DNA of 64,000 nucleotides from positions 536,864 to 600,863 of the forward strand of contig CAWCFX010000001.1 in assembly GCA_963795085.1 (NCBI GenBank). Direction: 5' to 3'. This DNA comes from an uncultured Gemmatimonadales bacterium. GTDB taxonomy: Bacteria > Gemmatimonadota > Gemmatimonadetes > Gemmatimonadales > GWC2-71-9. Positions within the stretch are counted from its first letter, which is position 1, and every line of letters starts with the position of its first letter. The notes beneath the pieces were generated by a model. It did no database searches and was not told the origin of the DNA. It saw only the letters and a program-made list of their open reading frames with translations. Of this stretch, positions 1 through 64,000 are shown one piece after another. Both the position numbers and the translations under genes were made by a program.

Positions 1-56
1 GCAGAAGATTCGCATGGGCGGAAAATGGGGACGTCCCGGGCGGAAAACAACGCACG

Positions 57-150
57 GCGGCAAGGGGGCAAGAGGGGTAAGAGGGCAAGGTTACTCCCTC
101 TTACCCTCCTGCCCCTTGCCCTCTTCCCCCTTCTTGCCCCCTCGCCCCCT
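57..150. repeat. purine-rich / pyrimidine-rich inverted repeat (long hairpin) overlapping the 3' end of nfo
   Basis: gggtaagaggg (75-85) pairs perfectly with ccctcttaccc (96-106). The arms continue as ggcaag/gggcaag units against cttgcc/ccttgcc units. Confidence 0.8.
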
Positions 151-1021
151 TTCGATACCTCCGCAATCGCCTCAACATCTTCCGGTCCAGGGTCACCAGG
201 TCATCGCCCTTGGGCGTCTCCAGCACTTTCATCACGCCGGCAAACCGCGGGTCGGTCATGATTCTCCGGAAGGGCTCCGGCCCCAGCGATCCCTCGCCGA
301 TCAGCTCGTGGCGGTCTCGGCAGGAGTGAAACGGGGTCTTGCTGTCGTTGAGGTGGATGCACCGAAGATGCTCGAGCCCGATGATCGAATCCCACCGCTC
401 CCAGACGCCGTCGTAGTCGTGGACCAGGTCATAACCGGCCGAGAACAGGTGACAGGTGTCGGCGCAGAAGCCGACCCGGCTTCGGAGGGAGGCCGGGATC
501 CTGGCCCGGAGTTCCGCCAGTTCCTCGAAGTTCGCCCCCAGCGCGGTGCCGCACCCCGCGGTGGTCTCCAGCAGCACCGTCACGTCTCCCACTCGTTCCA
601 GCGCCTCCGCGCAGCGCCGGGCGTTCCGGGCCAGCCCCCGCTCCCGGTCGTCGATATAGTTGCCCGGGTGCGACACCACCGCGGTGATTTTCAGGGCCCT
701 GCAGCGCTCCAGTTCGGCCACGAAAGACGTTGTGGATTGGGCACTTAGGTGGGGGTCGGGGGAGGCCAGGTTTATGAGGTACGAATCGTGCGAAACCACC
801 CCGTGGAGACCGCTCGCGGCGAGGGCGGCCTGAAACGACTCACAGACTTCCTGGCTGATTAGCGGCTCGCGCCACTGGTTCGGGGTCTTGGTAAAGACCT
901 GGATCGCGGTCGCCCCGATCGCCACGCCCCGTCCGGGAGCCCGGTGAACACCGCCCTGGGTGGAGACGTGCGCGCCGAGGCGTTCGTGTGCTGTCTGCTT
1001 GACACTGGTTGGCGTACGCAT
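101..1021 (-). CDS. nfo: endonuclease IV (AP endonuclease family 2)
   Basis: ORF 101..1231 trimmed to the ATG at 1021 (MRTPTSVKQ). Family motifs present: HDSYLINLAS, VVSHPGN, LETTAG, CADTCHLFSAGYD, IHLNDSK. Confidence 0.9.
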   Translation of the reverse strand: MRTPTSVKQTAHERLGAHVSTQGGVHRAPGRGVAIGATAIQVFTKTPNQWREPLISQEVCESFQAALAASGLHGVVSHDSYLINLASPDPHLSAQSTTSFVAELERCRALKITAVVSHPGNYIDDRERGLARNARRCAEALERVGDVTVLLETTAGCGTALGANFEELAELRARIPASLRSRVGFCADTCHLFSAGYDLVHDYDGVWERWDSIIGLEHLRCIHLNDSKTPFHSCRDRHELIGEGSLGPEPFRRIMTDPRFAGVMKVLETPKGDDLVTLDRKMLRRLRRYRKGARGQEGGRGQGAGG

Positions 1022-1053
1022 ACGTTCCCCCGGCCTTGACCCCGGCATAGCCA

Positions 1054-2490
1054 TTGACTGAACAGACCCGGCCTCGCGTGTTGCTGCTTGGAGACCCCTC
1101 GGCCCGGCCGGAGGGTCTCGAACGCGCGCTGGTGCGCGGCGGCTTCCAGGTGACCGAGTCCGACCGGGTAGGAACCAGCCGGCCCTCCGGTGCGGTTCCC
1201 GACCTGATCCTGGTGACGGCCGCGGAAGCAAACACCGACCTCAACGCCGAACTGGAGCGTCTCAAGGGCAAGCACTGGCACAGCGTGCCCACCCTGGTGC
1301 TGCTGGCCGCCGGCGACGCCGAAGCGCCTACCCGGCTGCTCAGCCTGGGCGCCTCCGACGTCATGATCAGCCCCCTCCACCTTCCCGAAGTCATCGCCCG
1401 GGCCCACGCCCGCATCCGGGGCCGCACCGACCTGGACGGCATCCGGCAGTCCTCCGAGCAGCAGGAGCTTCTCTTCGAGATCTTCCAGGAGGCGTCCGGC
1501 GCCCTCCGGCCCGACGAGATCGTCCAGACCCTGGTGCGCCGGGTGGGCGAGGCCCTCGGCCTGGCCCGGTGTTCCTTCGTCCTGACGCCGCAGGGTGAAC
1601 AGGTCGGCCGGGTGCTGGCGGTGTTTGAGAACCCCACCGTCCGCGACCTCCAGGTGGACCTGAACCGCTATCCCGAGATCCTCGAGGCGGTGCGGACCGA
1701 GAAGCCGGTCTTCGTGAGCGACGTCCAGGAGCACCCGCTCTTTCAGGGCGTCCGGGAGCGTTGGAGCGACCAGCACATCCAGCCCGACCTGCGGAGCGTC
1801 GTCGCCCTGCCGGTCAATCTGCATGGGCGCACCTCCGGGGTCTTCCTGCTCCGCACCGGCAGCAACGACGGCGAGATCTCGGCGCAGCAGCTGGACTTCG
1901 CGGGCACGCTCTCCAAGGCCGCCACCCGGCTGCTGGAGACGGAAGAGCGCCGCGCCGGCATCTACCGGCGGCAGATGCAGGCGGGCGCTACCGATCCGCT
2001 GACCGGCTGCGGCAGCCTGGACGCCCTGGACCGCCGGATCCGGGAAGAATTCGAACGGGCCCGCCGCTACGCGCTCAGCTTCAGCCTGATCCTGCTCGAC
2101 GTGGACGAGTTGCGGACGCTCAACGACCGGTTCGGCACGACCACCGGCGACCGGGTCCTGGTCGAGCTGGGCAGTATCCTGCAGCGGGAACTCCGGGCTC
2201 CCGATTTCGTCTCCCGCTACGGCGGCGACGAGTTCGCCCTCATCCTGCCGGAGACCGACCTCGACGGCGCCCGCCGCTCGGTCGGCCGGGTCCGTACCCG
2301 GATCTCTGCCCATCCCTTTCCCGACCTGACCCCCACCGACCGGCCCAAGCTCTCCGCCGGCATCGTCTCGTTTCCCCACCCCTCGGCGCTGCAGACCGAA
2401 GATCTCTTCGCGCTGGTCGAGGCGGCCCTGCTTCGCGGCAAGGCGCAGAAGGAAGAGCGGATCGGCACGGCGGAAAGCGTGGCGGCCTAG
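1054..2490 (+). CDS. receiver-like domain + GAF + GGDEF diguanylate cyclase
   Basis: N-terminal CheY-like fold, central GAF-like region, and a C-terminal GGDEF domain (RYGGDEFALIL) with RAPD five residues upstream (I-site-like RxxD). Confidence 0.85.
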   Translation: MTEQTRPRVLLLGDPSARPEGLERALVRGGFQVTESDRVGTSRPSGAVPDLILVTAAEANTDLNAELERLKGKHWHSVPTLVLLAAGDAEAPTRLLSLGASDVMISPLHLPEVIARAHARIRGRTDLDGIRQSSEQQELLFEIFQEASGALRPDEIVQTLVRRVGEALGLARCSFVLTPQGEQVGRVLAVFENPTVRDLQVDLNRYPEILEAVRTEKPVFVSDVQEHPLFQGVRERWSDQHIQPDLRSVVALPVNLHGRTSGVFLLRTGSNDGEISAQQLDFAGTLSKAATRLLETEERRAGIYRRQMQAGATDPLTGCGSLDALDRRIREEFERARRYALSFSLILLDVDELRTLNDRFGTTTGDRVLVELGSILQRELRAPDFVSRYGGDEFALILPETDLDGARRSVGRVRTRISAHPFPDLTPTDRPKLSAGIVSFPHPSALQTEDLFALVEAALLRGKAQKEERIGTAESVAA

Positions 2491-2522
2491 GGTACCGGGA
2501 TCAGAGAGGATGTACCAGCCCG

Positions 2523-2733
2523 TCAATTCCAACATTCCCTCAATTCCAACATTCCCTCAATTCCCCCATTCCCTCAATTCCCCCATTCCCTCAATTCCAA
2601 CATTCCCTCAATTCCCCCATTCCCTCAATTCCCCCATTCCCTCAATTCCCCCATTCCCTCAATTCCCCCATTCCCTCAATTCCCCCATTCCCTCAATTCC
2701 CCCATTCCCTCAATTCCAACATTCCCCTAGTTC
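2523..2733. repeat. 17-bp tandem repeat, 11 full units plus partial ends (attccctcaattccNNc)
   Basis: Units start at 2534, 2551, 2568 and so on to 2704. The variable triplet is aac (units 1, 4, 11) or ccc. The array fills the gap between the convergent stops at 2490 and 2727. Confidence 0.95.
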
Positions 2734-3941
2734 CCTCTCCTTCGCAGCCAGTCCGCCGGGTCCAGCGCGATCGAGTTTTCTCCCCGGATTTCGAAGTACA
2801 GGTGGGGTCCTTCGTCCGTCGTGGCCTCGCCCACGGTCGCGATGACCTGCCCCCGGGCGACCGAGGCGCCGACCGGCACCCGGGTCTCGCCCAGGTGCAT
2901 ATAGAGCGAGCGGTAGCCGTTGCCGTGCTGGAGGACCAGGGTCAGGCCGTAGGTGCCCAGCCGCTGGATATACTCGACGGTGCCGGATTCGACCGCCTTC
3001 ACCATGGCGCCCGGCGGCGAGCCGATCCCGATCCCGTTCCGGAGGATGACGCCGCCGCTGGGGAGCCGGGCCCGCCCGAAGGGATAGACGATGGTGCCTT
3101 CCACCGGCCAGTCGAGCTTGCCGATGTCCGCCGTGGTGAGGGAGCCGGGTCCGCTGGGCGCCGCCCGGCCCTCACCGGCCCGGCGGTTTCGCTCCAGGGT
3201 GGCGAGCAGGTCGTTGAGCCGGGCTTCGTCGCGGTCCAGCGCGGTGAGGCGCTGGTCGGTGGTGCGGACGCTGCGCTGGGCCTGCCGCAGCCGCTGGGAG
3301 CGCTCGCTGGCCAGGTTGCCGTAGCGGCGCAGCTCCTCTTCCCGCTCTTCCCGCCGCCGGTTGAAGTCCCCCTGCACATGCACGATCTCCTGCCGCTGCC
3401 GCTGCACCCGGTCACGCAACTCCTCCACCTCGCGGAGCAGGGACCGGTCCTGCCGGCTGGTGAGATAGAGGTACTTGTAACGGCTGATCAGGTCGCCGAA
3501 CGACTCGGCGGCAAGCAGCACCTGGAAATCGTAGAGGGGGCCCCGCTTGTAGATGTCCACCAGCCGGCGGGAGACCACCGCCCGCTTCTCGGCCAGGTTG
3601 TCCTCCGCCAGTGCGAGGTTGGCGCTGACCCGGTCCAGCTGGGTGTTGAGGTCGCCGATCTGCGATTCCAGCTCGTTGACGATCCGGTTGGTGGTCTGCC
3701 GCTGCCGCTCGAGGTTGCTCAGTTCCTGGTCCAGGGTGTTCACCTGGCCCTGGATCCGCTGCCGGTCCCGCTGCAACTGTTCCCGCTCCCGGCGGATCTG
3801 CTCGATCCGCTGGCGGGATTCCTCCAGTTGCTGGACCACGTTGTTCTGGGCCAGCGCGGGAAGGGGCGACGCCGACAGCAGCAGGGCCGCCAGGACCAGG
3901 AGGGCGGGCCAGCGGAGCGCCCCGGCCCACCGCTCACACAT
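2727..3941 (-). CDS. EnvC-like coiled-coil M23/LytM peptidase (murein hydrolase activator type)
   Basis: Signal peptide, long coiled coil (QQLEESRQRIEQIRREREQLQ...), and a C-terminal M23 domain (HGNGYRSLYMHLGE, GPHLYFEIR). Its start overlaps the ftsX stop by 8 nt. Confidence 0.85.
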   Translation of the reverse strand: MCERWAGALRWPALLVLAALLLSASPLPALAQNNVVQQLEESRQRIEQIRREREQLQRDRQRIQGQVNTLDQELSNLERQRQTTNRIVNELESQIGDLNTQLDRVSANLALAEDNLAEKRAVVSRRLVDIYKRGPLYDFQVLLAAESFGDLISRYKYLYLTSRQDRSLLREVEELRDRVQRQRQEIVHVQGDFNRRREEREEELRRYGNLASERSQRLRQAQRSVRTTDQRLTALDRDEARLNDLLATLERNRRAGEGRAAPSGPGSLTTADIGKLDWPVEGTIVYPFGRARLPSGGVILRNGIGIGSPPGAMVKAVESGTVEYIQRLGTYGLTLVLQHGNGYRSLYMHLGETRVPVGASVARGQVIATVGEATTDEGPHLYFEIRGENSIALDPADWLRRRGN

Positions 3942-4803
3942 TCCGCAGGTGCCTTCCCACGCTGACCATGCTGGCGCCCAGGCCCAGCATGACGCCGAAG
4001 ACCATGATGAGCGCGATGTGGGGGACCTCGAAGAAGAGCAGCCCCTCGAAACTGCCGGTGGTGCGCCCCTGAAAGAGGAGATAGCCCACCCAGCAGAGCA
4101 GCACCGCCAGGCCGCCGCCCAGCAGGCCCTTGATGGCGCCCTCCACCAGGAACGGCCCCCGGATAAACCAGTCGCCGGCTCCCACCAGCCGCATGATGGC
4201 GATCTCCTTGGCCCGCTGCAGCACGGTCATGCGCACCGTGGTGCCGATGATCACCACCGCGACGACCGCGAAGGCCAGCCCGATAATGAGCACCACCACC
4301 CCGGCGATGTTGCGGACCCGGTCCAGCCGCTCGATCCAGTCGCGGCCATAGCGCACGTCCTCCACGAACTGGTAGGACGAGAGCCGCTCGGCCACCGCCC
4401 GCACGTTCTCCGCGTTGCGATACCCTTCCTTGAGCCCGATCTCCAGCGAAGCGGGCAGCGGATTGACCTGGAGATCACGGTACACGTCGCGGAACTCCAC
4501 CAGGTCGGTCCGGGCCCGGGCCAGCGCTTTCTCCGCGCTCACGTAGTCCACCGACTGGACCTCGGGAAACGCCGCGATGTCCTCCGACGCGGCGGCCAGC
4601 GCCTCGGCCGGGGTGCCGCGGAGCAGGTAGGCAACGACTTCCACCCGCTCCTCCACCGTCCGGAGCGCCTGGCGGAGATTGATGGCCACCAGGCCGAAGA
4701 GCCCGACCACGAACAGTGAAAAGGCGATGGTGGTGACGGAGAGCACGGAGAGCAGGGGAGCCCGGCGGAACGAGAGCAACGCCTCGCGAGTGACCAGTTT
4801 CAT
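3934..4803 (-). CDS. ftsX: cell division permease FtsX
   Basis: Four-TM FtsX topology with a periplasmic loop. Lies downstream of ftsE with a 4-nt overlap. Confidence 0.9.
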   Translation of the reverse strand: MKLVTREALLSFRRAPLLSVLSVTTIAFSLFVVGLFGLVAINLRQALRTVEERVEVVAYLLRGTPAEALAAASEDIAAFPEVQSVDYVSAEKALARARTDLVEFRDVYRDLQVNPLPASLEIGLKEGYRNAENVRAVAERLSSYQFVEDVRYGRDWIERLDRVRNIAGVVVLIIGLAFAVVAVVIIGTTVRMTVLQRAKEIAIMRLVGAGDWFIRGPFLVEGAIKGLLGGGLAVLLCWVGYLLFQGRTTGSFEGLLFFEVPHIALIMVFGVMLGLGASMVSVGRHLRNV

Positions 4804-5492
4804 GGCAGGTCCGCCGAGCGGCCTTCGTCGAGCCCGCTGTCGAAGACGATGCTGCCCTCCCGAAGCTCGACCGTGCGATAGCTGGTCTGGCGGACCAGGT
4901 CCAGGTCGTGGGTGGCCATCACCACGCAGGTGCCCCCGGCGTTGATGTCCCGGAGCAGCTGGAACACCCCGCGGGTGGCCCGCTCGTCCAGGTTGCCGGT
5001 CGGCTCATCCGCCAGCAGGATGGCGGGGTCGTTCACCAGGGCGCGCGCGATGGCGACCCGCTGCTGCTCGCCGCCGGAGAGTTCCGTGGGAAAGGCGTTG
5101 GCCTTGCCGGCCAGGCCGACCTGGGTGAGCACCCGCTGGACCCGGGCCGGGATGACGTCCCGCCGGCTCCCGGTCACCTCGAGCGCGAAAGCCACGTTCT
5201 CCTCGGCGGTGCGATCCTCGAGCAGCCGGAAATCCTGGAACACGATTCCCAGCCGGCGCCGCAACCGCGGCACGTCGTCGGGAGCCAGGTCGGTGATCGT
5301 GAAGTTGGACACCCGCACGTCGCCCGAGGTGGGCCGCTGCTCGGCATACATGAGCTTGAGCATCGTGGACTTGCCCGCGCCCGAGTGGCCGGTCAGAAAC
5401 ACGAACTCACCCTTGGCGACGTGCAGGGAAGCGTCCTTGAGCGCGAACCCGCCCTTGGGGAAGGATTTGGAAACGTGGGAGAATTGGATCAC
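4800..5492 (-). CDS. ftsE: cell division ATP-binding protein FtsE
   Basis: ABC ATPase motifs: GHSGAGKST (Walker A), LSGGEQQRVAIARAL (signature), ILLADEPTGNLD (Walker B). Confidence 0.95.
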   Translation of the reverse strand: MIQFSHVSKSFPKGGFALKDASLHVAKGEFVFLTGHSGAGKSTMLKLMYAEQRPTSGDVRVSNFTITDLAPDDVPRLRRRLGIVFQDFRLLEDRTAEENVAFALEVTGSRRDVIPARVQRVLTQVGLAGKANAFPTELSGGEQQRVAIARALVNDPAILLADEPTGNLDERATRGVFQLLRDINAGGTCVVMATHDLDLVRQTSYRTVELREGSIVFDSGLDEGRSADLP

Positions 5493-5535
5493 AACATGAA
5501 GATAGGGATGGAGTTAGGAGAGGTACAGGGGCAAA

Positions 5536-5676
5536 GTGGGTCAATGGGTCAGTGGGTCAGTGGGTCCGAGAGTCCGAGGGTCCGAGGGTCAGTGGGTCAG
5601 AGGGTCAGAGGCAAAGGCAGGGTGCCACTGTCCCACTGTCCCACTGTCCCACTGTCCCACCGTCCCCCTGGCCCTC
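5536..5676. repeat. 8-nt periodic array (GNGGGTCN x9) followed by the inverted array (CCACTGTC x4-5), forming a long imperfect hairpin
   Basis: The 5' arm at 5536-5610 reads gtgggtca|atgggtca|gtgggtca and so on. The 3' arm at 5625-5676 reads ccactgtc x4. The reverse complement gacagtgg matches gtcagtgg at 7 of 8 positions per unit. Confidence 0.9.
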
Positions 5677-5684
5677 AGGCCCCC

Positions 5685-6836
5685 TTACGCAAGCGCCTGC
5701 TCGAGGTCCGCGATGATATCGTCCGCGTCCTCGATGCCGCAGGAGAGTCGCACAAAGCCATCGGGGATGCCCATCTCAGCGCGCTCCTCGGCGCTCATGT
5801 GGGAGTGGGAGGTGAGCCGCGGCTCCGAGACCAGGCTTTCCACGCCGGCCAGGCTGGGCGCGTGGGTCACCACCGAGAGCTTCTTGAGGAACCGTTCGGT
5901 GGCCTTCACGCCGCCCTTGATGACCAGTCCCATCATGCCGCCGTAGTTGTCCAGCGCCTTGTCGGCGAGTTCATGGTCGGGATGAGAGGCCAGCCCGGGA
6001 TAGCTCACCCGGGCGATCCCGGGATGAGCTTCCGCCCATTTCGCGACGGCCATGCCGTTTTTCGAGTGTCGTTCCATCCGGACACTGAGGGTGCGGAGGC
6101 CGCGGTCAATCAGCCAGGCGCTGTGGGGGTCGAGGGCCTGGCCCCAGAGCCGCATCAGCCGGGTGACCTCCTCGATGACGGGAGCGGTGCCGGCCACCGC
6201 GCCGGCGATGACATCGGTGTGGCCGTTGAGGTACTTGGTGGCGCTGGTGATGACCACATCGGCGCCGTGCTCGATGGGCCGGAAGTTGATCGGGCTCGCG
6301 AAGGTGGCATCCACCAGCAGGGCGAGCCCGAACTCTTTCGCGATCCGGGCCAGCGGGCTCAGGTCCAGCACCCGCACCTGCGGGTTGGTGGGCGTCTCGA
6401 CGAAGATGGCCCGGGTGGATTTCCGGAGCGCCTTGCGCCACTGCCGGGGCTGGTCCGGGTTGGCGTAGGTCACCTCGATGCCGAAGCGGCCGAATTCCTC
6501 GTCGAACAGGCGCCGGGTGCCGCCGTAGATCCAGGCGCTGGAGACCAGGTGGTCGCCGGGCCGGAGCACCGCCAGGTGGGCCAGCGCGGTGGCGCCCATC
6601 CCGCTGGACAGGAAGAGCGCCTCGTCGGCGCCCTCGAGCAGCGCGTACTTGCGCCCGATGGTGACCACGTTGGGGTTGTTGCCGTAGCGGGTGTAGAGGA
6701 CTTCTTCTTCGGAGCCCACCGGGTTGGCGAAGGTGCTGCTCTGGACCAGGGGCGGCACCACGGGGGCCCAGTCGGCGCGGCGGTGCGGCTCGCCGTGCAC
6801 CGCGATGGTGGACGGCCCGTAGCGGCGGCGGCTCAT
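5685..6836 (-). CDS. PLP-dependent Cys/Met metabolism enzyme (cystathionine gamma-synthase / beta-lyase / gamma-lyase family)
   Basis: Full-length match to the family from memory, including the PLP-lysine motif SATKYLNGHTDV. The ATGA overlap at 6833-6836 couples it to the upstream gene. Confidence 0.85.
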   Translation of the reverse strand: MSRRRYGPSTIAVHGEPHRRADWAPVVPPLVQSSTFANPVGSEEEVLYTRYGNNPNVVTIGRKYALLEGADEALFLSSGMGATALAHLAVLRPGDHLVSSAWIYGGTRRLFDEEFGRFGIEVTYANPDQPRQWRKALRKSTRAIFVETPTNPQVRVLDLSPLARIAKEFGLALLVDATFASPINFRPIEHGADVVITSATKYLNGHTDVIAGAVAGTAPVIEEVTRLMRLWGQALDPHSAWLIDRGLRTLSVRMERHSKNGMAVAKWAEAHPGIARVSYPGLASHPDHELADKALDNYGGMMGLVIKGGVKATERFLKKLSVVTHAPSLAGVESLVSEPRLTSHSHMSAEERAEMGIPDGFVRLSCGIEDADDIIADLEQALA

Positions 6837-7375
6837 TGCAGCAGCAGGGGGCAGTACGTCTCCTGCTCCTGGCGGACCAGCCGCTGCACCGCCAGCTGCC
6901 GCAGCGCGGCGAGCGCCTGGCTGAAGCTCCAGGTGAGCGCGCAGGCCAGCTCGGTCGCGGTGCAGGAGCCGTGTTCGTGAATGTGGCGGAAGGCGGTGCG
7001 CAGGTCGTCGGAGGTGTGGCCCAGCAGTACCGGGGCGGCGCCCGGCGCGGCCAGCACGGCGCAGGTGATGCCCTGGTGGTTGAGCACGTGGTCGATCGCT
7101 TCGCTCTGGTCCTCCGAGAGGCCGATCAGCAGGACGTAGCGGTCGCCGGATGTGCGGGAGCGCTGGAGCAGCTTGGCGACGATCTCGTCGGCGCAGCTGA
7201 AATCGAGGAGCCGCACCGCGGAGAAATCGAGCAGGGCGGTCAGGCAGCGGGCTTCCGCCATCGCGTCTTCCACCCGGCCCCGTACGGCGGCGCCCGTGGG
7301 ACGGGTCACCAGGTCACGATACGGGGTGGCGACCGCGCCCTGGAGGATGCGATCGAGCCTGATGGTATGGATCAT
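6833..7375 (-). CDS. STAS-like (DUF4325-type) domain protein with a C-terminal winged-helix-like region
   Basis: ORF 6833..8146 trimmed to MIHTIRLDR at 7375, which forms an ATGA overlap with the upstream stop. Contains LLDFSAVRLLDFSCADEIVAKLL, typical of DUF4325 from memory. The C-terminus reads TATELACALTWSFSQALAALRQL. Confidence 0.6.
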   Translation of the reverse strand: MIHTIRLDRILQGAVATPYRDLVTRPTGAAVRGRVEDAMAEARCLTALLDFSAVRLLDFSCADEIVAKLLQRSRTSGDRYVLLIGLSEDQSEAIDHVLNHQGITCAVLAAPGAAPVLLGHTSDDLRTAFRHIHEHGSCTATELACALTWSFSQALAALRQLAVQRLVRQEQETYCPLLLQ

Positions 7376-8268
7376 CCGGTGGCGTTGTCCTGTGCGGGGA
7401 TGACGATCTGCACCTGCGAGCCCGGAAAATAGGCGAGATGCTCGCTCAAAGGTACGTCGTCGTCCCACGTCGGGACGATCGAAAGGCGGGCGGTGCCGCT
7501 GCGGATGGAGACCTTGCCGTCCCACCGGGCCAGGTAGCGCTTGATGCCGGCCAGTCCCTGGCCGCGCCCCGGATCGCGGAACCGGCTCACGCCCTGGATC
7601 AGGGCCGATTCCAGTGCGGCCCCGTCTCCCCAGCGATCGCCATACCGCTTGGACTGCACGCCCTCGAGCGAGCGGCGGAACCCGATGCCGGCGTCGCTGA
7701 CGGCGATGACCACCACCCGGCGGCCCAGTCGCTTTCGAAACGTGTACGCGTGCACCGCCGCCCACCCGCTGGTGCCCGCGTGCTCCACAATATTCTGACA
7801 AGCCTCCGAAAGCGCCATAGCGAATCCCATGGTCGCCTTGGCTTCGAGCTTGAGGCCCTCGAGAATGCGGCGGGCGCCCTCCTGGATCTTGCCTACGACA
7901 TCGTGGACGTCTTCGGCGGCGCGCACCGGCGTCACCGCGAGCAGGACGTCGGACTCGTCGGGCTGCACCCGGGGCACCTTGCCGTGGACCTCGAACAGCT
8001 CGGTCGCATACTTGAAAAAGCCGGCCTTGGCCCAGTACCGGCGGACATCGTCGCTGGTCGGAACCGTGAAGAGCGGCTTCTCGCCGGCCTCGCCCAGGGC
8101 CTGGCCGGCGGTGAGCATGGCAATCAGCCCGTACGGTGACGCCCATTGCGCGGCATGCGCGTCAATGAGTACCCGCTCGCCCGACTGCGCGTTGGCATCC
8201 AGCGCGGTGGCGAACTGCTCAAAGCTCTTATCGTCAAAGCTGGCGGGAACCTCGACCACCCGGGTCAT
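7372..8268 (-). CDS. GHKL (HATPase_c, RsbW/SpoIIAB-like) ATP-binding protein with an N-terminal STAS-like domain
   Basis: ORF 7372..8919 trimmed to MTRVVEVPASF at 8268 (ATGA overlap). N-box-like ALSEACQNIVEHAG, G-boxes SDAGIGF and GRGQGLAG. The N-terminus has ERVLIDAHAAQWASPYGLIAML, which is STAS-like. Confidence 0.7.
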   Translation of the reverse strand: MTRVVEVPASFDDKSFEQFATALDANAQSGERVLIDAHAAQWASPYGLIAMLTAGQALGEAGEKPLFTVPTSDDVRRYWAKAGFFKYATELFEVHGKVPRVQPDESDVLLAVTPVRAAEDVHDVVGKIQEGARRILEGLKLEAKATMGFAMALSEACQNIVEHAGTSGWAAVHAYTFRKRLGRRVVVIAVSDAGIGFRRSLEGVQSKRYGDRWGDGAALESALIQGVSRFRDPGRGQGLAGIKRYLARWDGKVSIRSGTARLSIVPTWDDDVPLSEHLAYFPGSQVQIVIPAQDNATG

Positions 8269-9212
8269 GGCATGACCAGTTCGCCGCGGAGGTGGCGGCT
8301 TAGACCGGTGGCACCACGAAAGGCGGCGGTCCGCGCCGCCATCCGGTTGGCGGTTGCCAGCGCATCTTCCACCGTGTCGCCCGCCAGGAGCCGCCCGGCC
8401 ATGGTGCCCCCGAAGACATCGCCGCAGCCGGTGGGGTCCAGGGCTTCCACCGCCGGAGCGGGGACCAGTGCGGTACGCACCGAGCCGCCGGCCGGCCGGC
8501 CCCGGTGGGCCAGCCGCTCGAACCCCGGGGCCGCGACGTAGGCCGCACCCCGGGCGCCCAGCGTGACCGTCAGCAGGGACACCCCGGCCTCCAGCGCCTG
8601 GGAGGCCAGCGAGAGCGGGTCGGGAGACAACTGGTGCATTTCGTCCTCGTTCATCTGGACCATGTCGAAGCAGCTGAACCAGAGCGGCGCCTGGGGCAGC
8701 GGCTGCAGCCGGCGGATGCCATCGGGGTGCATGGCCAGCAGCAGGCTGTGAAAGTCGGCATAGATGGGGCCCGGAAATCCCTGCCGCAGCGCCTGGGCAG
8801 TGCCCAGGCCCATCTCGAACCCGGAAATAAAATTTACGTAGAGCGCGTCGAGGTCCCGCACCATGGGCCCCAGTTCCGCCCAGGTCCAGCCGGGCACCCC
8901 GCCGGACATCCGCTCGCATCGGCGGGCCGCCGACTCATACCGGAGCGTCACCCGGTTGTTGGGTACCGGGACCTCCGCGCACCGGGTGCCCGGCGCCAGG
9001 CGTTCCAGGGTGCCGAGAAACCGGGCCGCCTCCCCGGAGAGGTCGCGCCCGACCTTGATGAGCGGAACGATCCGCCAGTCGTCGGTAAGCGCCGCATCGA
9101 TGCCGGAGAGGCCGTAGGCGATGCCGCCCCACTCCTCCACCGGGGGCGCGCTGGGATCCCGCCCGTAGATGAGATCCCAGACCATGCTGCCGACGACCCC
9201 GACCTTCTTCAT
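8265..9212 (-). CDS. PfkB-family carbohydrate/nucleoside kinase
   Basis: C-terminal DPTGCGDVFGG motif of the ribokinase/PfkB family; length is about 315 aa. Confidence 0.8.
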   Translation of the reverse strand: MKKVGVVGSMVWDLIYGRDPSAPPVEEWGGIAYGLSGIDAALTDDWRIVPLIKVGRDLSGEAARFLGTLERLAPGTRCAEVPVPNNRVTLRYESAARRCERMSGGVPGWTWAELGPMVRDLDALYVNFISGFEMGLGTAQALRQGFPGPIYADFHSLLLAMHPDGIRRLQPLPQAPLWFSCFDMVQMNEDEMHQLSPDPLSLASQALEAGVSLLTVTLGARGAAYVAAPGFERLAHRGRPAGGSVRTALVPAPAVEALDPTGCGDVFGGTMAGRLLAGDTVEDALATANRMAARTAAFRGATGLSRHLRGELVMP

Positions 9213-9257
9213 AGTAACGAATGCCTCACCCGCCGCGGCCCGCCGGCAGCTACATGA

Positions 9258-10265
9258 CTAGGATGCCGCCGGCCGGTCGGTGGACCGGGAGGCCGGGGAG
9301 ATCCGCTGTTCGATAAACGCCCGGGCGGCTCCGTACACGCCGGCCGTGCCCGACAGCTCGCCCGGCAGCACCCGGAGTGCATCCACCGCCGGCTTGAAGG
9401 CCCGGCGTGAGATCTCCCGGCGGAGCGGCACGAAGAGGCTGTCTCCGGCGTAGGTAACGCCGCCGCAGACCACCACGACCTCGGGGTTGAAAATATTGAC
9501 CAGGCTGGCGATGCCGGCGCCCAGGAACTTGGCGGTGTCGCCGACGACTTCCAGGGCCAGCTTGTCGCCGTCGTGCGCGGCATCGTACACCGTCTGGGCG
9601 GTGATCGCCTCCAGCTGCCCGTCCACGTACCCGGGCAGCGACGTCTCGTAGCCGGACTCGATGGCCTCCCGCGCTCTCCCCGCGATCGCCGGCCCCGATG
9701 CGTAGGCCTCCAGGCACCCGTAGTTCCCGCAGTTGCAGCGGCGCCCGTTGACCTCGATAGTCATATGGCCGATCTCGCCGGCGCAGTCGGAGTGGCCGTG
9801 GTACAGCCGGCCGTGGCAGATCAACCCGCCGCCGATGCCGGTGCCGATGGTGACGCCGATGGCGATCCGGGTCCCCCGGGCGGCGCCCATCCACCACTCG
9901 CCCAGCACGGCGCAATTGGCGTCGTTGTCGAGCGCGGTGGGCAGCCCGACGCCCTCCTGGATACGGGCCCGGAGCGGCATGTTGACCCAGCCGAGATTGG
10001 GGGTCAGCAGGACTATGCCGGTCTTGGTATCCAGGGGGCCGGGCGCCCCGACCCCGATCCCGATGACAAGGGCCTCCGGGTCCGCCCGCCGGCACTCGGC
10101 GATGGCGTGCCGGGCCATCGCCACGATGCGTCCGACCACTGCGTCCGACCCCTCGTCGGCCCGGGTGGGCTCGGTGTGCAGGGCCAGCAGCCGGGACCCG
10201 TCCTCGGCCACGCAGCCGGTGACCAGGTTGGTGCCGCCGATATCAATGCCGACGATGTAGTTCAC
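9258..10265 (-). CDS. ROK-family glucokinase
   Basis: VGIDIGGTN ATP motif, the ROK signature, and the zinc motif CNCGNYGCLEAY. I placed the start at the GTG at 10265 because the longer ATG at 10343 would overlap the GT9 C-terminus. The start is uncertain. Confidence 0.85.
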   Translation of the reverse strand: MNYIVGIDIGGTNLVTGCVAEDGSRLLALHTEPTRADEGSDAVVGRIVAMARHAIAECRRADPEALVIGIGVGAPGPLDTKTGIVLLTPNLGWVNMPLRARIQEGVGLPTALDNDANCAVLGEWWMGAARGTRIAIGVTIGTGIGGGLICHGRLYHGHSDCAGEIGHMTIEVNGRRCNCGNYGCLEAYASGPAIAGRAREAIESGYETSLPGYVDGQLEAITAQTVYDAAHDGDKLALEVVGDTAKFLGAGIASLVNIFNPEVVVVCGGVTYAGDSLFVPLRREISRRAFKPAVDALRVLPGELSGTAGVYGAARAFIEQRISPASRSTDRPAAS

Positions 10266-10275
10266 GGAGCTGGCC

Positions 10276-11284
10276 TCACGGTTGAGTCCACCCTTCGCCG
10301 ATCGCGGCAACGGCTTCCACCACCGCGCCGACGTCCAGTTCACGCATGCAGCGGTGATGGCCCAGCGGACACACCGCCGGCCCGTGGGCCGAGCAGGGGC
10401 GGCAGGCGAGCCGGGGGTGCTCCACCACCCGGTCGCTCCTGCCGCGGGGTCCGAACCCGAACGCCGGAAGGGTCGGCCCGAAGATCGCCACGACCGGAGT
10501 GCCCATCGCGGTGGCCATGTGGAGCGGCGCCGAATCGTTGGTGACCAGCAGGCCGGCCTCGCCGATCAGCGCGCTGGACCCGCGGAGCGAGAGCATGCCC
10601 GCGGCGTTGTGAACCCGGTCTGCCGCCGGCGCCGGCGATGGCCTCGCCCAGGTCCCGGTCTTCGGGGCCGCCCACTACCACGGCGGGAACCCGGAGCCGC
10701 CGGGCCAGATCGGCATAGTAGGGCCATTTCTTGGTCCCCCAGATGGACCCGGGCGCCAGCGCGATGAACGGCTTCTGGACTCCGTGACTCGCCAGCCAGC
10801 GGCCCGCCTCGTCGTGGTCTTCCGGTGCCAGTCCCAGCGCCACCGGCGATTCCTCCCCGGGGCCGCCGAGCGCGAGCAACCGTTCCACTTCGTGGCCCAC
10901 CTCGTCCCGCGGCACCGTCTGCGTGTACAGGAGCGTGCTGCCATCGGCAAACCCGATGCGCTCGGGGATCGACGCCAGCCGGGCCAGCGCGCCGGAACGC
11001 CAGGAACGGTGGGGAAGGTACGCCCGCTGATAGTGGCGCTTCCGCAGCGACCGCACCAGTCGAAAGAATCCAGAGACTCCGCGATCCCGGCCCCGCTTGT
11101 CATAGCGGATCACCTCCCGCACCGCCGGATGCCGCTCGATCAGCGGGGCCGCCGCCGGGGTAGTGACGATATCCACCGGCCCGTGTTGCCGGGCCAGTGC
11201 GGCCAGCAGGGGCGTGGTCAGGATCACGTCCCCCAGGAACGCCGTCTGGATCACCAGGACGCCCCCCGCCCCCGGACCGGTCAC
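10276..11284 (-). pseudogene. glycosyltransferase family 9 (heptosyltransferase-like), interrupted by an apparent 1-nt frameshift
   Basis: The N-terminal 220 aa in the frame of ORF 10340..11284 are GT9-like (VIQTAFLGDVILTTPLL..., ALAPGSIWGTKKWP). The conserved C-terminus (LLVTNDSAPLHMATAMGTPVVAIFGPT) is in the frame of ORF 10276..10596. The frame switch lies near 10597-10640. Confidence 0.8.
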
Positions 11285-11335
11285 CAGTTAGCCATTACTC
11301 ATACCCGTCCCCTGTCACCAGTCACCTCTCACTAC

Positions 11336-13136
11336 TCAGTCCACCTGCAATACCGCCAGAAACGCCTCCTGCGGAATCTCCACCGCGCCCACCTGCTTCA
11401 TCCGCTTCTTGCCCTCTTTCTGTTTCTCCAGCAGCTTGCGCTTCCGGGTCACGTCGCCGCCATAGCACTTGGCCAGCACGTCCTTGCGGAGGGCGGAGAT
11501 AGTTTCCCGGGCGATGATCTTCTGCCCGATGGCGGCCTGGACGACCACCTGGAACAGCTGCCGGGGAATCAGTTCCTTCAGCTTCTCGGCGACCTTGCGG
11601 CCCCATTCGTAGGCCTTGTCGCGGTGGATGATCACGCTGAAGGCGTCGATCTGGTCGCCGTTGATCAGCATGTCGAGCTTGACCAGCTCGGACGCGACGA
11701 AGCCGCCCATCTCGTAGTCGAACGAGGCGTAGCCCCGGCTCAGGCTCTTGAGCTTGTCGTAGAAGTCGAGGACGATCTCGCCCAGCGGGAACTCCCAGTC
11801 GAACTCCACCCGGGTCTGGTCCAGGTACTTCATGCCGAGGTACACGCCCGCGGCGGTCCTGGCCCAGCTTCATGATGGCGCCGATGTAGTCGGCCGGCGC
11901 CATGATGCGGGCCTTGACGAAGGGCTCCTCGATCCGGTCGATGCTGGCCGGGTCCGGCAGCAGGGTCGGGTTCTCCACGTGCAGCATGGTGCCGTCGGTC
12001 ATGTACACGTGGTATTCGACCGTGGGCACGGTGGAGATCAGGTCCAGGTTGAATTCCCGCTCCAGCCGTTCCTGCACGATCTCCATGTGGAGCAGGCCGA
12101 GGAAGCCGCAGCGGAACCCGAAGCCGAGGGCGGTGGAAGATTCCGGCTCGTACTGGAGGCTGGCGTCGTTGAGCCGGAGTTTCTCCAGGGCGTCGCGAAG
12201 CGGCTCGTACTGGTCCGAGTCGGTGGGATAGAGGCCCGCGAACACCATGGACTTGACGTCCCGGTAGCCGGGCAGCAGCTCGGTCGCCCGGTTGGCGGCG
12301 TCCAGTACGGTATCGCCGACCCGGCTGTCGCCCACGCCGCGCAGGTTGGCCACCATGTACCCGACCTCGCCGGCCTCCAGCTGTTCCACTTCCCGCTGGC
12401 CCAGCTGCAGGTAGCCCACTTCGTCCACCGTGTACACGTCCTCGGGGTGGGCGCCGAAGGCGACCTTCATGCCGCGGCACAGCCGGCCGTCCACCACCCG
12501 GATGCTGGGGATGGCGCCGCGGTAGCGGTCGAAGTAGGAATCGAAGATGAGGGCCCGGAGCGGGGCACCCAGGTTGCCGCGCGGGGGAGGGACCCGGGCC
12601 ACGATCGCCTCCAGCAGGGCGGGTACCCCGGTCCCGTCCTTGGCCGAGACCTGGAGGATCTCCTCCCGCCGCGCGCCGATCAGGTCCCTGATCTCCTGGG
12701 CCCGCCGCTCCGGCTCGGCGCCGGGGAGGTCAATCTTGTTGAGCACCGGGATGATCTCGAGCCCGGCGTCCAGCGCCAGGAAAAGATTGGACAGGGTCTG
12801 GGCCTGGATTCCCTGGGAGGCGTCCACCACCAGGATGGCCCCCTCGCAGGCATTGAGCGAGCGGGAGACCTCGTAGGTGAAGTCCACGTGCCCAGGGGTG
12901 TCGATCAGGTTGAGTTCGTACTCCTGGCCATCGCGCGCCTGGTACGCCATGCGGACCGCGTTGAGCTTGATCGTGATGCCGCGCTCCCGCTCCAGGTCCA
13001 TGGTGTCGAGGAGCTGCTCGCGCATGAGCCGCTTTTCCACCGCGCCGGTGGCTTCGATCAGCCGGTCGGCGAGGGTGGATTTCCCGTGGTCAATATGGGC
13101 GACAATGCAGAAATTCCGGATGGTGGATCGTGACAT
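11336..13136 (-). CDS. lepA: elongation factor 4 (LepA) with an apparent 1-nt insertion near 11846-11849
   Basis: N-terminus [18 protein letters not shown] and DTPGHVDF. The C-terminus (YLGMKYLD...[10 protein letters not shown]...[25 protein letters not shown]) continues in the frame of ORF 11336..11845. Confidence 0.9.
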
Positions 13137-13164
13137 GCGGGGAATATAAACCGCAGGCCGACCC

Positions 13165-13509
13165 CTAGCGGACCTCCAGTTCCTCCAGCCGGGCCATGGC
13201 CCGCCGCAGGTGGGGAATCACGATGCTGCCCCCCACCACGAGGGCGATGGAGAAGACCTCGAGGAACTCCTCGCGGGTGGCGCCCTCCTGGTGGCAGCGC
13301 TCGACATGGTACGTGATGCAGTCGTCGCAGCGCAGGACCATGGACGACACCAGGCCCAGCATTTCCTTGGTCTTGACCCCCAGCGCGCCGGGTTCGTAGG
13401 CCCGGTGGTCCAGCGCGAAGAACCGGTTGATCGTGACGTTCCCGGCGCCCAGGATGACGTCGTTCATCCTGGAGCGGAAGGCGTTGAAGTCGGCGAGAGA
13501 ATCGGACAT
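13165..13509 (-). CDS. carboxymuconolactone decarboxylase / AhpD-like family protein
   Basis: 114 aa with the CxxC-type motif RCDDCITYH, in an AhpD-core-like context. Confidence 0.8.
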
Positions 13510-13522
13510 GAAAGGGAAGATA

Positions 13523-13582
13523 GAATGAGAAGTGAGCAGTGAGAAGTGAGAATTGGAAGGGCCTTCTCACTTCTCACCTCCC
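13523..13582. repeat. GTGAGAA-type low-complexity hairpin (terminator-like)
   Basis: gtgagaagtgagaa (13539-13552) pairs perfectly with ttctcacttctcac (13564-13577), with an 11-nt loop. It sits between the M28 stop (13595) and the next gene start (13509). Confidence 0.85.
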
Positions 13583-13594
13583 ACGGCACCCAGC

Positions 13595-15103
13595 TCAGGG
13601 GGTGGCTTCCCCCTGCTCCACGATCTGCCGGTAGGACTCCGGGTTCCACTGGGGGCGGGCCGTCGTGTTGCCGATCTCCTGGCCCAGGTGATAGAGGAGC
13701 TGCAGCAGCCGGGCTTCCTTTTCGCCGTCGATCTTGTCGGGCGAGTCGGACACCTTGTGGTAGTCCTCGTGGAGGCCGCTGGTGAAGAAGAGCACCGGGA
13801 TGCCCTTGCGGGCGAAGTTGTAGTGGTCGGAGCGGAAGTACAGCCCTTCTTCCGGCCAGATATCGTCGATGGGCCGAACACCCAGGCCGGCATGGGCCCC
13901 GGCCACCCGGGTGAGCGTGCTGCCCAGGTCGGAGTGCTGCATCCCGATGGCCACCACCGTGTCCTTCCAGTTCCGGCCGATCATGTCCAGGTTCAGGTTC
14001 GCCACCATGTCCTTGAGGGGCACCGTCGGGTGCTCGACGAAGTAGTTGCTTCCCCACAAGCCTTTTTCCTCGCCGCTCACCGTAATGAACAGCAGGGACC
14101 GCCGGGGGCGGGCGCCCTGCTGGCTGAAGGCTTCGGCCAGCTCCAGCACCCCGGCAGTCCCCGAGGCGTCGTCGTCCGCGCCGTTGCTGATGCTGTCCGG
14201 CTGGCCCGGCTGGATCCCGATATGGTCCATGTGCGCGGAAACCACCAGGTACTCGTTCCTGAGCACCGGGTCGCTGCCTTCCAGGATCCCGATCGTGTTC
14301 GGCACCATGGTGGTGCCCAGGGTGGTGTGCCGCAGGTTCAACTCCGCGGACCAGTCCGGGAGGGGTTCGATGAGGGTCCCGGTAGCCGAGCGCAGGTTGG
14401 CGAACTGCTCCGCGGCCTCCGGCACCTGGGCAAGGATCGCCTGTTCATGCACCTCGATGACGAGCGGTCCGCCCTCCGGTGAATTGCTCAGACTGACCTG
14501 TTCGCCCAGGCGCCGGTCCCGTTCCGAGGTGAAGCTGGCCGAATCCCGGTTGGACACCACCACCAGGAACCTGGCCCCGTGGCCGACCAGGCTTTGCAGC
14601 ACCAGGCCCGCATTGCCCGGCAGCTCCCGGGTAAAGTCCAGCGGCCAGACCACGACCTTGCCTTTCACCTCCTCCTCGCTGATTTCGGCCGGATCGGGAG
14701 TACCGCCCAGCATCACCATGGGGCCGGTCACCGGCTCCGCGGGGGCTTCGCCGAAGAGCACTATGGCGTCCCGGGCGAAGAACACCGGAATGGTCCGGTC
14801 GCCCCGGAACACGATGGTCGAGGTCGGGTCGAGCCGGGTCCGGTACAGGGGGTAGTGCTGAATGAAGGTGCCGCTGTCGCCCCCCGGCTTGAGCCCCATT
14901 TTCCGGAACTCGGCCGCCACGTACCGCGCCGTGAGGTCGAGCCCCCGGCTGGGCGTGTCCCGGCCCAGCATCGAGTCGTGCGCGATCACGCCGACCCGGC
15001 GGGACACATCGGCGGCGGTAATAGTGGCGGCCGCGCCGGAGGGCGCGGTCTGGGCGGCTGCGGGGGCAGCGGCCATCAGGGCGAGCAGCAAAATCCGGCG
15101 CAT
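13595..15103 (-). CDS. M28-family secreted aminopeptidase (paralog A)
   Basis: Signal peptide MRRILLLALMAAAPAAAQ, with GAGGA 8 nt upstream of the ATG at 15103 (alternatives at 15112 and 15130). Motifs NGADDDASGTAGVLELA and SGEEKGLWGS. Confidence 0.8.
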   Translation of the reverse strand: MRRILLLALMAAAPAAAQTAPSGAAATITAADVSRRVGVIAHDSMLGRDTPSRGLDLTARYVAAEFRKMGLKPGGDSGTFIQHYPLYRTRLDPTSTIVFRGDRTIPVFFARDAIVLFGEAPAEPVTGPMVMLGGTPDPAEISEEEVKGKVVVWPLDFTRELPGNAGLVLQSLVGHGARFLVVVSNRDSASFTSERDRRLGEQVSLSNSPEGGPLVIEVHEQAILAQVPEAAEQFANLRSATGTLIEPLPDWSAELNLRHTTLGTTMVPNTIGILEGSDPVLRNEYLVVSAHMDHIGIQPGQPDSISNGADDDASGTAGVLELAEAFSQQGARPRRSLLFITVSGEEKGLWGSNYFVEHPTVPLKDMVANLNLDMIGRNWKDTVVAIGMQHSDLGSTLTRVAGAHAGLGVRPIDDIWPEEGLYFRSDHYNFARKGIPVLFFTSGLHEDYHKVSDSPDKIDGEKEARLLQLLYHLGQEIGNTTARPQWNPESYRQIVEQGEATP

Positions 15104-15135
15104 GAAGGTCATCCTCAGGAGAATTGGCATGTCGG

Positions 15136-16653
15136 TCACCGGGAGCCGGCGCCTTCCACGATCTGGCGGTAGCTCTCCGGGTTCCACTTGGGCCGCTGGG
15201 GCGCGTTGGCGATGTCCTGTCCGACGTAGAACAGGAGCTTCAGGATTCGGGCTTCCTTCTCTCCGTCGATCTTGTCCGGCGAGTCGCTGGGCCGGTGATA
15301 GTCTTCGTGCACGCCGTTGAAGAAGAAGAGGACCGGAACGCCCTTCCGCGCGAAGTTGTAGTGGTCGGAGCGGCTGTAAAAGTTCTCCTGGGGCCACCGG
15401 TCGTCGATCGCGGTCATCCGGAGTTCGGGGTGCGCGTCGTTGACCCGCTGCAGGGTGGGGCCCAGGTCGGAATGCTGCCGGCCAATGGCCACGATAGTGT
15501 CCTTCCAGTTCCGCCCGATCATGTCGATGTTGATGTTCGCCACCAGGTTCTCTACGGGCACCGTCGGGTGTTCGGCAAAGTACTGGCTGCCCCAGAGTCC
15601 CTTTTCCTCGCCGCTTACCGTAATAAACAGCACCGAGCGTTTCGGCGGCGCCAGGCTGAACGCTTCGGCCAGCTCGATCACCCCCACGGTGCCGGAGGCG
15701 TCATCGTCGGCGCCGTTGTTGATGCTGTCGGTCCGTCCGGTGGAAATGCCCACGTGGTCCATGTGCGCCGAGAAGACCAGGAATTCATGGCGGAGCAGGG
15801 GATCGGTGCCGGTCACGATCCCGATGGTATTGGGGGCGGTCGCCTCTTCGAGAATGGCCTGCTTCAGGTCCGCCATAATGGTGAGCCCCGGGACCGGCTG
15901 GTGGACGAACGTGCCGGTCTTGCGGAGGGCGGCGAGATCCAGGCCGGCGCCGGCCAGGAGCGAGCCCACCGACCGGTCGTGCACCTCCACCACCGGTACC
16001 CCCGGTGCGCTGGCCCCTTCGATGGTCAGCCGGATGCCGCCCTGCCGCCGCATTTCGGTCGCGAAGGTCGCCGAATCCCGGTTGGAAACCACCACGACGG
16101 CCCGCGCCCCGCCCTGCACGGCCGCCCTGATCATCCGGGTGGCGTTGAGCGGGAAAGGGCCGCCGGAACGATCCGCGACGACCAGCGCCACCTTGTTCCG
16201 CACTCCATCACCCAGGGCGACGGTAGAATCCCAAGTGCCGGCGAGAACCACTGCGGGGCCCCCGGCCTCATTGGCCGGAATGCCGCCGTAGAGAAAACGG
16301 GCATCGCGGGCCAGTTCGGCATGGTGATGCGACCCGTTGATCATGAAGCCGATGTGCGAGGCCTCAAGGTCCAGGCGGGTCCGGGTGATCCGGTAGCGCT
16401 GGAACCAGCTGCCGTCTGCCCCGCCGGGCTTGAGGCCGAAACGCTTGAATTCGTCGGCCACGTACTGTGCCGTCATTTCCAGGCCCTTGCTTGGGGTGTC
16501 CCGGCCCAGCATCGAGTCATGCGCGATGATATGAACCCGGCGCATGACGTCGGCGGTGGTGATCGTAGCCGCCGCCTGGTCCAGGGCCCGGTTGGGGCTC
16601 TGGGCGGACAGCGGCGTGGCGAGCAGGAACAGGAACAGAGTGGGTCGGTGCAT
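15136..16653 (-). CDS. M28-family secreted aminopeptidase (paralog B, tandem to A)
   Basis: ORF trimmed to MHRPTLFLFLLATPLSAQ at 16653. Motifs NGADDDASGTVGVIELA and SGEEKGLWGSQYF. Collinear with paralog A. Confidence 0.8.
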   Translation of the reverse strand: MHRPTLFLFLLATPLSAQSPNRALDQAAATITTADVMRRVHIIAHDSMLGRDTPSKGLEMTAQYVADEFKRFGLKPGGADGSWFQRYRITRTRLDLEASHIGFMINGSHHHAELARDARFLYGGIPANEAGGPAVVLAGTWDSTVALGDGVRNKVALVVADRSGGPFPLNATRMIRAAVQGGARAVVVVSNRDSATFATEMRRQGGIRLTIEGASAPGVPVVEVHDRSVGSLLAGAGLDLAALRKTGTFVHQPVPGLTIMADLKQAILEEATAPNTIGIVTGTDPLLRHEFLVFSAHMDHVGISTGRTDSINNGADDDASGTVGVIELAEAFSLAPPKRSVLFITVSGEEKGLWGSQYFAEHPTVPVENLVANINIDMIGRNWKDTIVAIGRQHSDLGPTLQRVNDAHPELRMTAIDDRWPQENFYSRSDHYNFARKGVPVLFFFNGVHEDYHRPSDSPDKIDGEKEARILKLLFYVGQDIANAPQRPKWNPESYRQIVEGAGSR

Positions 16654-16768
16654 GAGACTCAGGCTCGTGGGCTGGGGTGGAGGTCTTGAGGCCGGGTGGA
16701 CAATAGCCGCGCCCGGCCGGGTACGGTACGGCCGGGCGCGTGGCATGTTTCAGTCGGGAGCGCCAGTT

Positions 16769-18157
16769 CTATGCCGACGGCTTCCGCCTAAGCTGTGGAT
16801 CCCCAGTGGGTTGGGGTCTGGACCCGGAAGGCTCCGACCGCTTCGGTTCGGCTCGCCTGGGCTCCGCGCGGGGGGCCGGATCCCGGCTCGGCTCGGCCCG
16901 GGGTGCGGGTTCCCGTCGCGGCTCGCTCCGCGGGGGCTCGGAGCGGCCCGGTTCCGACCGCCGGGGTTCCCCCCGGCGGGGTTCGCTCTGATCCCGGCTG
17001 GGAGAGGTCTCTCTCCTCGGCTCGGAGCGCCGCTCCGGCGGCGCGATGTCGGGGCCGCCCGGTTCCACCGGACGGAGGTTCTTCGTGGGCTCGGTCTCCC
17101 GCCGCCGGGGCTCTTCGTTCCCGCGGGGCTGGGGATTCTCCCGGGGCAGGACATTCGGGGGTTGCCCGCCGCCCTCGTCGGTCCGCCGCCGGGGAGTCCC
17201 CGCGTCGCGGCTGTCGCCACCAGTGGGCCGGGAACCGTCGTCTGCGGCTCGCCGTCCCCGCGGCTCCACCGGGGCCGGGATGCTGCCGCGGCCGCCCACG
17301 TCCGCGCTGGTCCGGTCGCGCTCCACCACCCGGCGGCCTTCATCGGCGGGACGCTGCCGTTCCCGGGTCACGTAGTCCCGACCGGGACCATGGTCCTTGA
17401 AGACATACCGGGGCCCGGGCCGGTAGGGCCGGACGATCACCACGTTGCGCCCCCGGTAGTGCCGGTAGGGGTAGTAGTAGTAATCGTCGTAGATCACGAT
17501 CCGGAAACGGTTGCACGAATAGTGGTACGGATTCCAGTAGGAGTAGCTGACGTAATTGTGGCAGTCGTAGCAGACGAACCGGGGATAGTCGTAGTGCTGA
17601 TCGACGTAATAAGGAACGATATCGTAGTCGTATTCGCCGGGGCCCGCGATCCGCGAAGCGAATTCGGTGAGACTTACGTACGGATCTCCCCGGACCCGGC
17701 CGTCGGCGATCAGCCGGTAGTCCCAGTGGTCACCCCGGATAAATTCATCGAACCGGAACGGGTCGGGGGACGACACGGCGAAGAGGTAGCCCACGCCGGG
17801 GTAGTCATCGATGGTGAAGGCGCGGTCGTTGCGGTCGAGGACTTCGAAGGTGCGGCCCCCCCGGGCGAAGTTGTCCTCCCAGGGTTCCCGGGGGAACAGC
17901 ACCCGGATCCGGCCGTCGGTATCCACCCGCAGCACCGCGATGTAGCCGTCGGTTTCGGCCTTGAAATACACCCGGGCCTGTTCGCCGCGCCGGTAGGGGT
18001 CCTCATCGCGGTTGGTCCAGACGCTGATGCGCTGACGTTCGGTCGCGCGGATCCAGCTGGCGATTCGCCCCAGTTCAAGGGGGCCGGGCGATGCGGCCGT
18101 CGGCGCGGACCCGGAGGGCCCAGCGACCAGCAGCAACCCGATGAATGGAGCGAACAT
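16769..18157 (-). CDS. secreted DUF4384-like protein with a Tyr/Cys-rich core and an Arg/Pro/Glu repeat tail
   Basis: Start at 18157 is preceded by GGAGGAGACA. Signal peptide MFAPFIGLLLVAG. DUF4384-like block GYIAVLRVDTDGRIRVLFP. The tail carries repeated SEPRR/EPRR units. Confidence 0.6.
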   Translation of the reverse strand: MFAPFIGLLLVAGPSGSAPTAASPGPLELGRIASWIRATERQRISVWTNRDEDPYRRGEQARVYFKAETDGYIAVLRVDTDGRIRVLFPREPWEDNFARGGRTFEVLDRNDRAFTIDDYPGVGYLFAVSSPDPFRFDEFIRGDHWDYRLIADGRVRGDPYVSLTEFASRIAGPGEYDYDIVPYYVDQHYDYPRFVCYDCHNYVSYSYWNPYHYSCNRFRIVIYDDYYYYPYRHYRGRNVVIVRPYRPGPRYVFKDHGPGRDYVTRERQRPADEGRRVVERDRTSADVGGRGSIPAPVEPRGRRAADDGSRPTGGDSRDAGTPRRRTDEGGGQPPNVLPRENPQPRGNEEPRRRETEPTKNLRPVEPGGPDIAPPERRSEPRRETSPSRDQSEPRRGEPRRSEPGRSEPPRSEPRREPAPRAEPSRDPAPRAEPRRAEPKRSEPSGSRPQPTGDPQLRRKPSA

Positions 18158-18355
18158 TGTCTCCTCCGAAGGAAAAACGGCGAGGTACCCGCCTCGATTG
18201 CAGACCATGTGCCATGCATCCCAGAATCTCAAGCCATTGTGCCACCGGGAGTTGGACGTTTTCACCGGGCTGGCCTCCCATCCGCGATGTGTCCCGGGAT
18301 GGGGACAGGTGACCGCGTTGACTTGCACCCCTTTCTCTCAATACGTTGCGCCCGA

Positions 18356-19282
18356 ATGAACCGACCTGTCAGCGCGCCGGGCCTGTCCCGGGTGGATCTG
18401 CTTGACCCCCTGGAGGTCTCCCGTCTCGGGGGGCTGGAACTGGTGTCCCAGGGAATCGTAGAAGGGTTCCTGGCCGGCCTCCACCGGTCCCCCCGGCGGG
18501 GATTCTCGGTCGAGTTCGCCGAGCACCGCATGTATCAGCCGGGAGACGAACTGCGCTACGTGGACTGGAAGATCCTGGGCCGCAACGACCGCCTCTACGT
18601 GAAGCAGTTCGAAGAAGAGACCAACCTGCGGGCCATGATCGTCACCGACATCAGCCGCTCCATGGCCTGGAGCGGCGCCCCGGAAACCACCCTCACCAAA
18701 CTGGATTACACCCGGCGGCTGGTCGCCGCTCTCAGCCTGTTGCTGCTGCGCCAGCGGGACGCCACCGGGCTGATCACCTTCGATGACGAGGTCCGCTCGG
18801 TGACCCCGGCCCGGGCCCGGCTGAGCCACTGGCGAACCATCCTGGGGGTGCTCGAGACGCTCAAGCCGGGGGAGGGGACGGCCGCCGAGCCGGCCCTCCG
18901 GCGGGTGATGGGCCGGCTCCGGCGCCGGGGGCTCGTCGTCTTCATTTCCGACCTCCTGCTGGATCGCAGCACCGCACTCCACGCCCTCCAGTTTCTCCGG
19001 CACCGCGGCCACCAGGTGATGGTCTTTCACATCATGGACCCCGCGGAAGTAAACCTCGACGGGCCGGCGGAGGCTCGCTTCGAGGACCCGGAGACCCGGG
19101 CGACCATCACCCTCCGCCCCAAGGACTGGGCCGAGGTGTACCGGGAGACGGTCGCGGGGGTCGTGGGCGAGTGGTACAAGGCCTGTCGCAGCCGGGGCAT
19201 CCACTATCATCGGGTCACCACCGACACCCCGTTCGGCATCGCCCTCCGCCGCGCGCTGGCCCAGCCGGCGGGGATTACGTGA
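18356..19282 (+). CDS. DUF58 (vWA-like, MoxR-associated type) protein
   Basis: C-terminal part of ORF 16544..19282, starting at MNRPVSAP. Contains YQPGDELRYVDWKILGRNDRLYVKQFEEE, the hallmark DUF58 block from memory. Confidence 0.8.
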   Translation: MNRPVSAPGLSRVDLLDPLEVSRLGGLELVSQGIVEGFLAGLHRSPRRGFSVEFAEHRMYQPGDELRYVDWKILGRNDRLYVKQFEEETNLRAMIVTDISRSMAWSGAPETTLTKLDYTRRLVAALSLLLLRQRDATGLITFDDEVRSVTPARARLSHWRTILGVLETLKPGEGTAAEPALRRVMGRLRRRGLVVFISDLLLDRSTALHALQFLRHRGHQVMVFHIMDPAEVNLDGPAEARFEDPETRATITLRPKDWAEVYRETVAGVVGEWYKACRSRGIHYHRVTTDTPFGIALRRALAQPAGIT

Positions 19283-21063
19283 TTTCCTTTCTCCATCCTT
19301 GGGTACTGGCGGGACTGCTGGCCGCCGGGATTCCCATTCTCCTGCACCTTATCCAGCGCCGGCAGCCCCCGGTCGTCGTCTTCCCCGCCGTTCGCTACCT
19401 GGTGGATACCACCCGGGAGCACCAGAAACGGCTGAAGCTGCGCAACTGGCTGCTGCTCATCATCCGGACCCTGCTCATCATCCTGCTGGTGCTGGCCGCG
19501 GCGGGGCCGACGGCGCCCATCTCCGGCGCGCCCGGACATTCTCCGGCTGCCCTGGTTCTGATCCTGGACAACAGTCTCAGCAGCGGGGCGGTGGTAGAGG
19601 GCACCTCCCGGCTGGACAGCTTCCGCCGCGCCGCCGGCCGGATACTGGACCGGGCCACCGCCGAGGACAGGCTCTGGCTGGTGCTGGCCGACGGTGTGCC
19701 TCGGCGGGGCGACCGCACCCGGCTCACCCAACTGGTGGATAGCGCGGAAGCCACGGCCAGCCGGCTCGACCTGGGCCAGGCGATTCGCGACGCCGACATG
19801 GTCCTGGCTAACCAGGAGCTGCCCGGTGAGATCATCCTGGTCAGCGACCTCCAGGCGTCGGCGGTGACCGCGGCGGAGGTCACTCATCCGCTGCTGGTGG
19901 TGCGGCCTGAAGGACCCGTCAGCCGGAACCTGGGCCTGGCCGCGATCGACCCCGGTCCCCAGCCCTGGTCGCTCTCCGGGTCCCGCGCCACCGTCCGCGT
20001 GATGGGAGATTCGTCGCTTTCCATCCCGGTGGCCGTCCGTCTTGGCGAGCGACCGCCCCGGCAGGCCCTCGTCCGCCCGGGAATGCCGGCGTCGGTGCCG
20101 CTCACCGGCGGGGCCGCCGGCTGGTGGCCCATTCACGCCGAGTTGGACCCCGATGAGTTGCTCAAGGACAACGCGCGGACCGGCGTCGTCCGGGTGGCCC
20201 CGGTGGCCGGCGTCTCCTGGCCGGCCGACCTCAGGTACCTCGGCGCGGCCGCCGAGGTTCTGCTCTCCAATGGGCGGATCTCCCGGGGGGCCGAGGTGAT
20301 GCTGGGGCGGCTGGGACCGGGGTTTTCCATCCTGGAGCCGCCCGCCGACCCGGCCCAGTTGGGCGCGATCAACCGGAGCCTGGACCAGCGCGGTGTGGGC
20401 TGGCGGTACGGGCGGCTGATCCAGGCCAGCATCATCTCCGACAGCGGTCCGCTGGTCGGGCGGGAGCGGATCGAGCGGCGATATACCCTGGAACCGGTCG
20501 GCAGCGGCCGGACCGGCGTCATCGCCACAGCCGGGGGCGCGCCCTGGATCGTCCGGGGAGGCGACGTCGTTCTCCTCGGCAGCCGGCTCGATCCCGAGTG
20601 GACCGCCTTGCCGCTTTCGGCGGCTTTCATGCCCTTCATGGACGCGCTGCTCAACCGGGTGGCCCGGGGCGAGATCACCCTGGCGGAAGGCTATCCCGAC
20701 ACCCCGGTTACTCTGCCCGACCGGGTGACCGGGGTGTCAGCCGGCGAACGCCGGTGGACGGTTGAAGGCGGGGCGCCTTTCCGTACGGCCCAGCCCGGTA
20801 TTCATTTCCTGCTTGCCGGGCGGGATACCATTGGCGCCCTGGCGGTCAACTTCGACCCGCGAGAATCTCTGCTGGAGCCCGTGACCGACGATGCCGTGAA
20901 GGACCTCTGGGACGGGGTGGCCCTCGCCAGCCTCGATGAAGGACCGTCGCGCGCCTTTTCCCTTGGCATCCGATCCGACCTGCGCGGTCCCCTGCTCTGG
21001 GCGGTGCTGGCCCTGGGACTGGCGGAAGTCCTGCTGGCGAGCGTCTGGCGCAAATCGGCGTGA
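19279..21063 (+). CDS. BatA-N (aerotolerance-operon type) double-TM membrane protein
   Basis: GTG start at 19279 forms a GTGA overlap with the DUF58 stop. The N-terminus ISFLHPWVLAGLLAAGIPILLHLIQRR is typical of the BatA N-terminal domain. There is a C-terminal TM helix. Confidence 0.65.
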   Translation: MISFLHPWVLAGLLAAGIPILLHLIQRRQPPVVVFPAVRYLVDTTREHQKRLKLRNWLLLIIRTLLIILLVLAAAGPTAPISGAPGHSPAALVLILDNSLSSGAVVEGTSRLDSFRRAAGRILDRATAEDRLWLVLADGVPRRGDRTRLTQLVDSAEATASRLDLGQAIRDADMVLANQELPGEIILVSDLQASAVTAAEVTHPLLVVRPEGPVSRNLGLAAIDPGPQPWSLSGSRATVRVMGDSSLSIPVAVRLGERPPRQALVRPGMPASVPLTGGAAGWWPIHAELDPDELLKDNARTGVVRVAPVAGVSWPADLRYLGAAAEVLLSNGRISRGAEVMLGRLGPGFSILEPPADPAQLGAINRSLDQRGVGWRYGRLIQASIISDSGPLVGRERIERRYTLEPVGSGRTGVIATAGGAPWIVRGGDVVLLGSRLDPEWTALPLSAAFMPFMDALLNRVARGEITLAEGYPDTPVTLPDRVTGVSAGERRWTVEGGAPFRTAQPGIHFLLAGRDTIGALAVNFDPRESLLEPVTDDAVKDLWDGVALASLDEGPSRAFSLGIRSDLRGPLLWAVLALGLAEVLLASVWRKSA

Positions 21064-24000
21064 GTCTCCACTCGATTCTCGATGCGCTCGGCCGGACCCG
21101 CACGGCGCAGGACCTGCTCACCAGGCTACCCGGACGAGGATCTTCCCTGACCCTGGGCGGGTTGCCGGGGTCGAGCGGGGCCGTCACCGTGGCCTGGATC
21201 GCCCGCGCCCTCCCCCAGCGCCTGCTCACCGTGGTGGCGCCGACGCCCGCCGAAGCCGAACGCTGGCTGAGCGACCTGCAGCCGCTGACCACCGCCGGGG
21301 TCGCCCTCTACCCCCAGCGGGAGAGCCTGGGCGAAGAAGAACCCCACTACGAAATCGCCGGAGAGCGGGTCGAGACGCTGGAGGCGCTGCTGGGAGGGAA
21401 ACTTCGCATCCTGGTGACGACGGCGCGGGCTACCGCGGAACGGACCCGGGTGCCGGCGGCGCTGGCCGCAATGCGGCTGGTCCTCAGGGCGGGGGAGCGT
21501 CGGCCGCTCACCGACGTCGCCCACTCGCTGGAGCGGATGGGCTACCGGCGGGTGCCGACGGTCACCGAGGTGGCCGAGTTCAGCGTGCGGGGCGGCATCA
21601 TTGACGTGTACGGGTTCGGCATGGGCGAGGCGGCCCGTTGCGAGTGGTGGGGGGACGAACTCAACTCGCTCTGGGTATTCGACCTGACCAGCCAGCGCTC
21701 GTTGCAGCAGATCGACGAAATCACCATCCTGCCCGTTTCCCCGCCCGATCCCGCCGAGCCCGAAGTCACCGGTTTCACCGCCGCCCGGCAGACCCTGCTG
21801 GAGCTGCTGCCCTCCGACACCCTCCTGGTGGAGGAGGCCATGGGCCCGGACCGGGATGAAGTGGAACGGGCCTGGCGGGAGGCCGAGCATCACCTGGACG
21901 TGGCGCGCCGGCTGGGGGAAGACGTGCCCTCGCGCGACGCGTTGTTCGAGGAACCGGACCAGTGGCGGCGCCGGCTGGAAGCCTTCGGCCGGCTGATCCT
22001 GGGGGAGGCGCTGCCGGACCTGCAGATGGGGTTTCTGCCGCCCGAAAAGATCGACCGCAATCTGAACCGCCTGCGCGCGGTGCTCGGCTCCGAACAGCCC
22101 ACCCTCATTCTCTGCGACAACGAAGGCCAGCTGGAGCGGCTCGATGAACTGCTCAACGAAGGCGGCCGCGGCGGCATCCACGCCACCCTCGTCATAGGAA
22201 GCCTCGATGGCGGGTTCGTGCTGCCGGGCCTCCGGGTCCTGACCGACCACGAGATCTTCCGGCGGGCCCGCCGGCTCCGCCGCTCCCGCCGTTACCGGCA
22301 GGCGGCGCCTTCGTCCGCGACCGGGGCGCTGACGGTGGGCGACTACGTGGTACACCTCGATCATGGGATTGGGATCTACCGCGGCATCGGCAGCGTCACG
22401 GTCGGCGGGGGGATTCTCGAGGTGGCCATCGTCGAATACGAGGGCGGCGACCGGCTCAATGTCCCCCTGTACCGGCTGGACCAGCTGGAACGGTACCGGG
22501 CCGCGGGGGACGACGGCGACCGGCCCCCGCCCCGGCTCCACCGGCTGGGCGGCCACAGCTGGCAGCGGGTCCGGGAGCGCACCCGGGAAGCCATCAAGGC
22601 CATGGCAGCCGAACTGCTCGACCTCTACGCCCGCCGGCAGGTGAGCGCCGGCTATCCCTTCCCGCCGGATACCCGCTGGCAACGGGAGCTGGAATCGAGC
22701 TTCCTGTACGAAGACACGCCCGACCAGGTCAAGGCCACCGAACAGGTCAAGCAGGACATGGAACAGCCCAAGCCGATGGACCGGCTCCTGGTGGGGGACG
22801 TGGGCTACGGCAAGACCGAGATCGCGGTGCGGGCGGCGTTCAAGGCGGTGCAGGGGGGCAAACAGGCCGCGGTGCTGGTCCCGACCACCATCCTGGCCGA
22901 GCAGCACGGCCGCACCTTCATCGAGCGGTTGGTGGATTACCCGGTCAAGATCGAAGTCCTCTCCCGGTTCCGGACCGCGCGGGAGCAGAAACAGGCAGTT
23001 GCCCGGCTGGCGACCGGCGCGACCGACATCATCATCGGCACCCACCGGCTGTTGTCCCGGGACGTCGTGTTCAAGGACCTGGGAATCCTGGTGGTGGACG
23101 AGGAGCACCGCTTCGGGGTCAAGCACAAGGAGCGGCTCAAGGAACTGCGGCTCTCGGTGGATGTCCTGACCCTGACCGCCACCCCGATTCCCCGGACCCT
23201 GCATCTCTCGCTGGCCGGGCTCCGCGACCTGACCCTGCTGGAGACCGCTCCCCGCGACCGCTCTCCGATCCTGACGTTCGTGGAGCCGTGGGACGATGGC
23301 CTGCTGGAAGAGGCCTTCGCGCGGGAGCTGGACCGGGGCGGCCAGGTATTCGTGGTGCATAACCGGATCGAAACCATTGATACCATCGCCGCGAGGGTGC
23401 GGGCCCTGGCGCCGCGGGCGAAGGTGGGGGTCGCCCATGGCCAGATGGCGGCCGATGACCTGGAGCAGGTGATGCGCGGGTTCGTGGCCGGCGAGGTGGA
23501 CATCCTGGTCTCCACGATGATCGTGGAATCGGGCCTCGACGTGCCCAACGCCAATACGATGGTCGTCCACGATGCCCACCGGTTCGGTCTGGCCCAACTG
23601 TACCAGCTTCGGGGCCGGGTGGGCCGCAGCCACCGGAGGGCGTATTGCTACCTGCTGGCGTCCGACCAGACCTCGCCGGAAGCGGAAGACCGGCTCAAGA
23701 TCCTGGAGCATCATACCGACCTGGGCAGCGGCTACCGGATCGCGCTCAAGGACCTGGAGATCCGGGGCGCGGGCAACATGCTGGGGTCGGAACAGTCGGG
23801 ACATGCCCACGCGGTCGGCTTCGACCTGTACCTGCGCTGGCTGGAGGAGACGGTGATCGCGCTCCGGGGCCAGGGCAAGGTGGAGCACCCGGCCCCGCCG
23901 GACGTGGTGCTGGACCGCCCGGCTCATCTTCCCGAAGGCTACGTGCCGGACGACGAGATCAAGCTGGACCTGTACCGCCGACTGGCGCGAGCCTCGTCGT

Positions 24001-24329
24001 CAGGCGAGATTGATGAGTTGCGCGCGGAAATGCGGGAGCGGTTCGGACCCCTCCCGGAGGAAGCGGAAAACCTGCTTCACATGGCCCGCCTGCGGGTTCT
24101 CGGTGCGTCAATGGGATTGCAGCACGTCCTCATCCGGGGCGACGAGGCCCGCCTGACCTTCCGGCAGGGGGCGACCCCCCGGCTGGCGGGCCTGACCCGC
24201 GCCCTGGACGACGTGCAGCTCTCGGCCGAGGTCCGGCGCACGGTGCCGCTGTCCATGCGGCTGCTCCGGCTGGGGGGCGAGGCGATGGTACCGGCGCTGG
24301 CGCGGGCGCTGGCCGCCGGCAGCCAGTAG
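21060..24329 (+). CDS. mfd: transcription-repair coupling factor Mfd
   Basis: 1089 aa with UvrB-homology, CarD-like (VGDYVVHLDHGIG), SF2 helicase (GDVGYGKTE, DEEHRFG) and TRCF domains. Confidence 0.95.
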   Translation: MSLHSILDALGRTRTAQDLLTRLPGRGSSLTLGGLPGSSGAVTVAWIARALPQRLLTVVAPTPAEAERWLSDLQPLTTAGVALYPQRESLGEEEPHYEIAGERVETLEALLGGKLRILVTTARATAERTRVPAALAAMRLVLRAGERRPLTDVAHSLERMGYRRVPTVTEVAEFSVRGGIIDVYGFGMGEAARCEWWGDELNSLWVFDLTSQRSLQQIDEITILPVSPPDPAEPEVTGFTAARQTLLELLPSDTLLVEEAMGPDRDEVERAWREAEHHLDVARRLGEDVPSRDALFEEPDQWRRRLEAFGRLILGEALPDLQMGFLPPEKIDRNLNRLRAVLGSEQPTLILCDNEGQLERLDELLNEGGRGGIHATLVIGSLDGGFVLPGLRVLTDHEIFRRARRLRRSRRYRQAAPSSATGALTVGDYVVHLDHGIGIYRGIGSVTVGGGILEVAIVEYEGGDRLNVPLYRLDQLERYRAAGDDGDRPPPRLHRLGGHSWQRVRERTREAIKAMAAELLDLYARRQVSAGYPFPPDTRWQRELESSFLYEDTPDQVKATEQVKQDMEQPKPMDRLLVGDVGYGKTEIAVRAAFKAVQGGKQAAVLVPTTILAEQHGRTFIERLVDYPVKIEVLSRFRTAREQKQAVARLATGATDIIIGTHRLLSRDVVFKDLGILVVDEEHRFGVKHKERLKELRLSVDVLTLTATPIPRTLHLSLAGLRDLTLLETAPRDRSPILTFVEPWDDGLLEEAFARELDRGGQVFVVHNRIETIDTIAARVRALAPRAKVGVAHGQMAADDLEQVMRGFVAGEVDILVSTMIVESGLDVPNANTMVVHDAHRFGLAQLYQLRGRVGRSHRRAYCYLLASDQTSPEAEDRLKILEHHTDLGSGYRIALKDLEIRGAGNMLGSEQSGHAHAVGFDLYLRWLEETVIALRGQGKVEHPAPPDVVLDRPAHLPEGYVPDDEIKLDLYRRLARASSSGEIDELRAEMRERFGPLPEEAENLLHMARLRVLGASMGLQHVLIRGDEARLTFRQGATPRLAGLTRALDDVQLSAEVRRTVPLSMRLLRLGGEAMVPALARALAAGSQ

Positions 24330-24383
24330 CCGTTCAACCTGCAATCTGACATCCGCAATCTGAAATCTCACTTGGGGGAGCGA

Positions 24384-25832
24384 ATGCGTAAGGCGTGGCT
24401 GGTCATTGGTCTGGCGGGAGTGCTGGGGTGCAACAGTTTCCGGGATCTCTTCTCGGCGCATGCCGATAGGGCCGCCGAAGCGGCGGGCCAGGAACTGTCA
24501 TCGGAGCGGCTGGCCGAAATCATGGGACAGACGAAGGGCGTTCCGATCACCCGGGAGGCGGCCGAGTTCGTCGCCAACGTGTGGGTGGATTACACCCTCT
24601 TCTCCCAGGCGCTGGCCCGGGGGACCAACCTCAGCGACTCCTTGACCATCGCCGAGACGATGTGGCCCCAGATCGCCCAGGTGAAGGGCGACCGGTGGTT
24701 CGACACGGTGCTGACCCGGCGCCTCGAGCTCCCCGACGGCGCGGTGGACAGCCTCTACAACGCCGGGCAGTTGCGGCTGGTCCAGCACATTCTCTACACT
24801 GTTCCCCAGGGGTCCGGCGAGGAGGAGCGGGTGGCCGCCGAGCGGAAGGCGAACGCCGCCCTGGCGCGGATCCGGGGCGGGGCTGATTTCGGTGCCGTCG
24901 CCCTGGTCGAGAGCCAGGACTTCCAGAGCGCCCGGGACAGCGGCTTCCTTCCTCCGTCACCCCGGGGCGCCTGGGTCACCTCGGTGGACAGCGCCATCTG
25001 GAGCCTGTCGCCCGGGGGGGTCAGCGGGCTGGTAGAATCGCCCTACGGCTACCACCTCATCCGGCGGCCCACCGCCGCCGCCGTGCGGACCCGGCTGGAG
25101 GCCTACCTGGAGGGCCAGGAGACCAACCAGCTGGATTCGCTGTATCGCGATTCCATCGCCCAGGCCCGCGGCCTCAAGCTCTCCGGCTCGGCGGTCACCC
25201 TGATGCGGGGAGCCATCGCCGACCCCGAGACCCAGCGCAATTCCTCCAAGAAGATCGTCGAGTTCCGCGGCGGCGGGTTCACGGTGGGCGATTTCCTGCG
25301 CTGGGTCTTCGCGCTGCCGCCCCAGTTCGTCCAGCAGCTCAAGGGCGCCACCGACGACCAACTGAAAGAAGTCGCCACCCTGTTTGCCCAGAACACCATC
25401 CTGCTGATGCAGGCGGACTCGGCGGGGATCCAACTGACCCCGGTCGAGTGGCAGGGATTGCAGATGCAGCACCGCGCGGGGATCGACACCCTTCGGTTCA
25501 GCCTGGGCCTCGGGTTCGAGATCAGCGATAGCAGCGTCGCGGTTTCGGAGCGGAGCAAGCTGGCCGCGCTCCGGCTCGATACCTACTTCAATGACCTGGT
25601 CAGCGGCCGGACCCGGGTTCGCCCGATCCCTGCCACCCTGTCTTCCTTTCTCCGGCGGGAGGGCTCCTACGAGATCAACGATGCCGGTCTCCTTCGGGCC
25701 GTCGAGATCGCCCAGGGCAAGCAGCGCGCGGATTCAGCGGCGTCCGCCGATTCGTTGGCCCGGCCGGCGGTACCGGCGCCCCAGCTGCGGGATTCCGCGG
25801 CGGTTCCGCCCCGTCCCGGTGCCCAGCCATGA
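24384..25832 (+). CDS. parvulin-type peptidyl-prolyl isomerase lipoprotein (PpiD/SurA-like)
   Basis: Lipobox LAGVLGC and a rotamase block ending SPYGYHLIRR. The ATG at 24384 is preceded by GGGGAG; the ORF-track TTG at 24372 is an alternative start. Confidence 0.7.
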   Translation: MRKAWLVIGLAGVLGCNSFRDLFSAHADRAAEAAGQELSSERLAEIMGQTKGVPITREAAEFVANVWVDYTLFSQALARGTNLSDSLTIAETMWPQIAQVKGDRWFDTVLTRRLELPDGAVDSLYNAGQLRLVQHILYTVPQGSGEEERVAAERKANAALARIRGGADFGAVALVESQDFQSARDSGFLPPSPRGAWVTSVDSAIWSLSPGGVSGLVESPYGYHLIRRPTAAAVRTRLEAYLEGQETNQLDSLYRDSIAQARGLKLSGSAVTLMRGAIADPETQRNSSKKIVEFRGGGFTVGDFLRWVFALPPQFVQQLKGATDDQLKEVATLFAQNTILLMQADSAGIQLTPVEWQGLQMQHRAGIDTLRFSLGLGFEISDSSVAVSERSKLAALRLDTYFNDLVSGRTRVRPIPATLSSFLRREGSYEINDAGLLRAVEIAQGKQRADSAASADSLARPAVPAPQLRDSAAVPPRPGAQP

Positions 25833-27151
25833 AACTGAGGTGGGCGGGACTGGTCCTCGGCCTCTGCCTTCCGGCGGAGGCCCTGTGCGCCCAGGAGCCG
25901 GAAACCGGCCCCATCGACCAGATCGTGGCGGTGGTCGGCCAGGCACCTATCCTGATGTCGCAGGTGCAGGAGGAGATCCTCGCCCAGCGCATGCAGGGCG
26001 TCCCGATCCCCACCGGGGAAGAGGAGATCCGGGAACTCCAGCAGCGGGTGCTCCAGGAGCTGATTGACGCGGAGTTGCTGCTCCAGGAGGCGGCGACCGA
26101 CACCATGGTCAAGGTGACCGACGACGAAGTCATCCAGGCCGTCGAGGCCCGGATCCGGCAGCAGCGGCGGGATATTCCCTCCGAGCTGGAGTGGCGGAAC
26201 GAGCTGCGGCGGGAAGGCTTTCTCACGCCCGAGGAATACCGCCGCTGGCTGATCGAGCAGCAGCGCCGGTTCTTCCTGCGGGAGAAGTACCTCCAGAGCC
26301 TGCAGGCCAGCCGCCGGCTGGTGCAGGTCCAGCCGACCGAAGCGGAACTGCGCGACTATTTCGACAAGCAGAAAGGATCGCTGTCGCCGGAGCAGCGGAA
26401 GACCCCGCCGGCGGTCTCCTTCCGGCAGGTGGTGGTGGCGCCCCGGCCCAGCGACGCGGCCCGGGCAGAGGCCCGGGCCCGGACCGACTCCATCGTGCGG
26501 GAACTGCGGAACGGCGCGGACTTCGCCGCCGCGGCCCGCCGGTTTTCGTCCGACCCCGCGTCCCGGGAAAAAGGCGGCGACCTGGGCTGGTTCCGGCGGG
26601 GCGTCATGATCGCCGAGTTTGAGCGGGTCGCCTTCCAGATGCGGCCCGGGGTGGTGTCCGAGCCGGTCGAGACCAGCTTCGGTTTTCACATCATCCAGGT
26701 CCAGCGGATCCAGCCGACTGAAATCCAGGCCCGCCATATCCTGGTCACGCCCGACGTGAGCCAGGCGGCGTCCGACAGCGCCCGGGCCCTGGCGGACCGG
26801 ATCGCCGAGCGAGTCCGGGAGGGCGGGGCGGTGGATTCGCTGCAGCTGCGGTATCACGACGCGGCCGAGCTCAAGATCGCCGAGGATGCGCCGCTGTCGC
26901 AGCTGCCCCCCGCCTACACCGCCCTGTCCACCGCGGACTCCGGGGCGGTCCTGGTGGTGACCCTTCCAGCCGAGCCGGAGGTGCGCAGCAAGTTCGCCGT
27001 GGTCCAGGTGGTCGGCCGCCGGGCGGAGGGCGAGATCTCGTTCCAGGACGTGAAAGAACTGATCCGGCCCCGGGTGGCGGAACAGCTTGCCATCCAGCGC
27101 TACGTGGCCCAGCTCCGCGAGAAGACTTACGTGGAGATCCGGCCGATTTGA
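25829..27151 (+). CDS. surA: SurA-like periplasmic chaperone / PPIase
   Basis: Signal peptide, SurA N-domain-like region, and a parvulin domain (GGDLGWFRRGVMIAEFERVAF...SFGFHIIQV). ATGA overlap with the upstream gene; pdxA follows, as in E. coli surA-pdxA. Confidence 0.75.
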   Translation: MKLRWAGLVLGLCLPAEALCAQEPETGPIDQIVAVVGQAPILMSQVQEEILAQRMQGVPIPTGEEEIRELQQRVLQELIDAELLLQEAATDTMVKVTDDEVIQAVEARIRQQRRDIPSELEWRNELRREGFLTPEEYRRWLIEQQRRFFLREKYLQSLQASRRLVQVQPTEAELRDYFDKQKGSLSPEQRKTPPAVSFRQVVVAPRPSDAARAEARARTDSIVRELRNGADFAAAARRFSSDPASREKGGDLGWFRRGVMIAEFERVAFQMRPGVVSEPVETSFGFHIIQVQRIQPTEIQARHILVTPDVSQAASDSARALADRIAERVREGGAVDSLQLRYHDAAELKIAEDAPLSQLPPAYTALSTADSGAVLVVTLPAEPEVRSKFAVVQVVGRRAEGEISFQDVKELIRPRVAEQLAIQRYVAQLREKTYVEIRPI

Positions 27152-28077
27152 GGCCCCGGCTGGCCCTGACGCTCGGCGACCCGCGCGGCATCGGGCCCGA
27201 GATCGCGGCCCAGGCCCTGGCCGCCCCGCTGGAGGCGGACATCACCGTCGTCGGGGCCGAGGACCAGATCGCGGCGATCCCCGCCGCGAGGCGGGTCCCG
27301 GTCGGCCCCTGGCGGTCAGGATCGGGTGAGCCGGACCCGGCCGGGGGCGCTTCCCACGCGCGCAGCGTACTGGCGGGCAAGATCGCGGGGCATTCCGTCG
27401 AGACCGCGGTCCGGCTGGCCCAGGCCGGCGAGGTGGACGGCATCGTCACCGCCCCCATCAACAAGCACGCGCTGCATCTCGCCGGATTCCCCTTCCCCGG
27501 ACACACCGAATGGCTGGCGCATCTCGCCGGCGATATTGACGTCGCCATGATGCTGGCCGCGGGCCGGCTCCGGGTGGTCCTGGTGACGACCCATGTGGCG
27601 CTGCGGGACGTGCCGGCCCTGGTCACCGTGGACCGGATCGTCCGCACCGGCCGGGTGACCCGGCGGGCCCTGGCGGACTGGTTCGGCATCGCGGAACCCC
27701 GCCTCGCCCTCTGCGCCCTGAATCCCCACGCGGGCGAGTCCGGTCTCTTCGGCGACGAGGAGAAACGGGTGCTCGCGCCGGCCGCCGCGCAACTGGGCGC
27801 CGCGGGTCCCTTCCCGGCCGATACGGTGTTCGTGCGGGCGATGCGGGGCGAGTTCGATGCGGTGCTGGCGCCGTACCACGACGTGGGGATGACGGCCATC
27901 AAGGTGGCGGCGTTCGGGCAGGGGGTGAACGTGACGCTGGGACTGCCGTTTCCCCGGACATCGCCCGATCACGGCACCGCGTTCGATATTGCAGGGCAGG
28001 GCCGGGCGGACTGGGGCAGCATGCGGGAAGCCCTGGAACTGGCGGCGAGGCTGGCCGCCAGGAAGATCGGCGAGTGA
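27148..28077 (+). CDS. pdxA: 4-hydroxythreonine-4-phosphate dehydrogenase PdxA
   Basis: LALTLGDPRGIGPEI at the N-terminus, with NPHAGE and RTSPDHGTAFDIAG motifs. Confidence 0.9.
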   Translation: MRPRLALTLGDPRGIGPEIAAQALAAPLEADITVVGAEDQIAAIPAARRVPVGPWRSGSGEPDPAGGASHARSVLAGKIAGHSVETAVRLAQAGEVDGIVTAPINKHALHLAGFPFPGHTEWLAHLAGDIDVAMMLAAGRLRVVLVTTHVALRDVPALVTVDRIVRTGRVTRRALADWFGIAEPRLALCALNPHAGESGLFGDEEKRVLAPAAAQLGAAGPFPADTVFVRAMRGEFDAVLAPYHDVGMTAIKVAAFGQGVNVTLGLPFPRTSPDHGTAFDIAGQGRADWGSMREALELAARLAARKIGE

Positions 28078-28113
28078 CCATGGCCATGGGGCCAGGGCCA
28101 GTGATTCTTCGCG

Positions 28114-29529
28114 CTAGCTCTTGTCGGCGGTCGTCTCTTTTCCCTCCGGCACTCCGGGTTTCTCCTGCGGCGCCCAGACCCGGACCGTCTTCACCCGGCG
28201 GCCTTCCATCTCGCCCACTTCCAGCCCGAAGCCCTGCACGGTGACCCGGTCTCCCGGACGGGGGAGGCGGCCCAGTTCGCCGAAGATATACCCCCCCACG
28301 GTGGTGTACTCGGTATCGTCGACATCGACGTCGAACTCGGTGTTGAAATCGGTGATCGGCAGGGCACCGTCCACCACCGGCGCTCCCTGTTCCACCTGGC
28401 CGGTCGTCTCGGCGCGGTCGTACTCGTCATAGATCGCGCCGACGATCTCCTCCAGCAGGTCCTCCATGGTGACCAGGCCCGCGGTTCCCCCGTACTCGTC
28501 CAGCACGATGGCGAGATGGACCTTGAGCCGTTTCATATCGGCCAGTACATCCTCCACCTCCCGGGTGCCCGGCACGAAGAGCGGGGTCCGCATGATGGCC
28601 GACACCCGGTCCTCCGGGTTGGCGCGGAGCCGGATCAGGATATCCTTGGCGAGGACCACTCCAACGATCTCGTCGATGGTCTCCGCATAGACCGGGTACC
28701 GGGAGCGGCTCGCCTGGGCCACTTCGTCCGCCGCTTCGGCCACGGTCAGGTCGCTGGCGATCGCGGCCATCTGGGTCCGCGGCGTCATCACGTCCTGGGC
28801 GACCTTCTCGGTAAACTCGAAGACCCCTTCGATCAGCCGCGCGTCCTCCTCGCCCAGCCCGCCGCCTTCCTGGCTCTGCTCGACCAGCATCCGGATCTCT
28901 TCGGGCGAATGGAGCCGCTCGTGCTCGCCGGGCGGGTTGATCCGGGCCAGGCGGAGCAGCCGGTTGGCGGTGCCGTTCAGCAGCGCGATCGGTGCGGCCA
29001 TCACCCAGGTAAATCCCATGAGCGGGGCCGCGACCCAGCGGCTGACATGCTCCGGATAAAGGAGTGCCAGGGCCTTGGGAACCAGTTCGCCCAGGATGAT
29101 ATGCAGGACGGCGATAATGCTGAACGCGATGATCACCGACACGGTGTGGGTGGCGAAGGCCGCCGCGGCGGGGGGCAGCCAGCTGAAACCGTTGTCGATC
29201 AGGTGGGCCAGGGCCGGCTCCCCGATCCACCCCAGCCCCAGCGAGGCGAGGGTAATGCCCAACTGGGTGGCCGAGATGTACCGGTCCAGGTGGGTGATCG
29301 CGCGGCGAGCCAGGGCGGCCTTCTTGTCGCCATTCCGGGCCATCTCCTCCAACCGGGTCTTCCGGGATCCCACCAGCGCAAATTCGGCGGCCACGAAGAA
29401 GGCGTTGGCCAGCACCAGCAGGACCACGGAGAAAAGGCCCAGCAGCATTCGCGAAGGTTCATCCATGGGGATAAGGTTAGCGCCTATGGGTCCGGGGAGC
29501 GAGTGATCGGGGACCATCGGGCGGCTCAT
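28114..29529 (-). CDS. CNNM/HlyC-CorC family transporter (DUF21 + CBS pair + CorC_HlyC)
   Basis: DUF21 TM region (ANAFFVAAEFALV), two CBS domains and a C-terminal CorC_HlyC domain. An alternative start exists at 29466. Confidence 0.85.
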   Translation of the reverse strand: MSRPMVPDHSLPGPIGANLIPMDEPSRMLLGLFSVVLLVLANAFFVAAEFALVGSRKTRLEEMARNGDKKAALARRAITHLDRYISATQLGITLASLGLGWIGEPALAHLIDNGFSWLPPAAAAFATHTVSVIIAFSIIAVLHIILGELVPKALALLYPEHVSRWVAAPLMGFTWVMAAPIALLNGTANRLLRLARINPPGEHERLHSPEEIRMLVEQSQEGGGLGEEDARLIEGVFEFTEKVAQDVMTPRTQMAAIASDLTVAEAADEVAQASRSRYPVYAETIDEIVGVVLAKDILIRLRANPEDRVSAIMRTPLFVPGTREVEDVLADMKRLKVHLAIVLDEYGGTAGLVTMEDLLEEIVGAIYDEYDRAETTGQVEQGAPVVDGALPITDFNTEFDVDVDDTEYTTVGGYIFGELGRLPRPGDRVTVQGFGLEVGEMEGRRVKTVRVWAPQEKPGVPEGKETTADKS

Positions 29530-29589
29530 TAGCTCCAGGGATCACTGTAAAGTGTTGTCCTGCAAACGCATACACACTATGCTTCAGCC

Positions 29590-30513
29590 ATGAGGCCGCC
29601 TCCCGACTTCTGCGTGGTGCCCCCGCCGGCACCGGTAACCCGCCGCCTCTGGATCGTGCTGGTCCTGACCGGCGGCTTCATGGTGGTGGAGGCGGTCGGC
29701 GGGTACCTGAGCGGCTCCCTGGCGCTGCTGGCGGACGCGGGGCACATGCTCACCGACGTCGGGGCGATTGGCCTTTCACTGCTGACGGCCTGGATCGCCC
29801 AGCGGCCGGCGGACCGGAGCAAGACCTACGGTTACCTCCGGTGGGAAATCCTCGCCGCCTTGATCAACGGGGCGACCCTTTTCCTGATCGCCGGGTGGGT
29901 GGTCATCGAGGCCATTGGCCGGATCGGCCAGCCTCGGGAGATCGACGCCGGCATCTTTGTAACGGTGGCGGCGGTCGGCCTGCTGGTCAATGTCACGGGG
30001 CTGGTGCTGCTGCACGGATCGCACCGGGGCCATCTCAACGCCCGGGGCGTCTATCTCCATATCCTGAGCGACCTGCTGGGATCCGTCGGCGCCCTGGGTG
30101 CGGCCCTGGTGGTCGCCCTGAGCGGATGGACCCTCGCCGATCCCCTGATTTCCATCGTGCTGTCGATGCTCATCCTGGCGGGGGCCTGGCGGCTGGTCCG
30201 GGAGAGCACCGATATCCTGCTGGAGGCGGTGCCGGGGCATGTCTCCATGGAAGCGGTGCAGGCGCGGATGCTGGCGGTGCCGGGGGTGGCGACGGTCCAT
30301 GATCTTCATGTCTGGACCGTGACCAGCGGCCTGGTGGCCATGAGCGGCCATGCGGTGGTGCCCGCGCTGGACGATCATCCGGCCGCCCTCGACGAGATCC
30401 GGCGGGAGATGGCGGGGCTCGGCATCGGGCATGTGACGATTCAACTGGAGACCCGGCACGGTTGTCTGGAGATCCCCGGGGTCCGCCCCGAGCACGCGGG
30501 GCATGGCCATTAG
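29590..30513 (+). CDS. cation diffusion facilitator (CzcD/ZitB-like) efflux protein
   Basis: Six-TM CDF with LLADAGHMLTDV and HILSDLLGS metal-site motifs, plus a cytoplasmic domain. Confidence 0.9.
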   Translation: MRPPPDFCVVPPPAPVTRRLWIVLVLTGGFMVVEAVGGYLSGSLALLADAGHMLTDVGAIGLSLLTAWIAQRPADRSKTYGYLRWEILAALINGATLFLIAGWVVIEAIGRIGQPREIDAGIFVTVAAVGLLVNVTGLVLLHGSHRGHLNARGVYLHILSDLLGSVGALGAALVVALSGWTLADPLISIVLSMLILAGAWRLVRESTDILLEAVPGHVSMEAVQARMLAVPGVATVHDLHVWTVTSGLVAMSGHAVVPALDDHPAALDEIRREMAGLGIGHVTIQLETRHGCLEIPGVRPEHAGHGH

Positions 30514-30542
30514 GGGTGGGGGACGGGAGCACCGGAAACCGG

Positions 30543-30565
30543 CGCGGCGCGAGGCCGCGTTTTTT
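30543..30565 (+). terminator. Rho-independent terminator after the CDF gene
   Basis: cgcggc (30543-30548) pairs with gccgcg (30554-30559), with a 5-nt loop followed by tttttt. Confidence 0.7.
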
Positions 30566-30570
30566 GTGCC

Positions 30571-30599
30571 TTGCCACAGGGGCGTACCGTGTCTATATA
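30571..30599 (+). promoter_or_regulatory. sigma-70-like promoter upstream of typA
   Basis: TTGCCA (30571-30576), a 17-nt spacer, then TATATA (30594-30599). This leaves a leader of about 100 nt before the typA ATG at 30702. Confidence 0.5.
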
Positions 30600-30701
30600 T
30601 GCCGCCTTCAAGGCGGTTGCCGGTCAGGCCCCCGCCCCTCGTGTGGCCAGCGTACCCGGCGAATGGCACACTGGCGCACCGGTACAGGAGCAGGTAGAGA
30701 G

Positions 30702-32558
<1,857 letters not shown>

Positions 32559-32620
32559 ACAGGGACCGGTAGCAGTCAGGCAGAAAAAGCTGGGTTCACC
32601 ATTCTTTGCCGGAGGGACAC

Positions 32621-32878
32621 ATGTCGGCCTGGGAAGCGTCGATTGAAGCGATCGAACTGCGGCGTCGTCCGGACGATGACGACGAGTTCGAGGACGATGG
32701 CTTCACGTTCGACGACGAAGACGAGGACGACTTCGACGACGAGGACGAAGACTTCGACGACGAAGACGACGACTTCGATGATGACGACGAAGATGACATC
32801 GAAGAATTCGATTTCAACGAGGACGAGGACGAAGATGCCAAGCCCCGCCGCCGCACTCGGGGGGGAGACGGCTTCTAA
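32621..32878 (+). CDS. hyper-acidic 85-aa protein with a short basic C-terminal tail
   Basis: The ATG at 32621 is preceded by GGAGGG at good spacing. The sequence is dominated by D/E with spaced F (DDGFTFDDEDEDDFDDEDEDFDDEDDDFDDDDEDDIEEFDFNEDEDED) and ends KPRRRTRGGDGF. Confidence 0.55.
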   Translation: MSAWEASIEAIELRRRPDDDDEFEDDGFTFDDEDEDDFDDEDEDFDDEDDDFDDDDEDDIEEFDFNEDEDEDAKPRRRTRGGDGF

Positions 32879-32966
32879 CCGCCCTGCATCGATGGTGGGC
32901 GGTCCCCAGGCGGAGCTTGAATCGGCCCGGTGGACCGCTTACGTTCTCCCCCGGGAACCAAGGTTG

Positions 32967-33040
<74 letters not shown>

Positions 33041-33350
33041 TTCCCTTCCCCCTTTTCTCCCACCGCACCTCCCCCTCAGTTTCCCACCGGCCGGCCGATA
33101 CCTTCGGCCCTCCACCGGGCTCTGCCTCCGCCGTTTCACACCCGCGTGGTAAGCTGTCACCGGCGAGGTATCCCCGGAACACAGGCATGGCGCGTCAATG
33201 GTAAGGAGGGAGGCCTTGGCATCATCCGCACCGCTTTGGTACGGCCTTTCTCGTGGTGACTTCGCCAGCCCGGCCGCCGAATCTCCAGCCACCCATGGTG
33301 CGTAGGCAGCGGGATAGTTGCCAGAGCTTTCTCCTTTCCGAGACGATGCC

Positions 33351-33848
33351 ATGGTTTTCCTGCTTGCGTTCGCGTTCTCGCTGGTGCCTTTCATTCCCAA
33401 CCCGGTTCCTTCGCCGCGCGAAGAAGTCCTGGCCGTCACCCAGCGGATGGTGGTGGCCATGGAACGGCGGGATACCGCCGCACTGGCCGCGGTCTTCGCC
33501 CCCGGGGCCCGGCTGGTGGGCATGCGGACCCGAGCCGGCGACAGCGTGCCCTTCTTCCAGGAACTGACGGTGGAGCAGTTCGCACGGTTCGTCGGGCGAG
33601 ACTCGCTGCGCGGCCCCTGGATCGAGCGCCTCTGGGAGCCGGAGGTCCGCATCGAGGGCACCCTCGCCTCGGTATGGGCCCGTTACGACTTTCACTTCGG
33701 CCAGCGCTTCAGCCACTGCGGGGTGGACGCCTTTCACCTGCTGAAGACGCGGGATGGGTGGCGGATTACCGCACTGGCGGACACCTACCAGACCGAGGGC
33801 TGTCCCCGGCGCCCTGTCCCCCAGCCATCCGCTCGGAGCAAGCCATGA
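33351..33848 (+). CDS. NTF2-fold (SnoaL/DUF4440-like) protein with an N-terminal hydrophobic segment
   Basis: The pattern ...DTAALAAVFAPGARLVG...W...GTLASVWARYDFH...GVDAFHLLKTRDGWRI is typical of SnoaL-like folds from memory. The start is uncertain (33318 or 33351). Confidence 0.45.
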   Translation: MVFLLAFAFSLVPFIPNPVPSPREEVLAVTQRMVVAMERRDTAALAAVFAPGARLVGMRTRAGDSVPFFQELTVEQFARFVGRDSLRGPWIERLWEPEVRIEGTLASVWARYDFHFGQRFSHCGVDAFHLLKTRDGWRITALADTYQTEGCPRRPVPQPSARSKP

Positions 33849-34960
33849 AGGCCGCCCGTCTTGCCGTGTTTGCGCTCCTCTTCGCGGCTCCCGCGGCGAC
33901 GCATGCGCAGGAGGTGGCGCGCGACCGCGGTGCCCGCATGGTCCGCCTGGCGGAGGGGGTCTTCACCATCCTCCATGAAGACGCCACCCACGAATGGCCC
34001 ACCAACACGATGGACTGGCCCCATGGGAACACCGGCGTCATCCTCGGCGCTGCGGGGGTGCTGGTGGTGGATGCCACCCTGTACCCTTCGCGTGCCCGGG
34101 CCGACATCGGGCTCATCCGCGCGGTCACCAACCTGCCGGTACGCTGGCTGGTCAACACCCACTGGCACGGCGATCACACCCATGGCAACGCGGTCTACCG
34201 GGACTCCTTTCCCGGCCTGGCCATCATCGGAGCCCGCCAGAACCGCGACTTCATCGCGGTGAACCAGGCCCGGTATCCCACCTCGGCCGTCGCCCCCGGC
34301 TCGGCTCTCCGGGGCATCGTGGCCCACCTGGATTCGGTCCGCCGGTCCGGCCGCGACAGCACCGGGCGGCGATACAGCCCGGCCGAACTGGCCACCCTCG
34401 AAACCATCATTGGCGAGCGGAGGGTCCAGCTCGAGGAGTACGCCCAGGTCCGGGTCTCGCCGCCCGATGTCCTGTTCGATGGGAGCATGGCGCTCGACCT
34501 GGGCGCGCGGGCGGTGGAACTGGTGGACCGGGGCCGGGCCAACAGCCCCCACGACGTCACCGTGTACCTGCCCGCCGAGCGAATTCTCTTTAGCGGGGAT
34601 ATCGTCGTGCATCCCGTCCCCTATGCGTGGGAGTCCTACCCGGTGCCGTGGATCGACGTGCTGCGGGCGCTCGAGGCGACGCCCATCACCGCCATGGTCC
34701 CCGGCCACGGGCCCGTCATGCATGATCACCGCTACACCGCGCAGGTTCGCCGGCTGCTGGAGGCCACCCGGGAGCGGGCGGCGCGGCTGCTGGCCGCTGG
34801 GCAGTCCATCGCGGCGACGGCCGGAAAGGTGGACCTTGCTGACCAGCGGGCTGTCTTCGTCACCCCCGACGATCCCCTCACCGGCATCCTCTGGCGCGAC
34901 TCCATCCTGGGCGCCATGGTGGAACGCATGGCTGCCTGCGTCACCGGCTATCGCTGCTGA
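33845..34960 (+). CDS. MBL-fold metallo-hydrolase (secreted)
   Basis: Signal peptide MKAARLAVFALLFAAPAATHAQ and the HxHxDH motif NTHWHGDHTHGN. ATGA-type overlap with the upstream gene. Confidence 0.8.
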   Translation: MKAARLAVFALLFAAPAATHAQEVARDRGARMVRLAEGVFTILHEDATHEWPTNTMDWPHGNTGVILGAAGVLVVDATLYPSRARADIGLIRAVTNLPVRWLVNTHWHGDHTHGNAVYRDSFPGLAIIGARQNRDFIAVNQARYPTSAVAPGSALRGIVAHLDSVRRSGRDSTGRRYSPAELATLETIIGERRVQLEEYAQVRVSPPDVLFDGSMALDLGARAVELVDRGRANSPHDVTVYLPAERILFSGDIVVHPVPYAWESYPVPWIDVLRALEATPITAMVPGHGPVMHDHRYTAQVRRLLEATRERAARLLAAGQSIAATAGKVDLADQRAVFVTPDDPLTGILWRDSILGAMVERMAACVTGYRC

Positions 34961-34978
34961 GGGGTTTAGTTTCCCGGC

Positions 34979-35476
34979 ATGGGTGACGTGTTCGCGATCC
35001 TGCTGCTGCTCGCCAGCGTCGTGGTTGGGCTGCTGCTCATTCCGCTGGGGCTGCCCGGGCTCTGGGTCATGCTCCTGGGGCTGATCGGCTACGGGGCGCT
35101 CACCGATTTCCGCACGGTGGGACTGCTCACCCTCGCCCTCGCCACCGGTCTGGCGTTCTCTGGCGAGGTGGTCGAGTCCTGGGCCGGCTTCCGCTATGCC
35201 CGGAAGCACGGGGGGTCCCGGCGCGCCGGGTGGGGAGCCGTGATCGGCGGGCTGGTCGGCGCGTTCGCCGGGATTCCCATCCCCATCCTTGGGAGCATCA
35301 TCGGGTCCTTTCTCGGGTCCTTTGCCGGCGCGGCGATTTTCGAGTTCACCAGGTCCCCCGCGAACGCGGCGGGCGCCGGCTGGGGCGCCCTGGTTGGCCG
35401 GGTGGTGGCCACCGCCTTCAAGGTCGCGCTCGGTTTCCTGATTGCCCTCTTGGGCCTGATCGCCGTCCTCCGGTAG
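34979..35476 (+). CDS. DUF456-like membrane protein
   Basis: Gly-rich TM helices, with GLPGLWVMLLG and ARKHGGSRRAGWGAVIGGLVGAF blocks. Confidence 0.6.
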   Translation: MGDVFAILLLLASVVVGLLLIPLGLPGLWVMLLGLIGYGALTDFRTVGLLTLALATGLAFSGEVVESWAGFRYARKHGGSRRAGWGAVIGGLVGAFAGIPIPILGSIIGSFLGSFAGAAIFEFTRSPANAAGAGWGALVGRVVATAFKVALGFLIALLGLIAVLR

Positions 35477-35541
35477 GCTCTGGCCGCGTGGCCGTGACGC
35501 AGGTCGCATCCCGAAGCGCGGGTGCGGCCTTTCTTTTTGCC

Positions 35542-36246
35542 ATGGCCATCCTGCAAAAACGGACCTGGCGCCAACCCGCCGGGGAACCCGCTCTCCCCAA
35601 GATCGCGCTCCGGGCCCGCCGGAAATTCCTCAGGTTCTTCCCGGGGGGATTTCGCGACCCCACCTACCTGGAGTGGGAACGGGATTACAAGTGGCAGGCC
35701 CACGATTCCTGGGAGCAGTCCCTGGGCGACGAGGTGTATGCCGCCCGGCTCGATCGCGGCGATTTCGCGGCCATCGCGGCCGATGCGGTGCGGATCGAAT
35801 CCGCCACCAACCTGCTGTTCTCCTTTGAGAAGATGGCGCTCCGCGATGCGGTGCGATCCGCAACCGGTGCCCGGCAGTTTGCCGCGGGCCTCTACCAGTG
35901 GCTCTATGGCGAAGGGGAAGACCGCGACCGGTTCGAATCCTGGGTCGCCACAGTCGGCGACCTGCCCCGAAGGCAGACCCGGGTCCTGACCTGGCCGCTG
36001 GTGACCGTGTTTGGATTCCTCGCCCGGCCGTATGTGCACATGTTCCTGAAGCCCCGGGTGACCCGGCAGGCCGCGCTCGAATACGGCTTTGATTTCGAGT
36101 ACCGGCCGGAGCCCAACTGGGATACTTACGCCGGTCTCCTCGCCTTTGCCCGCCGGATCAAGCGCGATACCCGGGACCTTCGCCCCCGGGACATGATCGA
36201 CGCCCAGTCCTTCATCTGGGTTCAGGGCTCGGATGAGTACGACTAG
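35542..36246 (+). CDS. hypothetical protein (family not recognised)
   Basis: ORF 35230..36246 trimmed to MAILQKRTW after the DUF456 stop. The composition looks coding, but I recognise no motif. Confidence 0.55.
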   Translation: MAILQKRTWRQPAGEPALPKIALRARRKFLRFFPGGFRDPTYLEWERDYKWQAHDSWEQSLGDEVYAARLDRGDFAAIAADAVRIESATNLLFSFEKMALRDAVRSATGARQFAAGLYQWLYGEGEDRDRFESWVATVGDLPRRQTRVLTWPLVTVFGFLARPYVHMFLKPRVTRQAALEYGFDFEYRPEPNWDTYAGLLAFARRIKRDTRDLRPRDMIDAQSFIWVQGSDEYD

Positions 36247-36370
36247 CGGTCGGTGACGCAGGTCGCGGGGCCGGGCCCGTTTCCCCGTTATCCTCGTCTA
36301 TCGCCAGGCTTTTCACGGGTGCCTGGCGCCGAACACCACAGCTGACGACCGGAGCCGAGCTTGCCTGAGT

Positions 36371-36450
36371 CGGGCCAGCGGGCCAGTGGGTCAGCGGGTC
36401 AGTGGGTCAGCGGGTCAGTGGGTCAGTAGGCCAGTGGGTCAGTAGGTTCA
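36371..36450. repeat. 8-bp tandem repeat, about 10 units (YGGGYCAG), same family as 5536-5610
   Basis: Reads cgggccag|cgggccag|tgggtcag|cgggtcag|tgggtcag|cgggtcag|tgggtcag|taggccag|tgggtcag|taggttca. No inverted arm follows. The array ends a few nt before the SD AAGGAGG of the next gene. Confidence 0.9.
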
Positions 36451-36466
36451 TCATAAGGAGGGCACC

Positions 36467-36733
36467 ATGAAACAGGTCAAGGATCCCGTGTGCGGCATGA
36501 TGATTGACCCGGCGACGGCGGCCGGCCAGACGACCCGTGACGACACCACGTACTACTTCTGTTCCGATTCCTGCCGGACGGCATTTGAGTCGGAGCCCGA
36601 CCAGTACACCACGGAGAAACACGAGCCGCCCTTCACGGTATCAAAAAGCGGAATGACAGCGCCCAAGTTCGGCTCTGCCGGGAGTGGTGGCGCCGAGCTG
36701 GAGCCCGGGCCGGAACGACACGGCAAGAAATGA
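36467..36733 (+). CDS. YHS/TRASH-domain metal-binding protein
   Basis: DPVCGMMID...[16 protein letters not shown] is the YHS-domain pattern. A strong SD precedes the start. Confidence 0.75.
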
Positions 36734-36873
36734 GTGTGGGCAGGGCGGCCGGTGCGGCGGAGTCATCCCGCCGTACCGGGCGCTCGTTTTCCAGGATATC
36801 GCCAATGTGTCGCGGTATTAGGTTACGGGTGGTTCAGTCCGCGGTTCGGCCTTCTCCCACCCAGGGTGCCTGC

Positions 36874-37206
36874 ATGAACGAACGGATGACGTCCACGACG
36901 TTCGATCTCCCCGGCTATCACGTGGTAGAATCCCTCGGTGTCGTGCGGGGGATCACGGTGCGCTCCCGGTCCGTGTTCGGCACCATCGGCGCGGCCCTGC
37001 AGACCCTCCGCGGCGGCAATATCACCATCCTCACCGAACTCTGCGAGATGACCCGGATCGAGGCTTTCCGCATCATGCTGCAGCACGCCGATGAAATCGG
37101 GGCCAATGCCGTGCTGGGCGTGCGGTACGACGCGACCGAGATCCTCAGCGGGGTCACCGAAGTGCTCTGCTACGGCACCGCGGCCCGGGTCGAAGCCGGC
37201 GCCTGA
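36874..37206 (+). CDS. YbjQ/UPF0145 family protein (putative heavy-metal-binding domain)
   Basis: ORF trimmed to [15 protein letters not shown]. The block [11 protein letters not shown]...YGTAARV is typical of UPF0145. Confidence 0.8.
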
Positions 37207-37319
37207 AACCGGGGCCCGGGTTCCCCCGTCTCGACCCCGGTGGCTGTGACATTCCGCGGGCGCCGGTGTACAATACGAAACTTCGTCCCCGAACCCTCAC
37301 CCCCTTTCCCGGAGGCACC

Positions 37320-37478
37320 ATGCGAGGCGGCCTGGTATCGCTCGGTATTCTGCTGCTCATCCTGTGGGTCGTGGGCTTCGTGGTCTTCAAGGTCGCGGGC
37401 TTCCTGATCCACATTCTCGTCATCGTCGCGATCGTCATGCTGATCGCCGGCTTCTTCCGGCGGGTCGGCGGCAACTGA
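37320..37478 (+). CDS. small two-TM membrane protein (lmo0937/DUF5670-like)
   Basis: The ATG at 37320 is preceded by GGAGG. Sequence: MRGGLVSLGILLLILWVVGFVVFKVAGFLIHILVIVAIVMLIAGFFRR. Confidence 0.6.
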   Translation: MRGGLVSLGILLLILWVVGFVVFKVAGFLIHILVIVAIVMLIAGFFRRVGGN

Positions 37479-37511
37479 AACCGGCTTTTCACATCCTGAC
37501 CGAGGTTCCCC

Positions 37512-39050
37512 ATGCGCCTGCCCGCCCTGCTCCTCACCTTGTTCGCCGCCGCCGTGGCGGCGCCGCTGCCGGCCCAGACGTTCCGGAACGACGACCCGGT
37601 GATTCGCCGGATGTGGGAGGAGGGCATGAACAACTCCCAGGCGGGATCCCTGGCCCAGGTGCTGATGGATTCAATCGGCCCTCGGCTGGCCGGGTCTCCC
37701 GGGTTCGATGCGGCCACCGACTGGCTGGTCCGCACCTACAGCCAGTGGGGAGTACCGGTCCGGAAGGAGCGGTACGGAACCTGGCGCGGCTGGCGCTGGG
37801 GCGCCGTCCATGCCGACCTGACGGCTCCCCGGGTCCAGACCATGAACGCCCACCTGCTGGCCTGGAGCGTGGGAACCCAGCGGCCGGTGGAGGGCGCGGT
37901 GTTGCTGATGCCGGAGGCCGCCAACCGCCAGGAGTTCCTGGCCTGGCTGCCCCGGGTCAAAGGCAATTTCGTGCTCTTTGGCGCGCCCGAAGTGATGTGC
38001 CGCGCCCAGCAGGAACTGGAAAAGAATGCCACCCCGGCCACGGTGGCCTGGGTGGACTCAGTCCGAAAAGCCACCCGGGAGAGCTTCACCCGCCGGGTGG
38101 CCGGGTACCGCGGCAACAACCTCGGCGCCGTCATGAGCCTGATCGACTCCGCGGGCGCCGCCGGCATCCTCAGCAGCAACTGGTCCGGAGGCTGGGGCGC
38201 CACCCGGGTGTTCAACGCGGAGACCCGCAACGCCGTCGCGCTGGACCTCTCCTGTGAGGACTACGGACTGCTCTACCGGTTGGCCTCCAACAACCAGGGC
38301 CCCCGCTTCCGGGTCTCCGCCGAGAGCCGGGAGCTGGGCGAGGTGCCCCAGTTCAACGTGATCGCCGAGCTCAAGGGCACCGAGAAGCCCAACGAGTACG
38401 TCCTGCTCGGGGCCCACCTCGATTCCTGGCACGGTGCCACCGGCGCCATGGACAACGGCACCGGCACCATCATGATGCTGGAAGCCATGCGCATCCTGAA
38501 AGCGGCCTATCCGTCACCCAAGCGAACCATCCTGGTGGGGCACTGGGGTGCCGAGGAGCAGGGCCTGATCGGGTCGGGCGCCTTTGCCGAGGATCACCCC
38601 GAAGTGATCGAAGGGATGCAGGCGAGCTTCAACCAGGACAACGGCACCTGGCGGGTCGAAGTGGTGCAGCCGTACGGGTACATGCAGGGGGTCGGCAATC
38701 TCGCCCGCTGGCTCTCCATCGTGCCGCTGGAAATCACCACCCACCTGCGGCTCGGGGTGCCCGGAGAAATGGAGAACACCGGCAGCGACCACTCCTCGTT
38801 CCTCTGCCGCGGCGCGCCCGGGTTCCGGCTCCAGTCGGCTTACGACGAGTACCGGCAATACACCTGGCACACGACCCTCGATACCTACGACAAGGTGGTG
38901 TTGCCCGATCTCAAGAACAACGCCACCCTGGCGGCCATGCTCGCTTACGCCGCGAGCGAGGATCCGGAACGGGTGTCGCGGGCGCAGGCAACCCGCCGGG
39001 GCCAGCAGATGCAGTGCCCCCCGGTGGCCCGCCAGTTCCGGAACCGGTAG
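37512..39050 (+). CDS. M28-family secreted peptidase (third copy)
   Basis: Signal peptide MRLPALLLTLFAAAVAAPLPAQ. Motifs GAHLDSWHGATGAMDNGTG, GHWGAEEQGLIGS and GSDHSSF. Confidence 0.8.
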   Translation: MRLPALLLTLFAAAVAAPLPAQTFRNDDPVIRRMWEEGMNNSQAGSLAQVLMDSIGPRLAGSPGFDAATDWLVRTYSQWGVPVRKERYGTWRGWRWGAVHADLTAPRVQTMNAHLLAWSVGTQRPVEGAVLLMPEAANRQEFLAWLPRVKGNFVLFGAPEVMCRAQQELEKNATPATVAWVDSVRKATRESFTRRVAGYRGNNLGAVMSLIDSAGAAGILSSNWSGGWGATRVFNAETRNAVALDLSCEDYGLLYRLASNNQGPRFRVSAESRELGEVPQFNVIAELKGTEKPNEYVLLGAHLDSWHGATGAMDNGTGTIMMLEAMRILKAAYPSPKRTILVGHWGAEEQGLIGSGAFAEDHPEVIEGMQASFNQDNGTWRVEVVQPYGYMQGVGNLARWLSIVPLEITTHLRLGVPGEMENTGSDHSSFLCRGAPGFRLQSAYDEYRQYTWHTTLDTYDKVVLPDLKNNATLAAMLAYAASEDPERVSRAQATRRGQQMQCPPVARQFRNR

Positions 39051-39066
39051 CCGGCCGCCGCTTTCC

Positions 39067-39801
39067 ATGTGTACGCTGGCCTGGCTGCCCGGGAACGACG
39101 GGTACATCCTGTGGCACAGCCGGGACGAACGCCGGGCCCGCGGGGTGGCGCTCCCACCGGTCGTGGAGTACGGCCAGGGCACCGGCTGGATTTCCCCTCG
39201 CGATACCGACGCGGGCGGCACCTGGGTCGGGGTGAACACCCACGGGGTGACCGTGGGCATCGCCAACCTCGTGCGCGATGCGGCCCCGGTGCCGGCCGGG
39301 CGCAAGGTGAGCCGGGGTCTCCTGGTCCGGGAACTCCTGCAGGCGCCGGCCGCGCGCCAGGTCGAGCAGCGGGTCCGCGCGACCAGCCTGGACAGCTTCG
39401 AACCCTTTACGCTGGTCTCCCTCGAAACTGGCCAGCCTCCCGTCATTCTCCGCTGGGACCGGTCCACCCTTGCCGCCGTGCCGCCGCTGGCCAAAACGCT
39501 GCTGGTGACCAGTGCCGGAGGCAACGTTGCAATCGAGCGGGGCAGGGTGGCGCTGTTCGAATCCCTGGGACCAGCGGACCGCGACCCCGACCGGATCGAA
39601 GCACTGTACCGGGCGCCGCCGGATGGCAGCAACGAGGCCATCTGCGTCCACCGCGCCGAGGTCTCGACGGTCAGCCTGGTCCGAATCGAAGTGACACCAC
39701 CCCGCGTCTTTCTTGCCTACACACCGGGGCAACCCTGCCTCACCCGGCCGGGCCCATCCATCATGCTGGATCGCAACCATGTCCCGATCACTGCTTCCTG
39801 A
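39067..39801 (+). CDS. NRDE/TANGO2-family protein
   Basis: Begins MCT (Cys2) and has the SRDE block (HSRDERRAR) characteristic of the NRDE family from memory. Confidence 0.65.
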   Translation: MCTLAWLPGNDGYILWHSRDERRARGVALPPVVEYGQGTGWISPRDTDAGGTWVGVNTHGVTVGIANLVRDAAPVPAGRKVSRGLLVRELLQAPAARQVEQRVRATSLDSFEPFTLVSLETGQPPVILRWDRSTLAAVPPLAKTLLVTSAGGNVAIERGRVALFESLGPADRDPDRIEALYRAPPDGSNEAICVHRAEVSTVSLVRIEVTPPRVFLAYTPGQPCLTRPGPSIMLDRNHVPITAS

Positions 39802-40444
39802 ACCGGTCGAACGCTACCTGGCCGCCTTTGCCGGCGAGACCGCTGTCCAGCGGCGGCTGCGCGAGGCCACCGCGAAGCTGCCCGATGCGGGCATGCAGAT
39901 CGGGGCGGACCAGGGCGCATTCATGGCCCAACTGGTCCGGCTGACCGGCGCCCGCCGCTGCCTCGAGGTGGGTACCTTCACCGGCTACAGCGCCCTCGCG
40001 GTCGCCGGTGCCTTGCCGGATGATGGACGGCTGGTGACCTGCGATATCAGCGAAGAGTGGACGGCCCTGGCCCGTCGTTACTGGACCGAAGCCGGCGTGG
40101 CGGAGAAGATCGACCTGAGGCTGGGCCCCGCCACCGAGACGCTGGACCAGTTGGCCCGGGACCCGGGTGAAGAGAGCTTCGATTTCGCCTTCATCGATGC
40201 TGATAAGCCGGCCTACCATGCGTATTACGAGAGGTGCCTCCGGCTGGTGCGTCCCAACGGACTCATCCTGCTGGACAACATGCTCTGGGGCGGCAAGGTG
40301 GTGGACGAGAACGAGCAGGACCCCGATACCGCCGCGATCCGGGCCCTCAACGCGCTGATCCGGGACGATCGCCGGGTCGAGGCCACCCTGCTCTCCGTGG
40401 GCGACGGCGTGGTGATCGCCCGGAAGCGTCCCCCGAAGGCCTGA
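39779..40444 (+). CDS. class I SAM-dependent O-methyltransferase (caffeoyl-CoA OMT-like)
   Basis: ORF trimmed to MSRSLLPEP. Motifs LEVGTFTGYSALAVA, FDFAFIDADK and LILLDNMLWGGKV. Confidence 0.85.
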   Translation: MSRSLLPEPVERYLAAFAGETAVQRRLREATAKLPDAGMQIGADQGAFMAQLVRLTGARRCLEVGTFTGYSALAVAGALPDDGRLVTCDISEEWTALARRYWTEAGVAEKIDLRLGPATETLDQLARDPGEESFDFAFIDADKPAYHAYYERCLRLVRPNGLILLDNMLWGGKVVDENEQDPDTAAIRALNALIRDDRRVEATLLSVGDGVVIARKRPPKA

Positions 40445-40451
40445 CCGCGTT

Positions 40452-41216
40452 TTACGGAGCGGCCGAGCCCTGGAGCGTCAGGGCAGCTCCCGACAGAAGA
40501 TCGTATACCACGTATCCGCCGTACGCCGCCACCAGCGCCAGCACTCCGGCCACCACCATGCGCCGGGGGATCCGCACCGGCAGGTTCCGGGCGGTCAGCA
40601 GCGAGACCACCAGCAGGCCGATGACCGTGGGCCAGAGCCACTTGGCCTTGCGGGGCAGCTCATCGTTCAGGTGTACGATCGACACCACCGTGAGCACGTA
40701 GAAGTAGGACGCGAGGATGTACCGCTGGTGCCGCCGGTACAGCAGCGGCCGGTCGGTGAGCCCGGTCTTCAGTTCCCGGAACTCCAGCACCACCATCCAG
40801 ATTCCTACCAGGGTGAACACCCGCATCGGCGTGTCCTTCCACACCGCCACCGAGAACAGTGCTACCACGCTCAGAAGCAGCAGCCAGGCCAGGGCCCGGT
40901 CCACCGGCCCGGCGGCGGGGTCTTCCGCGCAGAAGAGCCGGATGGCGCGGTAGCCGTACAGCACCATCGAGAACCCGAAGAAATTGAAGGTGACATTGCG
41001 GGCAAAGCTCCAGGTGCCCCATGCATGCTGGGTCAGGGTCAGCCAGGTGCCGGTGAGATACAGGAAAACGATCAGGTAGAGATAGGCCTTGCCCCACCGG
41101 CGGTGCACCGGCGCATCCGCAAATGCGAGGAGGGCCAGCGGTGCGACCACAAAGGCCGTGGGATAGCCCACTATCCGGTGGACCAGGACGAGCAGCGCGG
41201 TGGGTGAGTCACCCAT
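40452..41216 (-). CDS. polytopic membrane protein of unknown function
   Basis: About six hydrophobic helices. The start at 41216 (MGDSPTALL) forms an ATGA overlap with the stop of the upstream hydrolase gene. Confidence 0.6.
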   Translation of the reverse strand: MGDSPTALLVLVHRIVGYPTAFVVAPLALLAFADAPVHRRWGKAYLYLIVFLYLTGTWLTLTQHAWGTWSFARNVTFNFFGFSMVLYGYRAIRLFCAEDPAAGPVDRALAWLLLLSVVALFSVAVWKDTPMRVFTLVGIWMVVLEFRELKTGLTDRPLLYRRHQRYILASYFYVLTVVSIVHLNDELPRKAKWLWPTVIGLLVVSLLTARNLPVRIPRRMVVAGVLALVAAYGGYVVYDLLSGAALTLQGSAAP

Positions 41217-42586
41217 CAGGCCCGGACCGGCCGGGCCGACCACAGGTTCCATATCCACCGGAGGCGCTGGCGCAGCAGCCGCCGGTGAATGCGGCATCGC
41301 CGGAGCCGGCCCAGGGCCGCCACCGGGTCGACCGTCTGTCCGGTCTCCCGAAGCCGCTGGGCCAGCCAGCCTTCGAATTCCCCGCGCAACTCCGCTCGGA
41401 GGTGAGGCTGCGACTCGGCCAGGTTGACGGACTCCTCCGGGTCGGCCGCGAGGTCGTACACCTCCTCCGGCGGCTTGCCGTAGAGGTCCGGTTCCCGCGC
41501 AACGATCAGTTTATGGTGTTCCTTCCGCCACGCCCATTTGAACATCCAGGTGCCCTCGCAGGCGACGGCATGGGCGACATCGCGCCACCCGTCCCGCCCG
41601 GTGAAGAGCGGCGCCAGCGGCCGGCCTTCCATCCCGTCCGGGCGAGTCATGGCCAGCAGGTCCAGGATGGTCGCGGGGATGTCCGGCGTCTGGGTTATTG
41701 CGTCCACCACGCCGGTGCCGTCGGTCACGCCGGGCCAGTGGATGATGAGGGGCGGGCGCATGGTGCAATCGTACAGCCCATGGTGGTCGAACAGGATGCC
41801 GTGCTCGCCGAGGGACTCGCCGTGATCGCCCAGGACGATGAGCGCGGTATTGTCGCGAAGGCCCAGCCTCCCCAGCAGGTGGACCAGTTCCCGGACGCCA
41901 TCGTCGGCGGCCCGCACCGATGCGTCGTACTGGGAGCGGCACCACGTCTCGTCGGCAATGCCGTCCCCCGCCGGGCTGGGCCACTCCCCGGGATTGCACT
42001 GGGTCAGCATGTAGTGGCGGAACGAACCGGCGAACAGGTCGCGCAGGCTCCGGCGGGCGGCGGGCGGCGGGTCAGGGTGAAAGAGATGCCGGTAGCGGGG
42101 CGGCGGCGCGTACGGGGTATGGGGATCTCCATACCGCATGTAGAGGAAAAAGGGCCCGTTGCGCCGGGCGGTAAGCCAGGGGGTGACGCCCCGGTTGAAC
42201 TCGAACGCCGACAGATACTCGTTGCCCTGCACCCGCAGGTTGAGATAGGCATCGAAGTCCTGCGCGAACCAGGCCTTCCGGGTTGCCAGGTTATCCACCG
42301 CACAGGTCGCGTAGCCGCGGGACCGGAGCAGCGCGGGCAGCCAGGGTGTCCCCGGCCGCAGGTCGGCGCCGCCCTTGCGCATCAGGATGCCGTGGGAGAT
42401 CGGAGACATGCCCGTCAGCAGGCTGGTGCACGCCGGCAGGGTCGGGGTGCCCACCGTGAAAAAATTCCTGAACCAGGCCGCCCGGCGGCCGAGCCGGTCC
42501 AGGAACGGGGTGGTCTCCCGCGGATAGCCATAGAGCGAGAGGCGGTCGGCACGCAGGCTGTCGATAACGAGCAGGACCACGTTCAT
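41216..42586 (-). CDS. alkaline-phosphatase-superfamily hydrolase (sulfatase/NPP-like, Thr-nucleophile type)
   Basis: VLLVIDSLRADRL metal-site block. GTPTLPACTSLLTGMSPISHGI resembles the NPP-type T-x-P...TG..P..HGI pattern rather than the sulfatase CxPxR motif. Confidence 0.75.
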   Translation of the reverse strand: MNVVLLVIDSLRADRLSLYGYPRETTPFLDRLGRRAAWFRNFFTVGTPTLPACTSLLTGMSPISHGILMRKGGADLRPGTPWLPALLRSRGYATCAVDNLATRKAWFAQDFDAYLNLRVQGNEYLSAFEFNRGVTPWLTARRNGPFFLYMRYGDPHTPYAPPPRYRHLFHPDPPPAARRSLRDLFAGSFRHYMLTQCNPGEWPSPAGDGIADETWCRSQYDASVRAADDGVRELVHLLGRLGLRDNTALIVLGDHGESLGEHGILFDHHGLYDCTMRPPLIIHWPGVTDGTGVVDAITQTPDIPATILDLLAMTRPDGMEGRPLAPLFTGRDGWRDVAHAVACEGTWMFKWAWRKEHHKLIVAREPDLYGKPPEEVYDLAADPEESVNLAESQPHLRAELRGEFEGWLAQRLRETGQTVDPVAALGRLRRCRIHRRLLRQRLRWIWNLWSARPVRA

Positions 42587-42694
42587 GAGCGGACGTCCCC
42601 CCTCGGGCGTTCGTCAGGAGCGGTGTGCGGTTCCGCCAAGATGCAGCCCCGCCCGGCGATTGGCTAGACCCGCCTGATCACGGTAACTTGTGGC

Positions 42695-44026
42695 ATGCGA
42701 CTCTTCCCATCGACCTGGACCGCACCGGCGAGCGTCATGAGCGCCCTCGCGCTCGCGGCGTGCACCTCCCCCGGCGGCGCCCCCGCGCCCGCGCTGGCCC
42801 AAGCCGGCGGCAGTGGCTGCTGTGATGCCGCTACGCTGGTCGCCGGCCTGTCCATTGCCGACCGCTACCGGGTGGCGGCCATTCAGAAACGGCGCTTCAC
42901 CCATGCCGAGCTGTGGCGGGCGCTGGCGCCCTACACCGCCAGTGAAGCGCTCAGCGTCCGGCAGGTCGGCACCTCAATTCACGGCAGGGAGATTCGTGCC
43001 GTCACCTTCGGCCGGGGCACCACCCGGGTGCTGCTCTGGTCGCAGATGCACGGCGATGAATCCACCGCCACCATGGCGCTGGCCGACATCCTGCGGTTCC
43101 TGGCCGAAGGCAGCCAGGACCCGCTCCACGCCCGGCTGGCGGAGCGGCTGACCATCACCTTCGTCCCCATGCTCAATCCGGACGGGGCGGAACTGTTCCA
43201 GCGGGAGAACGCCGCCGGGGTTGACATCAACCGGGATGGCCGGCGGCTGGTCACCCCGGAAGGCCGCGCCCTCAAGGCCCTGCGTGACTCGCTGGCGCCC
43301 CAGTTCGGCTTCAACCTCCACGACCAGGGCGTGCGCCTCCGGGTCGGGGAGACCGGGGCCCCGGCCGCGATCGCCCTGCTGGCCCCGGCCCACGACGAAG
43401 GCCGCACCTACAACGACGTGCGCTCCCGGGCCCGGCTGGTCGCCGCGGTGATTGCCCATACCCTGGCAGGCGATATCGCCGGCCGGGTGGCCCGCTACGA
43501 CGACGCCTTCAACCCCCGCGCCTTCGGCGACCTGATGCAGCAGTGGGGCACCAGCACCGTGCTCATCGAGAGCGGCGGGCTTCCTTCCGATCCCGAGAAG
43601 CAGCGGCTGCGGGGCCTCAACGTGGCCGCGATCCTCGCCGCGCTCGATGCCATTGCCACCGGCGGCTACGCCGCCGCGAACCCCGCCTGGTATGATGGCC
43701 TGCCTTTCAACACCAGCGGCGCCGCCGACCTTCTCGTCCGGGGGGCCCGGCTGGTTCTCCCCGGCCAGGCTCCCCTCGCGGTGGATATCGCCATCAACTA
43801 TGACGACCCGCTCCACCGGAGCGGAGCCCGGGTCCGCGAAGTGGGCGACCTCCAGGCGGTGATCGCCCTGGATACCCTCGAGGCGGCGGGGATGTACCTC
43901 CACCCGTCAGCCTCCGCCCTGACCACCAGCGCCGGCCGGCCCTGGCTGCGCATCGGCGCCAACGCCGCGTTCGACCTTCGCCGCGGGGCGGCGGCCGCCA
44001 GCGAGCTGGTTCGCCGGATCCAGTAG
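42695..44026 (+). CDS. M14-family zinc carboxypeptidase (lipoprotein)
   Basis: LALAAC lipobox. Motifs WSQMHGDESTAT and NPDGAELFQRENAAGVDINRD. Confidence 0.8.
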   Translation: MRLFPSTWTAPASVMSALALAACTSPGGAPAPALAQAGGSGCCDAATLVAGLSIADRYRVAAIQKRRFTHAELWRALAPYTASEALSVRQVGTSIHGREIRAVTFGRGTTRVLLWSQMHGDESTATMALADILRFLAEGSQDPLHARLAERLTITFVPMLNPDGAELFQRENAAGVDINRDGRRLVTPEGRALKALRDSLAPQFGFNLHDQGVRLRVGETGAPAAIALLAPAHDEGRTYNDVRSRARLVAAVIAHTLAGDIAGRVARYDDAFNPRAFGDLMQQWGTSTVLIESGGLPSDPEKQRLRGLNVAAILAALDAIATGGYAAANPAWYDGLPFNTSGAADLLVRGARLVLPGQAPLAVDIAINYDDPLHRSGARVREVGDLQAVIALDTLEAAGMYLHPSASALTTSAGRPWLRIGANAAFDLRRGAAAASELVRRIQ

Positions 44027-44031
44027 CGCCG

Positions 44032-45282
44032 TTGCTCCTCGTCCTGTTCCTCGTCGCGTTCGTGGACATGATCGGCCTCACGATGATCGTGCCGATCCTG
44101 CCGTTCTTTGCGCAGGACGTGGGAGCCAGCGCCACGACCGTGGGTATCCTCATCTCCGCGTTTTCCCTGGCCCAGCTGCTGGTGGCACCGGTCTGGGGCA
44201 GCCTGTCCGACCGCTATGGCCGGCGGCCCGCGATCCTCGCCGGCCTGCTGGTGACCGCCGTGGCCTATGTGATCTTCGGGTTTGCCACCTCGGTGGGCCT
44301 GCTCCTGGTCTCCCGCGTCATCCAGGGCCTGGGCGGCGGCACCATCGGTGTCGTCCAGGCCTACGTCGCCGATGTGGCTCCCCCCGAGCAGCGGACCCGC
44401 AGTCTCGGCTGGCTCTCCGCCGTCACCAGTCTCGGCGCCGTCGCCGGACCGGCGTTCGGATCGGCCCTGACCAGCGCCGGCGGCCAGCGGGCACCCGGCC
44501 TGGGCGCGGCGGCGCTCTCTCTCCTGGTCGGGGCCTTCGCGCTTCGCTTTTTGAAGGAATCCCGGGATCTGCGTCCGTCCGGCAGCCACGCCAGGGCCCC
44601 CACCACCACCAGCCGTGCCGCGATCGCGGAAGTGCTCCTGCGGTGGAACCTTCCGGCGCCCCGGCTGATCTGGATCTACACCATCGCCATCGGCGCCTTC
44701 TACGGCACCATCCAGATCGTGCCCCTCCTGCTGTCGCAGCGGTTCCAGGTGACCGAGCACAACGTGGGCTACTTCGTCATGTTCCTCGGCGGCATGGGCG
44801 TCCTGGTGCGGTCGCTGGTGCTGGGGCCCGCGGTGGACCGGCTGGGCGAAGCGCGGCTCTCCCGGCTGGGCCTGGTCCTGCTGGCCGCCGGTCTCGCGCT
44901 GACCGGCCTGGCCCGGAGCTGGGCCATGCTCGGACTCGGGTTTGTGCTCATGCCGATCGGGACCGCGTTCGTCTTTCCCTGCGTCACCGGCCTGCTCTCG
45001 CGGGTGGTGCCGAACTCCGACCGGGGTCTCTACATGGGAGTCCAGCATTCGTTCGGCGGCGTCTCCCGGGTCGTCTTTCCCATTGCCGCCGGCATCCTGA
45101 TCGACCACTACGGAGCCGGCGTTCCGTTCTGGATTGCCGCGATCCTCGTGCTCCTGACCCTGCCGCTCACCGCCGCGATGGACACCTGGCTTGCGCCGGC
45201 TCCGGCGTCCCCCGCCGTGGCGCAGGTCCAGGAAATCGCCGCCGCCGACATTACCGCCGAGATGCCGACCGCTCCACGGTGA
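44032..45282 (+). CDS. MFS transporter
   Basis: Twelve predicted TM helices, with the GSLSDRYGRRP motif in loop 2-3. Confidence 0.85.
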   Translation: MLLVLFLVAFVDMIGLTMIVPILPFFAQDVGASATTVGILISAFSLAQLLVAPVWGSLSDRYGRRPAILAGLLVTAVAYVIFGFATSVGLLLVSRVIQGLGGGTIGVVQAYVADVAPPEQRTRSLGWLSAVTSLGAVAGPAFGSALTSAGGQRAPGLGAAALSLLVGAFALRFLKESRDLRPSGSHARAPTTTSRAAIAEVLLRWNLPAPRLIWIYTIAIGAFYGTIQIVPLLLSQRFQVTEHNVGYFVMFLGGMGVLVRSLVLGPAVDRLGEARLSRLGLVLLAAGLALTGLARSWAMLGLGFVLMPIGTAFVFPCVTGLLSRVVPNSDRGLYMGVQHSFGGVSRVVFPIAAGILIDHYGAGVPFWIAAILVLLTLPLTAAMDTWLAPAPASPAVAQVQEIAAADITAEMPTAPR

Positions 45283-45293
45283 AAGGATCGCCT

Positions 45294-45929
45294 GTGATTG
45301 TGAAGGCCATATTGTTCGACCTGGACAGCGTCCTGGTTGACTCGCGCCGCTGCGTGGAACTGGTCTGGCAGGAGTGGGGCCGGATCCGGGGGCGCGATCC
45401 CGCGCCGTTTATCGCGCTGGCCCATGGGCGGCGCACCTCGGAGACCATCGCCATGGTGGCGCCGGAGCTCGATGCCCGTGCCGAGGCGGCGGTGCTGGAC
45501 CGCATGGAAGAGGAATGCACCGAGGGCCTGGTGCCGGTGCCGGGCGCCATCAACCTGGTTCGCTCGATTCCGCTGGGCCGCTGGGGCGTCGTCACCTCGG
45601 GCCACCGCCCGGTGGCCACCCTCCGGCTGACCTCCGTCGGCATTCCCGTCCCGCCCGTCCTGGTGACCGGCGACCAGGTCAGCCACGGCAAGCCGCACCC
45701 GGAGCCCTACCTGGCGGGTCTGCGCGGCATCGCCGTCGCGGCCGACGAGTGCCTGGTGTTCGAGGACGCCCCGCCCGGCATCCGGTCCGCCCGGGCGGCC
45801 GGCATTCGCGTCGTGGCGGTCCGCACCACTCACCCGGCCGAGGCGCTGAGTGAAGCCGATGCCATCATCCCGGATCTTTCATCCGTCCGTATCAACGTGG
45901 TGCGTGAAGGCCTGGAAGTCCTGACATGA
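45294..45929 (+). CDS. HAD-superfamily hydrolase (phosphatase/phosphomutase-like)
   Basis: GTG at 45294 follows AAGGA. Motif I is ILFDLDSVLVDS; there is an HGKPHPEPY block and VFEDAPPGIRSARAAG. Confidence 0.8.
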   Translation: MIVKAILFDLDSVLVDSRRCVELVWQEWGRIRGRDPAPFIALAHGRRTSETIAMVAPELDARAEAAVLDRMEEECTEGLVPVPGAINLVRSIPLGRWGVVTSGHRPVATLRLTSVGIPVPPVLVTGDQVSHGKPHPEPYLAGLRGIAVAADECLVFEDAPPGIRSARAAGIRVVAVRTTHPAEALSEADAIIPDLSSVRINVVREGLEVLT

Positions 45930-46175
45930 TACAGTAGAGAATCTCGACAGCCGCGGCCTGCCCGCGGGTGCAACTTTCTTCCCGCCGCGCCAGCCCGCGG
46001 GCAAAGCGCGGCGGCCGCCGCTGAACCGCATCGTGGCACTCGAGGGCAACACCTTTCCCGCCAAGGCGTAGCGGGAAGCAGCGCCGCCGGGCACACAACC
46101 TGCCGCACCATACTTCGGCGAATCCGCGCAGATCTCGGCACTCGCCGCTCTTCCCCGCTCATCAATGGAGACCTC

Positions 46176-46751
46176 ATGCGCCGCATCCCGGCGGGCCCGC
46201 TCCTGGGCCTGGTCCTGATCACGCTGGCCGGGTTCCCGGCCGGCGCCCAGCAGTTGAGCCAGCGCGGGGGCCTCTGGGCCGGCGCCGGCCTGGCCAGCGC
46301 GCTCTCCGATGTTTCGTGCAACGCCTGCGTCGAGGACAGCAAGAGCGTGATCTCGGCGTATCTGCGCGCCGGCGTTACCCTGTCGCCCCGGCTGCTGCTG
46401 GGCGCCGAACTGGTCGGGACCGACAACAGTGAAGACGGCGTCAACGAGCGGGTGCTGGGGCTCGGGGCCGCAGGCTATTTCTACCCGACCGGCGGCGGCC
46501 TGTTCTTCAAGGGCGGCGCCGGCGTGCTCAAGTTCCGGGCCGATGACGATACCGATGCCCTCACTGCCACCCTCCTGGCTATCCAGGTGGGCACCGGGTA
46601 CGAGGTGCGCCTGTCGCACCGGCTCTCGCTGGCGGCGTTCACCACCCTCATCGCCTCCGCCAACGGGGACCTGGACTACAACGGCAGCCGCGTCACCGAC
46701 GACTTCAACCTCACGCTGATCCAGTTCGGGCTCGGCGTCACCTTCCACTAG
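46176..46751 (+). CDS. small outer-membrane beta-barrel protein
   Basis: Signal peptide, alternating amphipathic strands, and a C-terminus of LGVTFH (aromatic near the end). Confidence 0.55.
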   Translation: MRRIPAGPLLGLVLITLAGFPAGAQQLSQRGGLWAGAGLASALSDVSCNACVEDSKSVISAYLRAGVTLSPRLLLGAELVGTDNSEDGVNERVLGLGAAGYFYPTGGGLFFKGGAGVLKFRADDDTDALTATLLAIQVGTGYEVRLSHRLSLAAFTTLIASANGDLDYNGSRVTDDFNLTLIQFGLGVTFH

Positions 46752-46767
46752 TCCGCGGGAGACCCGT

Positions 46768-48030
46768 ATGACTCGCACCATGGACCGTGCCAGCCGCCCC
46801 GGCCTGCTGTTCGCCGCCGGCCTGGCGATCATCGTCGCGTGCGCCGGCGAGGGCGGACTGGGGCCCGCCGGCGTCAACGGGCCCAGCAAGGCGCTCGGCG
46901 TCTGGACGCCGGGTGCGGGGGACACCTGCACCCCGGCCGTGCACGACCGCTATGTCGCGGTCGGACCGGACGGCAAGCTGTACCCCACCTGGCACCCGCC
47001 GGTGGACCCGGCGTCGGGCTGTACCTTCGGACATGAACACGGGCGCGATCCCCGCGGCTCCGACCTGTACGGCCAGGTCGGACCGATGCCGTTCGGGTAT
47101 GCCAATGAAGTGCTGGACGTCTGGGACCCCGGCGGCATGCGCCACGAAGACCACGTGGGCCACAAGATCGAATGGGAGAACGACGTGGAGTTCCGGCTGG
47201 AGGACGGCCTGCCCTCACGGTTCCTGCGGATCAGCTGCGACGTCCTGACCAAGCTGCACCAGGGCACCCACTCCAGGGACGCGTTCACCAACAACCTGCA
47301 CGAGCTGGTCTTTCACATCCGGTGCAGCGACCGCACCGAGCTGCACCTGACCGTGATGACGGCCATCGGCACGCCCGGCGAGTTTGCCCTCTCCTGCGAT
47401 CATGACACCCGGGTCGCGGTAGGCCCCGCGACCCCGGCCAACTCCCCCAGCGGCGGCGGCCGGCGGATCCTGCCCGACCGGAGCTGCATTGACCAGTTCA
47501 TCCTGCGGCCTCCCGGCGTCACCTCCGATTTCAACGCGGGGGTCCGGGAAAGCTGGCAGGTATCGGCCGGGATCAAGACCGCGAGCGGCGATCATATCGC
47601 CTCCATCGGCCCCTATTACCAGGTGCTGTTCCCCAGCCGCTTCTACGATGCCTCGCTTCCCAACGGGGTGGGCCGGGTCATCGATGTCTGCTACGAGACC
47701 GAGACCAACGGCGACGTGGCCCAGGGCGGCGCCTGCGACCAGTCCACCGGCAACGGCCAGCTGCAGGGCCTGGCGTTCGACGATCCCCGGGTCGTCTTCA
47801 ACGGGGCCCGGCGGTTCGTGGACGTCAACAGCATCCGCCTGGACAACGCCAACGGCAAGGAGGAGTGGTATACGGATCCGTTCGGGCGGAACGGCCGGAC
47901 CACGGCCTTCCCGGGTTCCATCCGCCAGTTCGTGGCCGGCGTGAACAATGACCATGGGTTCGATGTGCACGGCCCCGCCATCGGCCAGGCCCGGAACTAC
48001 GGCGGCAACGGGGTGCACGCCCCCAACTGA
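46768..48030 (+). CDS. lipoprotein of unknown function with His-rich motifs
   Basis: Lipobox AIIVAC. Carries the motifs CTFGHEHGRD and HEDHVGHKIEW. I recognise no family. Confidence 0.6.
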   Translation: MTRTMDRASRPGLLFAAGLAIIVACAGEGGLGPAGVNGPSKALGVWTPGAGDTCTPAVHDRYVAVGPDGKLYPTWHPPVDPASGCTFGHEHGRDPRGSDLYGQVGPMPFGYANEVLDVWDPGGMRHEDHVGHKIEWENDVEFRLEDGLPSRFLRISCDVLTKLHQGTHSRDAFTNNLHELVFHIRCSDRTELHLTVMTAIGTPGEFALSCDHDTRVAVGPATPANSPSGGGRRILPDRSCIDQFILRPPGVTSDFNAGVRESWQVSAGIKTASGDHIASIGPYYQVLFPSRFYDASLPNGVGRVIDVCYETETNGDVAQGGACDQSTGNGQLQGLAFDDPRVVFNGARRFVDVNSIRLDNANGKEEWYTDPFGRNGRTTAFPGSIRQFVAGVNNDHGFDVHGPAIGQARNYGGNGVHAPN

Positions 48031-48145
48031 CGGCGGGGCCGCGTGGCCGGCGGCGGACCGGGGTCATGATTGAGGGATCGGGCGTCCGGGGGTAGCTTTC
48101 ACCCCGTTCGCCCGGTCCCTCTTTCCAGATGAGTTCCCAGGTTTC

Positions 48146-49888
48146 ATGCGCCCGGTGTTGCTGCTGACGTCCCTGTTCGGCTGGGCCCTGCTCTCCCCGG
48201 TTGCCGCGCAGGAGAACCCCCGACCCATCCCGCCGGAAATCCGGCGGATCACCACCGCGATGCGGGCGGGAATTTCCGGCGAGCGCGCCCTGGAGACGGT
48301 CGCCTTCGTGGAGCGGCACTGGCGGCTGCCGGGGAACACCGGGTTCAACGCCAGCATCCAGCAGGTGGCCGGGATCCTCGAGCGGGCCGGGTACGTCGCC
48401 GAGGAGCGGGCCCGCCCGGGGGAGCGGCTGGTGTACCGGGTCGAACGGCGGCCCATGGACCGGCTCACCTGGGAGCCCCAGGATGGCTCGCTCGCGATTG
48501 CCGGCCAGGCGGCGCCGCTGCTCCGGTTCGCCACGAACCGCAACATGCTGGCGATCAACTCGCATTCGACTCCCGCCGGCGGCGTGGAGGCGGAGGTCGT
48601 GAACGTCGGCACGGGGCGGCCGGAGGATTGGCAGGGGAAGGAAGTCCGCGGGAAGATCGTCTATGGCGAGACCTCGGTCGGCCGGCTCTACCGCGAGGCG
48701 GTGCTCAACCGGGGGGCCGCCGGGGTGCTGGTCTATGCCATTCCCGGCTACAACAAGCCGGAACGGAACCGGACCGCGATTCCCTTCGCCACCATTCCGC
48801 AGGATACCGCCCGGGCCGGATGGGCGGTCATGCTCTCCTTCGCCGCGCGGGAATCGCTCCGCCGGGCGCTCGCCCAGGGCCCGGTGACCGTCCGGGTGGA
48901 ATCAAAGACCCGGCTCTACCGGGCCGATGAGCTGACCCTGGTGGCCAACGTGCGGGGCAGCGCCGCGCCCAACGAACGCTTCGTCTTCAGCGCCCACCTG
49001 CAGGAGCCCGGCGCCAACGACAACGCGACCGGGGTCGCGACCCTGGCCGAAATCGCCCGGACCTACGCTGAACTGGCCCGAACCGGGGAAGTGGTGCCCC
49101 GCCGCACCATCACCTTCATCTGGGGCGACGAGATCCGGGCCACCGCGCGCTACCTGCAGGAGAACCCTGCCAGATTGGAAGGGGTTCGCTGGGGAATGTC
49201 CCTGGACATGGTGGGCGAGAACACCCAGGTTACCGGCGGCACTTTCCTGATCGAGAAGATGCCCGATCCCTCCGCCGTCTGGACCCGGGGCGAGGATCGG
49301 CACACCGAGTGGGGCGGCCAGCCGCTCAAGCCCGACCAGCTGACGCCGCACTATTTCAACGATTTCGTGCTCAACCGGGCTCTCGACCAGGCGGCCGCCA
49401 CCGGGTGGGTGGTGCGCACCAACCCGTTTGAAGGGGGCAGCGACCACACCCCCTTCCTCGACGCGAAGAAGCCCGGCCTCCTGCTCTGGCATTTTACCGA
49501 CCAGTTCTACCACACCGATGCCGACCGGCTGGATAAGGTCTCCGCCGAAACCATGGCCAATGTCGGCATCACCGCCGGGGTGGTGGCCGGCGTCCTCGCC
49601 TCGGCGGACAGCACCGTGGCGGGATTCATCCTGGGAGAGACGGAACGGGCGGCGCTGGAGCGCCTGGCTCGCGAGTTCGAGTTGAGCCGGAAGGATATTG
49701 CCGGCGGCGGTCGGCTGGACCAGGAGGTCCTCATCCTGACCACCTGGACGGAATGGTATGTCAACGCGATCCGCGCCGTCAGTGACCTGGAAGCCGGCGG
49801 TCCCTCGGCCGGGACGGTGGCGGCCATCGACGCGGCGGCCGCCGCGGTCCAGCACGCGGGCCTCAACTACGTGGCCCGCCTCCGCTGA
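48146..49888 (+). CDS. M28-like peptidase (fourth copy)
   Basis: Signal peptide. Motifs SAHLQEPGANDNATG, FIWGDE, SLDMVG and GGSDHTPF. Confidence 0.7.
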   Translation: MRPVLLLTSLFGWALLSPVAAQENPRPIPPEIRRITTAMRAGISGERALETVAFVERHWRLPGNTGFNASIQQVAGILERAGYVAEERARPGERLVYRVERRPMDRLTWEPQDGSLAIAGQAAPLLRFATNRNMLAINSHSTPAGGVEAEVVNVGTGRPEDWQGKEVRGKIVYGETSVGRLYREAVLNRGAAGVLVYAIPGYNKPERNRTAIPFATIPQDTARAGWAVMLSFAARESLRRALAQGPVTVRVESKTRLYRADELTLVANVRGSAAPNERFVFSAHLQEPGANDNATGVATLAEIARTYAELARTGEVVPRRTITFIWGDEIRATARYLQENPARLEGVRWGMSLDMVGENTQVTGGTFLIEKMPDPSAVWTRGEDRHTEWGGQPLKPDQLTPHYFNDFVLNRALDQAAATGWVVRTNPFEGGSDHTPFLDAKKPGLLLWHFTDQFYHTDADRLDKVSAETMANVGITAGVVAGVLASADSTVAGFILGETERAALERLAREFELSRKDIAGGGRLDQEVLILTTWTEWYVNAIRAVSDLEAGGPSAGTVAAIDAAAAAVQHAGLNYVARLR

Positions 49889-49972
49889 TTCACCGATTGA
49901 CACTGGGACCGGGCGGTCCTGATTTCGCTCACGCTCCCGAGCACGTCCCGACGCTAGCAAAGGAGAAGTCAT

Positions 49973-50863
49973 ATGGCCGATGTGAAAACCATCCAGGTGC
50001 CCCCGATCGAGGGGCGCGGCTATGCCCACCCCGAAGTACTGGTTTCCACCCAGTGGGTCGCCGAGCACCTCGACGATCCCACGGTGCGGATCGTCGAATC
50101 CGACGAAGACCTCCTGTTGTACGAGACCGGCCACATTCCCGGCGCTGTCAAGATCGACTGGGTCACCCAGCTCAACGACCCCATCACCCGCGACTACCTG
50201 GATCACGCCCAGCTGCAGCGGCTGCTGCGGTCGCTCGGCGTGAACCAGGACACCACCATGGTGATCTACGGCGACAAGAACAACTGGTGGGCGACCTACA
50301 CGCTGTGGGTGTTCCGGCTGTTCGGCCTGGAAAAGCTCCGGATCATGGACGGCGGCCGCGCCCTGTGGGAAAAAGAAGGCCGCCCGATGACGCGGGACGT
50401 GCCCCGGCACCCGGAGGGCAACATCACCGTCAATCCGCGGGACGATGCCCGCATCCGGGCCTTCCGCGACGACGTGCTGGCCCACGTGACGGCGAAGAAG
50501 AAGCTGGTGGATGTCCGGAGCCCGGAAGAGTTCCGGGGCGAACGGATGCACATGCCCGACTATCCCAACGAGGGGGCCCTGCGCGGCGGCCACATCCCGG
50601 GCGCCAGGAGCATTCCCTGGGGACGGGCCGTCAATCCCGACACCCACACCTTCCGCCCCGCGAGCGAGCTCAGGACCATCTACCAGGAAGAGAACGGCCT
50701 CCAGCCCGGCGACGATGTCATCGCCTACTGCCGAATCGGCGAACGGTCTTCCCACTCCTGGTTCGCACTGACCTATTTGCTGGGCTTCGAGAAGGTGCGG
50801 AACTACGATGGATCGTGGACCGAATGGGGGAACAGCGTGCGGGTGCCGATCGAGAAGCCCTGA
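49973..50863 (+). CDS. thiosulfate sulfurtransferase (tandem rhodanese)
   Basis: Two rhodanese domains with the active-site loop CRIGERSSH. An AAGGAG SD precedes the start. Confidence 0.9.
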
Positions 50864-50884
50864 GGGTGAACTGAGTAAAGTAAG

Positions 50885-50935
50885 AGGTGGGAGGTGAGAG
50901 GGTCTCTCGCCTCTCACTTTTCACTTCCCCGTCGT
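50885..50935. repeat. GTGAGAG-type low-complexity hairpin between convergent genes
   Basis: gtgagagg (50894-50901) pairs with cctctcac (50910-50917), with an 8-nt loop. The arms extend as ggtgggaggtgag against ctcacttttcacttcccc. Confidence 0.8.
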
Positions 50936-51349
50936 CCCAATCGCCTTCGCCATCCGCTTCACCCGCTGGACCACGGCGCTCAGCCCCTGGGTCCGTGTCA
51001 TCCCCAGCGCCTCGCCCAGCCTGAGCTCGTCGAGCAGGTCGTTGGGAATCCGCTCCGCCTCCTCCGCGGTGCCTCCGTTCAGGCCCCGGGCCAGCAGCGA
51101 GACGAATCCACGCACCGTCGGCGCCTCCCGGGGTACGTCGGCGTGGAGCTGGAACTTGCCCTCCTCCACCTCGGCATAGAGAAACACCGGGGTCTGGCAC
51201 TCGGTCACCCGGTTCACCCCCTGGTCCCGGGCTTCGTGAAAGCGCTCGGGGAGGGGGGGCAGCCGTTCCGAGAGGTCGAGCAGCATCTCCAGGCGAGTCT
51301 GCTGATCGGTACCCTGGAACCGGCGAATGATGGTGTCGAGGGAAGCCAT
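50921..51349 (-). CDS. sufE: cysteine desulfuration protein SufE
   Basis: Contains VTECQTPVFL with the conserved Cys. The length and flanking blocks fit SufE. Confidence 0.85.
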   Translation of the reverse strand: MASLDTIIRRFQGTDQQTRLEMLLDLSERLPPLPERFHEARDQGVNRVTECQTPVFLYAEVEEGKFQLHADVPREAPTVRGFVSLLARGLNGGTAEEAERIPNDLLDELRLGEALGMTRTQGLSAVVQRVKRMAKAIGTTGK

Positions 51350-51358
51350 CCGTGAAAA

Positions 51359-51703
51359 CTAACCGGGAACCGTCACCGCGATCACCGGGTGCGGGGGCGG
51401 ATGCCCCTCGCGGAGGGCCTCGCCCTCCCGGAGCATGCGGGCGACATCCACGCCGCAGTGGGCGGGGGCGAAGCGGTGGAGCAGGGGCGCCGCCTTGTCC
51501 AGCTGGGCGGTGACACCGTGGCGATTGCCCCGCTGGTGGTGGACCCAGGCGCTGGCATACAGGATGAGCCCGTGATAGAACGGGCTCCGGGTCCGGCGCC
51601 ATTCGAGTTCCAGGGCCTCGTGGCTTTCCCAGAAGGCCCCGGCGTTGAAGAGTCGGGCCATCTCCAGCAGCGCGGGGGCGGGGGCGGGGGCGCCGTCCTC
51701 CAT
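51359..51703 (-). CDS. DUF309 protein
   Basis: LFNAGAFWESHEALELEWRR...YHGLILYASAWVHHQRGN matches the DUF309 pattern from memory. Confidence 0.7.
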   Translation of the reverse strand: MEDGAPAPAPALLEMARLFNAGAFWESHEALELEWRRTRSPFYHGLILYASAWVHHQRGNRHGVTAQLDKAAPLLHRFAPAHCGVDVARMLREGEALREGHPPPHPVIAVTVPG

Positions 51704-52512
51704 CAGTGAGAGCCGAGCCCGTCCGGGTCCGCATCCAGCAGCGCCGGCACCGTTTCTGCCGCGGCGCTCCGGAGCCGGATATCGGCGACCCGGTCCAGTT
51801 CGGTCTCCGCGGGATCCACCACGATGACCGCCGCGCCCCTTTCCCGGGCCTCGTACACCAGGCCCGCCGCGGGGAACACCGCTCCCCGGGTCCCGATCAC
51901 CAGGCAGACATCGGCCCGCCGGGCGGCCTCCAGCGCCAAGGCCATTTCCCGGGCCGGCAGCCGCTCACCGAACCAGACGACATCGGGCCGGAGCAGGCCG
52001 GCGCAACCATCGCACCGGGGTAATGCATCTACTGTAGAACTGTCCACTGGTTGCCGATAATCCATCGTGCCGCCGCAGCGGGTGCACCGGGCCCGGAAAA
52101 TGGACCCGTGCAGTTGCAGCGGCGGGGTAGGGGAATCCCCGGTTTTCTCCGCGATCTCCCGAGCCGCACGCTCATGCAGCCCATCCACGTTCTGGGTGAC
52201 CAGCACGGCACCCGGAGTCCGGCACATCCAGCGGGCCAGGGCCGTATGGGCCGGGTTGGGCTGGCAGGCGGCCGCGATGTCCCGCCGCCAGGCGTACCAC
52301 TCCCAGACCAATCGGGGGTCCCGGGCGAACGCCTCGGGGGTAGCCAATTCCTCGGCCCGGAATGACCGCCAGAGCCCGCTGGAGCCGCGGAAGACCGGCA
52401 TTCCCGATTCCGCGCTGACGCCGGCACCGGTCAGGACCAGGGCGTGGCGGGCGTTCCGAATGAGATTTCTTGCATCGGCCAGCCCAGGCAGGGTGGCCCC
52501 GGAGTTGCTCAT
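51703..52512 (-). CDS. cobB: NAD-dependent protein deacylase, Sir2 family
   Basis: Motifs TGAGVSAESGMPVFRG and QNVDGLHERA, a Zn ribbon CTRCG...CDGC, and GTRGAVFPAAG. Confidence 0.9.
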   Translation of the reverse strand: MSNSGATLPGLADARNLIRNARHALVLTGAGVSAESGMPVFRGSSGLWRSFRAEELATPEAFARDPRLVWEWYAWRRDIAAACQPNPAHTALARWMCRTPGAVLVTQNVDGLHERAAREIAEKTGDSPTPPLQLHGSIFRARCTRCGGTMDYRQPVDSSTVDALPRCDGCAGLLRPDVVWFGERLPAREMALALEAARRADVCLVIGTRGAVFPAAGLVYEARERGAAVIVVDPAETELDRVADIRLRSAAAETVPALLDADPDGLGSH

Positions 52513-52652
52513 TGAAGGGTATTCCCAGGTGACAATCGCTGTCAGCCAATCGGTCGGTCCTGTAAGCTAAAGCTTTGGTAGCATTGCACTAGGCGGTCAT
52601 CGGGTTATATTGCCGCCTCCTCCTGTCCGCCCAGTTTCTGGAGATCTCCATC

Positions 52653-53681
52653 GTGCGTATTGTGCGTGACTGGAAGGCCCTGGCCTTCCTTGGGTCAGCT
52701 TTTGGCCTTGGTTTGGTGCTGCTTCTTGCATTGGCCCGCCCCGCGGGCGGCCATGATCATGCCGCAGTTCCTTCGTTCATTCAGCCGGTTTCCACCGCCC
52801 CGTTGGGCGATGCGGAAACGGCTTCCTTTGCGGTCCGGGTGAAGGGTGAGACCATCCCCTACCGGGTCTTCGGCCTCTTCGTCATGCCCGGCGAGCGGGT
52901 CCTCCTGGAAATCGCCAAGGACGGCGCCGGCGCCTTCGAAGTGATTTCCGGGGAAGGGCGGATGGAATCCTCGCCGCCGGACGGCTGGCACTGGACCGCG
53001 CCGGCCACCCGCGGCCTCTATCCGATCCAGGTGATCGACCATATCAGCCGCGACACCATCACGCTCAATGCCTTCGTGCTGGTCCCCTACCAGCGGCAGG
53101 AGACCCTGGACGGCTACCGCATCGGCCGCTACCAGCAGAGCGGCCTGGCCCACACGGCGGCCTACAAGGTGCCCGACGGCTTCATCGAGGTCACCCGCGA
53201 GAACCAGTCCGTCAAGGTCGCGCCCCACTTCACCCTGTCCCAGTTCGTCGCCAAGCAGTCGAGCGGCTACCCCAAGTACCTGGTCCTGCAGGAGAAGCTG
53301 CTGCTCAAGCTGGAGTTGCTGCTCGACTCGGTGCAGGCGCGCGGCGTCCGGGCGAGCACCTTCCGGGTGATGAGCGGCTACCGCACCCCGTTCTACAACC
53401 GGTCCATCGGCAACCGCACCACCTTCAGCCGTCACCTCTATGGCGACGCCGCCGACATCTATATCGATGAAAATGGCGACGGCTCCATGGACGACCTGAA
53501 CGGCGACCGGCGCATCAACCGGGAAGACGCCCGCTACCTCGCCCGCATCGCCGGCCAGGTGGAAGAGACCTCCGCCTTCAAGCGGTTCCTGGGCGGCATC
53601 GGCCTCTACCGGAGCCGGGCCAACCACGGGCCGTTCATTCATGTGGACGCGCGGGGGACCGCCACGAGGTGGGAGCAATAG
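52653..53681 (+). CDS. membrane-anchored peptidase M15A / DUF882 (YcbK-like) protein
   Basis: N-terminal TM anchor. The C-terminus SGYRTPFYNRSIGN...SRHLYGDAADIYID matches the M15 H-x6-D pattern. Confidence 0.7.
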   Translation: MRIVRDWKALAFLGSAFGLGLVLLLALARPAGGHDHAAVPSFIQPVSTAPLGDAETASFAVRVKGETIPYRVFGLFVMPGERVLLEIAKDGAGAFEVISGEGRMESSPPDGWHWTAPATRGLYPIQVIDHISRDTITLNAFVLVPYQRQETLDGYRIGRYQQSGLAHTAAYKVPDGFIEVTRENQSVKVAPHFTLSQFVAKQSSGYPKYLVLQEKLLLKLELLLDSVQARGVRASTFRVMSGYRTPFYNRSIGNRTTFSRHLYGDAADIYIDENGDGSMDDLNGDRRINREDARYLARIAGQVEETSAFKRFLGGIGLYRSRANHGPFIHVDARGTATRWEQ

Positions 53682-53809
53682 AATTGAGGGAATGTTGGAA
53701 TTGAGGGAATGGGGGAATTGAGGGAATGTTGGAATTGAGGGAATTTTGGAATTGAAAATTCTCAATTCCCACATTCCCACATTCCCTCAATTCTATTGTT
53801 CCCTCAATT

Positions 53810-53813
<4 letters not shown>
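53681..53813. repeat. 17-bp repeat family (reverse complement of the 2523-2733 unit): 4.5 direct copies followed by inverted copies, forming a long slippery hairpin
   Basis: gaattgagggaatgNNg units start at 53681, 53698, 53715 and 53732. The centre is ggaattga/aaattc/tcaattcc, followed by cacattcccacattccctcaattc. The array spans exactly stop to stop of the convergent genes. Confidence 0.95.
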
Positions 53814-55051
<1,238 letters not shown>

Positions 55052-55136
55052 GGATCCTGGTGTCGTTTAAGTGTGGGGAGACAAAGCTAATGGAGGCGGC
55101 CGGGAAGGGCACCTGTCGCAAGACAAACACCTCGGT

Positions 55137-55467
55137 CCTCCGGATTATTCTGCGGGCCATCCCTGCCCGAACACGAAAGCACGAAAAACCAAAACACCAC
55201 GGGAAAGACAAGCAACCGCTACAGCGGTATTCTGTTCTTTCTTTTCTTTCCACTTTTGTCGTCCGTGGTTCGTGCTTTCGTGATCCGCAGGGCCAGCTTC
55301 AGGGGGATCCTCCGGGATTATTCTGCGGGCCATCCCTGCCCGAACACGAAAGCACGAAAAACCAAAACACCACGGGAAAGACAAGCAGCCGCTACAGCGG
55401 TATTCTGTTCTTTCTTTTCTTTCGACTTTTGTCGTCCGTGGTTCGTGCTTTCGTGATCCGCAGGGCC
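55137..55467. repeat. two near-identical ~158-bp tandem copies, each a long imperfect hairpin (core CACGAAAGCACGAA / TTCGTGCTTTCGTG)
   Basis: Copy 1 is 55137-55294 and copy 2 is 55309-55467, with three visible differences. The 14-bp perfect stem joins 55172-55185 to 55269-55282. The outer stem is ctgcgg/ccgcag. Confidence 0.95.
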
Positions 55468-55547
55468 GGCCTGTCACGCGAGTCGTTGTGTGGAATTCGT
55501 AATTTATCCCTGCGCCGACCGCTTCCCCCCGTTAACTTTCCCCCTCC

Positions 55548-57281
55548 ATGCCGACCTCCACGCTCGCCGCCGGGGCCGCCCGCGCCATTCAGTCGGCCTT
55601 CCTGGCCTACCATGCGCGCTTCATCGCCATCACCCGCCGGGCCAAAACCCGGTTCGAGGCGCGGGAGTGGCGGGAGGGCCAGGCCGATGCGCTGGAACGC
55701 CTCACCCTCTACCGCACCTGCGTGCAGGAGACGGTGACGGCGATCGGGGAGATGGTCGGCGGCAACGTGCGGAACGCCTTCTTCTGGCACGAGACCAAGT
55801 CCGTCCACGCCCGGCTCAGCGAGCGCCGGCTCGACACCGGGCTGGCGCGTACCTTCTTCAACTCCGTCACCCGCCGGATCTTCACCACCGTGGGCGTGGA
55901 TGCCTCCATCGAGTACCTGGACCAGCTGGCGGAGCCCGATGTCCGGCGCGACCCGGTCGAGCCGCCCTTCTGGACCTACCGGGGCGGCCGCGGCACCGCC
56001 GACCTGCTCACCGACATTTTCTCCGGGCTGCCCTTCCGCCCCGAGTTCGACGACCAGGTGCGGGATGCCGCGCGGGCCGCGGCGATCATCGACCAGCGGC
56101 TCGCCGGCCGCCCCCTGGAAGCCATCGAGGTGCTGCCGCCCATTTTCTACCGGGGCCGGGTGGCCTACATGGTGGGCCGGGTCCAGGCCGGCGGCGACCC
56201 GGTGCCGCTGCTCGTCTCGTTTCTGCATGAGCCGGAAGGCATCGTCGCCGACGCGGTCCTGATGGACGAGCGGGAAGTCAGCATCGTCTTCAGCTTCACC
56301 CGCTCCTACTTTCACGTCGAGGTGGACCGGCCCCAGCTGACCATCGCCTTCCTCCAGTCCATCATGCCCCGGAAGCCCAGCGATGAACTGTACACCGCGA
56401 TCGGCTACAACAAGCACGGCAAGACGATGTTCTACCGCAACCTGGTACGCCACCTCGACGATACCGACGACCAGTTCGAAATCGCCGAAGGAGAACCGGG
56501 CCTGGTGATGACCGTGTTCGCGCTGCCCTCGTTCAACACCGTCTTCAAGGTGATCCGCGACCGGTTCGGCCAGCCCAAGAGCACCACCCGGGAGGCGGTC
56601 CGCAACCGCTACGAGCTGGTCTTCGTGCACGACCGGGTAGGCCGGCTGGCCGATGCCCAGGAGTTCGAGTACCTCGAGTTCGCCCGGTCCCGGTTCACGC
56701 CGGAGCTGCTGCGGGAACTGGAGACCGAAGCCGCGTCCAGCCTCCGCATCGAGGGCGACCGGGTCATCATCCGCCATCTCTACACCGAACGCCGGGTTAC
56801 CCCGCTCAATCTCTATCTCAAGGGCGCCAGTCCCGGCGCGGCGGTCGAGGCCATCGTGGACTACGGCGCCGCCATCCGGGAGCTGGCGGCCGCCAATATT
56901 TTCACCGGCGACATGCTGCTCAAGAATTTCGGCGTCACCCGCCAGGGCCGGGTGATCTTCTACGACTACGATGAGCTCTGCCTGCTCACCGAATGCAACT
57001 TCCGCGCGATCCCCGAGACCGACGACCCCCTGCTCGAGATGGCGGCCGACCCCTGGTTCTCGGTCGGCGAGCACGATGTCTTCCCCGAGGAGTTCCGCGC
57101 CTTCTTCATCCTCCCCGGCCCGCTGGGCGAGGCGTTCATGCACCACCACGCCGACCTGCTGACCCTCGAGTTCTGGCGCGACATGCAGGCCCGCCAGGCC
57201 GGCGGCGAACTGCCCGAGGTGCTGCCGTACCGCGAGGAACGGCGGCTTTCCCACGCCGCGCCCGATGCCGTTTCCCACTGA
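55548..57281 (+). CDS. aceK: isocitrate dehydrogenase kinase/phosphatase AceK
   Basis: 577 aa. The N-terminus AIQSAFLAYHARFIAITRRAKTRFE and the kinase region (FTGDMLLKNFGVTRQGRVIFYDYDE) match AceK from memory. Confidence 0.9.
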   Translation: MPTSTLAAGAARAIQSAFLAYHARFIAITRRAKTRFEAREWREGQADALERLTLYRTCVQETVTAIGEMVGGNVRNAFFWHETKSVHARLSERRLDTGLARTFFNSVTRRIFTTVGVDASIEYLDQLAEPDVRRDPVEPPFWTYRGGRGTADLLTDIFSGLPFRPEFDDQVRDAARAAAIIDQRLAGRPLEAIEVLPPIFYRGRVAYMVGRVQAGGDPVPLLVSFLHEPEGIVADAVLMDEREVSIVFSFTRSYFHVEVDRPQLTIAFLQSIMPRKPSDELYTAIGYNKHGKTMFYRNLVRHLDDTDDQFEIAEGEPGLVMTVFALPSFNTVFKVIRDRFGQPKSTTREAVRNRYELVFVHDRVGRLADAQEFEYLEFARSRFTPELLRELETEAASSLRIEGDRVIIRHLYTERRVTPLNLYLKGASPGAAVEAIVDYGAAIRELAAANIFTGDMLLKNFGVTRQGRVIFYDYDELCLLTECNFRAIPETDDPLLEMAADPWFSVGEHDVFPEEFRAFFILPGPLGEAFMHHHADLLTLEFWRDMQARQAGGELPEVLPYREERRLSHAAPDAVSH

Positions 57282-60150
57282 GCTCCAGCGCCAGGCGATC
57301 GAAGCCCCGTCCGGCCCGGTCCTGGTGCTGGCCGGGCCCGGCGCCGGCAAGACCTCCTGCCTCGTCGCCCGGATCCAGTTTCTCATCGCCGCGCGCGATG
57401 TCAGGCCGGAGCGGCTCTGCGCCGTCACCTTCACCAACAAGGCCGCCGAAGAGATCGCTCTTCGCCTCAAGGCCGGGCTGGGGCGCCCCGCCGGGGACAT
57501 TACCCGCGGCACCATTCACTCCCTCTGCCTCCGGGTGCTCCGGGAGCACGGTGCCGGCGTCGGGCTGCAGTCCGGGTTCGGCGTCGCCGACGACGAGTAC
57601 CAGCACGCCATCCTGGCCCGGCTCCGGGTGCCCCGGAAGTATCGCGGCGGCCTGCTCACCCGGTTCGGCCGGCGGCGGCTCCAGAACTACGAACTCACGC
57701 CCGACGACCAGAAACTGCTGGAGCGCTACCAGGAGACGCTCCACGGCGCCAACATGGCCGACTTCGACGATCTCGTCGTGCGCACCGCCGACCTGCTCAA
57801 GGGCCGCCCCGATATCGCCGACGCGGTGGCGGCCCAGTGGGACTACCTGCTGGTGGACGAGTGCCAGGACCTGAACGCCCGGCAGTACGAGATCATCCGC
57901 CGCCTGGTGGAACCCCACGGCAACCTCTTCGCCGTCGGCGACGACGAGCAGTCCATCTTCGGCTGGGCCAGCGCGGACCCGCTGATCCTCCGCCAGCTGG
58001 CCAACGACTTCCTCGTCTCCCGCCCCATCATCCTCGACGAGAACTGCCGCTGCTCGGCGAAGATCTTCCTCGCCGCCCGGCGGCTCATCGAGCAGAATCC
58101 CCCGCTGTTCGAGAAGGGCCTCCGGGCCCGGCGCGAGTCGCCCTGGGAGGTCGAAGCCTTCACCTTCGCCGACGAGGGAGACGAGGCCGCCTGGGTCGTC
58201 GCCGATATCCTCCGGGACCGGGCCGAGTCGGGCACGCCGTGGGGCGAGTACGGCATCCTGTACCGCCGCCACGACAGCGGCGAGCTGCTCGAGGGGCGCC
58301 TCCTCGCCGCCGGCATCCCCTGCCGCCTGAGCCGGGGCCGCGCCATCGGCGACGACCGCGTGATCGGCCAGGTCCTGGCCTCGCTCCGGGTGATGCTGGC
58401 CCCCGCCGACCAGGTCGCCGTCGAGGCGCTGGCGGAGCTGGTCCTGCCCGGCATGCTCGTGGACCAGGTGCGGACCCATCACATGGCGGGCGGGTTCCTG
58501 CCCGGCCTCCGGCTGTATGCCATCGCGCATAAGGGAGAGCCGGACGCGAAGAAAGCCTGGCGCTTCATCTACGCGGTGGAGAACCTCCGCGGCATCCGCC
58601 GCGCCCAGCGCTCCCTGGCCGGCCTGGTCAGCGCGGTGCTTTCCCAGGGTGTGGGGACCTACAGGAACCCGCTGGAGGCGGAACCGGTCAGCCTCGCGCT
58701 CACCGATCCCGCGGCCTTTCCCGGCGCGCCGGATCTCGCCGACCGTCTCGCCCGGGTGCGCCGGAGCGGCGGCCGCATCTGGATTCCCCCGTCGGGCGGC
58801 CTCGAGCTGGCCATTCGCGGCATGCTGGTCAAGGCCGGCTTCACCCTGATGACCATGGGCAGCCCCGCCGCGCTGGAGCCGGACGGCCTGGACCTCGCTC
58901 CGCTCCCGCCGGGGTTCCCCCTTCTTCTCTTCAAGGCTCTCCAGCTGGAAGAGAGCCGGACCTGGGACGCCCCCCAGCGCGACTTCGTCGCGTTCGATCT
59001 CGAGACCACCGACAACGACGTGGACGAGTGCGAGATCATCGAGATCGGCGCCGTGCGGGTGCGGGACGGCCAGGTCGTGGCCACCTTCGAGTCGCTGGTG
59101 CGCGGCGGCCGTCCCATCTCGCCCCGGGCCACCGCGGTGCACGGGTACGCCGACAGCCACGTCGCGTCCGCGCCGCCCTTCGCCCAGGCGTGGGAACGGT
59201 TCCGCGCGTTCGTGGGCAACGATGTGCTGGTCGCCCACAACGGGCTCCACTTCGACGTGCCGGTGCTCAAGCGCATGGCGCACGGGTTCCCCGGGCTGGA
59301 CGACCTCGTCTTCTACGACAGCCTCCCGCTGGCGCGCTCCCTCTCCACCCTGAGCGCCCGGCTCACCGACCTGGCCGATCGCTATGGCGTAGAAAAGGGG
59401 ACCTCGCACCACGCACTGGACGACGCCAGGGCGCTGGCCGGCGTGTATGGCCATCTCCACCGGGTTCGGCTGGAGCGGGCCCGCAAGGCGGCGCTCACCA
59501 GCCTGCTCGATTACCTCGGATTGGCGTTCGCGCTGGAGGGGAGAGAGCGTTCCGGCGAGGCGGCGGACCTGTTCAGGATCTGTTCCACCTACGCGCTGGG
59601 CCGCTTCGGCGAGAGCCTGGATACCTACGCCCGTGAGCGGCCCGACGGTGCCCCGTCGCTGGACGAGGTCATTGACCGGCTCGGCGGGCAACGGCTGATG
59701 GACCGGCTCCGCACCGAGCGGCGCCCCGAAGACCGCTTCCCCGGCGCCCTGGCCCGCCTCGGCGCCCTCGTCCTGGCCAGCGAGTCCCCCGACCTGGACC
59801 AGGCCATCCGGGCCCTGCTCGACCGGGTGGCGCTGTCCCGGTCCGAAGGCATCGAGCGGGAGCGGGACCGCGTCAACCTCCTCACCCTGCACGCCACCAA
59901 GGGCCTGGAGTTCAGCCGGGTCTATATCCTGGGCGTGGAAGACAACGAATTGCCCGGAAGCCAGGCGCTGGCCCAGCAGCACCTCGGCGACATCGAAGAA
60001 GCCCGGCGCCTGCTCTACGTGGGGATGACCCGCGCCAAGGACCGCCTGGTGCTCACCCGCGCCGACTTCCGCCGGGGCAGCCCCGGCGGCGATTCCGGGT
60101 TCCTTCGGGAAATCGGGTTGGTACTCACCGCAACTGCCGCTCGCGAGTAG
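57265..60150 (+). CDS. UvrD/PcrA-type SF1 helicase with an embedded DEDDh 3'-5' exonuclease domain
   Basis: AGPGAGKTS (motif I) and LLVDECQDLN (motif II). The insertion carries FDLETTD, AHNGLHFDVPVL and HHALDDARA (Exo I-III). After it come LHATKGLEFSRVYILG and YVGMTRAKDRL (motifs V-VI). Confidence 0.85.
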   Translation: MPFPTELQRQAIEAPSGPVLVLAGPGAGKTSCLVARIQFLIAARDVRPERLCAVTFTNKAAEEIALRLKAGLGRPAGDITRGTIHSLCLRVLREHGAGVGLQSGFGVADDEYQHAILARLRVPRKYRGGLLTRFGRRRLQNYELTPDDQKLLERYQETLHGANMADFDDLVVRTADLLKGRPDIADAVAAQWDYLLVDECQDLNARQYEIIRRLVEPHGNLFAVGDDEQSIFGWASADPLILRQLANDFLVSRPIILDENCRCSAKIFLAARRLIEQNPPLFEKGLRARRESPWEVEAFTFADEGDEAAWVVADILRDRAESGTPWGEYGILYRRHDSGELLEGRLLAAGIPCRLSRGRAIGDDRVIGQVLASLRVMLAPADQVAVEALAELVLPGMLVDQVRTHHMAGGFLPGLRLYAIAHKGEPDAKKAWRFIYAVENLRGIRRAQRSLAGLVSAVLSQGVGTYRNPLEAEPVSLALTDPAAFPGAPDLADRLARVRRSGGRIWIPPSGGLELAIRGMLVKAGFTLMTMGSPAALEPDGLDLAPLPPGFPLLLFKALQLEESRTWDAPQRDFVAFDLETTDNDVDECEIIEIGAVRVRDGQVVATFESLVRGGRPISPRATAVHGYADSHVASAPPFAQAWERFRAFVGNDVLVAHNGLHFDVPVLKRMAHGFPGLDDLVFYDSLPLARSLSTLSARLTDLADRYGVEKGTSHHALDDARALAGVYGHLHRVRLERARKAALTSLLDYLGLAFALEGRERSGEAADLFRICSTYALGRFGESLDTYARERPDGAPSLDEVIDRLGGQRLMDRLRTERRPEDRFPGALARLGALVLASESPDLDQAIRALLDRVALSRSEGIERERDRVNLLTLHATKGLEFSRVYILGVEDNELPGSQALAQQHLGDIEEARRLLYVGMTRAKDRLVLTRADFRRGSPGGDSGFLREIGLVLTATAARE

Positions 60151-60184
60151 AAGACTCCACTGACGTTCGAGCTTCCGCAACTGC

Positions 60185-60655
60185 CTGTCGCGAAAGCACG
60201 AAAGACCGCGGAAGCACGAAGAAAAGCAACAACTGGAACTACAAGAAAAGCAACAGCTAGAACTACAAAGAACGAAATAAGAAGAAATCAGTAGTGCTTC
60301 ACCTGTTTCATTTCTTTCGTATTTTGTTGTTCGGCTGTCATCATGCGTGTTTGTTCTTTTCTATTTTGTCGTCAGGCTGTTCGCACATCAGACAGATCGA
60401 ACTACAAAGAACACAATAGACGACATTGGATCTCTTCTTCCATCGGTTTCGTTCTCTTTCGTGTTTTGTTGTACCGGCTGTTGTTGTTCGGCTGTCATCA
60501 TGCGTGTTTGTTCTTTTCTATTTTGTCGTCAGGCTGTTCGCACATCAGACAGATCGAACTACAAAGAACGAAATAGAAGAAATTGGATCTCTTCTTTCAC
60601 CTGTTCTGTTTCTTTCGTGCTTTGTTGTGCCGCTGTTGTTGTGCTACTGTTCTCA
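60185..60655. repeat. AT-rich repeat island: 157-bp periodic array of purine-arm/pyrimidine-arm hairpins
   Basis: The 89-bp block at 60324-60412 is identical to 60481-60569. There are hairpin units at about 60258-60330, 60399-60480 and 60556-60642. aaagcacgaaag (60193-60204) is inverted at 60612-60623. Confidence 0.95.
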
Positions 60656-60662
60656 TGCCAGC

Positions 60663-61466
60663 CTACTTTCCCCCGCCCAGCGCCAACCGCACCTCTTTCC
60701 CTTCGACCTCGACCGGGTAGGTCCCGATGGCCTTCTTGGCGGGGCCCCTCGTCGCCTTCCCGGTGGCCACGTCGAACTGGGACCCGTGCCAGAGGCACTG
60801 CACCGTGCCGCAGATCAGCACCCCGCCGGCCAGCGATCCGCCGCGGTGGGTGCAGGCATCGTCGAAGGCCACGTAGCCGTCCGCGGTCCGCCCCAGCACG
60901 ATGCGCCGGCCGTTGATGTGCAGCAGCTTCATCTGGTCCACCTCGAGCTCGTCGCTGGCGGCCACCACCAGCGGCTCGCCTGGTGCCGGGGTGATCGTCG
61001 CCTCGTTCCACCGGCCGGCCGCCGCGTAGCGGTGGTCCACGCTGATCAGGTTCCGGGAGACCAGCGTGCCCCCCTGCCATCCGGCATATCCCAGCAGCAG
61101 CACGCCGGCGCCTTCCAGCAGCAGGGTGAGGGTGGACGGCGGCGGCGTCGCGCCGGCCCGGAGCAGCCACGCGGTCGCGAAGAGTGCCACCATCACCAGG
61201 TTGGCGATCATGTGGCGGGTCGCGCGCGCCTTGCCCGAACTCCCGGGCGGCACGGTGAAGAAGTAGTCGATGAACCCGGGGATCGCCGCCAGCAGGGCGG
61301 TGCCCACCCCGGCGATGACGAGATAGTATCCCACCAGGGTGAACGTCGGCCGGTCCAGCAGGATACCCAGGAAATCGAAGGCGGTTCCCCCCGCCAGGAA
61401 GGCGATCGGGAAGGGAATCAGCATCGGGTGAATCGGGTGGCCCTTCAGGCTGGCTGTGCTGCGCAT
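60663..61466 (-). CDS. DUF2231 membrane domain fused to a Rieske [2Fe-2S] domain
   Basis: N-terminus HPIHPMLIPFPIA with four TM helices. The C-terminal Rieske motifs are CTHRGGSL and CLWHGSQF. Confidence 0.75.
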   Translation of the reverse strand: MRSTASLKGHPIHPMLIPFPIAFLAGGTAFDFLGILLDRPTFTLVGYYLVIAGVGTALLAAIPGFIDYFFTVPPGSSGKARATRHMIANLVMVALFATAWLLRAGATPPPSTLTLLLEGAGVLLLGYAGWQGGTLVSRNLISVDHRYAAAGRWNEATITPAPGEPLVVAASDELEVDQMKLLHINGRRIVLGRTADGYVAFDDACTHRGGSLAGGVLICGTVQCLWHGSQFDVATGKATRGPAKKAIGTYPVEVEGKEVRLALGGGK

Positions 61467-61533
61467 GGCGTCCCCGGCGTCGGAAAGTTTCTCAAGTTTA
61501 AGCCGGGGCGGGGCGGGAAGGGTGTGACTGCAG

Positions 61534-64000
61534 TCACCCCCGGAGCGAGGCGAGGCGTTCCCCGGCGGCCTGCCGGTAGATCAGCTCGATGGGCGACCGC
61601 TCCGCGATGCTCGCCAGCCACCCCCGCGCCTCCTCGGCGCGGCCCAGGGCGAGCAGCGCTTCGCCGCGGACGAACCGGTCATAGGCCTGCGAGAAGAAGG
61701 GCGATCCCACCGTCAGCTGGAACCACACCTCGGGCCGCATCGACTCCAGCGCCCGGAGGGTGCCGCTGGCGTCCCCCCGGCTCCAGGCCATCGCCGCCCG
61801 GAGACTCACCGCCAGGTTCGCCACCGAGGCGGTGCTGTGGACCGGGACGTCGAGCGCTTCGAGCAGCGCGAGATGGTGGCCCGCTTTCGCCGCGTCGCCG
61901 ATCCGCGCCGACAACAGGCCGGCCAGGTATTCCTTCACGTGGGCATGCAGGCCGTTGTGAATCGCGAACGGGAGGTTGTGGCTGGCCCGCACCGACCCGG
62001 CATCCCACCCTTCCAGCTCGGCGAGAATGGCGAGCACATCGTCCCGGTCCGGGTCCAGGAACGGAAGCACCGCGAACAGCGCCCGCACTTCCAGGGTCCA
62101 GGCCGGTTCCAGCGGCCGGGCCAGCGCCAGTTGGGCGCGGGCCTCCTCCGGTCGGCCCAGGGCGGCCAGGACATGGGCCAGGCCCAGGTGGGCGAGCGCC
62201 CGGGCGTCATCCGGCGGCCTGGTATCCAGGAACCCGCGGACCAGCTGCTCCGCGCCCGGCAGGTTGCCGGAATAGAGCGCCACGTCCGAAAAGGCGATGC
62301 CGATCGTCAGCGTGCGGGCCCGGAACAGCTCGGCCGTCACCGTGGCGATCGCGGCCGGGTCGCGGCGGGCGAACGCGGCCAGCGCCCGCATCGGCAGCGC
62401 CCGGTCGCCCTGCGGGCTGAGCGCCACCACCTGTGCGATCAGCCGGTCGCGCTCGGCGTCCCGGCCTTCGAGGCAGGCGATCCGGACCAGGTGAACCAGC
62501 GTGGTCACGTGCTCGGGATCCAGCGCCAGCGCGCGTTCAAAGGCCCGCCGGGCCTCGGTGACGGACCGGCCCCGGAGCGGGTTGAAGTGCATCTGCAGGT
62601 CGCCGAGCAGGAACCAGGCTTCGATATCGTCCGGCGTGTTCGCGACGATGGCCTGGTAGAGGTTCTCCGCCTGCGCCGCGGAACCGGAGAGCCAGGCGCG
62701 CTGCGCATCCAGCAGCAGCCGGTCCCGCGGGGCCAGGCGGTCCCGGTGCTGGTGGGCGCGCTTGGCCGCCTCGCGGGCCAGCTCCGGCATCGCGCTCGCC
62801 GCGGTGGCGGCGGCCAGCCGGTAATACGCCAGCGCGAACCCGTCGTCCAGGCCGACCGCCTGCTGAAACGAATCCATCGCGTCGAAGTACCGGGCCGCCC
62901 GGAAATCGTGCTCGCCCCGCAGGTAGGCCTTGAGCGCGGGAAGCGACGCGGTCGTGAGCGCCGCCAGCCGGCCCACCCGCCGGCCGGTGTGACCCAGTTT
63001 GCCCGCCAGCAGTTGCCGCGCGAACTCGTCCACCAGGGTAAAGATGTCGGCCTCCGCGCCGCCCCGGGTTTCCGCGGTCGCCACCAGTTCGCCGCCGGCC
63101 CGGTAGAGCGTGCCGTTGATCTGGATCTGCCCCGCCGCCTCCACCACGCTCCCCAGCAGGTAGAACCCGGCCTCGAACCGGCCGGCCACGGCGGCCCCGG
63201 TGGCCGGCGCGGCATCGGCGATCTTCTCGTGAGACAGGTGCGCCAGCAGGGCGCGGGGATCCACGGTGCGCAGGTCGCCGGCGCCCTCCAGCTTGGTGCT
63301 CATGAGATCCACCATGCCCTCGCCCAGGTAGGCGAGGGCGGCCGAGCCGCGTACCGTGAAAGGCAGCACGGCGATGGTGCGGGCGCCGTGCTGATCGGTC
63401 GGGAGGGAAGGAGCGGCCGCCTTCACCGGGGCCGCCGCCTGCCGCGCCCGCAGCTGGGCGATCAGCCCACGCGTCTCCGGCGACGGTTCGATCTCGTACG
63501 CCTCCACCAGGCGGGACGCGAGCCCCTCGTACGCCTGGATCGCGCCGGCCCGGTCGCCGGACTTCTCGAGCAGGCCGGCCATCCGGCGAAAGGCCGCCTC
63601 GTCGAACGGCGACAGCGTGGCCAGCCGCTGGGCCCAGGAGGACGCGGCCGGAAGGTCGCCCCGCCGCTCCGCCTCGTCGGTGAGGGTCTTGAGCGCCGCC
63701 GCGGCCCGGTCCCGGAGCCGCACCCGCTCCAGGTCCAGCCAGCGCTCGAACTCCGGCGCCTGGGTGACGAAGAATCCCTCCAGCAGGTCTCCCTGGTAGA
63801 GCGTCACCGCGCCGGCGGGGTCTCCGGCAGACAGTGCCGCCTCGAAGGCCGTCGCGTCGGCGGCGAACCCCTCCTCCGCGATGGCCAGCTCCTCGTCCCC
63901 CCGCCCGACGATGACCGAGTCGCCCAGCGCCTGCCGCAGGAAATACAGCGCCCGCCGGAGCGCGGCCCGGGCGTGGCCCTGGTCCAGCTCCGGCCAGAAA
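61534..64000 (-). CDS. SARP-like regulator (wHTH + BTAD) fused to a TolB-N-like segment and a long TPR region; 5' end lies outside the window
   Basis: The frame stays open to the window edge: LWPE-type block FWPELDQGHARAALRRALYFLRQALG, read on the minus strand at 63808-64000. This is followed by a BTAD region (FERWLDLERVRLRD...AIQAYEGLASRL), AVLPFTVRGS, and then TPR repeats. Confidence 0.7.
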   Translation of the reverse strand, partial: FWPELDQGHARAALRRALYFLRQALGDSVIVGRGDEELAIAEEGFAADATAFEAALSAGDPAGAVTLYQGDLLEGFFVTQAPEFERWLDLERVRLRDRAAAALKTLTDEAERRGDLPAASSWAQRLATLSPFDEAAFRRMAGLLEKSGDRAGAIQAYEGLASRLVEAYEIEPSPETRGLIAQLRARQAAAPVKAAAPSLPTDQHGARTIAVLPFTVRGSAALAYLGEGMVDLMSTKLEGAGDLRTVDPRALLAHLSHEKIADAAPATGAAVAGRFEAGFYLLGSVVEAAGQIQINGTLYRAGGELVATAETRGGAEADIFTLVDEFARQLLAGKLGHTGRRVGRLAALTTASLPALKAYLRGEHDFRAARYFDAMDSFQQAVGLDDGFALAYYRLAAATAASAMPELAREAAKRAHQHRDRLAPRDRLLLDAQRAWLSGSAAQAENLYQAIVANTPDDIEAWFLLGDLQMHFNPLRGRSVTEARRAFERALALDPEHVTTLVHLVRIACLEGRDAERDRLIAQVVALSPQGDRALPMRALAAFARRDPAAIATVTAELFRARTLTIGIAFSDVALYSGNLPGAEQLVRGFLDTRPPDDARALAHLGLAHVLAALGRPEEARAQLALARPLEPAWTLEVRALFAVLPFLDPDRDDVLAILAELEGWDAGSVRASHNLPFAIHNGLHAHVKEYLAGLLSARIGDAAKAGHHLALLEALDVPVHSTASVANLAVSLRAAMAWSRGDASGTLRALESMRPEVWFQLTVGSPFFSQAYDRFVRGEALLALGRAEEARGWLASIAERSPIELIYRQAAGERLASLRG

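Follow-up and report, generated by a model that had tools for sequence, protein, structure and literature searches.

An AT-rich island between convergent UvrD-like and Rieske genes is probably a hairpin element common in its lineage that was duplicated locally and has partly decayed

Between the convergent genes for a UvrD-like helicase and a Rieske protein, an uncultured Gemmatimonadales bacterium carries an AT-rich island of repeats and hairpins, and the question that this locus raises is whether the island is a distinct genetic element or repeated DNA of a kind that is usual in this genome. A sequence-only reading had put forward three candidates: a tandem structured ncRNA locus, a MITE-like nested element and a landing pad for nucleoid proteins. 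We analyzed the island within the whole stretch of 64,000 nucleotides in which it lies (the window) and compared it with 61 loci of relatives (690 kb). The island is best read as one of the hairpin elements that are common in the lineage, duplicated locally and by now partly decayed; as such it is real but ordinary for the genome and does not amount to an RNA gene of its own. We found no support for a dedicated sRNA, a MITE or a protein landing pad.

The island is strictly intergenic and takes up all of the DNA that separates the stop codons at 60150 and 60663. The flanking genes are convergent and both end at the island, as had been read from the letters (Table 1). Sliding G+C content is 0.41-0.47 in the island vs 0.68-0.75 in its flanks, and the island is both the longest and the lowest-GC such stretch of the window. 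Recounting gave the G+C numbers reported earlier for the 60-nt lines starting at 60241, 60301 and 60361 (21, 22 and 25) and at 60001 (45). The island is AT-rich and strand-asymmetric because its repeat unit is A-rich and purine-rich (ACRAAAG / CACGAAAG) and the complement of this unit is T-rich.

The repeat anatomy that had been described was recovered and could be extended. An 89-nt block at 60324-60412 recurs identically at 60481-60569, with a period of 157 nt and a match that stops exactly at both ends, and the segments that follow the two blocks remain alignable, with ATTGGATCTCTTCTT present at both 60425 and 60582. When mismatches were tolerated, blastn aligned 60324-60503 with 60481-60658 (90% over 180 nt), and counting from 60253 the 157-nt unit is present in about 2.6 copies. 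The motif GAACTACAAAGAACGAAAT occurs three times at up to 3 mismatches, for a chance expectation of 0.00. Shorter periods are nested in this unit: lags of 7, 14, 18, 24 and 42 nt exceed those of shuffled sequence. The arrays are degenerate, and the tandem-repeat finder TRF reported periods of 14 and 24 only. In the purine-rich left part the degenerate units follow one another at lags of 18 and 24 nt, and short units stand head-to-tail at 60189-60220 (CGCGAAAG-CACGAAAG-...-AAGCACGAAG). Microrepeats of 14 nt lie at the junction of units A and B and, as a second set at 60622-60651, at the junction of units B and C; slippage between them probably gave rise to the 157-nt duplication. A 19-nt direct repeat (60128-60146 / 60175-193, 89%) marks the left border.

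Independent short-read data show the duplication as well. In run ERR12037361, a Logan contig with an identical Rieske gene ends 123 nt beyond the stop codon of that gene, at position 60540 of the window; this end lies 30 nt into the exact repeat, as counted from the right edge of the repeat (60569/60570). At the k-mer length of this collection, which we take to be k = 31, a de Bruijn unitig must break 30 nt inside the edge of a repeat, so the end of the contig supports the duplication.

Table 1. Features of the island, its flanking genes and related repeats (positions in the window; MFE values in kcal/mol, + strand / - strand where two are given; z relative to shuffled sequence).
Feature	Positions	Strand	Properties
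Left flanking gene	57265..60150	+	UvrD-like helicase with inserted RNase_T exonuclease domain, 961 aa; ends at island
Whole spacer	60151..60662		512 nt between two stop codons; GC 0.43; MFE -140, z -2.2
Purine-rich left part	60186..60297	+	A 0.50, T 0.08, 72% purine; opens on the 5' arm (CGCGAAAGCACGAAAGACCGCGGAAGCACGAAG) of a CACGAAAG-type hairpin
Inverted repeat, left arm AAAGCACGAAAGA	60193..60205	+	13-nt perfect inverted repeat; partners 60611-60623 (100%) and 60455-60467 (92%)
Hairpin H1	60250..60336		MFE -22.8 / -21.9, z -3.3 / -2.7; 79% identity to H3 over 89 nt
Unit A	60324..60480		157 nt: 55-nt pyrimidine-rich spacer, then hairpin H2
Hairpin H2	60392..60480		Most decayed; MFE -19.9 / -18.8, z -1.35 / -0.97
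14-nt microrepeat TTGTTGTNCSGCTG	60466..60495	+	2.1 copies, unit A/B junction
Unit B	60481..60636		157-nt unit; first 89 nt identical to unit A, remainder ~85% identical
Hairpin H3	60549..60636		MFE -20.4 / -20.8, z -1.9 / -2.2
Inverted repeat, right arm TCTTTCGTGCTTT	60611..60623	+	Within 3' arm of hairpin H3
Third-unit start	60637..60658		Alignable to 60482-60503
Right flanking gene	60663..61466	-	DUF2231 membrane domain fused to Rieske [2Fe-2S] domain, 267 aa; ends at island
Related island	55136..55467		173-nt long hairpin in 1.9 tandem copies, 98% identical; MFE -55 / -61, z -5.2; built on the same CACGAAAGCACGAA unit as the island; between divergent icd and aceK
Other window arrays/hairpins	59-151; 2523-2726; 5538-5674; 13522-13590; 36372-36447; 53681-53800		

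Three hairpins, each of about 88 nt and each with a purine-rich arm before a pyrimidine-rich arm, are present as proposed. H1 and H3 still outfold shuffled sequences (z -1.9 to -3.3) and H2 folds no better than shuffles; its 5' arm carries the changes CGAAAT to ACAAT and GAAGAAAT to GACGACAT, which break pairs and are uncompensated. The consensus fold of H1-H3 reaches only -10.3 kcal/mol with an unfavourable covariation term (+1.78), and a double change is found in only 1 of 30 pairs. For their class these hairpins are weak, with z of -1 to -3.3 vs -5 to -10 in neighbouring elements. The inverted repeat said to close the island does exist, at 13 nt instead of 12 and with full complementarity. 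The simplest view of this repeat is that it forms the stem motif of a hairpin of the CACGAAAG type, and its left arm has a second partner, TCTTTCGTGTTTT, inside the island.

No known RNA family accounts for the island, in agreement with the earlier reading. At the gathering threshold, an Rfam search of the whole window returned no match in the island and only a tRNA at 32967. At permissive E-values the best matches between 60050 and 60750 were mir-1270 (18.1 bits vs 90 required) and CrcZ (10.1 bits vs 95, E 2.7), and all had E of at least 0.7. The covariance model R1, which we built from H1-H3 and ran against the window and the 61 loci of relatives, retrieved only the three copies; it did not recover the island at 55.2 kb, and its weak matches in one relative (L010) were rejected as unrelated CACAAAG-repeat hairpins. 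A scan for sigma-70-like promoters gave 0 sites, and a scan for intrinsic terminators gave two weak sites vs 1.2 expected, neither of which corresponds to H1, H2 or H3. The stems of these hairpins are AT-rich, about 30 bp long and imperfect, and no U run follows them. Having no short G+C-rich stem with a U-tract, the island was rejected as a canonical intrinsic (Rho-independent) terminator, and having neither compensatory changes nor conservation in syntenic relatives, it was rejected as a conserved structured ncRNA.

Several further candidates were considered and dropped. H-DNA is unlikely because pure purine or pyrimidine runs do not exceed 11 nt, and the triplex was rejected on this ground. 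The AT-richness and the converging genes led us to consider a replication origin, a terminus or a dif site; we found no supporting feature and no switch of GC skew. The open reading frames 60343..60576 and 60347..60916 exist and are, as had been suggested, mere read-through of the T-rich repeats. Small peptides from minus-strand reading frames (MRTVAQQQRHNKARKKQNR, MMTAEQQ...) were rejected. A coding role for the island is unlikely because no Shine-Dalgarno motif is found within it and because the small reading frames differ between copies. A separate element downstream of UvrD carries the 26-mer CCTCCGCCCCCTATAGAGGGAATATC.

The island does not stand alone among the repeats of the window and of the relatives. 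At its left edge (CGCGAAAGCACGAAAG...) it has the 5' arm that is usual for CACGAAAG-octamer hairpins, and this arm aligns, via TC[AG]CG-AAAGCACGAA, with those of the hairpins at 55137-55470 and of two hairpins in the syntenic relative L088. In blastn the island and the one at 55.2 kb are collinear, with 60191-60207 matching 55174-55190 in the purine part (94%) and 60306-60333 matching 55411-55438 in the pyrimidine part (82%), a link to the CACGAAAG family that is carried by short motifs of 13-28 nt in low-complexity sequence. The CACGAAAGCACGAA unit of the island at 55.2 kb recurs in four to five spacers of L088, where clusters of the CACGAAA unit lie within 18.8 kb. An HMM of the pyrimidine module found its five known copies and the island at 55.2 kb only marginally (E 0.4-1.2), so that it is only loosely true to describe the island as a 33-nt module repeated about 12 times in either orientation.

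Repeats of this kind are common around the island. Seven other intergenic or gene-edge stretches of the window hold short-unit arrays, several of them as inverted pairs and two (2523-2726 and 36372-36447) as purely direct arrays. Array units of this genome include CACGAAAG, GGGTCAGW and GAATTGAGGGAATG. Many spacers of five syntenic relatives also carry short-unit arrays, and arrays of 7-9-nt units followed by an inverted array are frequent in loci of Gemmatimonadota, Acidobacteriota and Chitinophagaceae. We surveyed 35 spacers of at least 90 nt from the window and the five syntenic relatives and found that about half of them far outfold shuffled sequences, with opposed arrays of 7-9-nt or 17-nt units. 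With a fold-z cut-off of -3 or lower, 7 out of 12 convergent, 5 out of 8 tandem and 6 out of 15 divergent spacers were retained, a weak trend for hairpins to favour spacers that hold the 3' end of a gene. Short-repeat hairpins are present in the aceK-icd spacer of 4/4 relatives and in the icd-M15 spacer of 3/3, as well as in both of these spacers of the window, and the units differ between genomes. That orthologous spacers keep hairpins despite this turnover suggests that, for the class, pairing is either preserved or formed anew. The island itself shows what is seen in the Xanthomonas GGGAATC and cyanobacterial STRR types of repeat: a tandem short unit, recurrence elsewhere, inverted pairing and an intergenic site.

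The site of the island is not conserved. Searches for close relatives gave at most 67% amino-acid identity among genome contigs and at most 73% among 5.8 billion proteins. In two relatives (L088 and L003) the Rieske and UvrD genes overlap and leave no spacer, and in four others (L089, L094, L082 and L087) DoxX, ketoacyl-synthase or other genes are inserted between the two. The Rieske-UvrD junctions of the syntenic relatives have no similarity to the island. Because relatives have either no spacer or unrelated DNA at this place, any function at the site is dispensable. Conservation in relatives, named in the sequence-only reading as a check on its own proposal, was absent from the covariance search of the 61 loci and from the syntenic junctions alike. 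Neither the rest of the window nor the 690 kb of relatives contains another copy of the 157-nt unit or of the complete island. A 28-nt degenerate motif had 0 matches in JGI metagenome contigs, the four matches in a scan of a viral collection were chance 19-26-mers, and blastn against phage and plasmid collections gave no match.

Together we consider it somewhat probable that the island is a short-unit inverted-repeat hairpin element of the CACGAAAG-octamer type that was amplified by slippage and acts at most as a generic 3'-end hairpin block. We infer that replication slippage, or unequal exchange between short direct repeats, enlarged the interior and the 3' arm of the element. Such an expansion would explain why periods of 7, 14, 24 and 42 nt are nested in one another and, as its latest step, would have given the 2.6 tandem copies of 157 nt, which would now be decaying. 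A function, if there is any, would be passive and exerted at the RNA level. The convergent transcripts, from UvrD-like on the left and from Rieske on the right, would each run through an A/C-rich, U-poor tract and then through complementary U-rich arms, and long imperfect hairpins may then form at the shared 3' end. Such hairpins could halt RNA polymerase or make it pause, could keep 3'-exonucleases out and could reduce read-through into the opposite gene. The class also lies between divergent genes (aceK-icd) and occurs as purely direct arrays, so a role at 3' ends cannot explain the whole class.

The island may also have no role in RNA or DNA metabolism, being neutral low-complexity DNA that slippage and tandem duplication left in a spacer tolerant of insertions. 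We regard this as unlikely, though as deserving serious weight. It agrees with the variable Rieske-UvrD junctions of the relatives, with the lack of compensatory changes between copies and the shuffle-like folding of H2, with a duplication recent enough to keep an exact 89-nt block and microrepeat junctions, and with the absence of a homologue from the relatives and from the metagenome, viral, phage and plasmid searches. It is harder to reconcile with the persistence of class hairpins in the aceK-icd and icd-M15 spacers of all genomes examined (five and four, window included) despite complete turnover of the unit, and with the folding of H1 and H3. This persistence of hairpins of changing sequence at the same intergenic positions across genera would be accounted for if CACGAAAG-type hairpins, including the island, were recognition or loading sites for a lineage-specific factor that binds RNA or ssDNA, the island being a tandem sRNA or protein-sponge locus. 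Such a factor could be, for instance, a cold-shock or Hfq-like protein that binds A-rich 7-8-mers, or an enzyme dedicated to spreading the repeats, and in a sponge the three hairpins and the long A/C-rich single-stranded tracts would act together. We hold this proposal to be improbable. Still less probable is that each 157-nt unit is an independent small-RNA gene on the minus strand, whose A/C-rich transcript, with (CAA)n-like tracts and then a hairpin, would be a sponge for a protein of the Hfq/Crc or CsrA type. The minus-strand units do open with A-rich, U-poor tracts (GCACAACAACAGCGGCACAACAAAGCACGAAAGAAACAG) and continue into a hairpin, the minus strand of the island has the composition A 0.41, C 0.20, G 0.22 and U 0.17, and the non-significant CrcZ match points the same way. 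Yet the A-richness follows from the repeat unit and, toward the left of the island, is found on the plus strand, the promoter scan was empty, no covariation and no Rfam family at threshold were found, and neither sequence nor position is kept in any relative. The tandem structured ncRNA locus proposed from the letters found no support in these results.

We give very little credence to a nested or tandemly inserted MITE-like or REP-like mobile element whose terminal inverted repeats would be the edge inverted repeat. The perfect 13-nt repeat near both edges and the direct repeat at the left border are what such an element could leave, and the motif CGAAAGCACGAAA is also found in the island 5 kb away and in spacers of L088, so the unit is dispersed. 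What is dispersed is an 8-nt unit, however, and not an element with defined ends: the 157-nt copies stand head-to-tail with common microrepeat junctions, no target-site duplication lies beside the inverted repeat, the arm of that repeat has its second partner within the island, and no second unit or island turned up in the window, the relatives or the JGI metagenome, viral, phage and plasmid data. With copies here that are tandem and not dispersed, the MITE-like nested element suggested earlier found no support. Least probable is a DNA-level element, an easily melted or cruciform-forming AT-rich tract that would be a putative platform for nucleoid-associated proteins or a topological barrier between convergent units. 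The lowest G+C of the window and the many inverted repeats are consistent with such a tract, and the presence of the class in spacers of every orientation, divergent promoters included, fits a role that is independent of transcript ends. Against it, the tract has no known binding motif or protein, the short purine and pyrimidine runs disfavour H-DNA, the imperfect stems disfavour cruciform extrusion, and the position is not kept in relatives.

The preferred reading, a slippage-amplified hairpin element of a common class, has consequences for work on such genomes. The island marks a spacer that tolerates expansion and at which short-read assemblies break, and AT-rich hairpin islands of this kind are not to be called novel ncRNA genes in annotation. 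If the pattern seen in aceK-icd and icd-M15 holds genome-wide, it would be a tractable case for how transcript ends are marked without canonical U-tract terminators and for how short-unit repeats spread.

In the literature we found no description of such elements for Gemmatimonadota, and the closest systems are known from other phyla. The GGGAATC heptamer repeats of Xanthomonas often form two nearby arrays on opposite strands that are able to form stem-loops, in 70-75 cases per genome, and occur in the gaps of convergent, divergent and co-directional gene pairs alike (Rehm et al. 2015, PMC4692102). They share with the island tandem 7-8-nt units, an almost always intergenic site and the dispersal of one unit over many loci, the abundance of the CACGAAAG unit being known here from 64 kb rather than genome-wide. 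Unlike them, the island has an A-rich and not a G-rich unit, hence no G-quadruplex potential, and its arrays are degenerate and re-amplified, with the whole hairpin, as a 157-nt higher-order unit in another phylum. The STRR heptanucleotide repeats of Calothrix and Nostoc, as cited in PMC4692102 and PMC4679880, are likewise intergenic tandem heptamers, lineage-typical and with several unit types per genome. As far as they are described in PMC4692102, STRR arrays are mostly direct with few inverted pairs in Nostoc, and they have no sequence similarity to the island unit.

Bidirectional intrinsic terminators between convergent genes, in the form in which the work of Ju et al. 2019 is cited in PMC13613805, resemble the island in their site between convergent stop codons and in hairpins that can fold on both strands. 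The island hairpins differ from them in being long, AT-rich, imperfect and present in three copies, and in having no short G+C-rich stem and no flanking U/A tracts. A Porphyromonas gingivalis MITE with an internal minisatellite (PMC4596501) is like the island in combining inverted repeats and internal tandem repeats in an intergenic element. In that MITE the terminal inverted repeats are defined and the dispersed copies numerous, whereas no dispersed copy of the island or its 157-nt unit was found in the window, the 690 kb of relatives or the JGI metagenome contigs.

REP and BIME elements of enterobacteria and pseudomonads are dispersed intergenic hairpin repeats that often lie at 3' ends or in convergent gaps, form clusters of alternating orientation and act as mRNA stabilisers or terminators. 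A REP is an imperfect palindrome of 20-40 nt with a conserved GTAG/CTAC tip that is recognised by a RAYT transposase. The basic unit of the island is, in contrast, a non-palindromic 7-8-mer, and the hairpins arise from opposed arrays. The tetranucleotide CTAC does occur in the island, within its conserved GAACTACAAAG.

The spacer between the convergent UvrD-like and Rieske genes (about 60151-60662, hereafter the island) proved to be a real feature that had been accurately described from the sequence alone. It is AT-rich, with 21, 22 and 25 G+C per 60-nt line at 60241, 60301 and 60361 and 45 at 60001, and sliding-window GC is 0.41-0.47 in the island vs 0.68-0.75 outside. Within the 64-kb window there is no longer or lower-GC island than this one. 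Both flanking genes do run towards it. The block 60324-60412 recurs exactly at 60481-60569 (89 nt), as had been noted, and the identity ends sharply on both sides. With mismatches allowed, 60324-60503 aligns with 60481-60658 (90% over 180 nt) and the hairpin at 60253-60338 with 60549-60636 (79% over 89 nt), and a 157-nt unit is therefore present about 2.6 times in the array. The inverted repeat reported at the island edges is perfect over 13 nt (60193-60205 and 60611-60623), and its arm also pairs at 92% with 60455-60467. Three occurrences of the 19-mer GAACTACAAAGAACGAAAT were counted, against none expected by chance. Plus-strand composition is 50% A and 8% T in the left part (60186-60297) and 41% T in the remainder; periods of 18 and 24 nt are nested in the purine part of the 157-nt repeat, and periods of 7, 14 and 42 nt in its pyrimidine part. 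The 14-nt microrepeat TTGTTGTNCSGCTG is found at each junction between units (60466-60495 and 60622-60651), a pattern that would be expected if slippage or unequal exchange between short direct repeats had made the 157-nt duplication. A separate 19-nt direct repeat (60128-60146 and 60175-60193, 89% identity, spacing 47), whose first copy forms the final codons of the UvrD-like gene and whose second adjoins the first CGCGAAAG unit of the island, may have been left by a small duplication at the 3' end of that gene.

An assembly artefact is an unlikely source of the 89-nt duplication. A Logan contig from run ERR12037361, an independent short-read assembly, contains the Rieske gene in identical form and stops at window position 60540, 123 nt past the stop codon. 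This end point lies within the exact repeat, 30 nt from its right boundary (60569/60570). Logan unitigs are built with k=31, and a de Bruijn unitig of that k-mer size has to end at 60540 if the reads give the 89-nt block two different right-hand neighbours. The independent contig ends where such a graph break is expected, and the island is a site where short-read assemblies fragment.

Positions of flanking genes, hairpins, short-repeat stretches and related elements (window positions unless a contig of a relative, L081-L094, is named)
Feature	Position	Strand or context	Description
UvrD-type helicase with inserted RNase_T exonuclease domain	57265..60150	+, left flank	
DUF2231-Rieske fusion	60663..61466	-, right flank	
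H1	60250-60336	island	MFE -22 to -23 kcal/mol; z about -3 vs dinucleotide shuffles
H2	60392-60480	island	MFE -19 to -20 kcal/mol; z about -1 vs dinucleotide shuffles
H3	60549-60636	island	MFE -20 to -21 kcal/mol; z about -2 vs dinucleotide shuffles
55.2-kb element	55136-55467	between divergent icd and aceK	173-nt hairpin in 1.9 copies (98% identity, period 173); -55 and -61 kcal/mol, z -5.2
Hairpin	53671-53812	spans precisely from one convergent stop codon to the other	arms of GAATTGAGGGAATGTTG repeats; z -8 and -10; very stable
Direct array	2523-2726	between convergent genes	12 direct copies of complementary 17-mer TCAATTCCCCCATTCCC, without inverted partner
Octamer hairpin	5538-5674	between co-directional genes	GGGTCAGW octamers opposite CCACTGTC octamers
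Direct array	36372-36447	ends about 10 nt before Shine-Dalgarno and ATG	GGGTCAGW
Heptamer hairpin	13522-13590		
Short-unit hairpin	59-151		
aceK-icd, icd-M15 spacers	55052-55547, 53682-53809		
aceK-icd, icd-M15 spacers	L081 14675-14819, 16062-16186		
aceK-icd spacer	L087 16465-16578		
aceK-icd, icd-M15 spacers	L088 14632-14863, 16073-16252		
aceK-icd, icd-M15 spacers	L089 14893-15080, 16326-16503		
UvrD-downstream element	L081:8840-9270		
UvrD-downstream element	L082:14706-15028		
UvrD-downstream element	L087:10600-11031		
UvrD-downstream element	L094:6690-6990		

The three hairpins of the island, H1-H3, are each about 88 nt long with the purine-rich arm first and the pyrimidine-rich arm second, as proposed, and they are weak. 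The suggestion of a tandem structured ncRNA gained no support from the comparison of the copies: the consensus structure of the three aligned hairpins reaches -10.3 kcal/mol with a positive, that is unfavourable, covariation term, and the 5'-arm substitutions of H2 disrupt pairs and are uncompensated. A covariance model built from H1-H3 retrieved only these three copies from the window and 690 kb of relatives, and no Rfam family matches the island. Neither a sigma-70-like promoter nor a canonical intrinsic terminator was found in it. The small ORFs of both strands reflect composition alone, as had been supposed, and differ between copies; the island holds no Shine-Dalgarno motif, and a clear AAGGAGG precedes the ATG of another window gene (36455). 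A MITE-like element likewise gained no support: blastn against phage and plasmid collections gave no match to the island, and the 13-nt repeat is the left-edge motif of the island plus its complement. A 28-nt degenerate motif had 0 matches in JGI metagenome contigs, and the 4 matches of a 19-mer in viral contigs, none extending past 20-26 nt, are compatible with chance. No positive evidence emerged for a tandem sRNA locus, a MITE or a DNA-level protein platform.

The island is not unique, since further intergenic or gene-edge stretches of the window hold repeats in a similar style. Its left edge CGCGAAAGCACGAAAGACCGCGGAAGCACGAAG aligns with the 5' arm (CACGAAAGCACGAA) of the 55.2-kb element, which is built on this common CACGAAAGCACGAA unit, and its pyrimidine arm aligns with the 3' arm of that element, the order of arms being identical. 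Because the arms align in this way and the inverted repeat is the shared motif, the island can be read as a hairpin of the CACGAAAG type in which the interior and the 3' arm have probably been amplified. Just upstream of the window's only tRNA gene (32967-33040) is a small ORF (32606-32878), most of which is GACGAAGACGACGACTTCGAC-type repeats; its predicted peptide would be extremely acidic and rich in D, E and F.

Syntenic relatives, too, often carry hairpins of the island's class. The aceK-icd spacer holds one in the window and in 4/4 relatives examined (L081, L087, L088 and L089), and the icd-M15 spacer in the window and in 3/3 (L081, L088 and L089). The units vary by genome (GTAAGCG, GTGAACG and CACGAAA, with CACGAAAG and GAATTGAGGGAATG also among them), and position is therefore conserved as sequence turns over. 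In L088 the CACGAAA(G) unit, as in the window, occurs in 4-5 spacers within 18.8 kb, and a clean hairpin of CACGAAAGCACGAAATGACGAAAGCACGAA and its complement lies at 825-915. An array of 7-9-nt units followed by an inverted array was seen at many other Gemmatimonadota, Acidobacteriota and Chitinophagaceae loci. In an Acidobacteriota MAG (L010), hairpins of CACAAAG(R) repeats and their complement lie directly after stop codons (8090-8169 and 10545-10625), and these units resemble the ACAAAG/CACGAAAG units of the window. We surveyed the folding of 35 spacers of at least 90 nt from the window and five relatives, using mononucleotide shuffles, which make z somewhat generous. Values of z <= -3 were reached by 7/12 convergent (median z -5.8), 5/8 co-directional (median -4.1) and 6/15 divergent spacers (median -2.4); the whole island has z -2.2. 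This clade-wide abundance and positional persistence is of more interest than the island.

The nearest described phenomenon is the intergenic GGGAATC heptamers of Xanthomonas, often two nearby arrays on opposite strands capable of forming a stem-loop (PMC4692102). The island shares with them a short tandem unit, dispersal of the unit, an inverted partner and an intergenic location, and is set apart by its unit sequence, its phylum, its degeneracy and the further amplification as a 157-nt higher-order unit. Cyanobacterial STRR heptamers (cited in PMC4692102 and PMC4679880) are also close. As to REP/BIME elements, the basic unit here is a non-palindromic 7-8-mer, and the CTAC typical of REP ends does occur in a conserved motif of the island. 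We found no description of such repeat hairpins in Gemmatimonadota in the literature.

Taken together, the island is no new RNA family but a repeat hairpin spacer typical of the lineage that has been amplified locally and is decaying. It would have originated as an inverted-array hairpin of the CACGAAAG type that expanded via slippage and tandem duplication, its copies now presumably decaying. Each convergent transcript would read an A/C-rich, U-poor tract first and the complementary U-rich arms second, and because of this order long imperfect hairpins could form at the shared 3' end. Structures of this sort can stall RNA polymerase, obstruct 3' exonucleases and reduce antisense read-through, as is established for REP elements and bidirectional terminators. 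We infer with moderate confidence that the island acts at most as a passive 3'-end structure, the main rival being that it has no function at all. For the class some function can be argued, as strong hairpins weakly favour spacers containing 3' ends and orthologous positions persist despite sequence turnover; this copy is arguably dispensable, being weak and decaying, and some relatives have no spacer at the site.

The Rieske/UvrD junction is not conserved among the relatives examined. The organism itself probably belongs to the Gemmatimonadota. In genome searches the Rieske protein matches best, at 62-67% identity, Gemmatimonadales, Gemmatimonadota and Vicinamibacterales MAGs, of which 2 (one Gemmatimonadota, one Gemmatimonadales) have a UvrD-like gene beside it; the closest protein among 5.8 billion is 73% identical, and all comparisons lie above species level. 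Six syntenic contigs were compared (L081, L082, L087, L088, L089 and L094). The two genes overlap in L088 and in L003, leaving no spacer; a DoxX gene separates them in L089 and L094, and a ketoacyl synthase and other genes in L082 and L087, with an additional 1309-aa protein in L082. The spacer is 471 nt long in L081, with normal GC and no similarity to the island, and 190 nt in L002, also unrelated. Across L082, L087, L088, L089, L094 and L003 this site stands out as a hotspot of changing gene content. In four relatives a non-coding element of normal GC, absent from the window, lies directly downstream of the UvrD-like gene at the island's place. It comprises 1-2 tandem units with CCTCCGCCCCCTATAGAGGGAATATC, exact in L081, L082 and L087 and with one substitution and one extra C in L094, and forms a hairpin of about 70 nt ending in ...CAGUCCACCA. 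Its substitutions are G-U-compatible on the UvrD-sense strand only (consensus -38.7 vs -26.3 kcal/mol), and it has no Rfam, tRNA or tmRNA match. The element is conserved and apparently structured, a candidate 3'-UTR element or sRNA, and it too is of more interest than the island.
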